Shown: positions 1 to 64,000, counted from the first letter of the stretch. The stretch is DNA of 64,000 nucleotides from an uncultured Clostridia bacterium (GCA_944387495.1 CALXFD010000004.1:6798-70797), one strand, 5' to 3'. Notes: generated by a model from the letters alone, not told the origin. Translations and numbers: made by a program.

Positions 1-639
1 TTTTTTATATTCATGACAAGCACAAGAGGGATAGTAAAAGCAAATGGAATAGTAGTACCATTATTAATAATATTTATAATCTATGTTGGAATGAAAGTAT
101 TTGGAACAATAGATATTGAGAATATTAGTAATTATACAATAAAAAACAATAGTTTAAATTTTATAATAGAAAGTGTTTTATATAGTAGCTATAACAGTAT
201 ATTATTAATTCCAGTATTAATAACTTTAAGAGATTATTTAAAAAATAAAAAAATAATAAAATATGTATCAATATTAACTTTAATTATAATACTTTTACTT
301 ACATTAACAATATATATGTTACTACTAAAAGTAGATGTAAATATAAAAAATTTAGAAATGCCAGCAGTATATGTGGTCTCAAAAATATCAAATATCTTAT
401 CTAAAATGTATGGGGTTGTAATATTAAGTTCAATATTCACAACAAGCATATCCCTTGGAGGAAGTTTTTTACAAAATGTATCGTCAAACAAAAAAAGTTA
501 TACACAAATAGCTATAATTATGTGTATAACATCATTGCTAATTTCAAAAATTGGATTTTCAAATTTAGTAAATATTCTATATCCTATATTTGGATATTTA
601 GGATTAATACAAATATATAAAATAGTAAAAAAAGATTAA
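1..639 (+). CDS. polytopic membrane protein, C-terminal part (frame open to left window edge; YkvI/transporter-like is only a guess)
   Basis: No stop between nt 1 and the ATG at 13 in this frame; product is almost entirely hydrophobic helices. Confidence 0.5.
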   Translation, partial: FFIFMTSTRGIVKANGIVVPLLIIFIIYVGMKVFGTIDIENISNYTIKNNSLNFIIESVLYSSYNSILLIPVLITLRDYLKNKKIIKYVSILTLIIILLLTLTIYMLLLKVDVNIKNLEMPAVYVVSKISNILSKMYGVVILSSIFTTSISLGGSFLQNVSSNKKSYTQIAIIMCITSLLISKIGFSNLVNILYPIFGYLGLIQIYKIVKKD

Positions 640-710
640 GATACAAATAATCTTGCAATTTTCCCGCCATTATAGTAGAATAATGATAACCAAAGACAAG
701 GAGAGAAAAT

Positions 711-1892
711 ATGGAAGATTACTGGAACAGAGATGTTAAAGAAAAGAAGATAAATAAGAAAAAAATAATAATATCAATTGTAATATCAATAGTAGTTGTA
801 GCTTTAATAGTAATAATAGCTCTATATATGACAAATGTCCAAATAAGAGAATGGGTAGATACAAATATACTTAGAAAAGAAGTATTACAAGACAAAGTTG
901 CAACAATTGATTTAGAAGAAGAACAAAGTGCAAATGTGTATGCATTTAATAAATATATTGGAATTTTGAACAAAAATCAATTTAGCATATATGGAAATAA
1001 TGGAAATGAAGAAGCAAAATTGGAAATTACAATTACAAATCCAATATTTAATGCTGATAATAGATTTTTAGTAATAGGTGAATCAAACGGTCAAAAAATA
1101 TATTTATTAGAAGATAAACAAATAATATGGGAAAATTCAATAGAAGGAAATATTTCACAAATATATGTAAACGAAAATGGCTATGTAGCAGTAATTATAT
1201 CAGATGCGAGTTATAAAAGTGTAGTTTCAATGTTTGACCCAAAAGGTAATGAAATATTTAAAACTTTCTTATCATCAACAATGGCGATTGATGTTAGTAT
1301 TTCTAAGGATAACAAATATTTAGCAATAGCAGAAGTAGATACGTCTGGCACAATAATTCAGTCAAACATAAGAATAATGTCAATAGAAAAAGCTAAAACT
1401 GACCCAGAAAATGCAATAGAAAAAAATTACAAAAGCGAACAAGATAAATTAATCACAAATGTTAAATATCAAGCTCAAAATAAATTAATATGTATGTATA
1501 CTGACAAAATAACAATTATAGAAAATGAACAAGAAAATACACTAGTAGATAATAAAGACAAAAAAATAATTTCTCAATCAATAGAACTAGAAAATAATGC
1601 AGTATCGATAGAAGAAAAATCATCAGGGATTTTTTCAGCAGATTCTGTTGTAAATATAACAAATATTGATACAAAAGAAGTTAAACAATATACAGTAGAT
1701 TCTGTTGTAAAAGAAATATATACAAAGGATAATGTAGTAGCCTTAAATTTAGGAACAGAAATTGAATTTGTAAGTACAAATGGATGGCTTATAAAAAGAT
1801 ATATTGCAAACCAGGAAATAACAAATGTAACAGTAGCAAATAATATAGCTGGAATAATTTATAGAGATAAAATAGAAATAATTAATTTATAG
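711..1892 (+). CDS. membrane-anchored protein of unknown function (single N-terminal TM, beta-rich ectodomain; DUF5711-like by recollection)
   Basis: GGAGAG RBS 7 nt upstream; K-rich N-terminus followed by TM IISIVISIVVVALIVIIALY; long clean ORF. Confidence 0.5.
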   Translation: MEDYWNRDVKEKKINKKKIIISIVISIVVVALIVIIALYMTNVQIREWVDTNILRKEVLQDKVATIDLEEEQSANVYAFNKYIGILNKNQFSIYGNNGNEEAKLEITITNPIFNADNRFLVIGESNGQKIYLLEDKQIIWENSIEGNISQIYVNENGYVAVIISDASYKSVVSMFDPKGNEIFKTFLSSTMAIDVSISKDNKYLAIAEVDTSGTIIQSNIRIMSIEKAKTDPENAIEKNYKSEQDKLITNVKYQAQNKLICMYTDKITIIENEQENTLVDNKDKKIISQSIELENNAVSIEEKSSGIFSADSVVNITNIDTKEVKQYTVDSVVKEIYTKDNVVALNLGTEIEFVSTNGWLIKRYIANQEITNVTVANNIAGIIYRDKIEIINL

Positions 1893-1904
1893 GGGGAAAA
1901 CATT

Positions 1905-2516
1905 ATGAATTTTGTAGTAGATATAATAATTGTATTAATTATTGTAATTTCTGCATTATTAGCATATAGAAAAGGACTAATATCATTATCAGTACAGTTA
2001 TTAGCAACAATAATTTCTATATTAATAATTATTGTAATATATAAACCAGTATCAAATTTAATAATTAATACAACAGGAATAGATGAATACATACAAAACG
2101 GAATTTTAGAAAAGGTAACAGATGTTGTTGAACAAGATAAAGAAAATAACAATCAAATAGTAGAGACAATAGAAAATGGAATGTTACCAGAAACTGCACG
2201 AAATTTATCAATAGACATAGTTCAAGGTGGAGTAATATTAATTTTATATATCTTACTTAGAATAGCACTAAGATTTGTAACAGGACTTGTGAACATAGTT
2301 GCAAAAGTACCAATTATTAAACAAATTAATAAATTAGGTGGAGTACTATATGGAATTATAAGAGGGATATTACTAGTATATGTAATATTACTACTTGTAA
2401 ATTTATCAGGAAATATCAATTCTAATAATACAGTATATAAATCAGTAGAAAGCTCAACACTAGGAAAATTCATGAATGAAAATAACCTAATAGCAATGGC
2501 TTTTAAATGGGAATAA
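1905..2516 (+). CDS. CvpA-family membrane protein
   Basis: Four hydrophobic segments; N-terminus MNFVVDIIIVLIIVISALLAYRKGLI is typical of CvpA (colicin V production) family; GGGGG RBS. Confidence 0.6.
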   Translation: MNFVVDIIIVLIIVISALLAYRKGLISLSVQLLATIISILIIIVIYKPVSNLIINTTGIDEYIQNGILEKVTDVVEQDKENNNQIVETIENGMLPETARNLSIDIVQGGVILILYILLRIALRFVTGLVNIVAKVPIIKQINKLGGVLYGIIRGILLVYVILLLVNLSGNINSNNTVYKSVESSTLGKFMNENNLIAMAFKWE

Positions 2517-2605
2517 TTGTAATAATATAAATTTGTCTGTATTTGTTGATTTTTGAAATCAAATTTGCTATACTATTAACATGAGTTTTTTAGGAGTGGA
2601 TTTTA

Positions 2606-3970
2606 GTGAAAAATAATAAAACAAACAATCAGAAAAAGGGGAAAAATAAGAAACCAAAGAAAAAAATGTCAGCATTTAAAAAAGTTGTATTAGTATTATT
2701 ACTTATAATATTAATTGCAGGAGGAGTATTTGCATACAAATGGCATAAAAATGGTGGAGGACTAAGTGGAATGCTAGCAACAGTAGTAGGACATGATGAA
2801 AACACCAAAAAAAGTTTAGGAGAATTCCAAGTATTAATAATGGGGGTTAGTACAGACCAAGCAGGAGTAGATTTAACAGATACAATAATGGTAGCTTCAT
2901 ATGACCCAAATAAACAAGATGCAGTGTTACTATCAATACCAAGGGATTCATATACAGGAAGTAATCCTAAAAAGGCAACAGCAGATAAGAAAATTAATGC
3001 ATTATATAATATAACAAAAGACCCAGAAGAAACACTAGATGCAGTTAACGAATTAACAGGACTAGACATACAATATTATGCAGTAGTAAAAACAGAAGCA
3101 TTAATTGAATTAGTAGATGCAATTGGACCAATAGAATATAATGTACCAATAGATATGGATTATGATGATGTAACACAAGATTTACATATTCATTTAAAAG
3201 CTGGCGTTCAAGAAATAGATGGGGAAAAAGCTGAACAACTTTTAAGATTTAGGCATAACAATGATGGAACAAGTTATCCTTCTGAATATGGAGATAATGA
3301 TATAGGTAGAATGAGAACACAAAGAGAATTCATTACAGCAGTAGTTGAACAAACAGTAAAACTTGAAAATATAACAAAATTAGGTTCTATATTAGATATT
3401 GCTAATAGAAACTTAATAACAAATATAAACTTTAATACATTAAAAGATTATTTACCATATGCAGTAGAATTTAGTACAGAGAACTTAAAAACAGCATCAT
3501 TACCAGGAAGCGTACCAGATTTACGACAAACAAATAATGTTAGTATATTTGTTGTAGATGAGGAAGAAACAGAGCAATTAGTTCAAGAATTATTTTATCC
3601 TGAACAATTAGAAGAAGAACAAAATGCAAATACAACAAATGAAACAAGTACATCTACAAATAGTACAAATACAACAAGTAGTAGTAAAACAAAAACAAAA
3701 TCAGATATAAAAATAGAAGTTTTAAATGGAAGCGGAAGTAGTAAAACATTACAAAATGTAATAGATGATTTAAAACAAAAAGGATATAATGTATCAAAAA
3801 CTGGTACAACAAATACTACAAGCAAAACTACAATTATAAATAAAAAAGATGTAAGTAGCACAATAATGCAAGATATAGAACAAGTTTTAGGAATAGGAAC
3901 AGTACAAGATAGTGAAGCAAATTCAAGTAAAGTAGATGTTACAATTATAATAGGAAAAGATTATAAATAA
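2606..3970 (+). CDS. LCP (LytR-CpsA-Psr) family cell-wall glycopolymer ligase with C-terminal LytR_C-like domain
   Basis: GTG start after AGGAGTGG; TM anchor; LCP core FQVLIMGVSTDQ..DTIMVASYDPNKQDAVLLSIPRDSY; S/T-rich linker; IKIEVLNGSGSSKTLQNV C-domain. Confidence 0.8.
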   Translation: MKNNKTNNQKKGKNKKPKKKMSAFKKVVLVLLLIILIAGGVFAYKWHKNGGGLSGMLATVVGHDENTKKSLGEFQVLIMGVSTDQAGVDLTDTIMVASYDPNKQDAVLLSIPRDSYTGSNPKKATADKKINALYNITKDPEETLDAVNELTGLDIQYYAVVKTEALIELVDAIGPIEYNVPIDMDYDDVTQDLHIHLKAGVQEIDGEKAEQLLRFRHNNDGTSYPSEYGDNDIGRMRTQREFITAVVEQTVKLENITKLGSILDIANRNLITNINFNTLKDYLPYAVEFSTENLKTASLPGSVPDLRQTNNVSIFVVDEEETEQLVQELFYPEQLEEEQNANTTNETSTSTNSTNTTSSSKTKTKSDIKIEVLNGSGSSKTLQNVIDDLKQKGYNVSKTGTTNTTSKTTIINKKDVSSTIMQDIEQVLGIGTVQDSEANSSKVDVTIIIGKDYK

Positions 3971-3976
3971 AAAAGG

Positions 3977-4012
3977 GGCAGAAGATTTAATCTAAATCAT
4001 CTGCCTTTTTTT
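3977..4012 (+). terminator. hairpin plus T-run between convergent LCP and carboxypeptidase genes
   Basis: ggcagaagattta / taaatcatctgcc stem (1 mismatch) followed by ttttttt; overlaps last codons of the minus-strand gene. Confidence 0.55.
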
Positions 4013-5246
4013 GTTTCTTTCTAAATAAAATTAAATATGTCATAATTAATAAAAACATGATAAAAACTATTTTAGCAATAAAACTTAATAACTTAGATGT
4101 TTCTACATTATGTGTAGCAACTAAATTAACTTCATAAGATACTCCATCAATATTATATATTGCTTTTCCCAAAACATCACCTTGCGAAATTGGAGCTAAA
4201 ATATTATTATCTAACTTAATTTCTGGAATATAATTTGTATCTTTATCTGAATTTTTAACAAGAGCATTAATACTATTACTAAATGCTAAATCTAATTTTT
4301 TTGTATCTGGTGACCCATTAGCAACATCAATTTGTTCTAATATATCTCCTTCATTTACAATATTTTTTAAAGAAAAATTATTAAATCCATATTCATATAA
4401 TAATTTTGATTCAGTAAACCTAGTAGAAACACCATTTATTTTAGTACCACCCAAAACTACACAAGTTAATTCTATATTATCTTTATAAGCACATGAAACT
4501 AAACATTCACCAGCCTCTGTTGTAAATCCTGTTTTACCAACTGTAACATAACTATAATAATTTTCATTATTAGGTACAATTAAATCATTTGTAGAAACAT
4601 AGCTTCTAGGTTCATGTTTATTAGTAGCAGGAATAGAACAAGAAGCACTGCCAGCTAATCTTCTAAAATCCTCATTTTTAATGCAATATTGCATAAGAAT
4701 TGCTAAATCGTGTGCAGTTGTGTAATGATTAGGGTCTTGTAATCCATATGTGTTAGTATAATGAGTATTAGTAAGACCTAAGTTACTAGCCTTTGTATTC
4801 ATCATAGATACAAAACTGTCAACAGAACCTCCAATATATTCTCCAAGAACATTTGAAGCGTCATTTGCAGAATGAACTAATATTAATTGAAGTAATTGTT
4901 CAACAGTTAATTGTTCTTCACCATCAATATTTGCTTTAACATATCCATCTGGGATAGACATGACTGCATCATAACTTGCAGTTACAACTTCATCTAATTT
5001 ACAATTTTCTAATGCTAAAATAGCAGTCATAATTTTAGTTGTACTAGCAGGAAACATTTTTTCATCTGCATTTTTACTGTATAAAACTTTATTTGTAGAA
5101 TTATCCACTAAAATAGCTGCTTTTGATTGCAAAGTAGGTTCTTCACTATCAGCATAAACAAAATTATAACTAAATAATGTTACAAATATGAAAATAAAAA
5201 ATAAAATTAAAAATCTTTTTATATCTTTACTTAAAATATATTTCAT
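3987..5246 (-). CDS. D-alanyl-D-alanine carboxypeptidase (PBP5/DacB-type low-MW PBP) with C-terminal membrane anchor
   Basis: SxxK (PASTTKIM), SxN (HSANDA) and KTG (GKTGFT) motifs in canonical order; signal peptide; C-terminal TM. Confidence 0.85.
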   Translation of the reverse strand: MKYILSKDIKRFLILFFIFIFVTLFSYNFVYADSEEPTLQSKAAILVDNSTNKVLYSKNADEKMFPASTTKIMTAILALENCKLDEVVTASYDAVMSIPDGYVKANIDGEEQLTVEQLLQLILVHSANDASNVLGEYIGGSVDSFVSMMNTKASNLGLTNTHYTNTYGLQDPNHYTTAHDLAILMQYCIKNEDFRRLAGSASCSIPATNKHEPRSYVSTNDLIVPNNENYYSYVTVGKTGFTTEAGECLVSCAYKDNIELTCVVLGGTKINGVSTRFTESKLLYEYGFNNFSLKNIVNEGDILEQIDVANGSPDTKKLDLAFSNSINALVKNSDKDTNYIPEIKLDNNILAPISQGDVLGKAIYNIDGVSYEVNLVATHNVETSKLLSFIAKIVFIMFLLIMTYLILFRKKQKKADDLD

Positions 5247-5389
5247 CTTAAAACTCCTAGTAATTTATGTATTTAGCATATAATACTATATAGCATTTTT
5301 CTAAATTTTTCAATCATTTTTTCTATAAATTTACAAATATAACAAAAATTCGTCAAATTTTATATATATCTAAGAAAGGAGAGGTATAA

Positions 5390-6031
5390 ATGCAAAAATT
5401 AAAAAAAGAGCAAAAAATAAAAATAGCAATAACCTTATTTGTTATTATAATAGCAATTTTTTACTATATATATTCACAAAATCAAAAAGAAATATTTTTT
5501 GAAGAAAGTAAACAAGAAAATGAAGTACAAGAAAAAACAGAAGAAACAGAAAATAAAAAAATAATTGTACATGTTTCAGGTGCTGTAAAAAATGAGGGGA
5601 TAGTTGAACTAGAAGAGGGAGCAAGAGTAGCTAATGCAATAGAAAAAGCAGGAGGAGTAAGAGATGATGCATATACCAAAGACATTAATTATGCTTTAAA
5701 ACTAGAAGATGGAATGAAGATTTATGTACCTACAATAGAAGAAACTAAACAGGAAAAAGAAGAAGTAAATATTAATAGCGAAAGTTCAAATTACATTATT
5801 TCATCTAATAACACTAAAACAAACGAAAACTCTAATGGGCAAAAGGTCAATATAAATAATGCAGATGAAAGTAAATTAGATGAATTACCAGGAGTAGGAC
5901 CATCAACAGCGCAGAAAATCATTCAATATAGAAAAGAAAATGGTGAGTTTAAGAGTATAGATGAACTAAAAAATGTAAGTGGAATAGGAGAAGCAAAATT
6001 TCAAAAAATTAAAGATTTAATTTGTGTATAG
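5390..6031 (+). CDS. comEA: competence protein ComEA (SLBB plus helix-hairpin-helix DNA receptor)
   Basis: N-terminal TM; IIVHVSGAVKNEGIVELEEGARVANAIEKAGG (SLBB-like); C-terminal HhH pair LDELPGVGPSTAQKII..LKNVSGIGEAKFQKI. Confidence 0.8.
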   Translation: MQKLKKEQKIKIAITLFVIIIAIFYYIYSQNQKEIFFEESKQENEVQEKTEETENKKIIVHVSGAVKNEGIVELEEGARVANAIEKAGGVRDDAYTKDINYALKLEDGMKIYVPTIEETKQEKEEVNINSESSNYIISSNNTKTNENSNGQKVNINNADESKLDELPGVGPSTAQKIIQYRKENGEFKSIDELKNVSGIGEAKFQKIKDLICV

Positions 6032-6063
6032 GAAAAGAATAGCCGAAATTTGCAAGAAAAGTA

Positions 6064-6108
6064 TTGACAAAAATACAGAATTGTTTTAAAATGTTAGCGT
6101 AAACTAAC
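6064..6108 (+). promoter_or_regulatory. sigma-A-type promoter with adjacent palindromic operator upstream of the DtxR-family gene
   Basis: TTGACA (6064-6069), 17-nt spacer, TAAAAT (6087-6092), then inverted repeat GTTAG-cgtaaa-CTAAC (6093-6108) before GAGGAGG RBS. Confidence 0.5.
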
Positions 6109-6123
6109 AAGAGGAGGAAAGTT

Positions 6124-6585
6124 ATGAAATTAACTAATTCGCAAGAAGAATATTTAAAAACAATATATTTGTTAGAAAAAAATAATAATAAAGTACGTGT
6201 TACAGATATTGCACAAAAGTTAAAAATAACTAAACCAAGTGTAAATAGAGCAATAAAAACATTAAGGGACATGGGACTTATTGAATATGAAGTATATGGA
6301 GATATTGCTTTTACTTATGAAGGCAAAGAAATTGCAAAAGATATTATTAAAAAATATGATATTATAAAAATGTTTTTAACAGATATCTTAGAAATTGAAG
6401 AAAGACAAGCTGAGGAAGAAGCCAAGTCAATGAAATATGCAATATCGGAAAACACTGCTAAAAAATTAGAGGATTATATTAGCAAAATAATGAATTTAGG
6501 AGATTTAGATTGTGACTATGATGAAAATAATCCAAAATGTAGAGACTGTGTAAAGATTACTGCAAAAAATAGATTAAAAAAATAG
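6124..6585 (+). CDS. DtxR/MntR-family metal-dependent transcriptional repressor
   Basis: N-terminal winged helix SQEEYLKTIYLLEKNNNKVRVTDIAQKLKITKPSVNRAIKTL typical of the family; Cys-rich tail CDYDENNPKCRDC. Confidence 0.8.
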   Translation: MKLTNSQEEYLKTIYLLEKNNNKVRVTDIAQKLKITKPSVNRAIKTLRDMGLIEYEVYGDIAFTYEGKEIAKDIIKKYDIIKMFLTDILEIEERQAEEEAKSMKYAISENTAKKLEDYISKIMNLGDLDCDYDENNPKCRDCVKITAKNRLKK

Positions 6586-6620
6586 GTTTATAGGTAAAAC
6601 CTTTATTAAAAAACCTAAAT
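6584..6620 (+). promoter_or_regulatory. leader motif copy A: small hairpin plus A-rich tail with pseudoknot potential
   Basis: AGGTTT(6584-6589)/AAACCT(6597-6602) stem, loop ATAGGTA; loop TAGGT can pair with ACCTA(6613-6617) after an A-tract; near-identical copy at 10997-11030. Confidence 0.4.
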
Positions 6621-6677
6621 ATATTAAGCAAGGAGTATATGATTATTTAAGAAATTAAATATATCATAAAAAAGATT

Positions 6678-7388
6678 ATGATTTTAGAATTAAAAGATAT
6701 ATATTTTGAAAGAGATAATAAAAAAATATTAAACAACATAAATTTAAACATAGAACTAGGAAAATTTATAGCAATTACAGGACCAAATGGTTCAGGAAAA
6801 TCAACATTAGCAAAAATAATAATGGGAATAGAAAAACCAGATAAAGGACAAATAATATTTGACGGAAAAGACATTACAAATATGTCTATAAACGAAAGAG
6901 CAAATTTAGGAATAAGCTTTGGTTTTCAACAACCAGTTAAATTTAAAGGAATAACAGTATATGATTTGCTAAAAATAGCTGCTAAAAAGAAAATTACAAA
7001 AAAAGAAGCATGTGAAGCATTATCAAAAGTAGGCTTATGTGCAAAAGAATATGTAGATAGAGAAGTTAATGGTTCGCTATCAGGAGGAGAGCTAAAAAGA
7101 ATAGAAATAGCAACAGTAGCATTAAGACAAACAAAATTAACAATATTTGATGAACCAGAAGCAGGAATAGATTTATGGAGTTTTAATAATTTAATAGAGA
7201 TTTTCGAAGATATGGGAGAATTAATAAAAGGAACAACATTAATAATATCACATCAAGAAAAAATCTTAAAAATAGCAGATGAAATAATCTTAATGAAATC
7301 AGGAAAAATTCAAAAAAGAGGAACAAGCAAAGAAATATTAGAAGATGAAATAGAAGACAAAAAATGCTGTAAATTAATTAAAGAATAG
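6678..7388 (+). CDS. sufC: SufC-like ABC ATPase (Fe-S cluster assembly)
   Basis: Walker A GPNGSGKST, signature LSGGELKR, Walker B TIFDEPEAGID, H-loop IISHQEK; no TM partner; followed by SufB/D-family gene. Confidence 0.8.
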   Translation: MILELKDIYFERDNKKILNNINLNIELGKFIAITGPNGSGKSTLAKIIMGIEKPDKGQIIFDGKDITNMSINERANLGISFGFQQPVKFKGITVYDLLKIAAKKKITKKEACEALSKVGLCAKEYVDREVNGSLSGGELKRIEIATVALRQTKLTIFDEPEAGIDLWSFNNLIEIFEDMGELIKGTTLIISHQEKILKIADEIILMKSGKIQKRGTSKEILEDEIEDKKCCKLIKE

Positions 7389-7420
7389 ACATTATAGTAA
7401 TTGAAATAAATCATAAGCAA

Positions 7421-7535
7421 AAAAAGACAACAGATGAAATAATTTTAAGGAAATCATGTAAAATCTAAAAAGAGGAACAAGCCAGTAATATCAGAAAATG
7501 AAGTAAAGGCAAAAAAATATGCTACTATTAGATAA
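7421..7535 (+). repeat. degenerate tandem duplicate of the sufC-like 3' end (7269-7388)
   Basis: ~80% identity by eye, e.g. aaaaagaggaacaagc shared; second copy carries stops. Confidence 0.6.
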
Positions 7536-7651
7536 TTAAAATAAAAGCAAAACATATTATAAATAAACATAAAAATAAATTATTAGTAAATAAAAATTAC
7601 AGAAATTTAATTACAAAAATATATGAATATATTTTTGGGAAAGGAATATTA

Positions 7652-8584
7652 ATGCAAGACAATAAATTAAATGATATAGACAAAAATCTATTAAACGAAG
7701 TATCTAACCTAGATAATCTAGAAAAAGGAGCATACAATATTAGAAAAAACGGAGAAGGAATAGAAAGACATGTTACAGAAAACATAAATATTGTGCCAAA
7801 AAAAGATTTACCAGGAATAGATATATATGTAAAAGAAAACACAAAATTTGAATTTATACATATACCAGTAATCATAACTCAAAGTGGATTAAATGATTTA
7901 GTATATAATGACTTTTACATTGGAAAAAATGCAAATGTAATAATAATAGCTGGATGTGGAATACATAATGACCATCACGCAAATTCACAACATGATGGTA
8001 TTCACAGATTTTATCTAGAAGAAGGAGCAAAAGTAAAATACATAGAAAAACACTATGGAGAAGGAAATGGTGATGGAAAAAGAATACTAAACCCAGTAAC
8101 AGAAGTATACTTAAAAAACGGAAGTAGCATGGAAATGGATAGTGTACAAATAAAAGGAGTAGATTCTACAATAAGAGAAACAAAAGGAGTTTTAGCCGAA
8201 AATACAAATTTTGTAGTAACAGAAAAAATAATGACACATGGAAACCAAACAGCAAAAACAACATTTGATGTAGAATTAAATGGAGAAAATTCAAGTACAC
8301 ATGTAACATCAAGATCAGTAGCAGCAGACAATTCAAAACAAGAATTTGTATCAAAAATATATGGAAATGAAAAATGTTTTGCACATAGTGAATGTGATGC
8401 AATAATAAAAGACAATGCAATAGTAACAGCAACACCAGAAATAACAGCAAACAATGTAGAAGCAAACCTAATACATGAAGCAGCAATAGGAAAGATTGCA
8501 GGGGAACAACTAACAAAATTAATGACACTAGGATTATCTGAAAAAGAAGCAGAAGAAGAAATAATAAATGGATTTTTAAGGTAA
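7652..8584 (+). CDS. SufB/SufD-family Fe-S assembly scaffold protein
   Basis: C-terminal hallmark EANLIHEAAIGKIAGEQLTKLMTLGLSEKEAEEEIINGFL; beta-helix-like repeats; pairs with the SufC-like gene. Confidence 0.75.
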   Translation: MQDNKLNDIDKNLLNEVSNLDNLEKGAYNIRKNGEGIERHVTENINIVPKKDLPGIDIYVKENTKFEFIHIPVIITQSGLNDLVYNDFYIGKNANVIIIAGCGIHNDHHANSQHDGIHRFYLEEGAKVKYIEKHYGEGNGDGKRILNPVTEVYLKNGSSMEMDSVQIKGVDSTIRETKGVLAENTNFVVTEKIMTHGNQTAKTTFDVELNGENSSTHVTSRSVAADNSKQEFVSKIYGNEKCFAHSECDAIIKDNAIVTATPEITANNVEANLIHEAAIGKIAGEQLTKLMTLGLSEKEAEEEIINGFLR

Positions 8585-8717
8585 AATATTAATAAAATTA
8601 ATTAATTGTAAAAAATTTATTAAATTAGCAAGAATGTAAAATTAAATTAAAAAGTATTTCTAAATAAATTATAGTATGATATAATAAAACTAGATTTATT
8701 TAGGAGAAGATGTATGT

Positions 8718-9731
8718 GTGAGAAGAGGAAAACATGCTAAAACAAGGGCTATAAAAATTCAATTTATGCCATATTCTAAAAGGAAAAAGAAAGTTCATTA
8801 TAAAAATATAGTATTTTTATTAGCAGTAATTATAATAATTATTGCATGTATAAAAATGCCTAAAAACAATGAAGAACAAACACAAGAAGCAAAAAGGCAA
8901 GAAGAAATAGCCCAAAATAAGGACAACCAAAATAATGCAGAAGAAGAAACAGCAGAAAATCAAACAATAGAAACAGCAAATGAACAAGTACAAACAATAG
9001 ACAATAATGTAGCAAGTCTAATAGAACAAATAAGAACAACAAATAACTTAAATGAAAATAATTTTGCATTTTTCTTTTTAAACTTAGACAATAACCAATA
9101 TTACTATTACAATGAAAATAAATATTTTAAAGCAGCAAGCACAATAAAAGTTCCAGTAGCAATGATATATTATGACAAAATAGCAAATGGAGAACTAAAA
9201 AAAGAAGACAAATTAACATATCATCAAGACGATTATGAAGAAGGAAATGGCTCAACATCTGCACGATACAATGTAGGAGATGGTGTACCAATATCATTTT
9301 TGCTAGAACAATCAATTGTAAATAGTGATAACACATCCAATAATATATTAATAAATAATTTAGGATATGAAGAATATAGAAAACAAATAGCTAAATATTC
9401 ACAAGAAAATTTAATAGAACAATTTTATGATGAAAACATAGAAACACCAGCATATTGTTTAGATGTATTGCAATATTTAGAACAAAATTCTAACAAATAT
9501 GCAGAACTAATAGAATTAATGAAAAAATCATCAGAAGGACTATACCTAAAACAAAATATCAGCCAATATGAAATAGCACACAAATATGGAAGCTATGAAA
9601 ACTATGTACATGACTATGGGATTATTTATGGAAAAAATACATATTTAGTAGGAGTATTTACACAAGGAGTTAGTGAAGCAGATCAATTAATAGCTAAAAT
9701 AGCAGAAGAAATAATAAAAGAAGTTGAATAA
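8718..9731 (+). CDS. membrane-anchored serine hydrolase (class A beta-lactamase-like fold)
   Basis: SxxK (AASTIKV) and SDN (VNSDNT) motifs; N-terminal TM; start codon uncertain (GTG 8718). Confidence 0.6.
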   Translation: MRRGKHAKTRAIKIQFMPYSKRKKKVHYKNIVFLLAVIIIIIACIKMPKNNEEQTQEAKRQEEIAQNKDNQNNAEEETAENQTIETANEQVQTIDNNVASLIEQIRTTNNLNENNFAFFFLNLDNNQYYYYNENKYFKAASTIKVPVAMIYYDKIANGELKKEDKLTYHQDDYEEGNGSTSARYNVGDGVPISFLLEQSIVNSDNTSNNILINNLGYEEYRKQIAKYSQENLIEQFYDENIETPAYCLDVLQYLEQNSNKYAELIELMKKSSEGLYLKQNISQYEIAHKYGSYENYVHDYGIIYGKNTYLVGVFTQGVSEADQLIAKIAEEIIKEVE

Positions 9732-9752
9732 AAACTATTCAACTTCTTTTTT
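9720..9752. terminator. bidirectional hairpin between convergent genes
   Basis: gaagttgaata / tattcaacttc perfect stem followed by tttttt. Confidence 0.55.
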
Positions 9753-10115
9753 CCATAAACCATGTTTATTACAATAAGCATATAAACAAGAACCTTTAAT
9801 ATATGGGAAACGACACTCAGCATTTTGCTCAGGATATAATTTAACCATATATTCTTTATTATCTGCAACCAAGCAAATCCATTCAATAAAATGTTCTTTT
9901 TCCATCACATGATTTACTTTTACAAAAATTTCATCTTCAACTTTTTCATAAGTTGGAACATGTTTTTCAACAGCAGCATCTACTGAATTAGGAACTAATT
10001 TTTCCATAGGTTCTCCACAGCAAATAATGCCACATCCATTACAATTACAATCTTCAATAACTTTTACTAATGCACCACATGATTTACATTTTTTTACTAT
10101 TAATTCATTTTTCAT
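9735..10115 (-). CDS. dfx: desulfoferrodoxin (2Fe superoxide reductase)
   Basis: N-terminal desulforedoxin Cys motif CKSCG..ICCGEPM, EKHVP, and centre II motif CNKHGLW. Confidence 0.85.
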   Translation of the reverse strand: MKNELIVKKCKSCGALVKVIEDCNCNGCGIICCGEPMEKLVPNSVDAAVEKHVPTYEKVEDEIFVKVNHVMEKEHFIEWICLVADNKEYMVKLYPEQNAECRFPYIKGSCLYAYCNKHGLWKKEVE

Positions 10116-10667
10116 GAAAATACCTCCTTAAATAAATTAAAAAATTATAATTTTTTTATATAGTAATATATAAGATTAATAAAAATATTAAGTATATACG
10201 ATTTTTGGAAATCAATATATATATAATTTACTATATAAATAGAGAATATTATAAAATATTATTCGAAAATAGTATATCATATAAAAGTAAAAAGATAAAT
10301 AGAAGTTTTTATAAAATATAAAAAGACGGACTACAAAAAGTTTAAGAATTTTTTGACAGAATAACAAATATGTGCTATTATATAGCTACATAAGTAATGT
10401 ACGCTCGGTCTGATTGTGTCATCTCATTTACCCCCTTTCCATCTTTATGGAAAAGACCGCCTTTTGACATTAAAAGGTTGACAATATTTTACAATATTTT
10501 TTTATTCCTTTAATATTCCTCCTATTTTAAATTTTATAATAACTAAAATAGGTTTTATTAGCTCGTATCAAAATATTTATACCTTTGCATTACCTCCATC
10601 AACTGAAATGTTATTTAGCAAACCTGTTTATTGACTTCAAAAATAATATTATACTTTCTATATTTTG

Positions 10668-10705
10668 ACAAACAAAAAACAAGGTATATTTCAACCTTGT
10701 TTTCT
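10668..10705 (-). terminator. rho-independent terminator downstream of the tRNA
   Basis: aacaaggt / accttgtt stem; on the minus strand it is followed by tttttgtttg. Confidence 0.6.
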
Positions 10706-10766
10706 TATTGTTATGCATAAAATGAACTCAGCTTAAAAATAAGTAAAAGTTCTTTTATGTCCGTTT

Positions 10767-10842
<76 letters not shown>

Positions 10843-10960
10843 ATATATCTGTTCAACAAAATTATTATACCACCATGGTAGTCAAAAGTCAATAGTTAAT
10901 CAAGAAAAAATATGGAAAAAATTTACTGCACACAAAATATGATAATTTAAAACAAAATAC

Positions 10961-10990
10961 TTGTAGAAAACAGCAAATTTGCTATATAAT
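10961..10990 (+). promoter_or_regulatory. sigma-A-type promoter for the methyltransferase transcript
   Basis: TTGTAG (10961-10966), 18-nt spacer, TATAAT (10985-10990); predicted transcription start falls at the start of leader motif copy B. Confidence 0.45.
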
Positions 10991-10996
10991 ATAAAA

Positions 10997-11030
10997 AGGT
11001 TTATAGGTAAAACCATTAAAAACCTAAATA
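10997..11030 (+). promoter_or_regulatory. leader motif copy B (same hairpin/A-tail element as 6584-6620)
   Basis: AGGTTTATAGGTAAAACC identical to copy A; same pairing options; homology continues to the start codon. Confidence 0.4.
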
Positions 11031-11074
11031 GGACACGAAGGAGATAAGATATATAAAAATATATCAAAAATAAA

Positions 11075-13177
11075 ATGCAAGTAAAAAATAGAGGACAAGT
11101 AATCACACCAAAAAATATAATCAAAGATATATTAGAATTATCAGACTATAAAGGCGAAAAAATACTAAAAAAACACGTAATGGAAAATAGTTGTGCAAAC
11201 GGAGCCTTTTTAGTAGAAATAGTAAAAAGATATATAAATGCATACAAGAGAAAAAACAAAACATTAAAAGGAATAGAAGAAGAATTAAGCACATATATAC
11301 ATGGAATAGAAATAGATAAAGAACTACACAAAGAATGTATAAAAGAACTAAATAATTTAGCGAAAGAGCAAAAAATAGGAGAAGTAAACTGGGATATCAT
11401 AAATGGAAATTCATTAAAAATAGATAAATATAACAATGAAATGGATTATGTCATAGGAAACCCACCATATGTAAGAACACATAATTTAGAAGACCAATAT
11501 CAAAATGTAAAAAACTCAATTTTTTGTACAAATGGAATGATAGACTTATACATAATATTTTTTGAAGTAGGGCTAAAAATGCTAAAAAACTCAGGAACAT
11601 TATGTTATATAACACCAAATTCATTTTATACAAGTGTAGCAGGAACAGAACTAAGAAACTATATAAAAACAGAGCAATGCCTAGAAACAATAATGGATCT
11701 AGGGCATTATCAACCATTTAAAGAAACCACATATACAACAATCACCAAAATACAAAAAGGAATAAAATTTAAGCACTGCAAATACTACAAATATAGCCAA
11801 GAAAGCGAAAGACCAATATATAAAAACATAATAAATTACAGTAAATTATTCATAGACGGCAGAATATATTTAGAAACAAATAAAAAGGGAAGTGCAGAAG
11901 TTTTGCAATATAACTCAAAAAGTCTAAAAACAAGAGTAAAAAATGGTTTTGCAACATTATCAGACAAAATCTTTATACAAAATGATTTTCCATTTGTAGA
12001 AAATACAATAGATGTAATAAAATCGTCAACAGGAAAATGGGCAAAATGTATATATCCATATGACGAAAATGGAAAAATAATACCATTTGAAAACCTCAAC
12101 CAAGATGTACAAGAATATCTAATGAATAATAAAGAAAAGCTAGAAAAAAGAAGTATAGACGAGAATACACCATGGTATGCATTTGGAAGAACACAAGCAA
12201 TAAATGACGTACAAAAACAAAAAATAAGTATAAACACAACAATAAAAGATATAGAATCAATAAAACTAAACCTAATAGAACCAGGACAAGGAGTATATAG
12301 TGGATTATACATATTAACAGACAAGCCATATGAATATATAGAAAAAATAATAAAAACAAAAAGATTTATAAAATATATAGAAGGGCTAAATAAATGTAAA
12401 AATGCTGGATACTATACATTTTCATCAAAAGATTTAGAAAAATATATAAATTATCACACGGAGGTGATGAATATGGACAATAACAAGTTTCTGAACATCA
12501 TAAGAGAATCATTTGAAAAATACTTAGAAACAAGTTCAAGAAGCAATGAAAAATTAAAAATACTACATGGAGAAATAGCAAAAGACTTAGCAGATAGATT
12601 AGGAGATGGATACAAAGTAAATTCATTAAACACAAAGGGGGGAAAAGAAAAAAATATTCAAGGAGAATATATGGTAAAAAAAGTAGACATTACAATATCA
12701 AAAAAAGAAAAAGACATAGCAGGAATAGCTCTAAAATTCATAATGAGCAACTACTGGCAAAATTCCAACAACTATTTTGAAAACATGCTAGGAGAAACAG
12801 CAAACATAAGAAGAGCAGGAAAACCATATTATCAAATCTTAGTACTACCAAGCAAACTACCATATTTTAACAAAAGTGGGGAAATAAAAAAATATGAAGA
12901 AATAAATCAGGACAGATTAGAAAAATATATAAAATTATCTAAGGAAGATATAAAACAAAATTTATACTGTCCAAATAAAATGCTAATTTACATAGTAGAT
13001 ATACCAATCCCAGGAGAAGATTGCAAGCAAAGAAAAGATTATATAGAGTTTTACCAAAATTTAGATGAATTTCATATTACGAAAAATAATGAAGAGTATG
13101 AATTTGGGGATATGGTGGTTTATAATGATTATGAGAGATTTATAAGTGAGATATGTGATGAAGTGGAAAATAATTAG
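11075..13177 (+). CDS. fused gamma-class N6-adenine DNA methyltransferase plus C-terminal putative restriction endonuclease domain
   Basis: Motif I ENSCANGAFL, motif IV GNPPYV, TaqI/Eco57I-like layout; residues ~465-700 form a separate domain preceded in frame by GGAGGTG-ATG (12460-12469). Confidence 0.7.
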   Translation: MQVKNRGQVITPKNIIKDILELSDYKGEKILKKHVMENSCANGAFLVEIVKRYINAYKRKNKTLKGIEEELSTYIHGIEIDKELHKECIKELNNLAKEQKIGEVNWDIINGNSLKIDKYNNEMDYVIGNPPYVRTHNLEDQYQNVKNSIFCTNGMIDLYIIFFEVGLKMLKNSGTLCYITPNSFYTSVAGTELRNYIKTEQCLETIMDLGHYQPFKETTYTTITKIQKGIKFKHCKYYKYSQESERPIYKNIINYSKLFIDGRIYLETNKKGSAEVLQYNSKSLKTRVKNGFATLSDKIFIQNDFPFVENTIDVIKSSTGKWAKCIYPYDENGKIIPFENLNQDVQEYLMNNKEKLEKRSIDENTPWYAFGRTQAINDVQKQKISINTTIKDIESIKLNLIEPGQGVYSGLYILTDKPYEYIEKIIKTKRFIKYIEGLNKCKNAGYYTFSSKDLEKYINYHTEVMNMDNNKFLNIIRESFEKYLETSSRSNEKLKILHGEIAKDLADRLGDGYKVNSLNTKGGKEKNIQGEYMVKKVDITISKKEKDIAGIALKFIMSNYWQNSNNYFENMLGETANIRRAGKPYYQILVLPSKLPYFNKSGEIKKYEEINQDRLEKYIKLSKEDIKQNLYCPNKMLIYIVDIPIPGEDCKQRKDYIEFYQNLDEFHITKNNEEYEFGDMVVYNDYERFISEICDEVENN

Positions 13178-13415
13178 AAATGGAAGAATTCACAAACTGA
13201 CAATTGAAATAAAATTTAATAAAAAAATGGAAATAAAAAGCTTCTATCGATACATGGTAGGAGCTTTTTTTATAAAATCTTAACATTAAAAAATATTGAG
13301 TATGTATAATAAGCAAATAAATTAAAGATAGTTAAAAATGACACCAGGGCATAAAAACTTATTTTGCTTTTAAATTCATTAATATATATCTATTTTAACA
13401 TATTTATTTTTTTAT

Positions 13416-13817
13416 TCATAAATACATACCCGTAATTTTTTCTGGGTTATATTTAAAACCAGCTTTTTGATAAAAAGATTCATTTCCAGCTGTTGGAGTA
13501 AGTTCAATTTGCATTTTTTCACCTTCATGAACATTAGAAGAAATTAAATTTTTTAATTCTTCAACAATTTTTAAACCAATACCGTGTTTCTGAAATTCAG
13601 GTTTTACACAAATATCAGTTAACATGCAAACAATGCTATAATCTCCTACAACTCTGCCAATTCCAGCTAATTTACCATCAACAGTTGCTTTTACCATATA
13701 CATAGTATTTGCCAAAGCATTATCAATTTGCTTTTTAGAATAAGTTTTCCAACCAACGGATTCTACCATTTCTAAAAATTCATCAGATGTTATGTTATAA
13801 TCAAATTTTATGTCCAT
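13416..13817 (-). CDS. GNAT-family N-acetyltransferase
   Basis: Motif A ICVKPEFQKHGIGLKIVEEL; typical 133-aa size; RBS AGGAGGA. Confidence 0.8.
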   Translation of the reverse strand: MDIKFDYNITSDEFLEMVESVGWKTYSKKQIDNALANTMYMVKATVDGKLAGIGRVVGDYSIVCMLTDICVKPEFQKHGIGLKIVEELKNLISSNVHEGEKMQIELTPTAGNESFYQKAGFKYNPEKITGMYL

Positions 13818-14191
13818 AACCAGTCCTCCTATTTAAAATAAATTTTATAGTTTATTGTAATTAAATTTTATTAACATTATTTAGTATAGTGGCTTAATTG
13901 TTTATTAGATGTTGTATTGGGATAAATAATATAAGATAATTTAAATATATTATAGAATAATAATTTAATTATTAAAAGGTTAATAAGAAAAAATATTAAA
14001 TATGCAAAAATATATGTAAAATTAAAAAAATAAGTATAAAAGTATATTACAAAAATATATTTGAAATATTTATACAACAAAAAGCAATAGTAAAAGCTAA
14101 AATTTATATTATTGTCGAATTTTATAATCATTTTACAAATTTCGACAAAAAATGCAACAATAAATTGATATTATAATTTAGGGGGAGATAA

Positions 14192-14935
14192 ATGAAAAAA
14201 AGTAAAAGAAAAATAATATCAATTTTATTAGTTGTAATAAGTATAATTTCAATAGGAATTAACGCATACGCACATTCAGGCAGAACAGATGCAAATGGAG
14301 GGCATAGAGACAATAAAAACAAAAGTGGATTAGGAAGTTACCATTATCATTGCGGAGGTAATCCAGCCCACTTGCATACTAATGGAGTATGTCCATACTC
14401 ATCAAGTAAAAGTAGTACATCAAGTTCTTCGTCATCAAGTAAAAGTACAAGCACTAGCACAAATACAAGTACAAAAGCAAAAACAGAGCCAAAGAGTACA
14501 GTGCCTGCAACAATCGATGTAACAGGAATACAAATAAATGAAAATGTAGAAAGCTTAAAAATAGGAGAAACAAAAATATTGACAGCAGTGATAACACCTG
14601 ATAATGCAACAAATAAAGAAATTACATGGAAATCAAGTGATGATAGCATAGCAACAATTAGTGCAACAGGAGAGATTAATCCAAAGAAGGCGGGAATTGT
14701 GTATATAACAGCAAGTAGTTCTAATGGAAAAACTGATAGTATAAAGATAGAGATTAAAGAAGAGGAAAAAATGGAAAATGTTAATATAACAAAAACATCA
14801 GCAGTTGAGGGAAATACGGCTAGTAATAATATTTCGACAAATGATGGAGAAGATTCGAATCCGTTAGGAGGGCTTGCTACATTAGGAATATTAGGTGGTT
14901 TAGGATATTGGGGGTATGGAAAGTTTAGAAAGTAA
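14192..14935 (+). CDS. secreted YHYH-motif protein with Big_2 Ig-like domain and C-terminal hydrophobic anchor
   Basis: Signal peptide; GGHRDNKNKSGLGSYHYHCGG; S/T linker; Big_2-like ITWKSSDDSIATISATGEINPKKAGIVYITA; C-terminal TM plus KFRK. Confidence 0.7.
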   Translation: MKKSKRKIISILLVVISIISIGINAYAHSGRTDANGGHRDNKNKSGLGSYHYHCGGNPAHLHTNGVCPYSSSKSSTSSSSSSSKSTSTSTNTSTKAKTEPKSTVPATIDVTGIQINENVESLKIGETKILTAVITPDNATNKEITWKSSDDSIATISATGEINPKKAGIVYITASSSNGKTDSIKIEIKEEEKMENVNITKTSAVEGNTASNNISTNDGEDSNPLGGLATLGILGGLGYWGYGKFRK

Positions 14936-14991
14936 ATGTAACGAAAGGGGATAAGCATAAAATAGATTATGAAATAGAATAAAAATTAGTA

Positions 14992-15008
14992 CTCATAACC
15001 CGAAGGTC
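14992..15008 (+). repeat. att core, left copy
   Basis: CTCATAACCCGAAGGTC, identical to 35706-35722. Confidence 0.8.
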
Positions 15009-15036
15009 GTAAGTTCGAGTCTTACCCCCGCAACCA
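14992..15036 (+). pseudogene. orphan 3' half of an initiator tRNA-Met (anticodon loop to CCA), no 5' half
   Basis: 42/45 identity to the reverse complement of 10767-10811; two of the three differences are compensatory in the T stem (gcaag/cttgc to gtaag/cttac); followed by hairpin atcacta..tagtgat plus T-run. Confidence 0.8.
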
Positions 15037-15130
15037 AAGTATGTATCACTAGAACTGTAAAGGTTTTAGTGATTTTTTATTGCTTAAAAATTGGTTGCAA
15101 TAATGCTTGAAAATGGCATTATTATGTCAA

Positions 15131-15153
15131 ATTGGGTAAAAATTGGGTAAAAT
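15131..15153 (+). repeat. arm-type repeat (left), candidate Int/Xis binding site
   Basis: ATTGGGTAAAAATTGGGTAAAAT identical to 35565-35587; both followed by CTCAAA..ATGCCC. Confidence 0.6.
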
Positions 15154-15292
15154 AACCACCTCAAATGCCCGAAATTCTAATAAAAATTCAATAAAAAATT
15201 TGCTAAAAATTTATAATTTTTATAAAAATCTACAAGTAAAAAACTTTTGGGAAAGAGATATAAAATCTCAAAGTTTTTTACTTTTTATATCG

Positions 15293-15319
15293 TGAAAATT
15301 TGTAATTTGTGAAAATTAG
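15293..15319 (-). repeat. inverted sub-terminal repeat (left)
   Basis: Reverse complement CTAATTTTCACAAATTACAAA matches 35668-35689 with one indel. Confidence 0.5.
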
Positions 15320-15331
15320 AAAAAAGTAAAA

Positions 15332-16525
15332 TTAAGACCTTGTTGGTAATAGTAAGTTTTCTAGTGCATATCCAGCTTTTCTATTATGAGAAAGTAGTGG
15401 ATGTACATAAAAGTCAAGTGTTGTACTTATTTGCGCATGACCAAGTCTTGCTGAAACAACAGCTATATCAACATTTTGTGCAACTAGTAAACTTGCATTT
15501 GTATGTCTTAATCCGTGAAAATTAATTACAGGTAGTCCTATTGTACCTACATATTTAACAAACCATTTACTTATAGAAGAAGGATGCATAGGTTTGCCAT
15601 CAGCTTGTACAAATAACCTATCAGAATTCGTCCATAATTCGCCATATAGCGATTTTTGATCTTCATACCATAACTTATATTCCTCAAGCAAAGAAATGAT
15701 AAATTCGGGTATTGCAATCTCTCTAATGGAGCTTTCTGTTTTAGGAACTTTTGTAAATACTCCCATATCTGATAGATACTGACTAGAACGGTTAATACTT
15801 ATAATTCCATTTCTAAAATCAACATCTTGCCATTCTAATCCCATTAATTCACCTAAACGAACACCAGTAAAGATAGTAAGAATGATAGCAACTTTGTATT
15901 TAGTATCTTCTATTGTAAGTTTTTCTAAGTTTTCTAACAATATTTTAGTTTGCTCATCATCATAAGATCTTCTTTTAGGTTTTTTAGCTCTAGGTGGTTG
16001 AACACGTTCAGCAGGATTGCTTACAATTAATTGCCAGTAAACTGCTCTATGAAGCATTGCTCTTAATAGTCTGTGATGTTCTAAAATAGTTTTACCAGAT
16101 AAAGGCTTTTTAGTTTTTGAACCATTGTTACCTTTTTTTCTAACTAATTGAGTATCTCTTTCAAGTAAGTCATAGAATTTCATAATATCAGTTGGTCTTA
16201 TTTTGTTAATATAGAAATGTCCGAAATATGGTAAAATTCTTGTTTCTAACATTCTACAATATCGTTTGTATGTTGTAGGAGCTAGTTCTTTTGAACCATA
16301 ATCTCTTTTCCATAATTCAACAAATTCAGAAAATTTAAGAGATTTACCATCTATGACTAAACAGTTTTGTACTTCAGTAACAAATTTTGCTAGTTCAACT
16401 TCTGCTTCTTTTTTAGTTCCATGAATAGTTTTTCTGTGTATCATGGGCCTTCCACTTAGGTCAAATCCTTCTGATACTGTTAACCTGTAACTATTTTTTC
16501 CTCTTTTTTCTATACTCCCAGCCAT
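15332..16525 (-). CDS. int: phage-type tyrosine integrase
   Basis: Catalytic signature FTGVRLGEL .. HGLRHTNASLL .. LGHAQISTTLDFYVH (R-HxxR-Y); N-terminal SAM-like core-binding domain; adjacent to att. Confidence 0.9.
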   Translation of the reverse strand: MAGSIEKRGKNSYRLTVSEGFDLSGRPMIHRKTIHGTKKEAEVELAKFVTEVQNCLVIDGKSLKFSEFVELWKRDYGSKELAPTTYKRYCRMLETRILPYFGHFYINKIRPTDIMKFYDLLERDTQLVRKKGNNGSKTKKPLSGKTILEHHRLLRAMLHRAVYWQLIVSNPAERVQPPRAKKPKRRSYDDEQTKILLENLEKLTIEDTKYKVAIILTIFTGVRLGELMGLEWQDVDFRNGIISINRSSQYLSDMGVFTKVPKTESSIREIAIPEFIISLLEEYKLWYEDQKSLYGELWTNSDRLFVQADGKPMHPSSISKWFVKYVGTIGLPVINFHGLRHTNASLLVAQNVDIAVVSARLGHAQISTTLDFYVHPLLSHNRKAGYALENLLLPTRS

Positions 16526-16806
16526 TACTTATTTCACCTCCTTTCAAGTATAACTATGGAAGGGAGAGTATTTATGTGTATTATATAGTATTTTTTGATA
16601 AATTACCAGCTATTTTTGCTTATTTTTAGCTACTTTCAAAGATTACAATAAAATTCATAAAAGAATATATGAAAAACATAAAGGAACTAAAAGAAATGTA
16701 ATAAAAAATTAATAAGATATGGTAAAATCATAATTTTTATGATAGAATACAAGACAAATGCACTAAAGAACAAAATAAAAAATAATGCTTAGCGTAAGGG
16801 ATAGAA

Positions 16807-18093
16807 ATGAATAAGAAAAGAAAGAATAGAATTAGAAAATTTGGAATAAATAAAACAAATAAAATAATGAGACAAAGGCATCGAGAAAAGTACCACCATA
16901 TAAAGGGGGTTAAAACTGGAAAAAATGCGAAGAAAAGATATATTCCTAATAAAGTTGTTAAATTATTAGATTTAAAAAAGTTTTATCATAAAATAGAAAG
17001 AAATAAAAATACTGTTATTATAGAAATTCCACTTAGATTTTCCTTAATTACAAATCCAGAAGAATCGTTAAAAACTTTAAAGAAAATATTTACAGCTATA
17101 CATGATGAAAAAGTACAAGAATTATTTTTGGATTATTCAAAATGTGAAGAATTGGGCTTATGTGCTTCTTCAGTAACAGATATAATTATACTTAATGGTT
17201 ATAAATATAGAAGAATATTAAATAAGCCTTTAAATACAAGAGGAAATGTTCCAAAATCCAATGAAGCCAAAGAAATTTTTATAATAAGTGGATTAGTAAA
17301 GCATTTAGGAATTTCAAAAATAGAAAATATAAATACTGTTAGATTAGATATAATACAGAATCAGGAACAATCAAAAATGACAGATGAAATTATTCAATAC
17401 TATGATAAATGTTTAAATACCCAAAATTATCAACTGACGGTACAAGGAAAAAGTAAATTTGCACATATGATAGGTGAAGTTTTAGATAATGTAAGTCAAC
17501 ATGCAGGTGAATTAGCCACTTGGTATGCATCGGGTCACTTTAACATAGATAAAGATAGAAAAGATGGCAAATGTAGATTAGTATTATTTGATTTTGGAGA
17601 TAGTATTTATGAAGGATTAAATAGAGAAGATACTACAGAATATACAAAAAAACTATTAAAAAATAAAACAAAAGAGCATTATAATATATTTAACAAAAAA
17701 TGGAACGAAGAACCTTTATGGATGCTATATGTTTTACAATATAATGTTAGTAGAAAAAGAGTAGATGTGAATGATGATAGAGGAAAAGGAACTATAAAAT
17801 TAATAAATAATTTTATGCATATTGGAAAAAATATGGAGGGCAATAATCCGATAATGGCAATAATAAGTGGAAATGGTTATATTTTATTTGATTCAACATA
17901 TACATTAAAAGAAGAAATAGTGAATGGCAAAAAAATACCGATAATAGCATTTAATGAGGAAAATGACTTATCTAAAAAACCAGATAGTAAATATGTAAAA
18001 AGGATAGATGAAAATTTTCCTGGAACTATGATAAGTATGGAATTTTATTTAGATAAAGAATATATAGAAAAGCAGATGGAGGTAAGAATATGA
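16807..18093 (+). CDS. GHKL (SpoIIAB/RsbW-like) ATPase-fold protein with uncharacterised K-rich N-terminal half
   Basis: N box EVLDNVSQHAG, G1-like LFDFGDSIY, G2-like DDRGKGTIKLI in the order expected for anti-sigma-type serine kinases/ATPases. Confidence 0.55.
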   Translation: MNKKRKNRIRKFGINKTNKIMRQRHREKYHHIKGVKTGKNAKKRYIPNKVVKLLDLKKFYHKIERNKNTVIIEIPLRFSLITNPEESLKTLKKIFTAIHDEKVQELFLDYSKCEELGLCASSVTDIIILNGYKYRRILNKPLNTRGNVPKSNEAKEIFIISGLVKHLGISKIENINTVRLDIIQNQEQSKMTDEIIQYYDKCLNTQNYQLTVQGKSKFAHMIGEVLDNVSQHAGELATWYASGHFNIDKDRKDGKCRLVLFDFGDSIYEGLNREDTTEYTKKLLKNKTKEHYNIFNKKWNEEPLWMLYVLQYNVSRKRVDVNDDRGKGTIKLINNFMHIGKNMEGNNPIMAIISGNGYILFDSTYTLKEEIVNGKKIPIIAFNEENDLSKKPDSKYVKRIDENFPGTMISMEFYLDKEYIEKQMEVRI

Positions 18094-18404
18094 AAAACAT
18101 AGATTTAAGTAAGTTAACACAAAATATAAAGGTTATTTCGGGTAGAGATAGAGGAATGGAGCTTAGAGAAAAACTTAAAATAGATGAAAAAGATATAGAT
18201 GAAGAGATTTATGAATTTGAAATAGCACAAGATGTGTATTCTTTTAATTCTTCGTGCTTTTTGGGCTTGTTTAGTGATAGCATAAAAAAATTAGGAGAGA
18301 AAAAATTTAGAGAAAAATACCAATTTAAATGTAGTGAATTAATAAGAATGAATATTGAAGATGGCATAAGAGATGCGGTAAATAAAGCTAATCCATTGGG
18401 GTGA
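18090..18404 (+). CDS. STAS-like small protein (DUF4325-type)
   Basis: ATGA overlap with upstream gene; 104 aa; ISGRDRGMELREKL .. SFNSSCFLGLFSDSI resembles the STAS_2/DUF4325 pattern that pairs with GHKL ATPases. Confidence 0.5.
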   Translation: MKNIDLSKLTQNIKVISGRDRGMELREKLKIDEKDIDEEIYEFEIAQDVYSFNSSCFLGLFSDSIKKLGEKKFREKYQFKCSELIRMNIEDGIRDAVNKANPLG

Positions 18405-18410
18405 TAAAAA

Positions 18411-19022
18411 ATGATAAAGAAAATTTTTATAATTGGTATAATTATAATATTTATGTGTATTGGACAAGTGAATGCTACAAATGAAATTGGTGATAAAATA
18501 GTCATAGATACAACAAGTTGGACAGATGTTTTAGTAATGGCAATAAGTTTTATAAATTTGATATTTATAGTTGCTTTTTATATTAATGATCAAAAAAACA
18601 GAGAAAGTGATCAAAAAATAAATTATAAATTTTTTTGGTACAAAGATTATGTACTAAAAGATGCTATAAATATTATAGAAGAACATATTGATAATTGTAA
18701 AAATATATTAGAAGAATGCAAACGATATAAATTGTCTGGTCCTAATGTAGAAGAATATAGTAGATATTTACAAGAGACAACAATATGGAATTTTAATAAA
18801 TCAAATAATAATACAAAAACAAGATTATCCGAATTGTTGCAAACAATGGGAGGAGATTTATCAGAAGATATTATTGAAGAATTTAGGAATATTCAAGATT
18901 TATTTACTGAAAGAATTCAAAATGTAAATAGTGATATTGATAGTTTATATGGAGAAATAGTAGAAAAGAAACCAAATTTAATGAATACATTATATAAATA
19001 TGGATTAGATATAATAAAATAA
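18411..19022 (+). CDS. two-TM membrane protein with helical cytoplasmic C-domain, unknown function
   Basis: 6 nt after previous stop; hydrophobic IFIIGIIIIFMCIG and VLVMAISFINLIFIVAFYI; remainder charged and helical. Confidence 0.5.
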   Translation: MIKKIFIIGIIIIFMCIGQVNATNEIGDKIVIDTTSWTDVLVMAISFINLIFIVAFYINDQKNRESDQKINYKFFWYKDYVLKDAINIIEEHIDNCKNILEECKRYKLSGPNVEEYSRYLQETTIWNFNKSNNNTKTRLSELLQTMGGDLSEDIIEEFRNIQDLFTERIQNVNSDIDSLYGEIVEKKPNLMNTLYKYGLDIIK

Positions 19023-19051
19023 AGTCTATACAAAGTAAGTATAGACTTTTT
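19023..19051. terminator. bidirectional terminator
   Basis: agtctatac / gtatagact perfect stem plus ttttt. Confidence 0.65.
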
Positions 19052-19062
19052 AATTATATATT

Positions 19063-20145
19063 TTAATTTTCTTTAATCCATTCGAGCAATTCTTCTTCTG
19101 AAATTTTATTATTGTTAAATTCCTTTATTTTTTCTTTAGCAAGTTTCTTCCAATTTTCAAAAGCTATTCGAATTTCTTCATCATTAGACCTTTTAACTTG
19201 CATTAATCTTCTTTGATAATTGTTTCTATAAAATTTAATTCCTTCAATAGTATTTCTCTTTTTAGAATAAGAATTATTAGCACCAATCATTTTACAAGTT
19301 ACTTCATTTTCACAATATACAATATCACAATATTTTTCAGTATTTCTAAGTGGAATAAAATATTTACCACAGTTCTTACAAACTTTAATTCTTATACTAG
19401 TATTAGAAGCTATTTCAAATAAAGAAATATACAGTATATTGGATAAATATGATGTATGAAAAATAGGACTATCACCTATATTTATTATTCCATTTTCTAA
19501 ATGTTCTCTAACTATTTTAGGTGTTATAGATTGTGAAGCTATATGGTATATATCATGTGCAAATTGTTGGTAATAATATACTTCTATGTTTGTAGAATAT
19601 TTAAATAAGTTATTAAAAATAGAATAAGAAAGATACTTTTCTAAAGGTGTATAATTCTTATCTATTGAATTATTATTTAAATTATACATATAGTCTACGC
19701 ATTGTTTTATCAAATATTGTAATTTCTTTAACTTAGGTTTAACTTTATTAAAAATTGGTTGATAAGTTTCTATAAATTCATCTTCTGTTTTAAAGAATTT
19801 TAATGAAGGAATAGATGCATAAAATTCACATAAAATAGAGAAACCATAAAAACAGAAGAAAGTACGATAAAATGTTTTAAAAGACGCAAAATTCGCATTA
19901 AGAAATTTTATTAAAAAAGTTCCATAACTTTCTTCAAAAGGCTCTAATAAAGTGGCTGAGGAAAAATAAATCTCTTTATCGTTCTTAGAATCATTAAAAA
20001 GTATATTTAAGAATCTATTACTTTTATCATGATAAAAAGTAGTTTTATACAAAGAAATTGAAGTTGTATAAAACTCTTTTCTTTTTTCCCTATTAAACCA
20101 AATGTTAAAGTAATCTTTTATTGGAATATTATCTTCTCTTAACAT
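19063..20145 (-). CDS. zinc-ribbon protein of mobile-element backbone (DUF6076-like by recollection)
   Basis: CKNCGKYFIPLRNTEKYCD..CENEVTC cluster; divergent from xis. Confidence 0.45.
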   Translation of the reverse strand: MLREDNIPIKDYFNIWFNREKRKEFYTTSISLYKTTFYHDKSNRFLNILFNDSKNDKEIYFSSATLLEPFEESYGTFLIKFLNANFASFKTFYRTFFCFYGFSILCEFYASIPSLKFFKTEDEFIETYQPIFNKVKPKLKKLQYLIKQCVDYMYNLNNNSIDKNYTPLEKYLSYSIFNNLFKYSTNIEVYYYQQFAHDIYHIASQSITPKIVREHLENGIINIGDSPIFHTSYLSNILYISLFEIASNTSIRIKVCKNCGKYFIPLRNTEKYCDIVYCENEVTCKMIGANNSYSKKRNTIEGIKFYRNNYQRRLMQVKRSNDEEIRIAFENWKKLAKEKIKEFNNNKISEEELLEWIKEN

Positions 20146-20415
20146 ATAAACACCTCAAAATATAAATTGCAATACATATTATAAAATAAAATTGCTAACA
20201 AAGTATCTTAATTATACAAAAATATAGTGAAAAATGCAATAAAAATTACAAATCAAAAACCATATAACTATTGAAAACACTATAAAAGAAGAAAATAAAA
20301 TAAAAAAATTAAAAAGTTTTAAAAAATAGCACAAGATTTTATGGTTGTACTGAGCTTTATAGTAGAAGGGAGGGAGAAAATGAATTTTTAAACGATAAAG
20401 AGAGGAGGAAGCATT

Positions 20416-20613
20416 ATGATGAATAATCAAATTCAAAGAACTACACTAACAATGAAAGAAGCATCAGAGTATTTGGGTATTTCATATTGGTTAATTAATC
20501 AACTGGTAAGGAAAAAACAAATTCCGTACTGTAAAGTTGGTGGAAAATATTTATTTAGAGTACAAGCACTAGACGAATATTTAAGAAATATGGAATTACA
20601 ATCTATGCTTTAA
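20416..20613 (+). CDS. xis: excisionase-family helix-turn-helix DNA-binding protein
   Basis: LTMKEASEYLGISYWLINQLVRKKQIPYCKVGGKYLFRVQALDEYL matches MerR-like excisionase HTH pattern; GAGGAGGA RBS. Confidence 0.75.
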   Translation: MMNNQIQRTTLTMKEASEYLGISYWLINQLVRKKQIPYCKVGGKYLFRVQALDEYLRNMELQSML

Positions 20614-20641
20614 ATTTTGAAGAAAGAGAGGAAAGGAGGCA

Positions 20642-21154
20642 ATGTATAAGTTACAATGGTTAAAAATTGATGCAAATTTATTTGCAAATAGGAAAATTCT
20701 AATATTACTTAAAGAACCTGATGGAGATACATATATTAGAGTCTGGATACAATTATTAATTATTGCTATGGAATGTAATAAAGAAGGAAATTTAGTAATA
20801 GGTGAGAATAAACCAATGACAATTGGATATTTTTCAAAGATTATGGGAAAGTCTTTTGAAAAAATGGAAGAAATAATTAAAAAATTTTTAGAATTAGAAA
20901 TGATAATTCTAGAAAATGAAGTTTACAAAATTAAAAATTGGAATAAATATCAAAGTATTGAAACATATGAAAAATATAAAGAACAAGGAAGATTAAGGCA
21001 ACAAAGATATCGTGAAAAATTAAAAAGTGAAAATGGAAAAAGTAACGTTACAGTAACGTTATGTAACGGAGAAGAAGAGAATAAAGAAAATAAAAGAAAA
21101 GAAATAAGAAAGGAAGAAGAGAACACAAATGGATTTAGAAAATACGAAATGTAA
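20642..21154 (+). CDS. phage replisome-organizer N-terminal-domain protein
   Basis: WLKIDANLFANRKILILLKEPDGDTYIRVWIQLLIIA typical of the replisome organizer family; precedes a DnaC-like loader. Confidence 0.6.
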   Translation: MYKLQWLKIDANLFANRKILILLKEPDGDTYIRVWIQLLIIAMECNKEGNLVIGENKPMTIGYFSKIMGKSFEKMEEIIKKFLELEMIILENEVYKIKNWNKYQSIETYEKYKEQGRLRQQRYREKLKSENGKSNVTVTLCNGEEENKENKRKEIRKEEENTNGFRKYEM

Positions 21155-21965
21155 TTCTAAAGAGGAGATTTTCCACAATAAATGCAAATTTTGTGGAAAA
21201 GATTTAAAAGCAATAGGCTTAGATTATTTATATGCAAATATACCATTAAGTTCAATAGAATATGAAAGATGCGATTGTAAACAGTCAAAGGATTATTGGG
21301 AAGAAGTAGATTTAAAAGAAGAAAAACAAAAGAAAAGGAAACAATTTGAGCAAATGACTAGACAATTTTATATACAAAATTATATTAACAAACGAATACA
21401 AGATTATCAATTTGAAAACTTTATAATAACAGAAATCAATAAGAAAGAAGTAGAAATTGCAAAAGATTTTACAGAAAAATGTATTAATAAAAATCAAAAA
21501 AATGGGCTTATTATTACTGGAAAATCAGGAACTGGAAAGACACATTTAGCAACAGCTATTTTAAATAAACTAACTGAAAAAGATATATTAGTTTTAATGG
21601 GAAGACTAATTGTATTGCTGGATGTAATTAAAGATACTTTTAAAGATTTTTCTAGTAAAGAAAAAGACATAATAGAATTGTATTCTAAAGTTGATATGCT
21701 TATAATTGATGATTTAGGAACAGAAAGAATTAGAAGTTGGGCACTAGAAAAATTATATACAATTATAGAAAATAGAAATGAAAATAAATTACCAATTATA
21801 GTAACAACTAGATTTAATAAAGAAAGCTTACTAGATAGATTTTGTCAAAGTGAAGATGAAGAATTATCAGAAGCTGTTATTCAAAAGTTGTATCAATTTT
21901 GTTATGGAATTGAACTGAAAAAGTATGATCAAAATGAAAAAGAAAAAGTTAGCAAAAGCGACTAA
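21129..21965 (+). CDS. DnaC/IstB-like AAA+ helicase-loader ATPase
   Basis: Walker A GKSGTGKTHLATAI, Walker B MLIIDDLGTE; N-terminal Cys cluster CKFCG..CDC; overlaps upstream gene. Confidence 0.8.
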   Translation: MDLENTKCNSKEEIFHNKCKFCGKDLKAIGLDYLYANIPLSSIEYERCDCKQSKDYWEEVDLKEEKQKKRKQFEQMTRQFYIQNYINKRIQDYQFENFIITEINKKEVEIAKDFTEKCINKNQKNGLIITGKSGTGKTHLATAILNKLTEKDILVLMGRLIVLLDVIKDTFKDFSSKEKDIIELYSKVDMLIIDDLGTERIRSWALEKLYTIIENRNENKLPIIVTTRFNKESLLDRFCQSEDEELSEAVIQKLYQFCYGIELKKYDQNEKEKVSKSD

Positions 21966-22126
21966 ACTAAATACTAACTTAATCCAAAAACTAAAATTAT
22001 TATAAAATATTTATAAACAAAAGTAAAGAGTATTTTAAACTAAAAAAGTTTAAATATTTTAGAAAATTTTTAATACAAAAGAAGAAAAGTGATATAAAAA
22101 ATATCCCTCGGAGAGCAAAAAAGGTT

Positions 22127-22263
22127 TTAGGGCATTTTGCCCTAAGCAGCTAAAACGGTGTCAAAACACCATGCTGGCGAATATTAGGTACTAAAAAATA
22201 CTACCCAATATTCGAGCAAAATAAATTTTGCAAATTCTTAATGCTACGTAAACTAGCATTAAG
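22127..22263 (+). other. four consecutive stem-loops (candidate ori/sso or structured RNA)
   Basis: ttagggc..gccctaa (22127-22145); ggtg..cacc (22157-22170); cgaatattaggta..tacccaatattcg (22178-22214); cttaatgcta..tagcattaag (22237-22263). Confidence 0.35.
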
Positions 22264-22282
22264 AAATTTTTATATATAGGAA

Positions 22283-22915
22283 GTGAAAAAAATGTATGTT
22301 AATTCGGAACAGGCGTTAGATAGTGTTTTCTTATCATACGATAAAATATTAAAGAAATTACATCTACTTGGATTAACTACTAAAAAAGGTAAAGAAATAA
22401 CAGAATTAGATTTAAGAAAAGCAATAGATGTTATGTTAGAAAAGCATCCAACTTGTAGATGGAGAAGTGAGAAAATAAAAAGCAGAAAATATTTTATTTT
22501 GACTGAAGGATATTATTGGTTATTAAATGTATATTTTCAAAAAGAAAAATCATTAATTGATGCAGATATAGATTTTTTTGAAGATAGAATTAAACAATAT
22601 GAGGAACTATTAAAAGTGGAGAATAATCAAAATTGGTGGAATAAAAACATGGATATAAAACAACTATGCAAATATTTTGATAGAAAAGAAATTACGATAA
22701 GAAAATCAATTAAGAAAATGTGTGATAGTGGATTTGAACAGTATAAATTTTTAATTAATAACAAAGTTGTTATTTCTAGTAAAGGTATTGAATGGCTAAG
22801 TAAAAATGTTTTTAAACAAAAATATTTAGAACTATTGGAAAAATATAAGATGGAGTTAACAGAGTTATATATTGAAAAAGGATATATTTATGATGAGTAT
22901 TTTGGAAGAAATTAA
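22283..22915 (+). CDS. hypothetical protein upstream of hsdR (start GTG 22283 or ATG 22292)
   Basis: Clean 210-aa ORF with normal composition; no motif recognised. Confidence 0.5.
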   Translation: MKKMYVNSEQALDSVFLSYDKILKKLHLLGLTTKKGKEITELDLRKAIDVMLEKHPTCRWRSEKIKSRKYFILTEGYYWLLNVYFQKEKSLIDADIDFFEDRIKQYEELLKVENNQNWWNKNMDIKQLCKYFDRKEITIRKSIKKMCDSGFEQYKFLINNKVVISSKGIEWLSKNVFKQKYLELLEKYKMELTELYIEKGYIYDEYFGRN

Positions 22916-23031
22916 AAAGAATAAAAGGATAAAATTGTAAAAAAATGAGGTAAAATGTAGAATGTTTTTTACTTTTATGATAAAATAACTTCGGATAAAT
23001 AAAAATTATCGGAAGTTATGGGGGAACGTTT

Positions 23032-25380
23032 ATGGGAATAGAAGAACAATTATCTGAGGAAGATATAAGAAACATGTATATAACACCGGCTTTGACCAAA
23101 AAATGGAGTCTGGAAAAGCAAATTAGAAGTGAAGTTTATTTTACTGCTGGAAGAGTAATTGTAAGAGGAAATATGTCTGCAAGAAAAAAAGGAGAAAAAG
23201 CAGATTATATATTATATTATAATAGTTCTAAACCTATTGCTGTGGTAGAAGCTAAAAAGAATACGCTATCAGTAGGAGCAGGAATGCAACAAGCAATGAA
23301 TTATGCAAAAATTTTAGATATTCCTTTTGCGTATTCAACTAATGGAAAAGCTTTTTTAGAACATGATTTTTTAACTGGAAAAGAGCGAGAAATTTCAATG
23401 GATGAATTTCCTTCTCCAGAAGAATTGTGGAATAGATATAAGATAGGGAAAAATCTTACATTGGATGAAGAAAAAATTATTAATGAACCATATTATTATG
23501 CCCCAGGAACAAATAAACCAAGATACTATCAAAGGATAGCAATTAATAGAACATGTGAAGCGATAGCAAGAAATCAAAAAAGAATACTATTAGTTATGGC
23601 TACAGGTACTGGAAAAACATTTACAGCTTTTCAAATTATACATAGGTTAAGAAAAGCGGGATTAAAAAAGAAAATACTTTATTTAGCAGATAGAAATATG
23701 CTTATAGATCAAACTATGAGTCAGGATTTTCAACCATTTAGTAATATAATGACTAAAGTAGAAAATAGAAAAATGGACAGCTCTTATGAAATATATATGG
23801 CATTATATCAACAACTTACTGATGGACAAGGGACAGATATATTTAAAAATTTCCAGAGAGATTTTTTCGATTTAATTATTGTAGATGAATGCCACAGAGG
23901 GAGTGCAGCTGACGACTCAAATTGGAGAAGAATATTAGAATATTATAGTAGTGCTACTCAAATTGGTTTAACTGCGACTCCAAAAGAAGATAAGGAAGTA
24001 TCTAACATAAGCTATTTTGGAGAACCAATTTATACATATTCACTAAAACAAGGAATAGATGATGGGTTTTTAGCTCCTTATAAAGTTATAAGAGTTAATT
24101 TAGATAAAGATTTAGTTGGATATAGACCAGAGGCAGGTAAGACTGATGTAAATGGTAATATCATAGATACAGATGAGACATATTATCAAGCTGATTTTGA
24201 CAAGAAAATAATTATAGATGAAAGAACACAAGTAGTAGCAAAAAGAGTTACTGAGTTCTTGAAGAATACAAATAGATATAATAAAACAATAGTTTTTTGT
24301 ATCGATATAGAACATGCTGAAAGAATGAGACAAGCATTAGTTAATGAAAATTCAGATATGATGTTAGAAAATCCAAATTATATTATGCGAATTACAGGTG
24401 ATAATCAAGAGGGAAAAGATCAATTAGAAAATTTTATAGATGTTGAAGAAAAATATCCAACAATTGTAACAACTAGCAAATTGTTAACAACGGGAGCTGA
24501 TTGTAAAACCTGTAAATTAATAGTGTTGGATTCTAATATTAATTCAATGACAGAATTTAAACAAATTATTGGTAGAGGAACTAGAATTAGGGAGGATTTT
24601 GGTAAAACATATTTTACAATATTGGATTTTAGAAATGCAAGTAGATTATTTAGTGATCCTGACTTTGATGGTGAACCAATTTCAATAAAAGTAGTAAAAC
24701 CTGGTGAACCAATGCCAACAGAAGATGAAGACAAAATTGAAAATAGTGGCGATGATACTAAACCTACTGATAAAAATAATGTAGATATAAATCATCCCGG
24801 AAAAACAGTTAATACGAATACAAAAATTAGAGTTAATGGTGTAGATGTAAATATCTATAATGAGATATGTTCATATTATGATAAAGATGGAAAATTAGTA
24901 ACCGAATCATTGAAAGATTTTAGTAAAAGAAGTATTTTAAACGAATATGCTTCATTAAATGATTTTATTAATAAATGGAATTCAACAGATAGGAAGCAAG
25001 CAATACTAGATGAATTAAAGGAACAAGGAGTATTACTTGATGAACTACGAAAAGATGTAGGAAATGAAGATATCGGAGATTTTGATTTGATTTTACATAT
25101 TGCTTATGATAAAAAACCTCTTACCAGATATGAAAGAGTAAATAAAGTATTAAAAAAAGGATATTTATATAAATATTCTGAGATGGCTCAAAATATTTTA
25201 AAAGATTTATTAGAAAAATATAGTGATAATAATGAATTAGAACTTACTGATACCAAAATATTACAATTAAAACCATTTGAGGGGTATGGATCTCCAATGG
25301 AAATTGTAGATGTATTTGGAGGAAAAGAGAAATATATAGAAGCTGTGGAAGAATTAGAAGATGAATTATATGCAAGTTAG
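23032..25380 (+). CDS. hsdR: type I restriction enzyme R subunit
   Basis: N-terminal PD-(D/E)xK KADYILYY..VVEAKK; helicase motifs VMATGTGKT, IIVDECHRG, LTATP, QIIGRGTR. Confidence 0.9.
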   Translation: MGIEEQLSEEDIRNMYITPALTKKWSLEKQIRSEVYFTAGRVIVRGNMSARKKGEKADYILYYNSSKPIAVVEAKKNTLSVGAGMQQAMNYAKILDIPFAYSTNGKAFLEHDFLTGKEREISMDEFPSPEELWNRYKIGKNLTLDEEKIINEPYYYAPGTNKPRYYQRIAINRTCEAIARNQKRILLVMATGTGKTFTAFQIIHRLRKAGLKKKILYLADRNMLIDQTMSQDFQPFSNIMTKVENRKMDSSYEIYMALYQQLTDGQGTDIFKNFQRDFFDLIIVDECHRGSAADDSNWRRILEYYSSATQIGLTATPKEDKEVSNISYFGEPIYTYSLKQGIDDGFLAPYKVIRVNLDKDLVGYRPEAGKTDVNGNIIDTDETYYQADFDKKIIIDERTQVVAKRVTEFLKNTNRYNKTIVFCIDIEHAERMRQALVNENSDMMLENPNYIMRITGDNQEGKDQLENFIDVEEKYPTIVTTSKLLTTGADCKTCKLIVLDSNINSMTEFKQIIGRGTRIREDFGKTYFTILDFRNASRLFSDPDFDGEPISIKVVKPGEPMPTEDEDKIENSGDDTKPTDKNNVDINHPGKTVNTNTKIRVNGVDVNIYNEICSYYDKDGKLVTESLKDFSKRSILNEYASLNDFINKWNSTDRKQAILDELKEQGVLLDELRKDVGNEDIGDFDLILHIAYDKKPLTRYERVNKVLKKGYLYKYSEMAQNILKDLLEKYSDNNELELTDTKILQLKPFEGYGSPMEIVDVFGGKEKYIEAVEELEDELYAS

Positions 25381-25391
25381 GAGAAAGAATA

Positions 25392-26879
25392 ATGGGAATA
25401 GGAAATATATTAAAAAGACTACAAGATATCATGAGAAATGATGAAGGAGTAAATGGAGATGCACAACGATTAGAACAAATTGTATGGATATTGTTTTTAA
25501 AAGTGTATGATGCTAAAGAAACACAATGGGAATTTGATGACGAAGGATATGTCTCAGTAATTCCAGAAGAATTAAGATGGAGAAATTGGGCGGTAGATAA
25601 GAAAGATGGGAAAGCATTGACAGGTGAAGAATTACTTAATTTTATTAATAATGAATTGTTTCCAAGATTAAAGAACTTAGATATAGATGCAGACACACCG
25701 ATAAAAAAGGCAATTGTAAAATATACATTTACAGACATTAATAATTATATGAAAAATGGTATATTACTAAGACAAGTAATCAATATTATTGATGAAATAA
25801 AATTTACTAACCCTAATGAAAGACATGAATTTAACGAAATCTATGAAACTATGTTAAAAGAGTTACAAAGTGCAGGAAATGCAGGAGAATTTTATACTCC
25901 TAGACCAGTTACTAACTTTATGGTAAATATGATAAAGCCTAAATTAGGAGAAAAGATTGCAGACTTTGCTTGTGGTACAGGAGGATTTTTAACTTCAGCT
26001 TTAGATTATTTAAAAGAGCAAGTAAAAACAGCAGAGGATTTGGATTTATATAATGATTCAATATATGGTGTAGAAATGAAATCATTACCATATTTATTGT
26101 GTATTACTAATTTATTGCTACATGACATAGATAATCCTAAAGTAGAGCATAGAAATAGTTTTGATAGAAACATAAAAGATTATTCTGAAGATGAGAAATA
26201 TGATGTAGTATTAATGAATCCACCTTATGGGGGAAATTTGTTGAAAGAATATTTAGTTAATTTTCCATCAAATTTAAGAGGATCAGAAACAGCAGATTTA
26301 TTTATAGCATTAATCATGTATAGACTTAAGTCTTTTGGAAGAGCGGCAGTAATACTTCCAGATGGATTCTTGTTTGGAACAGATAATACTAAAATAAATA
26401 TAAAAACAAAACTACTAAAAGAATTTAATTTACATACTATAATTAGATTACCAAGTTCTGTTTTTGCACCATATACATCTATAACAACTAACATATTATT
26501 TTTTGATAAATCAATGCCAACAAGTGAAATATGGTTTTATAGATTGGATATGCCAGAGGGATACAAGAATTTTTCAAAAACAAAACCAATAAAAAATGAG
26601 CATTTTAAAGAAGTAAGCGAGTGGTGGGATAATAGAAAAGAAATTATAGACGAAAAACAAAACGAGGAATCTACTACAACTTATAAATCTAAATGTTATT
26701 CAGTAAAAGAAATAATTGAAAATGGATATAATTTGGATTTGTGTGGATATCCTCATGAAGAAGAAATAATATTAGAGCCTAAAGAATTAATTGCAAAGTA
26801 TCAAAAAGAAAGAGCTAAATTGAATGCGGAAATTGATAAAATTTTAGAAGAAGTAAGTAAATTATTGGAGGAAGACTAA
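25392..26879 (+). CDS. hsdM: type I R-M N6-adenine methyltransferase subunit
   Basis: FYTPRPV, motif I DFACGTGGFL, motif IV LMNPPYGG. Confidence 0.9.
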   Translation: MGIGNILKRLQDIMRNDEGVNGDAQRLEQIVWILFLKVYDAKETQWEFDDEGYVSVIPEELRWRNWAVDKKDGKALTGEELLNFINNELFPRLKNLDIDADTPIKKAIVKYTFTDINNYMKNGILLRQVINIIDEIKFTNPNERHEFNEIYETMLKELQSAGNAGEFYTPRPVTNFMVNMIKPKLGEKIADFACGTGGFLTSALDYLKEQVKTAEDLDLYNDSIYGVEMKSLPYLLCITNLLLHDIDNPKVEHRNSFDRNIKDYSEDEKYDVVLMNPPYGGNLLKEYLVNFPSNLRGSETADLFIALIMYRLKSFGRAAVILPDGFLFGTDNTKINIKTKLLKEFNLHTIIRLPSSVFAPYTSITTNILFFDKSMPTSEIWFYRLDMPEGYKNFSKTKPIKNEHFKEVSEWWDNRKEIIDEKQNEESTTTYKSKCYSVKEIIENGYNLDLCGYPHEEEIILEPKELIAKYQKERAKLNAEIDKILEEVSKLLEED

Positions 26880-28480
26880 TGACTGCTCAAGAATTAAAAA
26901 ATTCAATTCTTCAATTAGCAATACAAGGAAAATTAGTAAAGCAAGATCCGAATGATGAACCAGCAACTGTATTGCTTGAAAAAATAAAAGAAGAACGTAA
27001 AAAATTAATCAAAGAAAAGAAAATAAAAAAAGAAAAATACTCAGAAATATATAAAGATCCTTCAGATAATCATTATTATGAGAAGTTTGAAGATGGTACT
27101 ATAAATGATATCACAGAAGAAATTCCTTTTGATATTCCTGATACTTGGAAATGGGTTAGATTAAAGAATATTGCAAGATTATTTTCTGGGTATGCTTTTA
27201 AGGGACAAGATTTGACAGATACAAAACAAGTAAGAGTAATTAGAATATCAGACTTTGATGACAATAGATTAAAAAATAACAAAATTGTAAGAATAGATGA
27301 AAATAAAATTTATGATAAATTTATTATAGAAAATAATAGTATTTTATTAGCGATGACAGGTGGAACTGTCGGAAAAAGTATTTTGTTAAAAAATATTAAA
27401 GAAAAAATGTATTTAAACCAACGTATTGTGTCTATTAGTCAATTGTATTCTTTTATATGCATTGATTATTTAGATCTTAACATCCAATCACCATATATAC
27501 AGCAACTCATAAATGATAATAAAAATTCAACTAATGATAATATTTCTATGAATTTAATTAATAACTTTTTAATACCATTACCGCCATTTAATGAACAACA
27601 ACAAATCATAAATAAGATAGAAAACGTTTTACCATATATTGAAAAATATAATTTTGTATATAGTAAATTAACAAGATTAAACAATTCATATAAAGAAGAA
27701 TTAAAAAAATCAATCCTACAATATGCAATACAAGGGAAATTAGTACAACAAGATCAAAATGATGAACCAGCAGATATTTTAATTAATAAAATTCTAAGCG
27801 AAAAACGTGAATTAATTAAATCTAAACAAATTAAAAAAGAAAATTTATCTGTAATTTATAAAAATAATACAGATAATCAATTTTATGAGAAGTTTGATGA
27901 TGGTACTATTAAAAATATTACAGAAGAAATACCTTTTGAAATTCCAGATAATTGGGCTTGGACTAGACTTGAAAATCTAACAACCAAACAAATAAAAAGG
28001 GGAAAATCACCTAAATATATTAATAAGAGCAATGTATATGTCTTTTCACAAAAATGTAATCAGAAAGATGGAATAATTTCATTAGAACAGTCTAAATTTT
28101 TAGATGAAAAGACTTTAAAGAAATATGATGATACAGATTACATAATTAAATCGGATATTGTTATAAATTCAACTGGTAATGGCACCTTAGGTAGAATAGG
28201 AATTATAAAAGATAGAAATATATATTCCAATAAAGTTGTTACTGATTCTCATGTTACTTTGGTACGAGTATTTGATGAGATAGAAGCTGATTACATATTC
28301 TACTTTTTAAAATGTAATCAAAAATATTTAGAATTGAAAGCAACCGGATCAACAAATCAAACAGAATTAAGCCCCGAAGTAATAAAAAAAATGATGGTTC
28401 CTTTACCTAATAATATAGAGCAACAAAAAATTAAAAACAAAATAGAAAAAATATTTAACACGATAAAAACAGCTGAATAG
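26879..28480 (+). CDS. hsdS: type I R-M specificity subunit (expressed copy; two TRDs, each preceded by a conserved region)
   Basis: TAATG overlap with hsdM; repeated conserved segments ILQ.AIQGKLV.QD.NDEPA .. YEKF.DGTI..ITEEIPF.IPD.W.W. Confidence 0.9.
   Translation: MTAQELKNSILQLAIQGKLVKQDPNDEPATVLLEKIKEERKKLIKEKKIKKEKYSEIYKDPSDNHYYEKFEDGTINDITEEIPFDIPDTWKWVRLKNIARLFSGYAFKGQDLTDTKQVRVIRISDFDDNRLKNNKIVRIDENKIYDKFIIENNSILLAMTGGTVGKSILLKNIKEKMYLNQRIVSISQLYSFICIDYLDLNIQSPYIQQLINDNKNSTNDNISMNLINNFLIPLPPFNEQQQIINKIENVLPYIEKYNFVYSKLTRLNNSYKEELKKSILQYAIQGKLVQQDQNDEPADILINKILSEKRELIKSKQIKKENLSVIYKNNTDNQFYEKFDDGTIKNITEEIPFEIPDNWAWTRLENLTTKQIKRGKSPKYINKSNVYVFSQKCNQKDGIISLEQSKFLDEKTLKKYDDTDYIIKSDIVINSTGNGTLGRIGIIKDRNIYSNKVVTDSHVTLVRVFDEIEADYIFYFLKCNQKYLELKATGSTNQTELSPEVIKKMMVPLPNNIEQQKIKNKIEKIFNTIKTAE
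27063..27154 (+). repeat. hsdS inversion repeat IR1 (plus copy)
   Basis: 92 bp, perfect reverse complement of 30633-30724. Confidence 0.85.
27717..27967 (+). repeat. hsdS inversion repeat IR2 (plus copy)
   Basis: ~251 bp, identical as far as checked by eye to the reverse complement of 29820-30070. Confidence 0.85.
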
Positions 28481-28492
28481 ACAGCTGTTTTT

Positions 28493-29296
28493 TTACCAAT
28501 CAATTATTTTGTTTACAATTTCTTGCTGCTCTGTACTAGTTCTTCTTAAATATATTCTAGTTGTTTCGATACTTTCGTGCCCCATCAAATCTGCTAAAAG
28601 CGATATATCATTAAATCTATCTAAAAAACTCTTAGCAAATCTATGTCTAAAAGAATGAGGATATATTACTTTTGGATTTAAGCCATATTTTATACCAAGT
28701 TTTTTTAATTCTCCGCTAATTCCCCTAGCTGTTATACGGTTTCCATATTTATTTTTAAATATAAAGCCTTCTGTAAGATTACTTTTATCAAACCATGATA
28801 AAGCTTCTTTTTGTAGTTTTTCCGGTATATATATTCTTCTTAATTTTCCACCCTTAGAATATAAATCAAAATATCCTATCTTTACATGTTCAACCTTAAA
28901 CTGAATTAATTCACTAATTCTAGCACCAGTTGCTGTAATAAATCTTATAACAAAATACCAATACATTTCTTTATCATTTTTTAGACATTTTTTAAAATAT
29001 TCATAATCAGCTTCACTTATAACATTTTCCAAAAAGTTCTTTTGTTGCAATTTTAGTAATGGTAGCCTTAAATGGTCTTTTTTTAAATATTTTAAGTAAG
29101 TATTTATTGCTTGAATTCTTAAATTTACAGTCTTAATTTTATAATTTTCAACTAGAAATGTTTTATATGCTTGTAAATTTTTTTTATTAATTATTAAATA
29201 TTTTGATTGGTATTGATTAACTGTAAATAAGTAAGACTTAATAGTATTTTGTGAAAGATTTCTTTTCCTTAAATATTCTTCAAAACTGAATGCCAT
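28493..29296 (-). CDS. tyrosine site-specific recombinase (hsdS shufflon invertase)
   Basis: TGARISEL .. HSFRHRFAKSF .. LMGHESIETTRIYL (R-HxxR-Y); located between the inverted hsdS copies. Confidence 0.85.
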   Translation of the reverse strand: MAFSFEEYLRKRNLSQNTIKSYLFTVNQYQSKYLIINKKNLQAYKTFLVENYKIKTVNLRIQAINTYLKYLKKDHLRLPLLKLQQKNFLENVISEADYEYFKKCLKNDKEMYWYFVIRFITATGARISELIQFKVEHVKIGYFDLYSKGGKLRRIYIPEKLQKEALSWFDKSNLTEGFIFKNKYGNRITARGISGELKKLGIKYGLNPKVIYPHSFRHRFAKSFLDRFNDISLLADLMGHESIETTRIYLRRTSTEQQEIVNKIIDW

Positions 29297-29333
29297 ACTG
29301 AAACCCTCCTTTCCAATATGGCATTATATAAAA

Positions 29334-30724
29334 TTATATTATTGAAAACAAAGTATTGAGCTTTTTTGTGATTTTTAATTGTTCGTTATGAGGCGGAATT
29401 GCTATTAATGTTTTAGCTATGTCTTTCATAACCCAATTTTTATTTCCAACCCCTTTTGTATTTTCTTTACATTGTTTTTGAACCAGTGGCGATAAGATTA
29501 AATTTTTTAAATATTCCCTATCTATATATTCATTATTGAATTTTAATAAAGCTAGACTAACAAATAAGCTAAATTCTATGTCGGTTTCTACTATAACAGG
29601 TATTCCTGTTGTTCCGACTTTACTTAAAATAATGTCTCCTTTCTGAGGATTACATCTTTGAAATAATATTTTGTGTTCTTCTTTTGTAATGTGCTTTGTA
29701 TTGTCTAATTTTAATGTTCCAGAACTTATATCTTTAACAGAAATAAAAGGAACACCATTTTCTACATATTTAGGAGTTTTATGCGTTCCATCAGTTAATT
29801 TTGTTAAAATATTTACTATTCTAGTCCAAGCCCAATTATCTGGAATTTCAAAAGGTATTTCTTCTGTAATATTTTTAATAGTACCATCATCAAACTTCTC
29901 ATAAAATTGATTATCTGTATTATTTTTATAAATTACAGATAAATTTTCTTTTTTAATTTGTTTAGATTTAATTAATTCACGTTTTTCGCTTAGAATTTTA
30001 TTAATTAAAATATCTGCTGGTTCATCATTTTGATCTTGTTGTACTAATTTCCCTTGTATTGCATATTGCAATATTGATTTCTTTAAATCTTCTTTATAAT
30101 TATTATTTATTTTTTCTAATCGCTCATATATATCATCATATCTGCTTATATATGGCAATAAATTTTCATATTTTTCTATAATACGTTGTTGTTCTTTTAG
30201 TGGTGGTATAGGAATTAAGAATTTTTTTAACCACCCAGTATTTAAATTTTTCTGAGCAGCTCCTTTTACATTTCTATTTATTTGTTCCTGAAAAAGTAAA
30301 GATTCCATCCATAATACAATATAGTGTTTATTCATTATATCTAAATGGTCTCTGAAAAATCCTAAACTCACAAAAATACAAAATTCTTCATCTGTTTCAA
30401 TTATTTGAGGTTTACCCATAGTTCCAACTCTACCAAACAATATGTCACCTTTATGTGGTTTACTACCATAAGAAGCTTTGTCATATGTTTCTCGACTTAC
30501 CTTTTTAGCTTTTGAAAAATCAATTTTTCCACCAGAAATATCTTTTACAGATAAGAAATATACTCCTTCGCTTGTATAATCTGGTTTATATGTAAAACCT
30601 AAATTTATTTCTTCAAAATTTTCAATTCTACACCATTTCCAAGTATCAGGAATATCAAAAGGAATTTCTTCTGTGATATCATTTATAGTACCATCTTCAA
30701 ACTTCTCATAATAATGATTATCTG
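29334..30724 (-). CDS. hsdS: silent, 5'-truncated alternative hsdS cassette (two different TRDs, no start or promoter of its own)
   Basis: Frame stays open upstream of the listed ORF through 30724, where homology to active hsdS residue ~62 begins; TRDs differ from the active copy. Confidence 0.8.
29820..30070 (-). repeat. hsdS inversion repeat IR2 (minus copy)
   Basis: Inverted copy of 27717-27967; the encoded 90 aa are identical in both ORFs. Confidence 0.85.
30633..30724 (-). repeat. hsdS inversion repeat IR1 (minus copy)
   Basis: Perfect inverted copy of 27063-27154. Confidence 0.85.
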
Positions 30725-30782
30725 CATTAATATAGTATTTCTTAGGAAAATATGATATAATTCACTGGAATGGAGGAAGAAA

Positions 30783-31556
30783 ATGTCAAATTTAAAAGCA
30801 GCAGATATACTTATAATTCAAAAGATGATAGAAAAGAAAACAAAGGATAAAGGATTAGTATGGGATTTTACTAATGCTTCATTTAATGACTTTGTAGAAT
30901 CATATACTGGATTAGATATATATGATGACAAATATATTGCAGAAGATGGTGGTTCAAAAATGAAACGTTTAAAAATGTTCTTAAAAGTAGAAGAAAACAC
31001 CTATGTAATAATGTTGCTACAAGGAATTAGTGAGTATGGTAAAAAGAGAAAGTATCTTTGTAAAAGCAATATAGAAGAATTAGAAAGATATATAAGAAAA
31101 TTGAAAAAACTTGAAAAAAATTTAAAATTTGACAAAAGTATATTTAAGAGTGAAAAAAGAGTAGAATTATTAATAAATGATATAAATGAAAAAGTGGCAA
31201 AAAAGCAATTTGAACTAGCAATAGATAGAGTTCATACATTTTTTAAAGGATATATAGAAATAATATGTGAAAGTAAAGGAATCAGCATACATGATAAATC
31301 ATTAGATGCTTTATATGGTGAATTGCTGAAATATATTCATGATAATGAGATTATAGAAGAGGGAGTTACTAAAGACATATTATCATCTTCAAAAAAAATA
31401 ATGAAAAGTTTTGATTATGCTAGAAACAATAGGTCTTTTGCACATACAAATGATATAATGAAACAAAATGAAGCAGAATTTCTATGCTTGTATATTATAG
31501 ATTTGTATAAATTTTTAAGTAAAATTAACTTGGAGAAAGATAGCTCAATTGAATAA
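30783..31556 (+). CDS. Abi_C/HEPN-like protein (candidate abortive-infection effector)
   Basis: C-terminal FDYARNNRSFAHTND carries an Rx4-6H HEPN-type motif in a helical context; GGAGGAAG RBS. Confidence 0.5.
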   Translation: MSNLKAADILIIQKMIEKKTKDKGLVWDFTNASFNDFVESYTGLDIYDDKYIAEDGGSKMKRLKMFLKVEENTYVIMLLQGISEYGKKRKYLCKSNIEELERYIRKLKKLEKNLKFDKSIFKSEKRVELLINDINEKVAKKQFELAIDRVHTFFKGYIEIICESKGISIHDKSLDALYGELLKYIHDNEIIEEGVTKDILSSSKKIMKSFDYARNNRSFAHTNDIMKQNEAEFLCLYIIDLYKFLSKINLEKDSSIE

Positions 31557-31717
31557 ATAAAATTAAGAATAATCTAATATTTAAATATTTTATTATTCTG
31601 ATAATTTATGTGTAAAGTAATTGATACAGTTATTTTAATAGAAATATATATAATTAAAAATTTATTAATATTGAAAAGAAGTATTTAAAAATATAGATTT
31701 TATAAAGGAGTTAATAA

Positions 31718-32611
31718 ATGATATTAAAAGAGAATAATGAATTAAAACAAAAAGATTTTAAGAATGAAAAAGAATTACAGATATTTTTTGAAAGAAATAT
31801 TGAAACTATATTGGGTTATAAACTTATTGATACTGAATTTTCAGTAGGAAATTTTAGAATTGATTCATTGGCTTTTGATGAAGAGACTAAATCATTCAGA
31901 ATAATTGAATACAAGAATGTGAGAAATGCTTCTTTAGTTGACCAAGGGTATACATATTTAAAATTGATGCTTGAAAGAAAAGCAGATTTTGTACTTCAAT
32001 ATAATATAAAGACTAAATTATCTTTAACTATTAAAGACATTGATTGGAGCCAATCAAGAATCATATTTGTTTCACCAATATTTACGGTATATCAATTAAA
32101 TGCTACGGATTTTAAAAATATTCCAGTGGATTTAGTAAAGGTAACAAGATATGAAGAAAATATTGTAGAAATTGATTTTATAAAAAAGATGAGTAATGTA
32201 AAAATACAAGATATCCAAACTGATTCGATACAAAATGAAGTTAATAATGAAATTATTGTATATACCGAAGAAGAGCATTTATCTAAAGTCTCAGAGAATA
32301 TAAGAAATATATATGAAAAACTAAAAAATAGAATATTAGAATTAGATGATATAGATGTTGAAGCCAAGAAATTATATATAGCATTTAAAGGATCAAGAAA
32401 TATTACAGATATAGAATTTCATAAAAACAAATTAAAAATTTATATAAATATGAAAAAAGACAGTTTAAATGATCCTTTAAAGATAGCTAAGGATATAAGT
32501 AACAAAGGACATTGGGGTAATGGAGACTATTGTGTTGAAATAAACAATGAAGATGATATAGATAATATTATTCCATTAATAAAACAATCTTTAAAATTAA
32601 ATAAAAAATAG
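31718..32611 (+). CDS. PD-(D/E)xK nuclease-fold N-domain protein with C-terminal DUF5655-like domain
   Basis: RIDSLAFDEETKSFRIIEYK fits D..(D/E)xK; C-terminal assignment is only from recollection. Confidence 0.45.
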   Translation: MILKENNELKQKDFKNEKELQIFFERNIETILGYKLIDTEFSVGNFRIDSLAFDEETKSFRIIEYKNVRNASLVDQGYTYLKLMLERKADFVLQYNIKTKLSLTIKDIDWSQSRIIFVSPIFTVYQLNATDFKNIPVDLVKVTRYEENIVEIDFIKKMSNVKIQDIQTDSIQNEVNNEIIVYTEEEHLSKVSENIRNIYEKLKNRILELDDIDVEAKKLYIAFKGSRNITDIEFHKNKLKIYINMKKDSLNDPLKIAKDISNKGHWGNGDYCVEINNEDDIDNIIPLIKQSLKLNKK

Positions 32612-32731
32612 ATAAAATAAAGCAAGATTTTTGCTTCTATTATGGAAATTATGGGAAACATTATTTTAAAAACTTTCTTTTTTGGAAATAATATGGTATA
32701 ATATATTATAGAGAAAAGGAGAGTTTTTATT

Positions 32732-33655
32732 ATGTTAGGAGAAAAAATTAAAAAATATAGAGAAGAAAAGAAAATGACTCAAGTAGAAGTTGCAGACGTA
32801 TTAGGAGTAAAACCAGCTACAATATCTAAATACGAGGCTGGAACTTTAGAGCCTAATATTGAGTCATTAAAAAAGTTAGCTGAATTATTTGAAGTTTCAG
32901 TTGATGAATTATTAAAAGAAGATGAATTTGATGTTTCTAAAATTAATGTATTAGAAGTATTAAGAGAGCAAAAAAAAATGAAACTAAAAGGGAACTTGTA
33001 TCATAATACACAGATAATTTTTGCGTATAATACAAATCACATTGAAGGAAGCAAACTAACAGAAGATCAAACAAGATACATTTATGAAACAAATACTTTA
33101 TTAACAGAAAAAGAATCAATTACAAATTTAGATGATATTATTGAAACTGCCAATCATTTTAAATTAGTTGATTATATGTTAGATGTAGCTGATAAAGAGC
33201 TAACAGAAGAAATGATTAAAGAATTTCATAAAATATTGAAAGAGGGAACATCAGATAGTAGAAAAGACTGGTTTAATGTTGGTGATTATAAGAAGTTGGC
33301 AAATGAAGCAGGAAATATGAAAACGACATTACCTAAAAATGTACAAAAAGATATGGTAAAACTAATGCAATGGTATAATTCATTAGGAAAAGTAACGATA
33401 GAAGATATAATAGAATTTCATTATAGGTTTGAATGTATTCATCCATTTCAAGATGGAAATGGTAGAGTAGGTAGAATTATAATGTTTAAGGAATGCTTAA
33501 AAAACAATATTATTCCATTTATTATATTAGATAAATATAAATTATTTTACTATAGGGGATTAAGAGAATATAAGACTGAAAAAGGTTACTTAATAGATAC
33601 TTGTTTAAATGCACAAGATCAATATACAGAAATGATTAAATATTTTTTGAGATAA
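32732..33655 (+). CDS. XRE-HTH plus Fic-domain protein (AMPylase family)
   Basis: N-terminal HTH MTQVEVADVLGVKPATISKYEAG; Fic motif HPFQDGNGRVGR. Confidence 0.85.
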   Translation: MLGEKIKKYREEKKMTQVEVADVLGVKPATISKYEAGTLEPNIESLKKLAELFEVSVDELLKEDEFDVSKINVLEVLREQKKMKLKGNLYHNTQIIFAYNTNHIEGSKLTEDQTRYIYETNTLLTEKESITNLDDIIETANHFKLVDYMLDVADKELTEEMIKEFHKILKEGTSDSRKDWFNVGDYKKLANEAGNMKTTLPKNVQKDMVKLMQWYNSLGKVTIEDIIEFHYRFECIHPFQDGNGRVGRIIMFKECLKNNIIPFIILDKYKLFYYRGLREYKTEKGYLIDTCLNAQDQYTEMIKYFLR

Positions 33656-33675
33656 TTATTAAAAGGAGAAGAGTT

Positions 33676-35097
33676 ATGAATGATTTAATAGTTTTAAATA
33701 ATAATGATATAGCAAAGAATTTAACAGAATATGATGAGAAAATGTTAAATATATATAATTATCTAGGTTTGCCAACAGAAAATATACTAGTTGGTGTTGA
33801 GGAAAGAAAAAAAGTTTTTAAGAATATTGAAGATGTAGTTGACCTATTAGAGCCAGATATTGCTATAAAATCCACTTATATATCAAAGTTTTTATCTGCA
33901 GTAAGTGCCGGATTATTTGATGCTGCATTAAATTATTTGTGGGATGAAACTGTTAACCAATTGAGATACAGAATAGCTCAATATGATATACAATATTTTT
34001 TCGATTTAGCAGTGACATCGGATAAAAGAAATAAATTATCAACGGAAGCTGATTTAGTAAAGATAGATGATAGCGAATTAATACAAGGAGCAAAAGAAAT
34101 AGGATTAATATCTGACATAGGATATCGCATGCTAGATAATATAAAATTTATGAGAAACTGGGCAAGTGCAGCTCATCCTAATCAAGTAGAGTTAACAGGT
34201 CTTCAATTAATTTCATGGCTTGAAACATGTATAAAAGAAGTAATATCATTACCATTATCTAATATTAGTATTGAGATTAGAAAACTTCTCTATAATATAA
34301 AAAATAATGAAATAACTGACACAGAAGCAGAAATAATAAGTGAATTTTTTGGAGATTTAACATTTGATAAAGCAGATTCACTTTGTAATGGATTTTTTGG
34401 AATATATTGTAGAGAAGATACGACTATTGAAACAAGAAGAAATATAAAGATGTTATTGCCAAAACTATGGAATATAGTTTCAGAGGAAAATAAATGGAAT
34501 TTAGGTATTAAGTTTGGTAAGTTTCAGGTAAATAACGATCAAAATGAAGCAAAATTGGCTAGAGAATTTTTACAAATTGTAGATGCAGAGTCATATTTGC
34601 CAGAAAATATAAAAGTTGCCGAATTAAAAATTGAATTAGAACATTTATACATAGCACATAATGCACCGATGAATAATTTTTATTTGGAACCTCCATATGC
34701 AGAGCATATAAAAAGGCTGTTAGGAAATAATTCAGTTCCTGCTCCTATAAATGATTATTACATAAAAGTTATAATAGATGCATTTTTAACTAATGGAAAT
34801 GGTATATGTTGGGGAGCAGATACAATTTATAGAGAGTTAATAAATAAATTTTCACAAAGACAGTTTTTGTTAGCAGTTACTTCTTTTTCAACTGATAAAA
34901 TATCCAGTAAACTACAGTTTACTTTATGCGTAAAGCAGTATAAAGAGCTATTAAAGATAGCAAAAGAAAATGTAACTTCACCATTATTTATTGAATTAAT
35001 AAATGAATTAGAGGGTTACAATAGTAGCTTACCTGAGTTGAGAAAAAATGAAAAGCTTATGCAAAAAATTCAACATTTAAGAAATATTATTAAATAG
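33676..35097 (+). CDS. 473-aa protein of unknown function with HEPN-like RNxxSxAH motif
   Basis: 20 nt after the Fic stop with AGGAGAAG RBS; KFMRNWASAAHPN shares the signature RNxxSxAH with 30783-31556. Confidence 0.45.
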   Translation: MNDLIVLNNNDIAKNLTEYDEKMLNIYNYLGLPTENILVGVEERKKVFKNIEDVVDLLEPDIAIKSTYISKFLSAVSAGLFDAALNYLWDETVNQLRYRIAQYDIQYFFDLAVTSDKRNKLSTEADLVKIDDSELIQGAKEIGLISDIGYRMLDNIKFMRNWASAAHPNQVELTGLQLISWLETCIKEVISLPLSNISIEIRKLLYNIKNNEITDTEAEIISEFFGDLTFDKADSLCNGFFGIYCREDTTIETRRNIKMLLPKLWNIVSEENKWNLGIKFGKFQVNNDQNEAKLAREFLQIVDAESYLPENIKVAELKIELEHLYIAHNAPMNNFYLEPPYAEHIKRLLGNNSVPAPINDYYIKVIIDAFLTNGNGICWGADTIYRELINKFSQRQFLLAVTSFSTDKISSKLQFTLCVKQYKELLKIAKENVTSPLFIELINELEGYNSSLPELRKNEKLMQKIQHLRNIIK

Positions 35098-35136
35098 AAA
35101 AATTAATTTTTCACTAATTTGAAAAAAGTACCTAAA

Positions 35137-35176
35137 AATCCAAAGTTTTTTCAAAATTTTGAAAAAACTTTGGATT
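35137..35176. terminator. long perfect palindrome, bidirectional terminator
   Basis: aatccaaagttttttcaaaa / ttttgaaaaaactttggatt, 20-bp arms. Confidence 0.65.
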
Positions 35177-35187
35177 AATTTTAACTA

Positions 35188-35478
35188 TTAATCAATACAA
35201 CCAATAATCAATTCAACTCCATCACAAAAGCCATTCCTATAATACTTCTCATTCCAATAAACAATATAATCTAAAAAGCTAGAATTAAGCAATTCAAGTT
35301 GCTTTTCTACAAATTTTCTATTCTGTTTAGGAATACTATTTAAAATCTTCTCAGAAATTTCATCAAATTTAACAGTATGTTTTCTATCTTCATCATTAAC
35401 AAAAGCAAGATTTGTTTCCTCTCTAAAATCTAACCAATCTTTTAAAATATCATCATTAACTTCTCTAAAATTATTCAT
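35188..35478 (-). CDS. small hypothetical protein at the island's right end
   Basis: GGAGGA RBS; 96 aa with normal composition. Confidence 0.5.
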   Translation of the reverse strand: MNNFREVNDDILKDWLDFREETNLAFVNDEDRKHTVKFDEISEKILNSIPKQNRKFVEKQLELLNSSFLDYIVYWNEKYYRNGFCDGVELIIGCID

Positions 35479-35564
35479 AATCTAAATCCTCCAAAATTAA
35501 AATTTTTATCAATAAAAATATTCTTTATAAGAGCCCAAACTCTAAGAACAAATGTACTACACCT

Positions 35565-35587
35565 ATTGGGTAAAAATTGGGTAAAAT
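35565..35587 (+). repeat. arm-type repeat (right)
   Basis: Identical 23-mer to 15131-15153, 118 bp inside the right core. Confidence 0.6.
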
Positions 35588-35667
35588 TTTCTCAAAAAAT
35601 GCCCTAAAAATGCACAAATGTTCTGTAAAGCAAAACTCTCGTAAATAGCTAAATACCAACAAAAACT

Positions 35668-35689
35668 CTAATTTTCACAAACTTACAAA
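35668..35689 (+). repeat. inverted sub-terminal repeat (right)
   Basis: CTAATTTTCACAAACTTACAAA, 16 bp before the right core. Confidence 0.5.
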
Positions 35690-35705
35690 AAAGGCCTAAG
35701 TCTTG

Positions 35706-35722
35706 CTCATAACCCGAAGGTC
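35706..35722 (+). repeat. att core, right copy
   Basis: CTCATAACCCGAAGGTC; the next 11 nt (aaaattcaaat) match the tRNA T-arm at 6/11, with 4 of 5 differences G-to-A. Confidence 0.8.
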
Positions 35723-35846
35723 AAAATTCAAATATATATGCCATACCTAAATAAACGAAAAATCCTTAAAAAAGTTTACCCATGACTCCATTCCATTCTT
35801 CCACAACCAATGATATAATTACAAAAAAACAAGGAGCCAATAAAAA

Positions 35847-36428
35847 ATGCCAAACATCGAAAAATACTATAACAACACCGAATTTACTACCCCAAAAGCC
35901 AATGTAAAATACTTCATCGAAAAAATACAACCACCACCAGGCAAAGCCATAGAATTAGGTTGTGGAGCAGGAAATGAAACCGTATACCTAATAAAAAACA
36001 ACTGGAAAGTGCTAGCAATTGACAGAGAAGATGTAGAACAAAGAATAGCAAAAAGGCTAAATGCAAATGAAAGAGAAAAATTCAAGTTTAAAAAAGAAAA
36101 CTTTGAAAACATAAAACTAGAAAAAACGAATGCAATCATAGCAAATGATAGCCTACCATTTTGCCAAAAAACAAAATTCCAAGAATTATGGAACAAAATA
36201 AAAGAAAACATATTAGAAGGAGGATATTTTGTAGGCAATTTCTTCGGAATAAATGACAGCTGGAAACCTCTAAGAACTGAAATGGTATTTTTAACCAAAG
36301 AACAAGTAATAAATTTATTTACAGATTTTGAAATTATAAAACTTAAAGAAATAGAAAAAGATGCAGTTACAGGCTTAGGAAAAATGAAACATTGGCATAT
36401 ATTTGAAATAACTGCAAAGAAAAAGTAG
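35847..36428 (+). CDS. class I SAM-dependent methyltransferase (TehB-like)
   Basis: Motif I AIELGCGAGNETVYL followed by acidic LAIDRE. Confidence 0.75.
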   Translation: MPNIEKYYNNTEFTTPKANVKYFIEKIQPPPGKAIELGCGAGNETVYLIKNNWKVLAIDREDVEQRIAKRLNANEREKFKFKKENFENIKLEKTNAIIANDSLPFCQKTKFQELWNKIKENILEGGYFVGNFFGINDSWKPLRTEMVFLTKEQVINLFTDFEIIKLKEIEKDAVTGLGKMKHWHIFEITAKKK

Positions 36429-36437
36429 GAGATAATT

Positions 36438-36833
36438 ATGAAAGTTTTAACAATAAAGCAACCATGGGCAACATTGATTATGCAGAAAGATAAAGAGTAT
36501 GAATTTAGAAGTTGGAAAACTCAATATAGAGGCGATTTACTAATACATGCAGGTAAAGGAATTGATAAAGAAGCATTAAATAGATTAAAAAAATATTTAC
36601 CAAAAGAATTGCCATTAGGCAAAATATTAGGAAAAGTTAAGCTGGTAGATTGTATAAAATGTGATAAAGAATTCAGAGATATGTGCCAAAGAAAGAATAA
36701 GGATATATATTCTAAAAGTATATTCAAAGAAGAATATGCATGGCAATTAGAGGATGTAGAAGTTTTTGAAGAACCAATAGAGGCAAAAGGAAAATTGAGT
36801 TTATGGGAATTTGATATGGGAGGAAATTCATGA
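36438..36833 (+). CDS. ASCH-domain protein
   Basis: LTIKQPWATLIMQKDKEYEFRSW typical ASCH N-terminus. Confidence 0.65.
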   Translation: MKVLTIKQPWATLIMQKDKEYEFRSWKTQYRGDLLIHAGKGIDKEALNRLKKYLPKELPLGKILGKVKLVDCIKCDKEFRDMCQRKNKDIYSKSIFKEEYAWQLEDVEVFEEPIEAKGKLSLWEFDMGGNS

Positions 36834-37132
36834 ATAATAAAAAATATGATGAAAGTAAAGCAAAAGAAGAAAATATAATGAATGAAATAAAAACAACTAT
36901 TAATAATACAAATGAAGATAATGTTAATAAAATCAATTGGACAAAAGTATGGAGTAAGAAATATCCTGTATTAAATACCTATCAAGAACAAGTTGATATA
37001 GAAAAATATGCAAAAGAAATTAGAAGATTATTAGACCAATTAAAACAAGACTATAATTATAGTGAGCTAGATGCAATGCTAGTGTTAAAAGATATATTAG
37101 CAAATGTATGGAAAAATAGAAAATCTATTTAA
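36830..37132 (+). CDS. hypothetical protein
   Basis: ATGA overlap with upstream gene; no motif. Confidence 0.4.
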   Translation: MNNKKYDESKAKEENIMNEIKTTINNTNEDNVNKINWTKVWSKKYPVLNTYQEQVDIEKYAKEIRRLLDQLKQDYNYSELDAMLVLKDILANVWKNRKSI

Positions 37133-37208
37133 AATGAAAGAAAGGATATGTTTATAAAATCTTAAATTAAATAAAGTTTTTAAACATATCATACGAGGTA
37201 AAAAATAT

Positions 37209-37808
37209 ATGAAGTTAGAAATATCTAATAAAAACAAAGTAGATGAAATAATATTTGTTACACATAATAAAGGAAAAATTGCTTCTGCACAAAGAGCATT
37301 AAAAAATGTAAATTTAAAAATATTTGAATATGAATTAGAAGAGCCAAGAAGTGATGATATAAAATATATATCTAAATACAAAGTAGAACAGGCATATAAA
37401 ATTGTAAATAAGCCTTGTATATCACTAGATTGTGGATTTTGGATTGATGAGTTAAATGGTTTCCCAAGGGCTTTTGTTAATTTTGCACTAGAAACTATTG
37501 GAATTCAAGGAATTTTAAAATTAATGGAAGGAAAAGATAATCGAAAATGCAGATTTACAGAGTGCCTATCTTATTATGATGGAAATGAACTTAAACAATT
37601 CATGGGATATCATGAAGGATTTTTATCAGAAAAAGTATTAGGAAAAGATACTAGTGATAAATGGTCAGAGTTGTGGTACATTTATATTCCTTATGGATAT
37701 GACAAAACTTTGGCTCAGATGACAGAAGAGGAGAGAGAAAATAGAATAAGAAATAAATCTGTAAATTCAATGGAAGAATTTGCAAAGTGGTATGAAGAAA
37801 ATCGATAG
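37209..37808 (+). CDS. non-canonical purine NTP pyrophosphatase (Ham1/ITPase family)
   Basis: FVTHNKGKIASA .. EEPRSDD .. LDCGFWIDELNGFPRAFVNFALETIGIQGILKLM matches the ITPase pattern. Confidence 0.7.
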   Translation: MKLEISNKNKVDEIIFVTHNKGKIASAQRALKNVNLKIFEYELEEPRSDDIKYISKYKVEQAYKIVNKPCISLDCGFWIDELNGFPRAFVNFALETIGIQGILKLMEGKDNRKCRFTECLSYYDGNELKQFMGYHEGFLSEKVLGKDTSDKWSELWYIYIPYGYDKTLAQMTEEERENRIRNKSVNSMEEFAKWYEENR

Positions 37809-37982
37809 TTAACAAAATGTAAAAGATAATAGGAAATGATAAACTATAAAAATAATTAAGAAAAATACAAGTCCACAAAAAATGAAAAATATAGTAAAAA
37901 TAGGCAATCACAAAAGATAAAAAAATGCAAATAATAGTTAGAAAAGATAAAATTTATAAAAAAATGGAAAAAATTACAAAAA

Positions 37983-38015
37983 ACTATTGACAAATATTGT
38001 CAATAGTTTTATACT
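37983..38015 (+). promoter_or_regulatory. strong sigma-A-type promoter embedded in a palindromic operator
   Basis: TTGACA (37987-37992), 17 nt, TATACT (38010-38015); ACTATTGACA / TGTCAATAGT 10-bp arms (37983-37992 and 37998-38007). Confidence 0.55.
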
Positions 38016-38107
38016 ATATACAGATTTCGAAATTCAAAATTATTTTAATTTAAAATTTTATTCAAAAAATCAGTTGTTCAACAAAAATTCATTAAACAAC
38101 AAAAACA

Positions 38108-38138
38108 TATATAATTTCAATATTTGAGGCTATTATAA
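38108..38138 (+). repeat. segment A left inverted repeat
   Basis: TATATAATTTCAATATTTGAGGCTATTATAA, perfect inverted copy at 38332-38362. Confidence 0.8.
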
Positions 38139-38331
38139 AATAATGTTATATTATTTAGATAAAGATTTTAAAACAGTAAAAGATAGTAAATGGAAAAAAC
38201 TTGGAAAATATATTAAAGTGAAATTTTAGATTTTTAGTATACAAAATTCATGAACAATAAAATAATTTAGATGTTAAAAAAGTAAAAAAATATAAAAAGT
38301 ATATTTAAAGAAATATATCATCATACTCCGA

Positions 38332-38362
38332 TTATAATAGCCTCAAATATTGAAATTATATA
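38332..38362 (-). repeat. segment A right inverted repeat
   Basis: Perfect 31-bp reverse complement of 38108-38138. Confidence 0.8.
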
Positions 38363-38375
38363 AAAAAATTAAATC

Positions 38376-38409
38376 TTAAATGCTTCAAATGTTTGAGGCT
38401 ATTATATCT
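38376..38409 (+). repeat. segment B left inverted repeat
   Basis: TTAAATGCTTCAAATGTTTGAGGCTATTATATCT; 32/34 inverted match to 38634-38667; shares core TTTGAGGCTATTATA with segment A. Confidence 0.8.
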
Positions 38410-38633
38410 TATAATTTATATCTAAATAAAATAAAAAAGTTTATTCATATAATAAATCCATATAAAAAATTGGTAATAATAAACTTTATTGCGGCTCATG
38501 TAGTCTTATGCAACTATTTTTCTTGTTATAAACTAAAATACGTCAATAAATTAAATAGAAAATTAGATTTTCTATTTAAAAAATTCACATCCATAACCCC
38601 TAAAATATGATAAAAGTTAATTCCTAAAAAAAT

Positions 38634-38667
38634 AGATATAATAGCTTCAAACATTTGAAGTATTTAA
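38634..38667 (-). repeat. segment B right inverted repeat
   Basis: Inverted copy (2 mismatches) ending 21 nt before the comM start. Confidence 0.8.
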
Positions 38668-38688
38668 GTAGAAAGGACAGCAGAGAGT

Positions 38689-40227
38689 TTGTTATCAAAT
38701 GTAAAAAGTATAACTTTACTAGGTTTAAAAGGTCATTTAATATCGATTCAAGTTGATATTTCAAGAGGAATGCCTACTTTTGAAATAGTAGGCTTGCCTG
38801 GAACTAGTATAAAAGAAGCGAAGGAAAGAGTGAAAATTGCTATAAAAAATGCAGGTATAGAATTTTTAAGTAGAAAAATAGTAGTAAATTTATCACCTGC
38901 AAATATTAGGAAAGAAGGCTCTTCTTTTGATTTGCCAATAGCTGTGGGTATTTTACTTGCTTCTGAAAAGGTGAAATATGTAAAAGAGCTTTTTAATGAA
39001 AGTATTTTTGTAGGAGAACTTTCATTAGATGGCACAATTGAAAAGATTAATGGAATATTACCAATTTGCATAGAGGCTAAAAGATTAGGTATTAAAAATA
39101 TATTTTTACCTGTTCAAAATGCAAAAGAAGCAAGTATTGTAAAAGGATTAAATATAATTCCTATTAATAATTTAAAAGAGATTATTGATTTTTTGAATGG
39201 AAATCTTGAAATTAAATTTGAAAATAATAATTTTAATATGCTAAAAGGAGAGCCAACATATGATGTTGATTTTTCAGAAGTTAAAGGTCAAGAAAATGTA
39301 AAAAGGGCATTAGAAATTGCAGCAGCTGGTGGGCATAATTGCTTGTTAATTGGAAGCCCAGGAAGCGGGAAGACAATGCTTGCAAAAAGAATACCAACAA
39401 TCTTGCCTGATATGAATTTAGAAGAAATATTAGAAGTTACTAAAATTTATAGTATTGTTGGATTAACTTCAAATGAACAGCCATTAATAGAGACGAGACC
39501 ATTTAGAAGTCCACATCATACTATAACATCAACCTCATTAGTAGGTGGAGGTAAAAGCCCAAAACTTGGGGAAGTTAGCTTAGCACATTTGGGTGTGCTT
39601 TTTCTAGATGAGCTGACTGAATTTAATAAAAATACATTAGAGGTATTAAGAGGACCATTAGAAGATAGAAAAATAACTATAAGTAGAATTAATTCTGCAA
39701 TATCTTATCCTTGTAATTTTATGCTAATTGCTAGTATGAATCCATGTCCATGTGGATATTATGGGTCAAAAGAAAAAGCCTGTACTTGTACAGAAGAGCA
39801 GATAAGAAAATATATAAATAAAATAAGTGGCCCTATGTTAGATAGAATTGATATACATATTGAAGTTAATAGTGTAAATTATGATAATTTAAGTTCAAAA
39901 GTAGAAACTGAAAAATCAATAGATATACGAAAAAGAGTAAATACAGCAAGAAAAAAACAATTAGAAAGATATAAAAAATACAAAATTTATTCTAATTCAG
40001 AATTAAATTCTACCCAATTAGAGTTATTTTGTAAATTAGATGAAAAATGTAAAAGAATTCTAGAAATTGCATTTGAAAAACTAGCATTAAGTTCAAGAGC
40101 ATATTCAAGAATTTTGAAAGTTGCAAGAACAATAGCAGATTTAGCTAATTCAGATAATATAAAACAAGAACATTTAGCAGAAGCTATACAATATAGAAGT
40201 TTAGATAGAAAATACTGGAAACATTAG
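38689..40227 (+). CDS. comM: ComM/YifB Mg-chelatase-like AAA+ ATPase
   Basis: TTG start; Walker A LIGSPGSGKTMLA, Walker B LFLDEL; N-terminal Lon-like domain; Cys cluster CPCGYYGSKEKACTC. Confidence 0.9.
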   Translation: MLSNVKSITLLGLKGHLISIQVDISRGMPTFEIVGLPGTSIKEAKERVKIAIKNAGIEFLSRKIVVNLSPANIRKEGSSFDLPIAVGILLASEKVKYVKELFNESIFVGELSLDGTIEKINGILPICIEAKRLGIKNIFLPVQNAKEASIVKGLNIIPINNLKEIIDFLNGNLEIKFENNNFNMLKGEPTYDVDFSEVKGQENVKRALEIAAAGGHNCLLIGSPGSGKTMLAKRIPTILPDMNLEEILEVTKIYSIVGLTSNEQPLIETRPFRSPHHTITSTSLVGGGKSPKLGEVSLAHLGVLFLDELTEFNKNTLEVLRGPLEDRKITISRINSAISYPCNFMLIASMNPCPCGYYGSKEKACTCTEEQIRKYINKISGPMLDRIDIHIEVNSVNYDNLSSKVETEKSIDIRKRVNTARKKQLERYKKYKIYSNSELNSTQLELFCKLDEKCKRILEIAFEKLALSSRAYSRILKVARTIADLANSDNIKQEHLAEAIQYRSLDRKYWKH

Positions 40228-40239
40228 AAGGAGGATAAT

Positions 40240-41217
40240 ATAGAAAAGATAACAATAGATAGTAAGATATATCCAGAAAACTTAAAAAATATAAAAAATA
40301 GTCCAAAAGCACTATATTACAAAGGAAATATAGAATTACTAAATACAAATAAAATAGCAATAATAGGTTCAAGGTTAAATAGTGAATATGGGGAAATATT
40401 AGCAAAAAAATTTGCAAAAGAATTGGTAAAACAAGGTATTACAATAGTAAGTGGAATGGCAATAGGGATAGATTCAATAGCACATAAAGCAGTACTAGAA
40501 GAACATGGAAATACAATAGCAGTTTTGCCATGTGGCTTAGAAAATATATATCCAGAAGAAAATAAAAAATTATTCCAAGATATAATAAATAATAATGGTT
40601 TAGTTTTAAGCGAATATCCACCAAAGAAACAAGCAACATCAAAGAAATTTTTAGAAAGAAATAGAATAGTAAGTGGCTTATCAATAGGAGTTCTAATAGT
40701 AGAAGCAATGCATAGAAGTGGAACTAGTGTAACTGCAAGATATGCAATAGAACAAAAAAGAAAAGTCTTTGTGCCACCACATGAAATCGGAGATAAAAAT
40801 GGTGTAGGAACTAATAAATTATTAAAACAAGGAGCTATAATAGTAACAAAAACAAAAGATATAATAGATAACTTTAAATTTCTAAAATATAAAGACATGG
40901 AAGAAATAAAGCTAAATTGTGAGAAAAAATTCAAAAATATTTCCCCAATAGACAAAAAGCAAACACAAAAAGATAGTAAAATACTTATAAATAAAAAAAT
41001 AGAAGTACTAAAAAACAAAAGAAAATTACAAATAAATAGTAAAGAAACAAATGACTTACACAAAATTTATGAACTAATAGAAAATACTGCAATTACAATA
41101 GATGAAATACAAGAAAAAACCAATATAAACATAAGCAAAATAAATAATTGCTTATTTATCCTAGAAATAGAAGGATATATTAAAAAAGTAGCAGGAGGTG
41201 GTTATATATGCAATTAA
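40240..41217 (+). CDS. dprA: DNA-processing protein DprA/Smf (non-canonical start; N-terminus extended beyond the listed ORF)
   Basis: Rossmann core IVSGMAIGIDSIAHKA; in-frame upstream sequence encodes the typical N-terminus IYPENLKNIKNSPKALYYKGN..IAIIGSR; AAGGAGGA RBS then ATA at 40240. Confidence 0.8.
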   Translation: MEKITIDSKIYPENLKNIKNSPKALYYKGNIELLNTNKIAIIGSRLNSEYGEILAKKFAKELVKQGITIVSGMAIGIDSIAHKAVLEEHGNTIAVLPCGLENIYPEENKKLFQDIINNNGLVLSEYPPKKQATSKKFLERNRIVSGLSIGVLIVEAMHRSGTSVTARYAIEQKRKVFVPPHEIGDKNGVGTNKLLKQGAIIVTKTKDIIDNFKFLKYKDMEEIKLNCEKKFKNISPIDKKQTQKDSKILINKKIEVLKNKRKLQINSKETNDLHKIYELIENTAITIDEIQEKTNINISKINNCLFILEIEGYIKKVAGGGYICN

Positions 41218-41567
41218 AAGAATTAGGAGATTTAGGCGAAAACATAGCATGCGATTACTTACAAAATCATGAATACCAAATAATCGAAAGAAATTTTAAG
41301 TGTAGGCAAGGAGAAATTGATGTAATAGCAGCAGATTTACAAAAGAAAGAATTAGTATTTATAGAAATTAAAACAAGGACAAGTTTAAATTATGGCTTAC
41401 CATCAGAAGCTGTAACTAAGAAAAAAAGAGAACATATATTTAAAAGTATAGAATATTACATATATAAAAACCATATAAGAAATATAGCAATAAGATTAGA
41501 TGTGATGGAAATATATTTATACAGAAGCTCAAATAAAGTAAATCACATAAAAAAAGCTTTTATATAA
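41208..41567 (+). CDS. yraN: YraN-family (UPF0102) endonuclease-like protein
   Basis: LGENIACDYLQNHEYQIIERNFKCRQGEIDVIA..FIEIKTR signature. Confidence 0.8.
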   Translation: MQLKELGDLGENIACDYLQNHEYQIIERNFKCRQGEIDVIAADLQKKELVFIEIKTRTSLNYGLPSEAVTKKKREHIFKSIEYYIYKNHIRNIAIRLDVMEIYLYRSSNKVNHIKKAFI

Positions 41568-41705
41568 AATATAAAAATAAAAAACTAAAAACATATAAAA
41601 ACCTTATACCCCTAGCATTTTTATTAAAAGGTTAAACTAAATGTAAATAAAATGTCATAAAAATGTAAAATATGCTACCAGCAAAAGAAAAATGCAGAGC
41701 CGTAG

Positions 41706-42332
41706 CACAAGAAAAGACAACCCAAAAAACTGCAAAATACTTCCATTTACAACTTTCTACATAAATGGATATCAAAAGTAAATATAAATGGTTTAACACA
41801 AAATGCACAAAATTATAGCCAAAGAAACGAACTATACAAAATAGATATCCATAGAAACAAAATAGAAAATTCAAGCATAAAAGTAACATACACAATAAGA
41901 ATAACAAACACAGGAGAAATAGAAGGAAATGTTACAAGATTAACAGAAATAATCCCAAACGGATTTAGTTATCATCAAGAAGATAACGAACTAAGCTGGA
42001 AAGAAGAAAGTGGAATACTAACAACAGATAGTCTAAAAGATGAAGCAATAAAACCAGGAGAACACAAAGACATAGAAATAGTATTAAGATGGAACGGAGG
42101 AGAAAACAACCTAGGAGAAAAAGACAACACAGTAATACTAAGCACAACAACAAACCCAGCAGGATATCAAGACATAAACAAAGAAGATAACAGTAGTAAA
42201 TCAAAAATGCTAATAACAATAGCAACAGGATTAGATAGTAATGATAGAGTAATAATGATAGGAGCATTACAAATATTAATATTACTAGCAGTAGGATTAA
42301 TGTTCGGGAGAAAAAAAGCACAACATAGATAA
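41706..42332 (+). pseudogene. 5'-truncated surface-protein gene (DUF11-type repeat plus C-terminal anchor)
   Basis: 208 sense codons with no start until the last 41; VTYTIRITNTGEIEGNVTRLTEIIPNGF is a DUF11-like repeat; C-terminal hydrophobic stretch plus GRKKAQHR. Confidence 0.65.
42214..42332 (+). repeat. direct repeat, copy 1 (3' end of adhesin fragment)
   Basis: Matches 44388-44503 with 2 substitutions and a 3-nt indel. Confidence 0.85.
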
Positions 42333-42342
42333 AAATACTAAT

Positions 42343-42376
42343 AAAAGGTCGTAAATATATAAATTTGCGACCTTTT
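42343..42376 (+). terminator. hairpin terminator after repeat copy 1
   Basis: aaaaggtcg / cgacctttt stem. Confidence 0.5.
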
Positions 42377-42441
42377 AAAAAGTACATATTAAAATCCTCA
42401 AAAAATCTATACATATTTTAAAAAAGTTTTATGCAAAAAAC

Positions 42442-42470
42442 TTGCATAAAATAACTCAAAATAGTATAAT
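42442..42470 (+). promoter_or_regulatory. promoter of the ATPase/RloB cassette with overlapping palindrome
   Basis: TTGCAT, 17 nt, TATAAT; ttatgcaa / ttgcataa inverted repeat spans the -35. Confidence 0.5.
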
Positions 42471-42523
42471 AATAATATATGTCATATGAAAGGAGGAACC
42501 CGATAAACTTCGGTATGTAAATT

Positions 42524-43777
42524 ATGATAACAAAAATAAAAATAAATAATTGTTTTACTTTTAATAAACCAGTAGAATTAAATTTAAAAGCAGATATGAG
42601 AACAAAAAGATTTTCTTGTAATGTGTACACAGTAAACAATATAAATATTATTAAATCAGCAATAATATATGGACCAAATAATACAGGAAAAACAGCATTC
42701 ATATCATCAGTCAAAGCAATAAAAGAAACTCTTTTAAACGAAAGCATACATTTAAAAAGTAATATATTTAATAAAAATAACATTTGTGAGCTAGGAATTT
42801 CATTCATATACGAAGAAAAAAATTACAATTATGAATTCAAATATGATGATGTTAGTCACGAATTTATATACGAAAAAATGTCACAAATTGTTTACGAACA
42901 AAATGGAAAAGAAAACGAAAATATAATTTTTGAAAAAAATACGATAGACAAAATCTATCAATGTAAATCAGACGAAAAATTAAAAAATGCATTAGAAATA
43001 ATTTCAAAAGACAATATACTTATTTATACATTAGCAACAGAAAATTTTGAAATTTTAAAAACAGTCAAAAACATATTAACAAGTATTGCAAAAAACATAG
43101 AAATAGTAGATATGAATAACATTCCAAATAAAAAAACAATAGAATTACTAAAACTAAATGATACTACAACAAAAAAAGTAGTTGATTTTATAAAAAATGC
43201 AGATTTATATTTAGAAAACTATCGATATGAAGAAAATCCAAAATTAGATATAGAAATGGATACAGAACAAATTGATGAAAAAACATTAAAAAATCAAAAT
43301 ATAGTAGAACAAGCAAAGTTAGTTTCTGTATATAAAGGAAAAGCAGTTCCAAGTATCCAATTTGACTCAGTAGGTACAAGAAAATTTGCCTCACTTGCAA
43401 GTTATATTATAGAAAGCTTAGAGAAAGGAAAAACTTTATTTGTAGATGAACTAGATAGTAGTCTACATTCTAAAATAACAAGAGCAATTATAAGTATGTT
43501 TAATAATAGTTTAAATAAAAATGCTCAATTAATTGCAACTTTACATGATATAAGTTTATTAGATTGCAAAAGAATGTTTAGAAAAGAGCAAATATGGTTT
43601 ACAGATAAAAATGAAAATGAAACTGAATTATACTCATTAAAAGACTTTAACTATGCAGACAGTGGAATTAGAGAAACTTCTGATATTCAAGATAGATATA
43701 ATAAAGGAGCTTTTGGAGCAGTACCTAATCCAGATTTAATATCTTGCCTATTGGAGGTGGAAGATATTGAGGAATAG
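42524..43777 (+). CDS. AAA_15/21-type ABC-like ATPase (AbiLi-like)
   Basis: Walker A GPNNTGKT, Walker B LFVDELDSSLH, LIATLHD. Confidence 0.8.
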   Translation: MITKIKINNCFTFNKPVELNLKADMRTKRFSCNVYTVNNINIIKSAIIYGPNNTGKTAFISSVKAIKETLLNESIHLKSNIFNKNNICELGISFIYEEKNYNYEFKYDDVSHEFIYEKMSQIVYEQNGKENENIIFEKNTIDKIYQCKSDEKLKNALEIISKDNILIYTLATENFEILKTVKNILTSIAKNIEIVDMNNIPNKKTIELLKLNDTTTKKVVDFIKNADLYLENYRYEENPKLDIEMDTEQIDEKTLKNQNIVEQAKLVSVYKGKAVPSIQFDSVGTRKFASLASYIIESLEKGKTLFVDELDSSLHSKITRAIISMFNNSLNKNAQLIATLHDISLLDCKRMFRKEQIWFTDKNENETELYSLKDFNYADSGIRETSDIQDRYNKGAFGAVPNPDLISCLLEVEDIEE

Positions 43778-44375
43778 TAGAGAAAGAAAAATATGTATTA
43801 TCTGTGAAGGTTTTGAAGAAATAGATTATCTAAATGCTCTAATAAATAAAGCAGTATTTTCAAATAAATATGAATTTGTTTTGATAAATAGTAAATCAAT
43901 AAATAATATAAGTAGTATATATCAAATAAGATATCAATCAAATTCTTACGACCTGGTTTTAGCGTTTTGTGATACAGATAAACGTCCTTCAACTAGATAT
44001 AAAGAAATAAAAAGAGAAATTAACGAATTTCATGGAAAAATAGTAGCTGATGATATTGTTATATTTGGCAATCCATGCACAATGCAAATAATAATTTCAC
44101 ATTTTGCAGAGATAAAACTAACAAGCCAAAGTAAAACAATAAACAGTAAATTTATAGAGCGATATGTTGGAATTAAGAACTATAAAGCAACAGATGAGCA
44201 AAGAAAAGAATTATTTAGGAAGATAAAAAGAGATAACTATGAAAAAATGAAAGAAAATGTAGGTAAGTTATCAGTAGATGATAATATTACATCAAGTACT
44301 AATATATTGAAATTTTTAAAAAGATTTGAAGATGAGAATACAATATGGATAGATGAAATTAATAAAAAATTATAA
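43767..44375 (+). CDS. RloB-like (Toprim-like) protein (AbiLii-like)
   Basis: 11-nt overlap with the ATPase gene; ICIICEGFEEIDYL and FCDTDKRP match the RloB pattern. Confidence 0.7.
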   Translation: MRNSRERKICIICEGFEEIDYLNALINKAVFSNKYEFVLINSKSINNISSIYQIRYQSNSYDLVLAFCDTDKRPSTRYKEIKREINEFHGKIVADDIVIFGNPCTMQIIISHFAEIKLTSQSKTINSKFIERYVGIKNYKATDEQRKELFRKIKRDNYEKMKENVGKLSVDDNITSSTNILKFLKRFEDENTIWIDEINKKL

Positions 44376-44387
44376 ATTAAATAGAAC

Positions 44388-44503
44388 TAACAATAGCAAC
44401 AGGATTAGATAGTAATGATAGAGTAATAATGATAGGAGCATTACAAATATTAATATTACTAGCAGTAGGATTAATGTTTGGAAGAAAAAAAGCACAACGA
44501 TAA
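44388..44503 (+). repeat. direct repeat, copy 2 (orphan 3' end)
   Basis: Preceded by stops, so not attached to a gene body. Confidence 0.85.
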
Positions 44504-44509
44504 ATAAAA

Positions 44510-44538
44510 AATCCAACTTTTAACAAGTTGGATTTTTT
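44510..44538. terminator. bidirectional terminator
   Basis: aatccaactt / aagttggatt stem plus tttt. Confidence 0.65.
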
Positions 44539-44540
44539 AT

Positions 44541-45452
44541 TTATTCATCATCTTTATCAATAATAGCTTTTTTCTCTAAAAAATGTTTAACCCATTCAAG
44601 TCCTAACACAATAACTCCTCCAAGAATGAAGAAAATAATACTAAAATTACTAAAAGACAATGGACCTTGTGCTGACTCTAATGTAGTTGGCCCCATAACA
44701 ATTGCATATAAAGAACCAATCATTAAACCTATAATAGTATAAATTGTTTGGCTTCTATATTTTTCTAAAGCTTTTTTAACTAATTTAATAACTAATGCTA
44801 TACCAGCCAAAATACCTAAACCAAAAACAATTAAAATAGGTAAATAATTCATATTAAAATGTAAAAATTCTTTAATAGCATTAATAATAGGCATATATAA
44901 ACCAAAAATTAGTAATAAAGTTGAACCTGAAATACCAGGTAAAATCATAGCAGAAATAGCTATCATAGCAACTACAAAAGCATAAATACATAAACCAATA
45001 TTCAAATTACCTGCACTAACATTTATACCATCAGATGCAGAAGTTGGGTTGAAAAATGTAATAACACAAACAATTGCAATACCAATAACAGTAAAGATTA
45101 AATATTTATACTTACCCTTTAAAACCTTAAAATCATCTTTAATAATTAAAGGTATAGCAAAAATAATAAATCCCATAAATAAAGAACTTACAGAATAAAT
45201 ATGTTTTTCAAATAAGCTAGATAAAACAAGAGAAGCCAAACACATACCAATAACCCAACCTATAAGTAACTTTGCTAAAAACTTAATAGCCTTAATTTTC
45301 TCTTCCTTAGTTCCAGAAATAAAAGCATCTAATGAATTAATAAATTTATCATAAAAACCTAAAATAAACGCAATTGAACCACCTGAAACACCAGGAACGC
45401 TATCTGCTAATGCCATACAAAAACCTCTAAATGCATTAATTAAAGTGTTCAT
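44541..45452 (-). CDS. DUF368-family membrane protein (undecaprenyl-phosphate translocase family)
   Basis: ADSVPGVSGGSIAFILG and ILPGISGSTLLLIFG paired motifs; start moved to MNTLINAF after AAGGAGGAAAAAG. Confidence 0.75.
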   Translation of the reverse strand: MNTLINAFRGFCMALADSVPGVSGGSIAFILGFYDKFINSLDAFISGTKEEKIKAIKFLAKLLIGWVIGMCLASLVLSSLFEKHIYSVSSLFMGFIIFAIPLIIKDDFKVLKGKYKYLIFTVIGIAIVCVITFFNPTSASDGINVSAGNLNIGLCIYAFVVAMIAISAMILPGISGSTLLLIFGLYMPIINAIKEFLHFNMNYLPILIVFGLGILAGIALVIKLVKKALEKYRSQTIYTIIGLMIGSLYAIVMGPTTLESAQGPLSFSNFSIIFFILGGVIVLGLEWVKHFLEKKAIIDKDDE

Positions 45453-45649
45453 CTTTTTCCTCCTTTTTAAATTTGTTATGAAATAACTATAACATAGACA
45501 AAGAAAAAAATAAATACTTTTGTCGAAAAAATGTCTCAAAAAGAAACGTCCCCAATTGGACATTTTTTATAAAAAAGTACTTGAAAAATAAGTGAATTAA
45601 TAGTAATATAAACTTGTAATTTTAAAATAAAAATGTAAGGAGAATTCTA

Positions 45650-48046
45650 ATGATAAAAAATAATAAAGGTGTTACTTTAATATCATTAACGATAGCAGTA
45701 ATGATAATTCTTTTAATCACAGGAGTTTTAATCTATAAGGCAACAGATAGTATAGGAATAAGAAATTTAACAAATCTATATAATGATATATCAAATATAA
45801 GAGATAAAATAACAGCATATTATGAGGAATACGGAACGTTACCAAAAGCAGGAGAATACACAAATACACAAGGTTTAGATGATGCAGGTGTATTAGGTGC
45901 TAATGATACAGGAAAATTCTATGTAGTTGATTTACAAGAATTAGATGGCTTAACATTAAACTATGGAAAAGATTATGAAAAAGTTAAATCAGGAAGTGCT
46001 TCCAATGTTAATGAGTTAACTGATTTATACATAGTAAATGAAAATAGTAATAATATTTTTTATGTAAAAGGTATTGAGATAGAACAAAACAACACAACAA
46101 AAACTTATTATACAGACGAAGAAAATCCAGATAGAGAAACACTTATATTGCATAATGGTTTTGAGGCACAACCAGGTGTAATAGTAGAGGGAGATAATAA
46201 AACATATACAGATAAATATGGAAATAAAGTAACAATACCAGTTGGATTTAAAGTATCTGAAAAAGCAGATGAACAAACAGTACCAACAGGATTAGTTATA
46301 GCAGATGCAGATGGAAACGAATTTGTTTGGATTCCTTGTTCAGAAGATGGGGAAATATATAATATAAATGAAAAAAGAGATACAAAAACAGAGGAGTTAT
46401 CAAGAAGGACATTTACAGAGGAAGAGGCAACAAAGGTAATAGGAGATAATGCAATATCAACTAATAATTATGGCGAAGGAAATGAAAATTCTTGTTTATA
46501 TCAATATGCACAAAAAGTTTATGAAGATGATTATAAATATTCAATAAACTATTTTAAAGATAGTGTAAACACATATGGTGGATTTTTTATAGCAAGATAT
46601 GAAGCAAGTAAAAATGGAGATAATGTACAAAGTAAAGCAAATCAGACACCATCTACAAATATGACAAAAGATATTGCATTACAAGATTCAATAAAAATGT
46701 ATAAGGATAGCACTAGTGTGGTAAGTTCTCTTGCAAATAGTTATTCATGGGATACAATGGTAGACTTTGTTTGCCAAAATAATGAACAAGGATACGCAAT
46801 GACATCATGGAAAGATGCTAAATATGGAAATGTAGCAACAGGACAAGTAAAAAATACAGCAAGCTATACGTATAATGGGAATACAGTAGATAAATATTGT
46901 AATATTTATGATTTATTAGGAAATGTATCAGAATTTACAACTGAATATGTTGAATCTCAATATCCAAGTGCAATAAGAGGAGGAACTTTTGATACAGAAC
47001 ATCTATTAGGAATAGCTGGTAGAAATAATACGGGGATTTCTTACTCTTGGCTAGGGTTTAGACCAATAATATATCTTCAATTTGAAAGAACAACAGAAGC
47101 AGGAAACAGAGTAGAAGATGCAAATAAAATATATACAGATACAGATGGAGATAAAACAGTAATTCCAAAAGAATTTACAGTATCAGGAATTCAAAGTGAA
47201 CAAAATATATCAGACGGCTTAGTAATATATGATATTCCAGATGGAGAAGTTGTAAATTGGGAAGATGATACAGATAATAATGGAGTAGCAGATGTGAAAC
47301 AAAAATACAATCAATTTGTCTGGGTGCCAGTTACAAATGATGCTGACTTTAAAACTTATGAGGGATATGCTAATAAAAAATTAGATTCAAAATTAGCTAA
47401 CTGTGAAGAGCCATTTTCAAATGGTTATGACACAGAAGAAGATGAATATAATGATATGAAGAAAAGTGTATTAAACAATAACGGATTTTATGTAGCAAGA
47501 TATGAGGCAGGAACAGAAAATGGAAAAAGACAAGATGGAAGTAATATAGAAGCTGAACCAGTATCTAAACAAGGAGTAGATGTATATAACTATATAAAAT
47601 GGGGAAATTCAATGACAGACCCAACAGGTGGAGCAGTGGAAAAATCAAAAGAAATGTATACAGGTAAAAATAAATATGGAGCAACAAGTACATTGATATA
47701 TAATATACAATGGGATGCTATAATGGCGTGGATAGACCCAGCATATAAGACAGGAAAATGTGATACAGAAAAATCATTTGTAGCAAATTCGACAGGAAAA
47801 GGTCATTATAAGCAATCAGAACCAGCAAAAACTGGCTCAAATGATAATTATGCAGTAAAAAATATATATGACTTAGCAGGAAACCTTTATGAATGGACGA
47901 TGGGAGGATATTCTACTAATAATAGGACCACAAGAGGTGGAAATTACCTTTCTTCACCAGATTCAATTCCAGCCTCTTATCGTAATAGTGATGTACCTAC
48001 TGACAGTAATGACAACCTAGGTTTCAGACTTGCTTTATACTTGTAA
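45650..48046 (+). CDS. prepilin-like N-terminus fused to two FGE-sulfatase (SUMF1/DUF323) domains
   Basis: KGVTLISLTIAVMIILL resembles a class III signal (Ser at +5 instead of Glu); domains end AIRGGTF..WLGFRPIIYL and TTRGGNY..NLGFRLALYL. Confidence 0.6.
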   Translation: MIKNNKGVTLISLTIAVMIILLITGVLIYKATDSIGIRNLTNLYNDISNIRDKITAYYEEYGTLPKAGEYTNTQGLDDAGVLGANDTGKFYVVDLQELDGLTLNYGKDYEKVKSGSASNVNELTDLYIVNENSNNIFYVKGIEIEQNNTTKTYYTDEENPDRETLILHNGFEAQPGVIVEGDNKTYTDKYGNKVTIPVGFKVSEKADEQTVPTGLVIADADGNEFVWIPCSEDGEIYNINEKRDTKTEELSRRTFTEEEATKVIGDNAISTNNYGEGNENSCLYQYAQKVYEDDYKYSINYFKDSVNTYGGFFIARYEASKNGDNVQSKANQTPSTNMTKDIALQDSIKMYKDSTSVVSSLANSYSWDTMVDFVCQNNEQGYAMTSWKDAKYGNVATGQVKNTASYTYNGNTVDKYCNIYDLLGNVSEFTTEYVESQYPSAIRGGTFDTEHLLGIAGRNNTGISYSWLGFRPIIYLQFERTTEAGNRVEDANKIYTDTDGDKTVIPKEFTVSGIQSEQNISDGLVIYDIPDGEVVNWEDDTDNNGVADVKQKYNQFVWVPVTNDADFKTYEGYANKKLDSKLANCEEPFSNGYDTEEDEYNDMKKSVLNNNGFYVARYEAGTENGKRQDGSNIEAEPVSKQGVDVYNYIKWGNSMTDPTGGAVEKSKEMYTGKNKYGATSTLIYNIQWDAIMAWIDPAYKTGKCDTEKSFVANSTGKGHYKQSEPAKTGSNDNYAVKNIYDLAGNLYEWTMGGYSTNNRTTRGGNYLSSPDSIPASYRNSDVPTDSNDNLGFRLALYL

Positions 48047-48067
48047 AAATATAAATTTTTAATAAAG

Positions 48068-48111
48068 CTATACAATTTTTAAATTTAATTTGAAAAAATT
48101 GTATAGTTTTT
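48068..48111 (+). terminator. rho-independent terminator
   Basis: ctatacaatttt / aaaattgtatag stem plus ttttt. Confidence 0.65.
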
Positions 48112-48153
48112 CTAATTTAAAACAAAAAAATATTTAAAATAACTTTAAATACT

Positions 48154-48256
48154 AGTAGTAAACCAAATAAAAAATGCCAACAAATGAAGAAAAATGCGAT
48201 GAAAAAGCAACTATAATCATAAAAACATATTGAAAAAATCTTGATTTCGTGTAAAA
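48154..48256 (+). repeat. direct repeat copy 1 (promoter/iteron region)
   Basis: ~92% identical by eye to 49275-49376; contains TTGAAA, 16 nt, TAAAAT and two iterons (48239, 48272). Confidence 0.8.
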
Positions 48257-48434
48257 TTGGGCAAATAAAAATCTTGATTTCGTGAAATTAAAAATATATG
48301 ATTAAACCATAAATAGAAAAATATATGGAAATTGATAAATCTTTCTATATCTCACACAAAAAAATCTGAAAATAACTCAAATTTCTAGTTTTTTTAAAAG
48401 AAATATGTTATACTTATATTGAATGTAAAGGTAG

Positions 48435-48797
48435 GTGATTAAAATGCCAAATATTCCAAAGAAAATTAATAGTATATTAGAAGAATTTATAGAAGGGGCA
48501 AAGAATATTCTTGGCAATAGAATGAAAAAAATAATCCTTTATGGTTCATATGCAAGAGGAGATTATAAAAAGGATTCTGATATAGATATAATGATATTAA
48601 CAGATTTAAAAGATGATGAAATATCAGAATATAGAGATAAAATATGGGAATTTGCTTATAATATTGAATTTGATAACAATTTTGATATTACTTTATCACC
48701 ATTAATTAAGAATATAGATAAGTTTAATTATTGGTTAGAAGCATTACCTTTTTATATTAATGTTCAAAATGAAGGAGTGGTATTAAGTGAGTCCTAA
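48435..48797 (+). CDS. MNT-type nucleotidyltransferase (MntA-like antitoxin)
   Basis: GSYARGDYKKDSDIDI minimal nucleotidyltransferase motif (GS..DxD); start GTG 48435 or ATG 48444. Confidence 0.85.
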   Translation: MIKMPNIPKKINSILEEFIEGAKNILGNRMKKIILYGSYARGDYKKDSDIDIMILTDLKDDEISEYRDKIWEFAYNIEFDNNFDITLSPLIKNIDKFNYWLEALPFYINVQNEGVVLSES

Positions 48798-49188
48798 AAT
48801 TTCAAAAGAATTATCTAAACATAGACTGGAACAAGCAAAAGAAGACTTAAAAGCAAGTAAAGTATTATATGACATGAAACTATTTAAATCTGCTAATAAT
48901 AGAGCATATTATTCAATATTTCATAGTATAAAAGCAGTTTTAGCACTAGAACCGATAGATTTTAAAAGACATAAAGATGTGATAGCATATTTTAATAAAA
49001 ATTATATTCATCCAGAAATATTTCCTAAAAGCATGGGAAGAAGAATATCAGATGCAAGTAGAATAAGAGAAGATAGTGATTATGATGATGAATTTGTGGT
49101 TAAAACAGAAGATACATTAGCTCAAATAGAAACAGCAGAAAAAATGATAAAACTAACAGAAAAATATATAAATACTAAAAAAATATAG
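48787..49188 (+). CDS. HEPN-domain protein (HepT-like toxin)
   Basis: 11-nt overlap with the MNT gene; ~130-aa helical protein with AYYSIFHSIKAVL..RIREDSDYD typical of PF05168-type HEPN. Confidence 0.8.
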   Translation: MSPKISKELSKHRLEQAKEDLKASKVLYDMKLFKSANNRAYYSIFHSIKAVLALEPIDFKRHKDVIAYFNKNYIHPEIFPKSMGRRISDASRIREDSDYDDEFVVKTEDTLAQIETAEKMIKLTEKYINTKKI

Positions 49189-49198
49189 TAATATGTGA

Positions 49199-49228
49199 AA
49201 AAGTATCCTTATAGGATACTTTTATTTT
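49199..49228 (+). terminator. terminator of the MNT/HEPN cassette
   Basis: aagtatcct / aggatactt stem plus T-rich tail. Confidence 0.6.
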
Positions 49229-49274
49229 AAACGAGAAAATTAAAATAACTAATAAATATACAATTGAAAGTATA

Positions 49275-49376
49275 AGTAGTAAACCAAATAAAAATGCCAA
49301 CAAATGTAGAAAAATGCGATGAAAAAACAGCTATAATTATAAAAAATATTGAAAAAATCTTGATTTCGTGTTAAAA
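49275..49376 (+). repeat. direct repeat copy 2 (promoter/iteron region)
   Basis: Same sequence as 48154-48256 with a few substitutions. Confidence 0.8.
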
Positions 49377-49474
49377 TATACTTGTAAAAATCTTGATTTC
49401 GTGTAAAATATTCAAAACAAAAATCTTGATTTCGTGTAAAAACAGCCAAATAAAAATCTTGTTTTCGTGAAAAA
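49349..49474 (+). promoter_or_regulatory. promoter plus four phased iterons upstream of the DUF4143 ATPase
   Basis: TTGAAA (49349), 17 nt, TAAAAT (49372); AAAAATCTTGATTTCGTG units with TCTTG at 49358, 49391, 49424, 49457 (exactly 33 bp apart; last unit has 1 mismatch). Confidence 0.55.
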
Positions 49475-49489
49475 AGAGGTGGTTAAAAT

Positions 49490-50842
49490 ATGAAAAGAAA
49501 AATATATGAAAAACTGCTAGAATGGAAAGAAAATAGCAATGGAAAAACAGCATTATTAATAGATGGGGCAAGACGAGTAGGAAAAAGCTACATAGTAGAA
49601 AAATTTGCACAAGAGAATTATAAAAGTTATATAATAATAGACTTTAACAAAGTTTCAAATGATGTAAAAGACTTATTCCAATATTACTTAAACGATATGG
49701 ATAATCTATTTTTATACTTATCAAACTACTTTAATGTAACACTTCATCCTCATGAAAGCTTAATAGTATTTGATGAAGTACAATTATACCCAAGAGCAAG
49801 GTCAGCAATAAAATATTTAGTAGAAGATGGAAGATATGACTATATAGAAACAGGTTCACTAATGTCCATAAAAAAGAATGTAAAAGATATATTAATACCA
49901 TCAGAAGAACAACACATAGAAATGCACCCAATGGACTTTGAAGAATTTTTATGGGCAGTAGGAAATGATACATTGATGGATTTAATAAAAAAATGTTATG
50001 AAGAAAAAAAGCCGTTAGGTCAAGCTATGCATAGAAAGGCAATGGACTATTTTAGACAATATATGATTGTTGGAGGTATGCCACAGGCTGTACAGGAGTA
50101 TGTAGATACCAAAGATTTTAAAAAGGTTGACCAAATAAAACGAAATATATTAAACCTATATAGACAAGATATAGGAAAATATGCCCAAGAATACAGTTTA
50201 AAAGTTGAAAGCATTTTTGACGAAATACCAGCACAATTGCAAAAACATGAAAAAAAATTCAAATTAGCTTCTATTAGTAAAGAAGCAAGATTTAGAGATT
50301 ATGAAGATGCAATGTTTTGGCTAAAAGATGCTATGATAATAAATCCATGTTATAACTCAACAGAACCTAGTATAGGACTAAAACTAAATACAGATTTTAT
50401 GACTTTAAAATGTTATATGGCAGATACAGGGCTTCTAATATCACATTCTTTTGATGAAAACGGAATAGTAACAGAAGAAATTTATAAAAAAATATTATTC
50501 GATAAATTAGAATTTAATGAAGGAATGCTTATGGAAAATATGGTAGCACAAATGTTAGTTGCATCTGGACACAAACTATATTTCTATTCAAATAGTTCAA
50601 GAGAAGATGCATCAAGTAGAATGAAAATAGATTTTTTAATAGCAAAATCTAAAATAAGTAATAGGCATAATATATCTCCAATAGAAGTAAAATCAGGGAA
50701 AAATTATACATTAACATCACTTAGAAAATTCATCAAAAAATATAATGAACAATTATACATTCCATATGTTTTACACACAGGAGATTTTAAAGAAGAAGAA
50801 GGAATTATATACTTACCTTTATATATGACATCATTATTATAA
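49490..50842 (+). CDS. AAA+ ATPase with DUF4143 domain (COG1373-like)
   Basis: Walker A GARRVGKSYIV, Walker B IVFDEVQ; size and layout typical. Confidence 0.8.
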   Translation: MKRKIYEKLLEWKENSNGKTALLIDGARRVGKSYIVEKFAQENYKSYIIIDFNKVSNDVKDLFQYYLNDMDNLFLYLSNYFNVTLHPHESLIVFDEVQLYPRARSAIKYLVEDGRYDYIETGSLMSIKKNVKDILIPSEEQHIEMHPMDFEEFLWAVGNDTLMDLIKKCYEEKKPLGQAMHRKAMDYFRQYMIVGGMPQAVQEYVDTKDFKKVDQIKRNILNLYRQDIGKYAQEYSLKVESIFDEIPAQLQKHEKKFKLASISKEARFRDYEDAMFWLKDAMIINPCYNSTEPSIGLKLNTDFMTLKCYMADTGLLISHSFDENGIVTEEIYKKILFDKLEFNEGMLMENMVAQMLVASGHKLYFYSNSSREDASSRMKIDFLIAKSKISNRHNISPIEVKSGKNYTLTSLRKFIKKYNEQLYIPYVLHTGDFKEEEGIIYLPLYMTSLL

Positions 50843-50859
50843 AAATTTCCAATTTTTTC

Positions 50860-50889
50860 TTGACATCCACCCACCCAATAATGTATAAT
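50860..50889 (+). promoter_or_regulatory. sigma-A-type promoter ~400 nt upstream of rpoB
   Basis: TTGACA, 18 nt, TATAAT. Confidence 0.5.
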
Positions 50890-51285
50890 ATAGAAGATTA
50901 TACAAAAAAATATTTTAGCCTAGATTTTTAAAAAATAAGGTGATAAAAATAAATAGAAAAATAATTTTGTAATAAATAAATATATTCTTAGAGCCAGTTG
51001 AAAAATTTAAAATTTTTTGACAGCTCTTTTATTGCCGTTTTAATATTCAACATAAAATCTTAACTAGGCTAAAAGCCAAAAATTTTAAAAATCAAAACAT
51101 TTCATTCAAAAGTAAAAAAATAAAAGAAGAGGAATCAAATATAAGTTTCCCTAGGGTTCTAGAAAGAAAAGCAGACTTTCTAGCTTCCATAGAAAGAGCT
51201 TATAGGAGAGAAGGACTTCTTTTAAAAAGATAAATTAATCAACTAAAAAGTTGATATTCCATTCTGCTTAATATTTTCATTAGAG

Positions 51286-54200
51286 GTGATTTTCTTGAAA
51301 TTAAAAGAAGTTAAATACGAGAAAGCTTCTCGTAAAGATTTCGCAAAAGTTGGCGATTATATCGAAATGCCAAATTTAATCAAAGTTCAAAGAGATTCAT
51401 ATGAATGGTTCCTAGAAGAAGGATTAGGAGAAGTATTAAAAGACATATCTCCAATAGAAGACTATTCAGGAAACTTAGTATTAGAATTCTTTGATTACTA
51501 CATGGAAGACAAAACAAAATACACAGTAGAAGAAGCAAAAGAAAGAGATGCAACATATTCAACAAGATTACATGTAAAAGTAAGATTAATTAACCGTGAA
51601 ACAGGAGAAATCAAAGAACAAGAAATCTATTTAGGCGATTTCCCATTAATGACAGATAGTGGAACATTTGTAATCAATGGGGCAGAAAGAGTTGTAGTAA
51701 GCCAATTAGTACGTTCACCAGGTTGTTATTATGGAGAAGAATTTGACACAAAGACAGGAAAGAGAACATATACATCAACAGTAATGCCACTTAGAGGTGC
51801 ATGGCTAGAATATGAAACAGATGGAAATGATATTTTCTGGGTACGTGTTGATAGAACAAGAAAAGTACCAGTAACAACATTATTAAGAGCAATAGGAATT
51901 GCAACAGATGCTCAAATAACAGAATTATTTGGTGATGAACCATTATTAAAAGCAACAATAAATAAAGACACAATAAAAGAACAAGATGAAGCATTAATAG
52001 AAATCTACAAAAAATTAAGACCAGGAGAACTTCCAACAGCAGATGCTGCAAGAAACTTATTTAATGGTCTATTCTATGATAATAGAAGATATGACTTAGC
52101 AAAAGTTGGTAGATATAAATTTAACCAAAAATTAAATTTAGCTACTAGAATAAAAGGAAAAGTTGCAGCAGAAGATATAATGGACGAAGAAACAGGAGAA
52201 GTATTTGTACAAGCAGGAGAAGTTATAAAACCAGAAGTTGCAGAAGATATCCAAAATGCAGGAATAAATATAGTAGATATAATGCTTGGAGAAAGAAAAG
52301 TTAGAATTATAGGAAATAGTACAGTAAATATCCACAAAGTATTACCAAATGTGGATTTAAGCAAATTACATTTTAAAGAATTAGTAAATTACAATGTACT
52401 AAAAAATATAATAGATAATACAGACGAAAAAGACTTAGTAAAAATTATAGAAGAAAGAAAAGATGAATTAGTACCAAAACATATCACAACAGAAGATATG
52501 ATAGCATCTATAAATTATCTATTAAACCTATCACATGGATTAGGAAAACCAGATGATATAGACCACTTATCAAACCGTAGAATAAGAAGTGTTGGTGAAT
52601 TGTTACAAAACCAATTCAGAATTGGTTTAACAAGACTTGAAAGAGTAGTTCGTGAAAGAATGACAATACAAGACTTAGATGTAATAACACCACAAACATT
52701 AATAAATACAAAACCAATAACATCATCAATAAGAGAATTCTTTGGAAGCTCACAATTATCACAATTTATGGACCAAACAAACCCACTTTCAGAATTAACA
52801 CATAAAAGAAGAATTTCAGCATTAGGACCAGGTGGATTAACAAGAGAAAGAGCAGGATTTGAGGTTCGTGATATTCACTATACACATTATGGTAGATTAT
52901 GTCCAATAGAATCACCAGAAGGACCAAACATAGGACTTATATCAGCATTATCATCATTTGCACAAATAAATGAATATGGATTTATAGAAACACCATATAG
53001 AAAAGTAGACCCAGAAACACATAAATTAACAGACACAGTAGAATATATGAGTGCAGATGTAGAAGATAACTATATAATTGCACAAGCGTCAGAACCAGTA
53101 GATAAAGATGGTAGATTTACAAACCCACGTGTAAGAGTAAGATTTAGAAATGAAGTAATAGAAGTTGATAGAGATAGTGTACAATATGTAGATGTATCTC
53201 CAAAACAATTAGTTTCTATTGCAGCAGCAATGATACCATTCTTAGAGCATGATGATGCAAAAAGAGCGCTAATGGGTGCAAACATGCAACGTCAAGCAGT
53301 ACCATTAATGATTACAGAAAGTCCAATAGTAGGAACAGGTATGGAATATAGAGCAGCAAAAGATTCTGGAATATTAGTATTAGCAGAAGATGATGGAGTA
53401 ATAGAAAAAGTAACAGGTGACGCAATAACTGTTAAATATAATAATGGAAAAACAGTAGTACATAAATTACGTAAGTTCAAAAGAACAAATGGTGGTACAT
53501 GTATCAACCAAAAACCAATAGTTAAAAAAGGTGAAATAGTTAAAAAAGGAGATAGCATAGCAGATGGACCATCAACAAAAAACGGAGAAATGGCATTAGG
53601 TAAAAACGTATTAGTAGCTTTCTCAACATGGGAAGGATATAACTACGAGGATGCTATATTATTAAATGAAAGACTAGTAAAAGAAGATGTATTTACATCA
53701 ATTCATATAGAAGAATATGACTGTGAATGTAGAGACACAAAACTAGGAGCAGAAGAAATAACAAGAGATATCCCAAATATTGGTGATGACTCATTAAAAG
53801 ATCTAGATGAAAACGGAATTATACGTATAGGTGCAGAAGTTAGACCAGGAGATATCTTAGTTGGTAAAGTTACTCCAAAAGGAGAAACAGAACTAACAGC
53901 AGAAGAAAGATTATTAAGAGCAATCTTTGGTGAAAAAGCTAGGGAAGTAAGAGATACATCATTAAGAGTACCACATGGAGAAGCTGGAACAATAGTAGAT
54001 GTAAAAATCTTTACAAGAGAAAATTCAGATGAATTAGGACCTGGTGTAAACCAAATAATAAGATGTTATATAGCAACAAAAAGAAAAATATCAGTTGGAG
54101 ATAAAATGGCAGGACGTCACGGAAATAAAGGTGTTATATCAAGAGTATTACCAGAAGAAGATATGCCATTTATGCCAGATGGAACACCAATAGACATATT

Positions 54201-55053
54201 ATTAAACCCATTAGGTGTACCTTCACGTATGAACTTAGGTCAAGTACTAGAAGTTCACTTAGGAGGAGCTGCAAAAGCACTAGGATGGCATGTATCTACA
54301 CCAGTATTTGATGGTGCAACACAAGAAGATGTTGAAGAATTACTAGAAAAAGCAGGAATGAGTAAAGACGGAAAAACAACATTATATGACGGAAGAACAG
54401 GAGAACCATTTGCAAGTCCAATTACAGTTGGAGTAATGTACATGTTAAAACTACATCACTTAGTAGATGACAAAATACATGCTCGTTCAACAGGACCATA
54501 CTCATTAGTAACACAACAACCACTAGGAGGAAAAGCACAATTTGGTGGACAACGTTTTGGAGAAATGGAAGTTTGGGCATTAGAAGCATATGGTGCAGCA
54601 TACACATTACAAGAAATGTTAACAGTAAAATCAGACGATGTTGTAGGAAGAGTAAAAACATATGAAGCAATAGTAAAAGGAGAAAACATCCCAGAACCAG
54701 GAGTACCAGAAAGCTTCAAGGTATTAGTAAAAGAACTTCAATCATTAGGACTAGATGTAAGACTATATTCAGAAGACAATGAAGAATTAGAACTAAAAGA
54801 AAATATAGAAGACGGAATAGAATATGACCCAGAAAAAGAAAAACAACTATTAGCCGAAGATGAAGTTGTAGCAGATGGGGACTTAGATGATGGATACACA
54901 GAAAGCACAGATGATGACATACTTTTAGACGAAGAACCATTAGATGACGGAAATGACGATTTATTTGAAGGTCTAGATGATGAAGGAGACGAAATGCTAT
55001 ATGACAACGATTTAGCAAATGACAATCTAGATGACGAAAGGGGGGAAGCATAG
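51286..55053 (+). CDS. rpoB: DNA-directed RNA polymerase beta subunit (start GTG 51286 or more likely TTG 51295)
   Basis: Universal motifs e.g. [32 protein letters not shown]; ~100-aa acidic C-terminal extension. Confidence 0.97.
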
Positions 55054-57236
55054 TGGACGAATTAGATATCTTTAATAAAATAAAAATAGGTATTGCATCA
55101 GATGAAAAGATAAGAGAATGGTCAAAAGGTGAAGTAAAAAAACCAGAGACTATAAATTACAGAACATTAAAACCAGAAAAAGATGGTCTATTTTGTGAAA
55201 GAATATTTGGACCAACAAAAGACTGGGAATGTCACTGTGGAAAATATAAAAGAGTAAGATATAAAGGAATTGTCTGTGATAGATGTGGTGTTGAAGTAAC
55301 AAAAGCAAAAGTTAGACGTGAAAGAATGGGACATATCGAACTTGCAGCACCAGTTGCACATATATGGTATTTTAAAGGTATTCCAAGTAGAATAGCTTTA
55401 ATGTTAGATATCTCACCAAGAAATCTAGAAAAAATCATATATTTTGCATCATATGTTGTAACAGATAAAGGAACATCAGGATTAGAAAAATGTCAAGTTT
55501 TAAATGAAAAAGAATATCATGAAGCAGAAGAAAAATATGGTAGAGGTTCATTTAAAGCAAAAATGGGAGCAGAAGCATTAAGAGAACTATTAGAACAAAT
55601 AGATTTAGAAAAATTATCTGCTCAAATTAGAAAAGAATTAGAAAAAGCAAGTGAACAAAAAAAGGGAAAACTAATAAAAAGATTAGATACAGTAGAAGCT
55701 TTTAGAATTTCTGGAAATAGACCAGAATGGATGGTAATGAATGTTGTTCCAGTAATTCCACCAGAATTAAGACCAATGGTACAATTAGATGGTGGTAGAT
55801 TTGCAACATCAGACCTAAATGATTTATATAGAAGAGTTATAAACAGAAATAATAGATTAAAAAGACTATTAGAATTAGGAGCACCTGAAATAATTGTAAG
55901 AAATGAAAAAAGAATGTTACAAGAATCAGTAGATGCCTTAATAGATAATGGAAGAAGAGGAAGACCAGTAACAGGAGCTGGAAATAGACCATTAAAATCT
56001 TTATCAGACTTATTAAAAGGAAAACAAGGTCGTTTCCGTCAAAACTTACTTGGAAAACGTGTTGACTACTCAGGACGTTCAGTTATAGTTGTAGGACCCG
56101 AACTTAAAATATATCAATGTGGACTTCCAAAAGAAATGGCGGTAGAGTTATTTAAACCATTTGTTATGAAAGAACTAGTAGGAAGAGGAATAGCACAAAA
56201 CATAAAAAATGCAAAAAGAATGGTAGAAAGACTAAAACCAGAAGTATGGGGAATATTAGAAGATGTTATAAAAGACCATCCTGTAATGTTAAACCGTGCA
56301 CCTACACTACATAGATTAGGTATACAAGCATTTGAACCAGTTTTAGTAGAAGGTAGAGCTATAAAACTTCACCCATTAGTTTGTGAAGCATTTAACGCAG
56401 ACTTCGACGGTGACCAAATGGCTGTGCATTTACCATTATCACCAGAAGCACAAGCAGAATCAAGATATTTAATGCTTGCAACAAACAACTTACTAAAACC
56501 ACAAGATGGTAAACCAGTTGCAACACCAAGACTAGACATGATTTTAGGAAGTTACTACTTAACAATGGTATTAGATGGAGAACAAGGTGAAGGAACATAT
56601 TATAAAGACCCAGAAGAAGCACTTATGGCATTTGCAAACCATGAAGTTGGAATACATGCAAAAATCTATGTTAGGGTAACAAAAGAAATAGATGGAGAAA
56701 TGAAATCTAAAAAAATAGAAACAAGTGTTGGAAGAATAATCTTTAATGAAGGAATACCACAAGACTTAGGATTTATAGACAGAAAAGAAGACCCATTCCA
56801 ATATGAAATAAGCTTCCCAGTTATGAAAAAATCAATGGGAAATATTATAGAAAGAGTTATCAGAACACATGGATTAACAGAATCAGCAGAAGTAATAGAC
56901 TATATCAAAGCATTAGGATTCAAATACTCAACATTAGCTGGTATAACATTCTCAATGAGTGATGTACAAGTACCAGAAGCTAAAAAAGGACTATTAAAAG
57001 AAGCAGATGCGAAAATAGAGAATATAAGAAAACAATATGCAAGAGGTTTAATTACAAACGATGAACGTTATAACGAAGTAATTAAAGTTTGGGAAGAAAC
57101 AACAAACAAAGTTAGTGATGCAATGGAAGAAAACTTTGATGAGTTAAACCCAATATATATGATGGTTAAATCAGGAGCAAGACGGAAATATGAGCCAGTT
57201 AAGACAAATAGCAGGTATGCGTGGACTTATGGCTAG
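55053..57236 (+). CDS. rpoC: RNA polymerase beta' subunit, N-terminal 727 codons (frame broken at 57183)
   Basis: Zn ribbon CHCGKY..CDRCGV, catalytic NADFDGDQM; ends 18 codons after a frame change inside the conserved SGARG motif. Confidence 0.95.
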
Positions 57237-58602
57237 TACAACTGGTAAAGCGGTAGAAATACCAATTAAATCATCATTTGCAGAAGGACTAGATGCGTTA
57301 GAGTACTTCATATCAGCCCATGGAGCAAGAAAAGGACTTTCAGATACAGCGTTAAGAACAGCTGACTCTGGATACTTAACAAGAAGATTAGTAGATGTAT
57401 CACAAGACATTATCGTAAGAGAACATGATTGTGGAACAGACGAAGGAATTATAGTATATGACATAAAAGACGGACAACAAATAATCGAAAAAATGCAAGA
57501 AAGACTACTTGGAAGATATCCAGTAAAAGACGTATATAATCCAGAAACAAACGAATTAATAGTAGATACAAATACTATGATTACAGAAAAAATCGCAGAC
57601 AAAATAGTAAATGCAGGAATAGAAAAACTAGAAGTTCGTTCAGTACTAGGATGTAAATCAAAACACGGTGTATGTCAAAAATGTTATGGTATGGGCTTAG
57701 CAAGACGTGACTTAGTTTCAATAGGAGAAGCAATAGGAATTATAGCAGCACAATCAATAGGTGAACCTGGTACACAATTAACAATGAGAACAATTCACTC
57801 AGGTGGTGTTGCAGGTGTAGCAGATATTACACAAGGTCTTCCAAGGGTTGAAGAGTTATTTGAAGCTAGAAAACCAAAGGGACTTGCAATAATATCAGAA
57901 ATTGATGGTAAAGTTAAAATTAAAGAAACTAAGAAGAAAAAAGAAGTTATTGTTACAAGTAATGATAATTCTAAAACATATACAATACCATTTGGTTCAA
58001 AAATGAAAGTAAAAGACGGAGACTATGTAGAAGTTGGTCAAGCCTTAATTGAAGGTTCAATAAACCCAGCAGAAATACTAGCTTTGAAAGGACCAGAAGG
58101 AGTATATGAATACTTAATTACAGAAGTACAAAAAGTTTATAGAAACCAAGGTGTTGATATAAACGATAAACACATCGAAGTTATAGGAAGACAAATGCTT
58201 AAAAAAGTTAGAATTGATGATAATGGAGATACAGATATGTTCCCAGGTTCATTAATAGACATGTATGAATTTGAAGACAAAAATGCAGAAGCAGTAGCAG
58301 AAGGAAGAAGACCAGCAACAGGAAAGAGAGTATTATTAGGAATTACAAAAGCATCACTTGCAACAGATAGCTTCCTATCAGCAGCATCATTCCAAGAAAC
58401 AACAAGAGTACTTACAGATGCAGCAGTAAAAGGTAAAACAGATGACCTAGTAGGTCTAAAAGAAAACGTAATTATAGGTAAATTAATTCCAGCAGGAACT
58501 GGAATGAAAAGATATCAAAACCTTCACATTAATACTGAACAAGAATTAGAAAAGGTTTCAGATATTGAAGAAAATACAAATCCTAGCACAAATGCAGGAT
58601 AA
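57190..58602 (+). CDS. rpoC: RNA polymerase beta' subunit, C-terminal 470 codons
   Basis: [53 protein letters not shown] continues beta' (trigger loop onward). Confidence 0.95.
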
Positions 58603-58625
58603 AAGAAAAGTGAGGTAAGATAATT

Positions 58626-59267
58626 ATGAAAAAAGGAACAAAAGAAACAGTAGTAAGCAACAATGGAAAAGGCAAAAAAATTGCATTAATAGCAATTATA
58701 GCAATAATAGTAATAGCAGTAATAGCTACAATAATATATTTTGTAGTAAAAAATAACAAAGAAGAAGAAGCACAAAAGGCTCAAAATGAAAATTCATTAA
58801 TAGATATGAATAACACAGAAAATGCTGAAATCATAGAAGGAAACAAACAAAACACATCAGAAGCATTAGTACAAAATAAAGTATATGAAGGAATGACAAT
58901 AACAGGTATAAACTTAGCAGTATATGATGGAGTATCAAGTTTTACAGCAACAGTAGAAAACACAAGTGATAAAGATTATGAAGGTGGAATAGTAGTATTA
59001 ATATTCACAAACCAAGATGGTTCAGAATATGCAAGACTAGAAGCATCAATACCAGAAGTTAAAAAAGGAGAATCAACATATATAGATGCAGGAACAACAT
59101 CAGATATAACTAATGCATATGATTTCAGAATAGAAAAAGCAACAGCTGAAAATACAGGATTAAATGCAGATGGAAGTCTAGCAGAAGGACAAGAAAATAC
59201 AGAACAAGATACAGTAGAAACACCAGCTGAAACAGGAAATGAAGGAACAACACCTGCAACAGAATAA
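58626..59267 (+). CDS. membrane-anchored hypothetical protein
   Basis: Single TM IALIAIIAIIVIAVIATIIYFVV; GAGG RBS; 23 nt after rpoC. Confidence 0.5.
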   Translation: MKKGTKETVVSNNGKGKKIALIAIIAIIVIAVIATIIYFVVKNNKEEEAQKAQNENSLIDMNNTENAEIIEGNKQNTSEALVQNKVYEGMTITGINLAVYDGVSSFTATVENTSDKDYEGGIVVLIFTNQDGSEYARLEASIPEVKKGESTYIDAGTTSDITNAYDFRIEKATAENTGLNADGSLAEGQENTEQDTVETPAETGNEGTTPATE

Positions 59268-59298
59268 GAAATAAGATATATAAATAAAAGGTTAATAT

Positions 59299-59329
59299 AG
59301 GCTAATATATATTGGCCTTTTATTTTTTT
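59299..59329 (+). terminator. terminator after the rpoBC cluster
   Basis: aggctaatat / atattggcct imperfect stem followed by tttatttttt. Confidence 0.55.
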
Positions 59330-59624
59330 GTAAAACTACTATTAATCTTCCAAACACACTAATCCGTAGCAATTTTGCAACTATTACAACGTAAAGTAAC
59401 AAAATTGTAACACAAATTTAATATATTCTTAACTATCATAAAGTATTTATTTCCGTATATATAACCAAACTTATCATTTTTTTGCAATTATACCCTAGTT
59501 GTTTTTTCATTTTAATTATTTTAGAATATAAAAAGGCAAATAGTATGATATTTTAATTTATAAAATTTTGTACAAAATAGCAGTTTAGTGAACAAGAAAA
59601 ATAATCAAAAGAGGAGATTAAAAT

Positions 59625-62600
59625 ATGAAACAAAAAACAGAAAATCTTATTCCAAAAATGAAAAATGAAAAAGGTGCAATAACATTATTTGTGTTATTAG
59701 CCATCTTATTTTTCCTAATTGTAGCACTAAGTGTATACACGACTACAAAGAACAAAGAGATGGTTCAAAGTCAGCAGGCTGAGCAAATTAGGGAAAACTA
59801 TGAAAAAGATATAAATAATATAGATGAGATATATGATGAAGAATTTGAGGAAGAATACGGAGATTTCGCTGTTAATTTCATCAAAAAAGATACAATAAAT
59901 GATGAGGAAAAAGAATATTATGATATAAACACATGGACAAATGAAGATGTTGTTTTAGAAATAATATTGAGAGATGAAACACTAGGACAATATACTCAAA
60001 TTACAGTTATAAATGACGATGATGGATTTACAAAAATATACACATATGAACAAGCTAAAAATAATGAAATAGTCATAGGAGAAAACTGTAAAGTTATAGT
60101 AAATTCTAAAAACAAAGAAAAAGAATATAAACTATCTAAATTTGATAAAGAGATTCCATTAGTTTCATATAAAGCATTCTATCAAGACGGAAATGAACCA
60201 TATACATCTGGAACATGGACAAATAAGCAAGTATATACAAAAATTATAGCAACAGAAAATATATCTGGAATACAAAAAATAGAATATTCAAGAGATAAAC
60301 AAAGCTGGACACAATTACAATTAGGATATAGTGGAGGAATAAAACAAGAGAATTCAAATACTTACTATGGTAGTGAAATATGGTCAATAAGAGAAGAAAG
60401 AATAGAAGATGTATATTTTAGAGTATTAGATTTAGCAGGGAACTATTCAGAACCTTCTAATGTATTCCAAATAAGATATGATACAGTAGCACCAACAACA
60501 CCAGAAATTACAAATAAAAAAGAAGGACAATGGGTAAGTACAACTATTGAAATTTCTGCAAAAAGTACAGATAAAACATCAAAAATAGCAAAAATACAAT
60601 ATAGTTATGATGACAAAACATGGAAAGAAGATTGGGGAAACGATTTAGTATTAAATGGAACAGAAGCTAGTATACAAGGGGTATTAAAAACAAATCCTTC
60701 AAATAAAATATATGTAAGAGCAATAGATAATGCTGGTAATATAAGCAAGTCAGGAATAACAACATATAAAAGAGATGTTATACTACCAACAGTATCATTA
60801 AGCCCTAATGGTGGAGCATATACAATGCCAACAAAAGGAGATGCAACAATTAAAACCACATTAAATGCAGCAGATACAGGAGGAAGTGGTTTAAGTAGTT
60901 TGGAATATGCGTGGTCAACATCAAAAACAACAGAACCAACAAAATGGACAAAATTTACAAATGGTTCAACAGTAAGTAAAACAGATGTTAAAGAAGCAGG
61001 TATATGGTATTTATGGACAAAGGTAACCGATGTTGCAGGTAACAGAGCAGAAGAAATAAAAATATCTAATGCGTTTGTTGTACATTCAAATACAGATGTA
61101 AATTCATTAATAACAATTACACCAAGTACAACAGCATGGACAAATAAAGATGTTATAGGAACAGTAACTTATGGAAGCACATTGACAAATAATAAAAAAG
61201 CAGGATATGGAACAACATTAGAAACAGCTCAAAGTTCTGCAAGTACAAGTACTGCATATGAAGTAAAAGCAACACAAAATGGATATTTCTATGCAGAAGC
61301 AACAGATATTGCAGGAAATAAAGTAACAAAGAGCTTACAAATTTCTAATATAGATAAAACAGACCCAACTATAAATGCATATAGTGGTGCAATATTATAT
61401 ACAGACCCAACATTTAAATCAGGCGTAAATAGTACATATGTATATAATAATTCTGGAAATGGAACAGTAACAGTTACAAGAAAAGCAATGAGTGACAACC
61501 CAGAAGGTTCTGGCTATGGACTAGAAATAAAAACAACAGGTAAAGCATCACCAGGACATGGTGGATTCTCATTTAGAACACAAAGTGCGGCAAATAAAGA
61601 ATTTGTAACAAGAATAGTAGCAAAAATACCAAAAGGATATACATTAAACTGGGTAACAAATGAAGTTGGAACAGGAAGAGTAACAGAATGGTTAACATCA
61701 CAAGCAGGTACAGGAGCATGGCAAGAATATGTATTTAGAGTAAAATGTGGTGCATCAGGAACATTTAGTACAACAAACTACTTCTATTTAACAGGTGGAA
61801 GTACAGCCACAACATCAAATCCTGTAACATGGCAAGTAGGTTATGCAACAGTTATAGATGTAACAAAATGGTCAACATCTAAAAACATAATTTCAGCAGG
61901 AAAAGATTCACAATCTGGAATAGTAGCATATGGAATAAACCAAAGCTCAACAACACAGCCTACATGGACAACAGTAACAGCAACAGCTAACTTAGGAAAA
62001 ATATCAAGTGCCTATACAGCAACAGGAACATATTATGTATGGATGAAAGATAGAGCAGGAAATGTTGCAAACAAAGCAGTTACTATTGTAAATATAGATA
62101 GAACAGCACCAACAATAAATGCATATGCAGGTGCGAGCCTATATTCAGACCCAAGCTTTAAATCAGGATTAAATAGTATAAAAGTATATAATAATTCTGG
62201 AAATGGAACAGTAACACATACAAGAAAAGCCATGAGTGATAACCCAGAAGGTTCTGGTTATGGTGTAGAAATAAAAACAACAGGTAAAGCATCACCAGGG
62301 CATGGTGGATTCTATTTCGCAACAACAGCATCAGCAAATAAAGAATTTATAACAAGAATAGTTGCAAAAATACCAACGGGATATACTATTAATTGGGCTA
62401 CAAATGCAACTGGAACAGGTTCAACAAATGGATGGTTAACATCACAAGCAGGAACTGGTAAATGGCAAGAATATATATTTAGAGTAAAATGTGGTTCAAG
62501 TGGTTCATTTAATAATACAAACTTCTTCTATCTAACAGGAGGAAGTACAGCTACAACATCAGCACCAGTAACATGGCAATTAGGATATGCACAAGTTATA

Positions 62601-64000
62601 GATGTAACAAAATGGTCAACAAGTAAGAATATAATGTTTGCAGGTCAAGATTCACAATCTGGAATAGTAGCATATGGAATAAACCAAAGCTCAACAACAC
62701 AGCCTACATGGACAAGTGTAACAACAACTGCAAACTTAGGAAAAATAACAGGAGCTTATACAGCAACAGGAACATATTATGTATGGATGAAAGATGCAGT
62801 AGGAAACGTTTCAAAAAAGGCAGTTACAATAACTAATATAGATAGAGTATTACCAACAGTAACAATAAGTCCAAATGGAGGAACATTTACAAAACCAACA
62901 ACAGGAAATGCAGTATTGAAAGTAGGATTAAAAGCAGCAGATACAGGAGGAAGTGGACTAAATCTATTACAATATGCATGGTCTACATCAAATACAACTG
63001 AGCCAACATCTTGGACAACATTTACAAACAATTCTACAATAACGAAAAATGACATAACAAAAGCAGGAACATGGTATTTATGGACAAAAGTAACTGACGT
63101 TGCAGGAAATAGAGCATCAAGTGTAAAAGTTTCAAATGCATTTGTAATTGGAAATTACACAATAACAATCACAGCAAGTCCAACAGGATGGACAAATGGA
63201 AATGTAACAGGAACGATAACATATGCAAGCGTATTAAGCCAAAATAGAAAAGCAGGATATGGAACAAGCCTATCAGCAGCCCAAAGTTCAGCAACAGCTA
63301 CAACTGCAACTACATTAACAAAAACAGCAACAGCAAATGGATATTTCTATGCAGAAGCAACAGATACAATGGGAAATAAAGTAACAAAATCATTACAAGT
63401 TACAAATATAGATAAAAAAGCCCCAACAGTAAGTTTAAGTGTAAATGGAGGAACATTTGCAAAACCAACAAGTGGAAATGCAACATTAAAAGTAGCATTA
63501 ACAGCAGCAGATACAGGAGGAAGTGGATTAAATCTACTACAATATGCATGGTCAACATCAAAAACAACAGAGCCAACCTCAACAGCATGGAAGACATTTA
63601 CAAATGGAAACACAGTAACTTACTCTTGTAGAGCAGGAACATATTATCTATGGACAAAGGTAACAGACGTAGCAGGAAACAGAGCTACAAGTATTAAAAC
63701 TTCAAATGCATTTACAGTAGGAAATTACACAATAACAATAACACCAAGCCCAACAGGATGGACAAATGGAAATGTAACAGGAACAGTAGCATATGCAAGT
63801 GTATTAAGCCAAAATAGAAAAGCAGGATATGGAACAACATTAGCAAATGCCCAAAATGCAGCAAAAGCAAATGCAACAAGCTTAACAGCAACAGCAAATG
63901 GATATTTCTATGCAGAAGCAACAGACACAATGGGAAATAAAGTAACAGTATCAAGACAAGTAACAAATATAGATAAAAAAGCCCCAACAGTAAGTTTAAG
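59625..64000 (+). CDS. giant repetitive surface protein with pilin/PilX-like N-terminal hydrophobic segment (3' partial, >1458 codons)
   Basis: GAGGAG RBS; frame checked open at several points to nt 64000, and absent from the ORF track only because it has no stop; modular repeats; KGAITLFVLLAILFFLIVAL N-terminus. Confidence 0.75.
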   Translation, partial: MKQKTENLIPKMKNEKGAITLFVLLAILFFLIVALSVYTTTKNKEMVQSQQAEQIRENYEKDINNIDEIYDEEFEEEYGDFAVNFIKKDTINDEEKEYYDINTWTNEDVVLEIILRDETLGQYTQITVINDDDGFTKIYTYEQAKNNEIVIGENCKVIVNSKNKEKEYKLSKFDKEIPLVSYKAFYQDGNEPYTSGTWTNKQVYTKIIATENISGIQKIEYSRDKQSWTQLQLGYSGGIKQENSNTYYGSEIWSIREERIEDVYFRVLDLAGNYSEPSNVFQIRYDTVAPTTPEITNKKEGQWVSTTIEISAKSTDKTSKIAKIQYSYDDKTWKEDWGNDLVLNGTEASIQGVLKTNPSNKIYVRAIDNAGNISKSGITTYKRDVILPTVSLSPNGGAYTMPTKGDATIKTTLNAADTGGSGLSSLEYAWSTSKTTEPTKWTKFTNGSTVSKTDVKEAGIWYLWTKVTDVAGNRAEEIKISNAFVVHSNTDVNSLITITPSTTAWTNKDVIGTVTYGSTLTNNKKAGYGTTLETAQSSASTSTAYEVKATQNGYFYAEATDIAGNKVTKSLQISNIDKTDPTINAYSGAILYTDPTFKSGVNSTYVYNNSGNGTVTVTRKAMSDNPEGSGYGLEIKTTGKASPGHGGFSFRTQSAANKEFVTRIVAKIPKGYTLNWVTNEVGTGRVTEWLTSQAGTGAWQEYVFRVKCGASGTFSTTNYFYLTGGSTATTSNPVTWQVGYATVIDVTKWSTSKNIISAGKDSQSGIVAYGINQSSTTQPTWTTVTATANLGKISSAYTATGTYYVWMKDRAGNVANKAVTIVNIDRTAPTINAYAGASLYSDPSFKSGLNSIKVYNNSGNGTVTHTRKAMSDNPEGSGYGVEIKTTGKASPGHGGFYFATTASANKEFITRIVAKIPTGYTINWATNATGTGSTNGWLTSQAGTGKWQEYIFRVKCGSSGSFNNTNFFYLTGGSTATTSAPVTWQLGYAQVIDVTKWSTSKNIMFAGQDSQSGIVAYGINQSSTTQPTWTSVTTTANLGKITGAYTATGTYYVWMKDAVGNVSKKAVTITNIDRVLPTVTISPNGGTFTKPTTGNAVLKVGLKAADTGGSGLNLLQYAWSTSNTTEPTSWTTFTNNSTITKNDITKAGTWYLWTKVTDVAGNRASSVKVSNAFVIGNYTITITASPTGWTNGNVTGTITYASVLSQNRKAGYGTSLSAAQSSATATTATTLTKTATANGYFYAEATDTMGNKVTKSLQVTNIDKKAPTVSLSVNGGTFAKPTSGNATLKVALTAADTGGSGLNLLQYAWSTSKTTEPTSTAWKTFTNGNTVTYSCRAGTYYLWTKVTDVAGNRATSIKTSNAFTVGNYTITITPSPTGWTNGNVTGTVAYASVLSQNRKAGYGTTLANAQNAAKANATSLTATANGYFYAEATDTMGNKVTVSRQVTNIDKKAPTVSL

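What the first reader, a model, noticed from the sequence alone, without database searches (positions are those of the whole stretch)
37983..38667. Two tandem segments flanked by 31-34-bp inverted repeats in the long 5' region of comM-dprA-yraN: putative double invertible switch
A near-consensus promoter inside a 10-bp-arm palindrome (37983-38015) fires toward comM, which starts ~670 nt away. In between lie segment A (38139-38331, flanked by perfect 31-bp IRs) and segment B (38410-38633, flanked by 34-bp IRs with 2 mismatches). All four arms share the core TTTGAGGCTATTATA. Each arm contains its own small palindrome (TCAA..TTGA), as a recombinase site would. The interiors are unrelated to each other, which argues against two MITE copies. 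The last arm ends 21 nt before the comM start. The geometry resembles 5'-UTR invertons such as the Clostridioides difficile flagellar switch. That would imply phase-variable expression of the DNA-uptake/processing genes.
Basis: seen in the sequence. Interest (0 to 1): 0.7.

Follow-up and report, generated by a model that had tools for sequence, protein, structure and literature searches.

The report
Inverted-repeat cassettes in the comM leader
Two cassettes of about 250 bp, each closed by long inverted repeats, lie between a strong promoter and the DNA-uptake gene comM, and the same design recurs in related gut bacteria, so it is a real control element, but the data cannot yet say whether it flips as a DNA switch or acts as an RNA hairpin.

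Summary
Segment A has perfect 31-bp arms. Segment B has 34-bp arms with two mismatches. All four arms share one core, and a near-consensus promoter lies about 670 nt before comM.

- **Conservation.** Homologous repeat pairs sit at the same place in at least three other uncultured species (ComM 67-69% identical); a fourth, at 72%, shows the right arm only. The right arm always ends 1-2 nt before the ribosome-binding site, and the distal promoter is conserved too. This is a selected part of the comM leader, not a MITE: no other copy was found in 64 kb or in two collection scans.
- **Signs of RNA pairing.** 13 of 33 arm pairs show compensatory changes. Every arm mismatch is a G·U wobble on the sense strand.
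- **Fixed orientation.** The interiors keep a strand-specific make-up across species. B is never inverted in 39 contigs.
- **One inversion.** Segment A shows an inverted junction in two contigs of one strain. That strain differs from a non-inverted sister by a single base, which lies inside the repeat.

My best reading (0.45) is a conserved leader hairpin acting on the mRNA, with occasional inversion of A. A true phase-variable switch (0.35) stays open and needs read-level data.

The parts
37987..38015 (+). Distal sigma-A-type promoter of the comM operon (TTGACA-17-TATACT). It lies inside a 14-bp-arm palindrome (37980-38010).
   Evidence: scores it 11 of 12; one search shows the palindrome. 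ACTATTGACA-N17-TATA(C/A)T is conserved upstream of the left arm in L105, L118 and L120, and also in L109, which lacks the repeats. The palindrome itself is specific to this species.
38108..38138 (+). Left arm of cassette A
   Evidence: 31 of 31 complementary to 38332-38362. Invariant in 12 distinct haplotypes.
38139..38331 (+). Interior of cassette A: 193 nt, 16% G+C, purine-rich on the sense strand (G 21, C 10).
   Evidence: Found inverted at the right junction in L035 and L040.
38332..38362 (+). Right arm of cassette A
   Evidence: The T-to-G variant (TTAGATA) occurs only in the two contigs with the inverted junction.
38363..38374 (+). 12-nt spacer between the cassettes. The right arm of A and the left arm of B can also pair with each other (31 nt, 81%).
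   Evidence: pair I5; one search gives weak hairpin-type Rfam hits only.
38375..38408 (+). Left arm of cassette B (34 nt; a weaker extension runs to 38418).
   Evidence: Homologous to the left arms in L105, L118 and L120.
38409..38634 (+). Interior of cassette B: about 20% G+C, G-poor (in the core 38419-38624, C 26 against G 15), with the motif ACATCC at 38587-38592. The 76-codon ORF 38380-38610 is probably not a gene.
   Evidence: ACATCC(T) lies 20-40 nt before the right arm in L105, L118 and L120. No family match for the ORF. No matching ORF is called in relatives.
38635..38668 (+). Right arm of cassette B. It ends 2 nt before the Shine-Dalgarno sequence.
   Evidence: The arm followed by TAGAAAGGA is conserved in L105, L118 and L120; L104 has ...CATAGGGAAAGGAG.
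38671..38677 (+). Shine-Dalgarno sequence GAAAGGA of comM
   Evidence: Read from the sequence; invariant block in alignment A3.
38689..40227 (+). comM (YifB-family Mg-chelatase-like AAA ATPase), TTG start
   Evidence: TIGR00368, E = 9.9e-193.
40423..41217 (+). dprA as called from the first canonical start codon. Homology to DprA of relatives begins at about 40238.
41208..41567 (+). yraN (UPF0102)

Best explanation
**Proposal.** The two repeat-bounded cassettes are a conserved cis-acting part of the long 5' leader of the comM-dprA-yraN mRNA. They act mainly as RNA.

**Mechanism**
- Transcription starts at the conserved distal promoter (37987-38015) and runs through both cassettes.
- In the transcript the two arms of each cassette pair into a 27-35-bp, almost perfect helix. 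This helix closes a G-poor, largely unstructured stretch of 134-206 nt.
- For the B-type cassette, the 3' strand of the helix ends 1-2 nt before the ribosome-binding site.
- A helix of that length is a substrate for double-strand-specific RNase III. The most likely action is therefore processing of the leader. That would set the 5' end, and so the stability and translation, of the comM message.
- The G-poor interior may also serve as an entry site for the termination factor Rho.
- Cassette A is a second, species-specific copy of the module.
- Because the arms of A are a perfect 31-bp repeat, the DNA between them can occasionally invert. This has happened in one strain. In this reading the inversion is a by-product, not the normal mode of control.

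**Shown:** the repeats, their conservation and compensatory changes, their fixed position next to the ribosome-binding site, the conserved promoter, the constant orientation, and one inverted junction.

**Inferred:** that the leader is transcribed, that the helix forms in vivo, RNase III cleavage, Rho involvement, and the effect on expression.
For: 1. **Same place in other species.** Homologous repeat pairs lie directly upstream of comM in other species whose ComM is 67-69% identical. The upstream genes there are not syntenic. The pairs are L105-L108 (34 nt arms, 181 nt interior), L118/L119 (35 nt, 147 nt) and L120-L125 (27 nt, 134 nt). L104 (ComM 72%) shows the right arm only.
2. **Compensatory changes.** On alignment A1, 97% of cells are paired and 13 of 33 pairs have changes on both sides. 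None of 500 shuffles reaches these values, and sliding the 3' partner by 1-3 columns drops pairing to 31-41%. RNAalifold recovers the same helix.
3. **Mismatch type.** Every one-sided difference between arms is G·U or U·G on the sense strand: two in B, one in L105/L118, one in L120. There is no A·C pair and no transversion.
4. **Fixed position.** The helix base is followed directly by TAGAAAGGA in all B-type copies.
5. **Conserved promoter.** It lies 55-127 nt upstream of the left arm in four species.
6. **Fixed orientation.** B is in the window's orientation in 39 of 39 contigs, and A in 29 of 31. All contigs within each relative species agree. L105 and L118 interiors are collinear. All B-type interiors have C/G of 1.7-4.8 on the sense strand against 0.6-0.8 in comM, and all carry ACATCC near the right arm.
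7. **No adjacent recombinase.** None lies next to the element in any species.
Against: - No function for such a helix is demonstrated, and no Rfam family matches it.
- The half of each arm next to the interior, AATATYTGAGGYYATTAT, is conserved in sequence in both arms. A double-stranded DNA-binding protein such as a recombinase explains that more easily than a plain RNA stem does.
- An unstructured loop of 134-206 nt is unusual for a leader hairpin. Its persistence fits the minimum length needed to bend DNA for inversion.
- A has been inverted at least once. The only base that differs between that strain and its non-inverted sister over 2.2 kb lies inside the repeat. This resembles the repeat variants that lock the C. 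difficile flagellar switch (PMC12282940).
- The wobble-only pattern rests on 3-4 events. A C-to-T bias on this strand (positive GC skew) could partly produce it.
- My test for an anti-Shine-Dalgarno pairing by the interior was negative.
Confidence: 0.45

Rival explanations
1. **Programmed invertons.** Each cassette would be a site-specific inversion switch in the 5' UTR, flipped by a recombinase encoded elsewhere, as RecV does in C. difficile.
- The orientation seen in assemblies would be the strongly preferred state, probably OFF. The C>G, G-poor interior would let Rho terminate in that orientation.
- Rare flipping would then give a competence-ON subpopulation.
- The conserved half of each arm next to the interior would be the recombinase site.
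For: - The geometry matches known 5'-UTR switches. Arms are 27-35 bp and interiors 134-206 bp, between a promoter and the start codon. The flagellar switch is 154 bp and sits in the flgB leader, where Rho acts on the OFF orientation (PMC7446863).
- All arms share a conserved core in four species.
- The interior has a strand-specific make-up, as an orientation-sensing switch needs.
- An inverted-A junction occurs in L035 (72 nt) and L040 (2 nt, megahit k=141). These come from two separate assemblies (ERZ1478591 and ERZ27234806; the studies behind them are not identified) and are identical over 2.2 kb.
- That strain differs from the non-inverted L031 only by a T-to-G change inside the right arm. 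By chance a single difference would fall there about 31 times in 2200, or 1.4%. Repeat variants are known to lock the flagellar switch (PMC12282940).
- The window holds two tyrosine recombinases.
Against: - No inversion of B appears in 39 contigs. None appears in 12 contigs of three other species.
- 13 of 14 haplotypes of this species carry A in one orientation, although they differ by 10-47 substitutions per 2.2 kb.
- Both inverted junctions lie at contig ends.
- The nearest recombinase is 9 kb away inside an hsdS shufflon. Its own repeats do not contain the core.
- The outer halves of the arms differ between A, B and the relatives, yet stay complementary within each pair. A shared recombinase site does not require that.
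- All mismatches are sense-strand wobbles.
- The small palindrome inside each arm weakens in the relatives (10 of 12 in L105, 8 of 12 in L120, by inspection).
Confidence: 0.35
2. **Operator pairs.** The arms would be paired binding sites on the DNA for a regulator that loops the leader to repress or activate comM. No RNA role and no inversion would be involved.
For: - A conserved 18-19-bp sequence is present in every arm in four species, in two inverted copies about 165-240 bp apart.
- The W arms contain a small dyad, TCAA..TTGA.
Against: - Looping operators do not need 27-35 bp of mutual complementarity.
- The outer halves covary rather than being conserved.
- In L120 the conserved ATTAT part is kept only in the left arm.
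Confidence: 0.07
3. **Mobile-element remnants.** The cassettes would be copies or relics of a small non-autonomous mobile element (MITE, Correia or ERIC type) that inserted upstream of comM. Any regulatory effect would be incidental.
For: - The terminal inverted repeats and the size of about 200-290 bp fit such elements.
- Two adjacent copies share repeat sequence.
- Correia elements also sit in leaders and form RNase III substrates (PMC2649163).
Against: - The window holds only these four arms in 64 kb.
- No further copy from this organism or its relatives turned up in the GTDB genome scan or the JGI metagenome scan. Those hits were single, scattered, and in unrelated DNA.
- In 862 kb of fetched loci, the core occurs in relatives only upstream of comM.
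- The position relative to the ribosome-binding site is conserved in four species whose upstream genes differ.
- The conserved part is the inner end of each arm, not the outer terminus, and there is no convincing target-site duplication.
Confidence: 0.06
4. **The inverted junction is an assembly error.** The assembler would have mis-joined at the repeat, so there would be no inversion at all.
For: - Both cases lie at contig ends. L035's head is exactly the reverse complement of the left arm plus the start of A in the sister strain. That is the sequence a wrong turn at the repeat would produce.
- One scaffold of this locus (L056) has a clear artefact at the promoter palindrome.
Against: - Two assemblies from different accessions and assemblers agree.
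- L040 was built with k=141, far longer than the repeat.
- Both contigs carry a private base change in the arm that none of the 12 complete haplotypes has.
Confidence: 0.2

Closest known systems
Clostridioides difficile flagellar (flgB) switch and cwpV switch, both flipped by the recombinase RecV
   Same: A short segment bounded by inverted repeats lies inside a long, AT-rich 5' UTR, between a sigma-A promoter and the first gene. Control acts after transcription initiation, through Rho for flgB (PMC7446863). The recombinase is encoded elsewhere. Repeat variants can lock the orientation (PMC12282940).
   Different: In C. difficile both orientations are measured in every population and RecV is required. 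Here B is never seen inverted, A is inverted only in one strain at contig ends, and no recombinase is linked. The arms here are longer (27-35 bp), covary between species, and abut the ribosome-binding site.
Correia repeat-enclosed elements of Neisseria, and ERIC elements of enterobacteria
   Same: Units bounded by inverted repeats and transcribed within leaders. Their RNA folds into a long hairpin that RNase III can cut or that alters mRNA stability (PMC2649163).
   Different: Those are dispersed, multi-copy mobile families with conserved outer termini. This element was found only upstream of comM, at a fixed distance from the ribosome-binding site, and its inner ends are the conserved part.
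RNase III processing stalks, such as the long-range helices that flank 16S and 23S rRNA in precursor transcripts (textbook knowledge, not tested here)
   Same: A long, nearly perfect helix forms from sequences about 150-200 nt or more apart and brackets an RNA segment. Complementarity is kept through compensatory changes.
   Different: Here the bracketed segment is poorly conserved, AT-rich and without predicted structure. The stalk sits in an mRNA leader next to a ribosome-binding site. Cleavage is not shown.
Phase-variable Type I hsdS shufflons
   Same: A real inversion system of this kind lies in the same window, with a tyrosine recombinase between two hsdS genes. This organism therefore uses site-specific inversion.
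   Different: Its repeats are 97-429 nt long and lie within coding sequence. They do not contain the comM core, and the recombinase sits inside that locus.

Membership tests
Inverton (site-specific DNA inversion switch) | Inverted repeats flank a short segment next to a regulated gene. | tested here: met
   arms of 31 and 34 bp, interiors of 193 and 226 bp, 20 nt before comM.
Inverton (site-specific DNA inversion switch) | Both orientations occur in a population or among close strains. | tested here: inconclusive
   A has 2 contig ends of one strain with the inverted junction against 29 in the window's orientation. B has 0 of 39. Relatives have 0 of 12. Assemblies report only the majority state, and no reads were available.
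Inverton (site-specific DNA inversion switch) | A dedicated or global site-specific recombinase acts on the repeats. | tested here: inconclusive
   The window holds two tyrosine recombinases: 15332-16525 (phage-type) and 28493-29296 (in the hsdS shufflon). Neither is adjacent and neither is linked to the core. None lies in the 1-3 kb flanks of the relatives.
Inverton (site-specific DNA inversion switch) | The interior carries orientation-dependent regulatory content. | tested here: inconclusive
   B-type interiors have a strand-specific make-up (C/G 1.7-4.8) and the ACATCC motif. B holds one promoter-like site facing comM (TTCACA-16-TATGAT, 38584-38611), but it is not conserved in relatives.
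MITE / REP / Correia-type dispersed repeat | Many copies are dispersed in the genome. | tested here: not met
   There are four arms only in 64 kb. The genome and metagenome scans returned no other locus of this lineage. In relatives the core occurs only upstream of comM. No whole genome of the species was available.
MITE / REP / Correia-type dispersed repeat | Outer termini are conserved and a target-site duplication is present. | tested here: not met
   The outer halves differ between A, B, L105 and L120, while the inner halves are conserved. The flanks are A-runs with no clear duplication.
Structured cis-regulatory leader RNA | The element lies in a transcribed leader downstream of a promoter. 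| tested here: inconclusive
   A near-consensus promoter is conserved in four species. No terminator-like site scores apart from the left arm of B itself. No expression data were available.
Structured cis-regulatory leader RNA | Base pairing is maintained by compensatory changes. | tested here: met
   13 of 33 pairs have changes on both sides, 97% of cells are paired, and 0 of 500 shuffles reach these values. All one-sided changes are G·U. Caveat: DNA-level homogenisation of repeats would also keep the arms complementary.
Structured cis-regulatory leader RNA | The element belongs to a described RNA family. | tested here: not met
   Rfam 15 gives no match at gathering thresholds. At E values up to 5 there are only chance miRNA-hairpin hits.
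RNase III processing site | The helix is cleaved in vivo or in vitro. | not testable with these tools
   The only support is helix length (27-35 bp) and near-perfection.

The most novel reading that the evidence does not exclude
A clade of uncultured, low-G+C gut Clostridia-like bacteria would share an ancient family of 5'-UTR invertons placed directly against the ribosome-binding site of comM. Expression of the DNA-processing operon comM-dprA-yraN would then be phase-variable. The default orientation would let Rho terminate in the G-poor interior (competence OFF), and rare flipping by a recombinase encoded elsewhere would give a competent subpopulation. This species would carry two such switches in series.
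Probability: 0.3. Interest if true: 0.75.

Novelty: new member of a known kind. Interest (0 to 1): 0.45.

Why it matters
Nothing is known about how competence-type genes (comM, dprA) are controlled in these uncultured gut bacteria. This element is a conserved and clearly delimited control module with no Rfam match. It sits exactly where transcription and translation of the operon can be gated.

If it is an RNA processing or attenuation element, it is a new leader motif tied to DNA-uptake genes. If it flips, it would make competence phase-variable, which bears on gene flow in the gut.

Either way the question is now directly testable. The arms, the promoter, the homologous loci and the two samples carrying the inverted junction are all named.

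Tried and rejected
- **Dispersed repeat.** I scanned GTDB genomes and JGI metagenomes with TTCAAN{2,3}TTTGARGCTATTATA. The hits were single and in unrelated DNA, none lay near a comM, and no other locus of this lineage turned up. One recurrent family in 48% G+C gut contigs lies upstream of a tgt-like gene. It shares 24 nt with the right arm of B but has a different architecture: tandem units of promoter, hairpin and terminator. I judged it coincidental.
- **Protein-level search for inverted B.** I searched for ORFs that exist only when B is inverted. No hit came back, not even the known 76-aa ORF, so the test says nothing.
- **Leader duplication in L056.** It is a 100-N scaffold gap.
- **Right-arm TATAAT as the proximal comM promoter.** No -35 element appears at 16-18 nt in either orientation (inspection). 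The TATAAT is also absent from the right arm of L120.
- **Interior anti-Shine-Dalgarno pairing.** Duplex energies were no better than shuffled controls in L118 and L120.
- **Leader peptide or the 76-aa ORF as a gene.** It has no family match. L105 has no canonical ATG/GTG/TTG start after the arm (inspection), and no gene is called there in relatives.
- **Homology between interiors.** None was detected in either orientation.
- **Wider occurrence.** 20 more distant ComM loci from IMG/VR, plus L109 and L114, have no long repeat next to comM.
- **Contig breaks at the right arm of A in Logan assemblies.** The 31-nt repeat equals k=31, so these breaks are not evidence of heterogeneity.

Full report
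**1. The observation**

The 880-nt spacer between a Ham1/RdgB-type gene (37209-37808) and comM (38689-40227, TTG start) holds two pairs of inverted repeats.
- Pair A has arms 38108-38138 and 38332-38362. They are 31 nt long and perfectly complementary, with 193 nt between them.
- Pair B has arms 38375-38408 and 38635-38668. They are 34 nt long with two mismatches, and extend more weakly to 44 nt.
- Three arms contain TTTGAGGCTATTATA exactly and the fourth has one mismatch. The 64-kb window holds no other copy.
- Dinucleotide shuffles of the spacer give inverted repeats of 10.9 nt on average and 14 at most.
- TTGACA-17-TATACT lies at 37987-38015, inside a palindrome with 14-bp arms.
- NCBIfam confirms comM, dprA and yraN.

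**2. The organism and its population**

The DNA is 25% G+C. The exact ComM, or variants at least 90% identical, occur only in metagenome assemblies and MAGs. The next relative is 72% identical, and a 64% relative is labelled 'Clostridia bacterium'.

I fetched contigs through four ComM variants and the neighbouring Ham1 gene and mapped each piece of the spacer onto them.
- 26 distinct contigs from many samples span both cassettes. All have the window's orientation.
- Counting partial contigs, A is in that orientation at 29 junctions and B at 39.
- The arms are invariant in 12 distinct complete haplotypes. The interiors vary about as much as the start of comM (2.6%, 3.8% and 3.4% of columns).

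**3. One strain with A inverted**

- L035 (ERZ1478591) starts with the reverse complement of the first 72 nt of A. This is joined through the right arm to the normal spacer, B and comM.
- L040 (ERZ27234806, megahit k=141) starts with TT followed by the right arm. TT is the dinucleotide expected for the inverted junction; the normal junction has GA.
- The two contigs are identical over 2.2 kb. They differ from the normally oriented L031 by one base, a T-to-G change inside the right arm of A. No complete haplotype carries that change.
- L035's head is otherwise the exact reverse complement of L031's left arm plus the start of A.
- Other haplotypes differ by 10-47 substitutions over the same 2.2 kb and all keep the normal orientation.

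I take the inversion as probably real, at about 0.8. It is recent, and it is linked in some way to the change in the repeat. Both junctions are at contig ends, so an assembly error is not excluded.

Logan contigs break at the 31-nt repeat because k=31, which says nothing about heterogeneity. They run through B without a break.

**4. The element is conserved in other species**

| Locus (ComM identity) | Arms | Interior |
|---|---|---|
| L105-L108 (69%) | 34 nt, one mismatch | 181 nt |
| L118/L119 (67%) | same arms, 35 nt | 147 nt |
| L120-L125 (67%) | 27 nt, one mismatch | 134 nt |
| L104 (72%) | right arm only; the contig starts 181 nt upstream | not known |

- The genes upstream differ from those in the window. 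The cassette therefore goes with comM, not with the neighbourhood.
- In every case the right arm is followed within 1-2 nt by TAGAAAGGA, the Shine-Dalgarno sequence.
- In every case ACTATTGACA-N17-TATA(C/A)T lies 55-127 nt upstream of the left arm.
- Two other lineages, L109 (70%) and L114 (64%), lack the repeats, as do 20 distant ComM loci from IMG/VR.
- In 862 kb of fetched DNA, the core occurs in relatives only at this position.

A dispersed mobile repeat is thus very unlikely. The module is a selected part of the comM control region. This species has two copies of the module and the relatives have one.

**5. What the arms say**

I aligned the five repeat pairs (alignment A1) and counted pairs on a 33-pair helix.
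- 97% of cells are paired.
- 13 pairs changed on both sides while keeping the pair.
- No shuffle out of 500 reaches these values, and slid registers give 31-41% pairing.
- The basal half of the helix, next to the flanks, covaries at almost every position.
- The apical half, AAUAUYUGAGGYYAUUAU, is conserved in sequence.

Every one-sided difference is a G·U or U·G pair on the sense strand. There are two in B, one shared by L105 and L118, and one in L120. There is no A·C pair and no transversion.

With 3-4 events this is suggestive, not decisive. I estimate about 0.02-0.05 under no RNA constraint, and somewhat more if C-to-T changes are favoured on this strand.

RNAalifold finds the long helix and nothing conserved inside it. 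The single-sequence fold gives two giant hairpins with z = -8.1.

**6. What the interiors say**

- The interiors cannot be aligned between A, B and the relatives.
- All B-type interiors are G-poor with C>G on the sense strand (C/G 1.7-4.8). The adjoining leader is similar, whereas comM has C/G 0.6-0.8.
- All carry ACATCC(T) 20-40 nt before the right arm.
- L105 and L118 are collinear at both ends.
- The orientation of the B-type cassette has therefore been stable across species.
- A is different: it is purine-rich on the sense strand (G 21, C 10).

Several ideas about the interior failed.
- I found no conserved promoter, no coding potential and no anti-Shine-Dalgarno pairing.
It weakens in L105 and L120.

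**7. Recombinases**

The window encodes two tyrosine recombinases.
- One, at 15332-16525, is phage-type and lies near a tRNA-Met gene.
- The other, at 28493-29296, lies between two hsdS genes joined by inverted repeats of 97-429 nt. This is a classic Type I hsdS shufflon.

Neither is adjacent to the comM leader, and the hsdS repeats lack the core. No recombinase lies in the flanks of the homologous loci. This is weak evidence against an inverton, because C. difficile RecV also acts at a distance (PMC7446863).

**8. Weighing the explanations**

Both main readings explain a conserved repeat pair inside a leader.

For an RNA hairpin:
- the wobble-only mismatches;
- covariation of the outer arm halves within one genome (A against B);
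- the fixed junction with the ribosome-binding site;
- the conserved orientation and composition of the interior;
- the absence of any inverted B.

For a DNA switch:
- the sequence-conserved inner half of every arm;
- the persistence of a long, unstructured interior, which DNA must have in order to bend but an RNA stem does not need;
- the observed inversion of A together with a private change in its repeat, which recalls the repeat variants that lock the flagellar switch (PMC12282940).

I put 0.45 on a leader hairpin acting on the mRNA, most plausibly through RNase III processing next to the ribosome-binding site, possibly with Rho loading on the G-poor interior. In that reading the inversion of A is an occasional by-product. 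I put 0.35 on true phase-variable invertons. The remaining 0.2 covers looping operators, a domesticated mobile relic and other readings, of which the two named ones take 0.07 and 0.06.

The two main readings are not exclusive. In C. difficile, too, the switch works through the leader RNA (PMC7446863).

**9. Novelty and value**

The kind of element is known under either reading. This particular module is not in Rfam, and my literature searches found no description of it. It is tied to comM across several uncultured species, abuts the ribosome-binding site, and is duplicated in tandem in this species.

The read-level test that would settle the question is simple, and the relevant samples are identified.

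Noticed in passing
window 23032-30440: Type I restriction-modification locus with an hsdS shufflon. It comprises hsdR, hsdM, hsdS (+), a 267-aa tyrosine recombinase (28493-29296, -) and a second, inverted hsdS. Inverted repeats of 97-429 nt join the two hsdS genes, so the system is probably phase-variable in specificity.
   Followed up: partly
window 40228-40423: Homology to the DprA of relatives starts at about 40238. That is in the same frame as comM, directly behind its TAA stop, with no stop codon in between. The first ATG/GTG/TTG, however, is at 40423. About 60 conserved N-terminal residues therefore lack a canonical start codon. The cause may be an ATA/ATT start, reinitiation or read-through. 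L105 (281-nt gap) and L109 (528-nt gap, DprA 202 aa) show similar gaps; L114 and L120 do not.
   Followed up: partly
window 10767-10842 and 15332-16525: A phage-type tyrosine integrase lies about 4.5 kb from a tRNA-Met gene. A TnpV-like gene appears upstream in some strains (L051). This may be an integrated element.
   Followed up: no
L056 2415-2514: The apparent 155-nt insertion in the leader of one strain is a run of 100 N with duplicated flanks at the promoter palindrome 37980-38010. It is a scaffolding artefact, not a duplication.
   Followed up: yes
L064 6200-6450; L067 9020-9170: Human-gut contigs of about 48% G+C carry 2-3 tandem units of about 110 nt upstream of a tgt-like gene. Each unit has TGGTATAAT, then the hairpin AGCTTCAAAC..TTTGAAGC, then a terminator-like hairpin. 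The units share 24 identical nt with the right arm of B. This is probably coincidence, but the tandem promoter and small-RNA-like units are unexplained.
   Followed up: partly
window 37980-38010: The spacer of the distal promoter in this species holds a reverse-complement copy of its own -35 region, which makes a perfect 14-bp-arm palindrome. The relatives keep only the left half. It could be an operator or a bidirectional -35, and on the minus strand it scores as terminator-like.
   Followed up: partly
window 42524-43777: A 417-aa AAA_21 (AbiEii-like ATPase) gene and several small unannotated minus-strand ORFs follow yraN. The content downstream of yraN differs between strains (FtsZ in L032, a 167-aa ORF in L021).
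   Followed up: no
L109 1179-1267: In the relative that lacks the cassette, a different 22-nt inverted repeat (TTTTTTAGTTACAATTCACAGC / GCTGTGAATTGTAACTATAAAA, 45 nt apart) lies just upstream of the conserved comM promoter.
   Followed up: no
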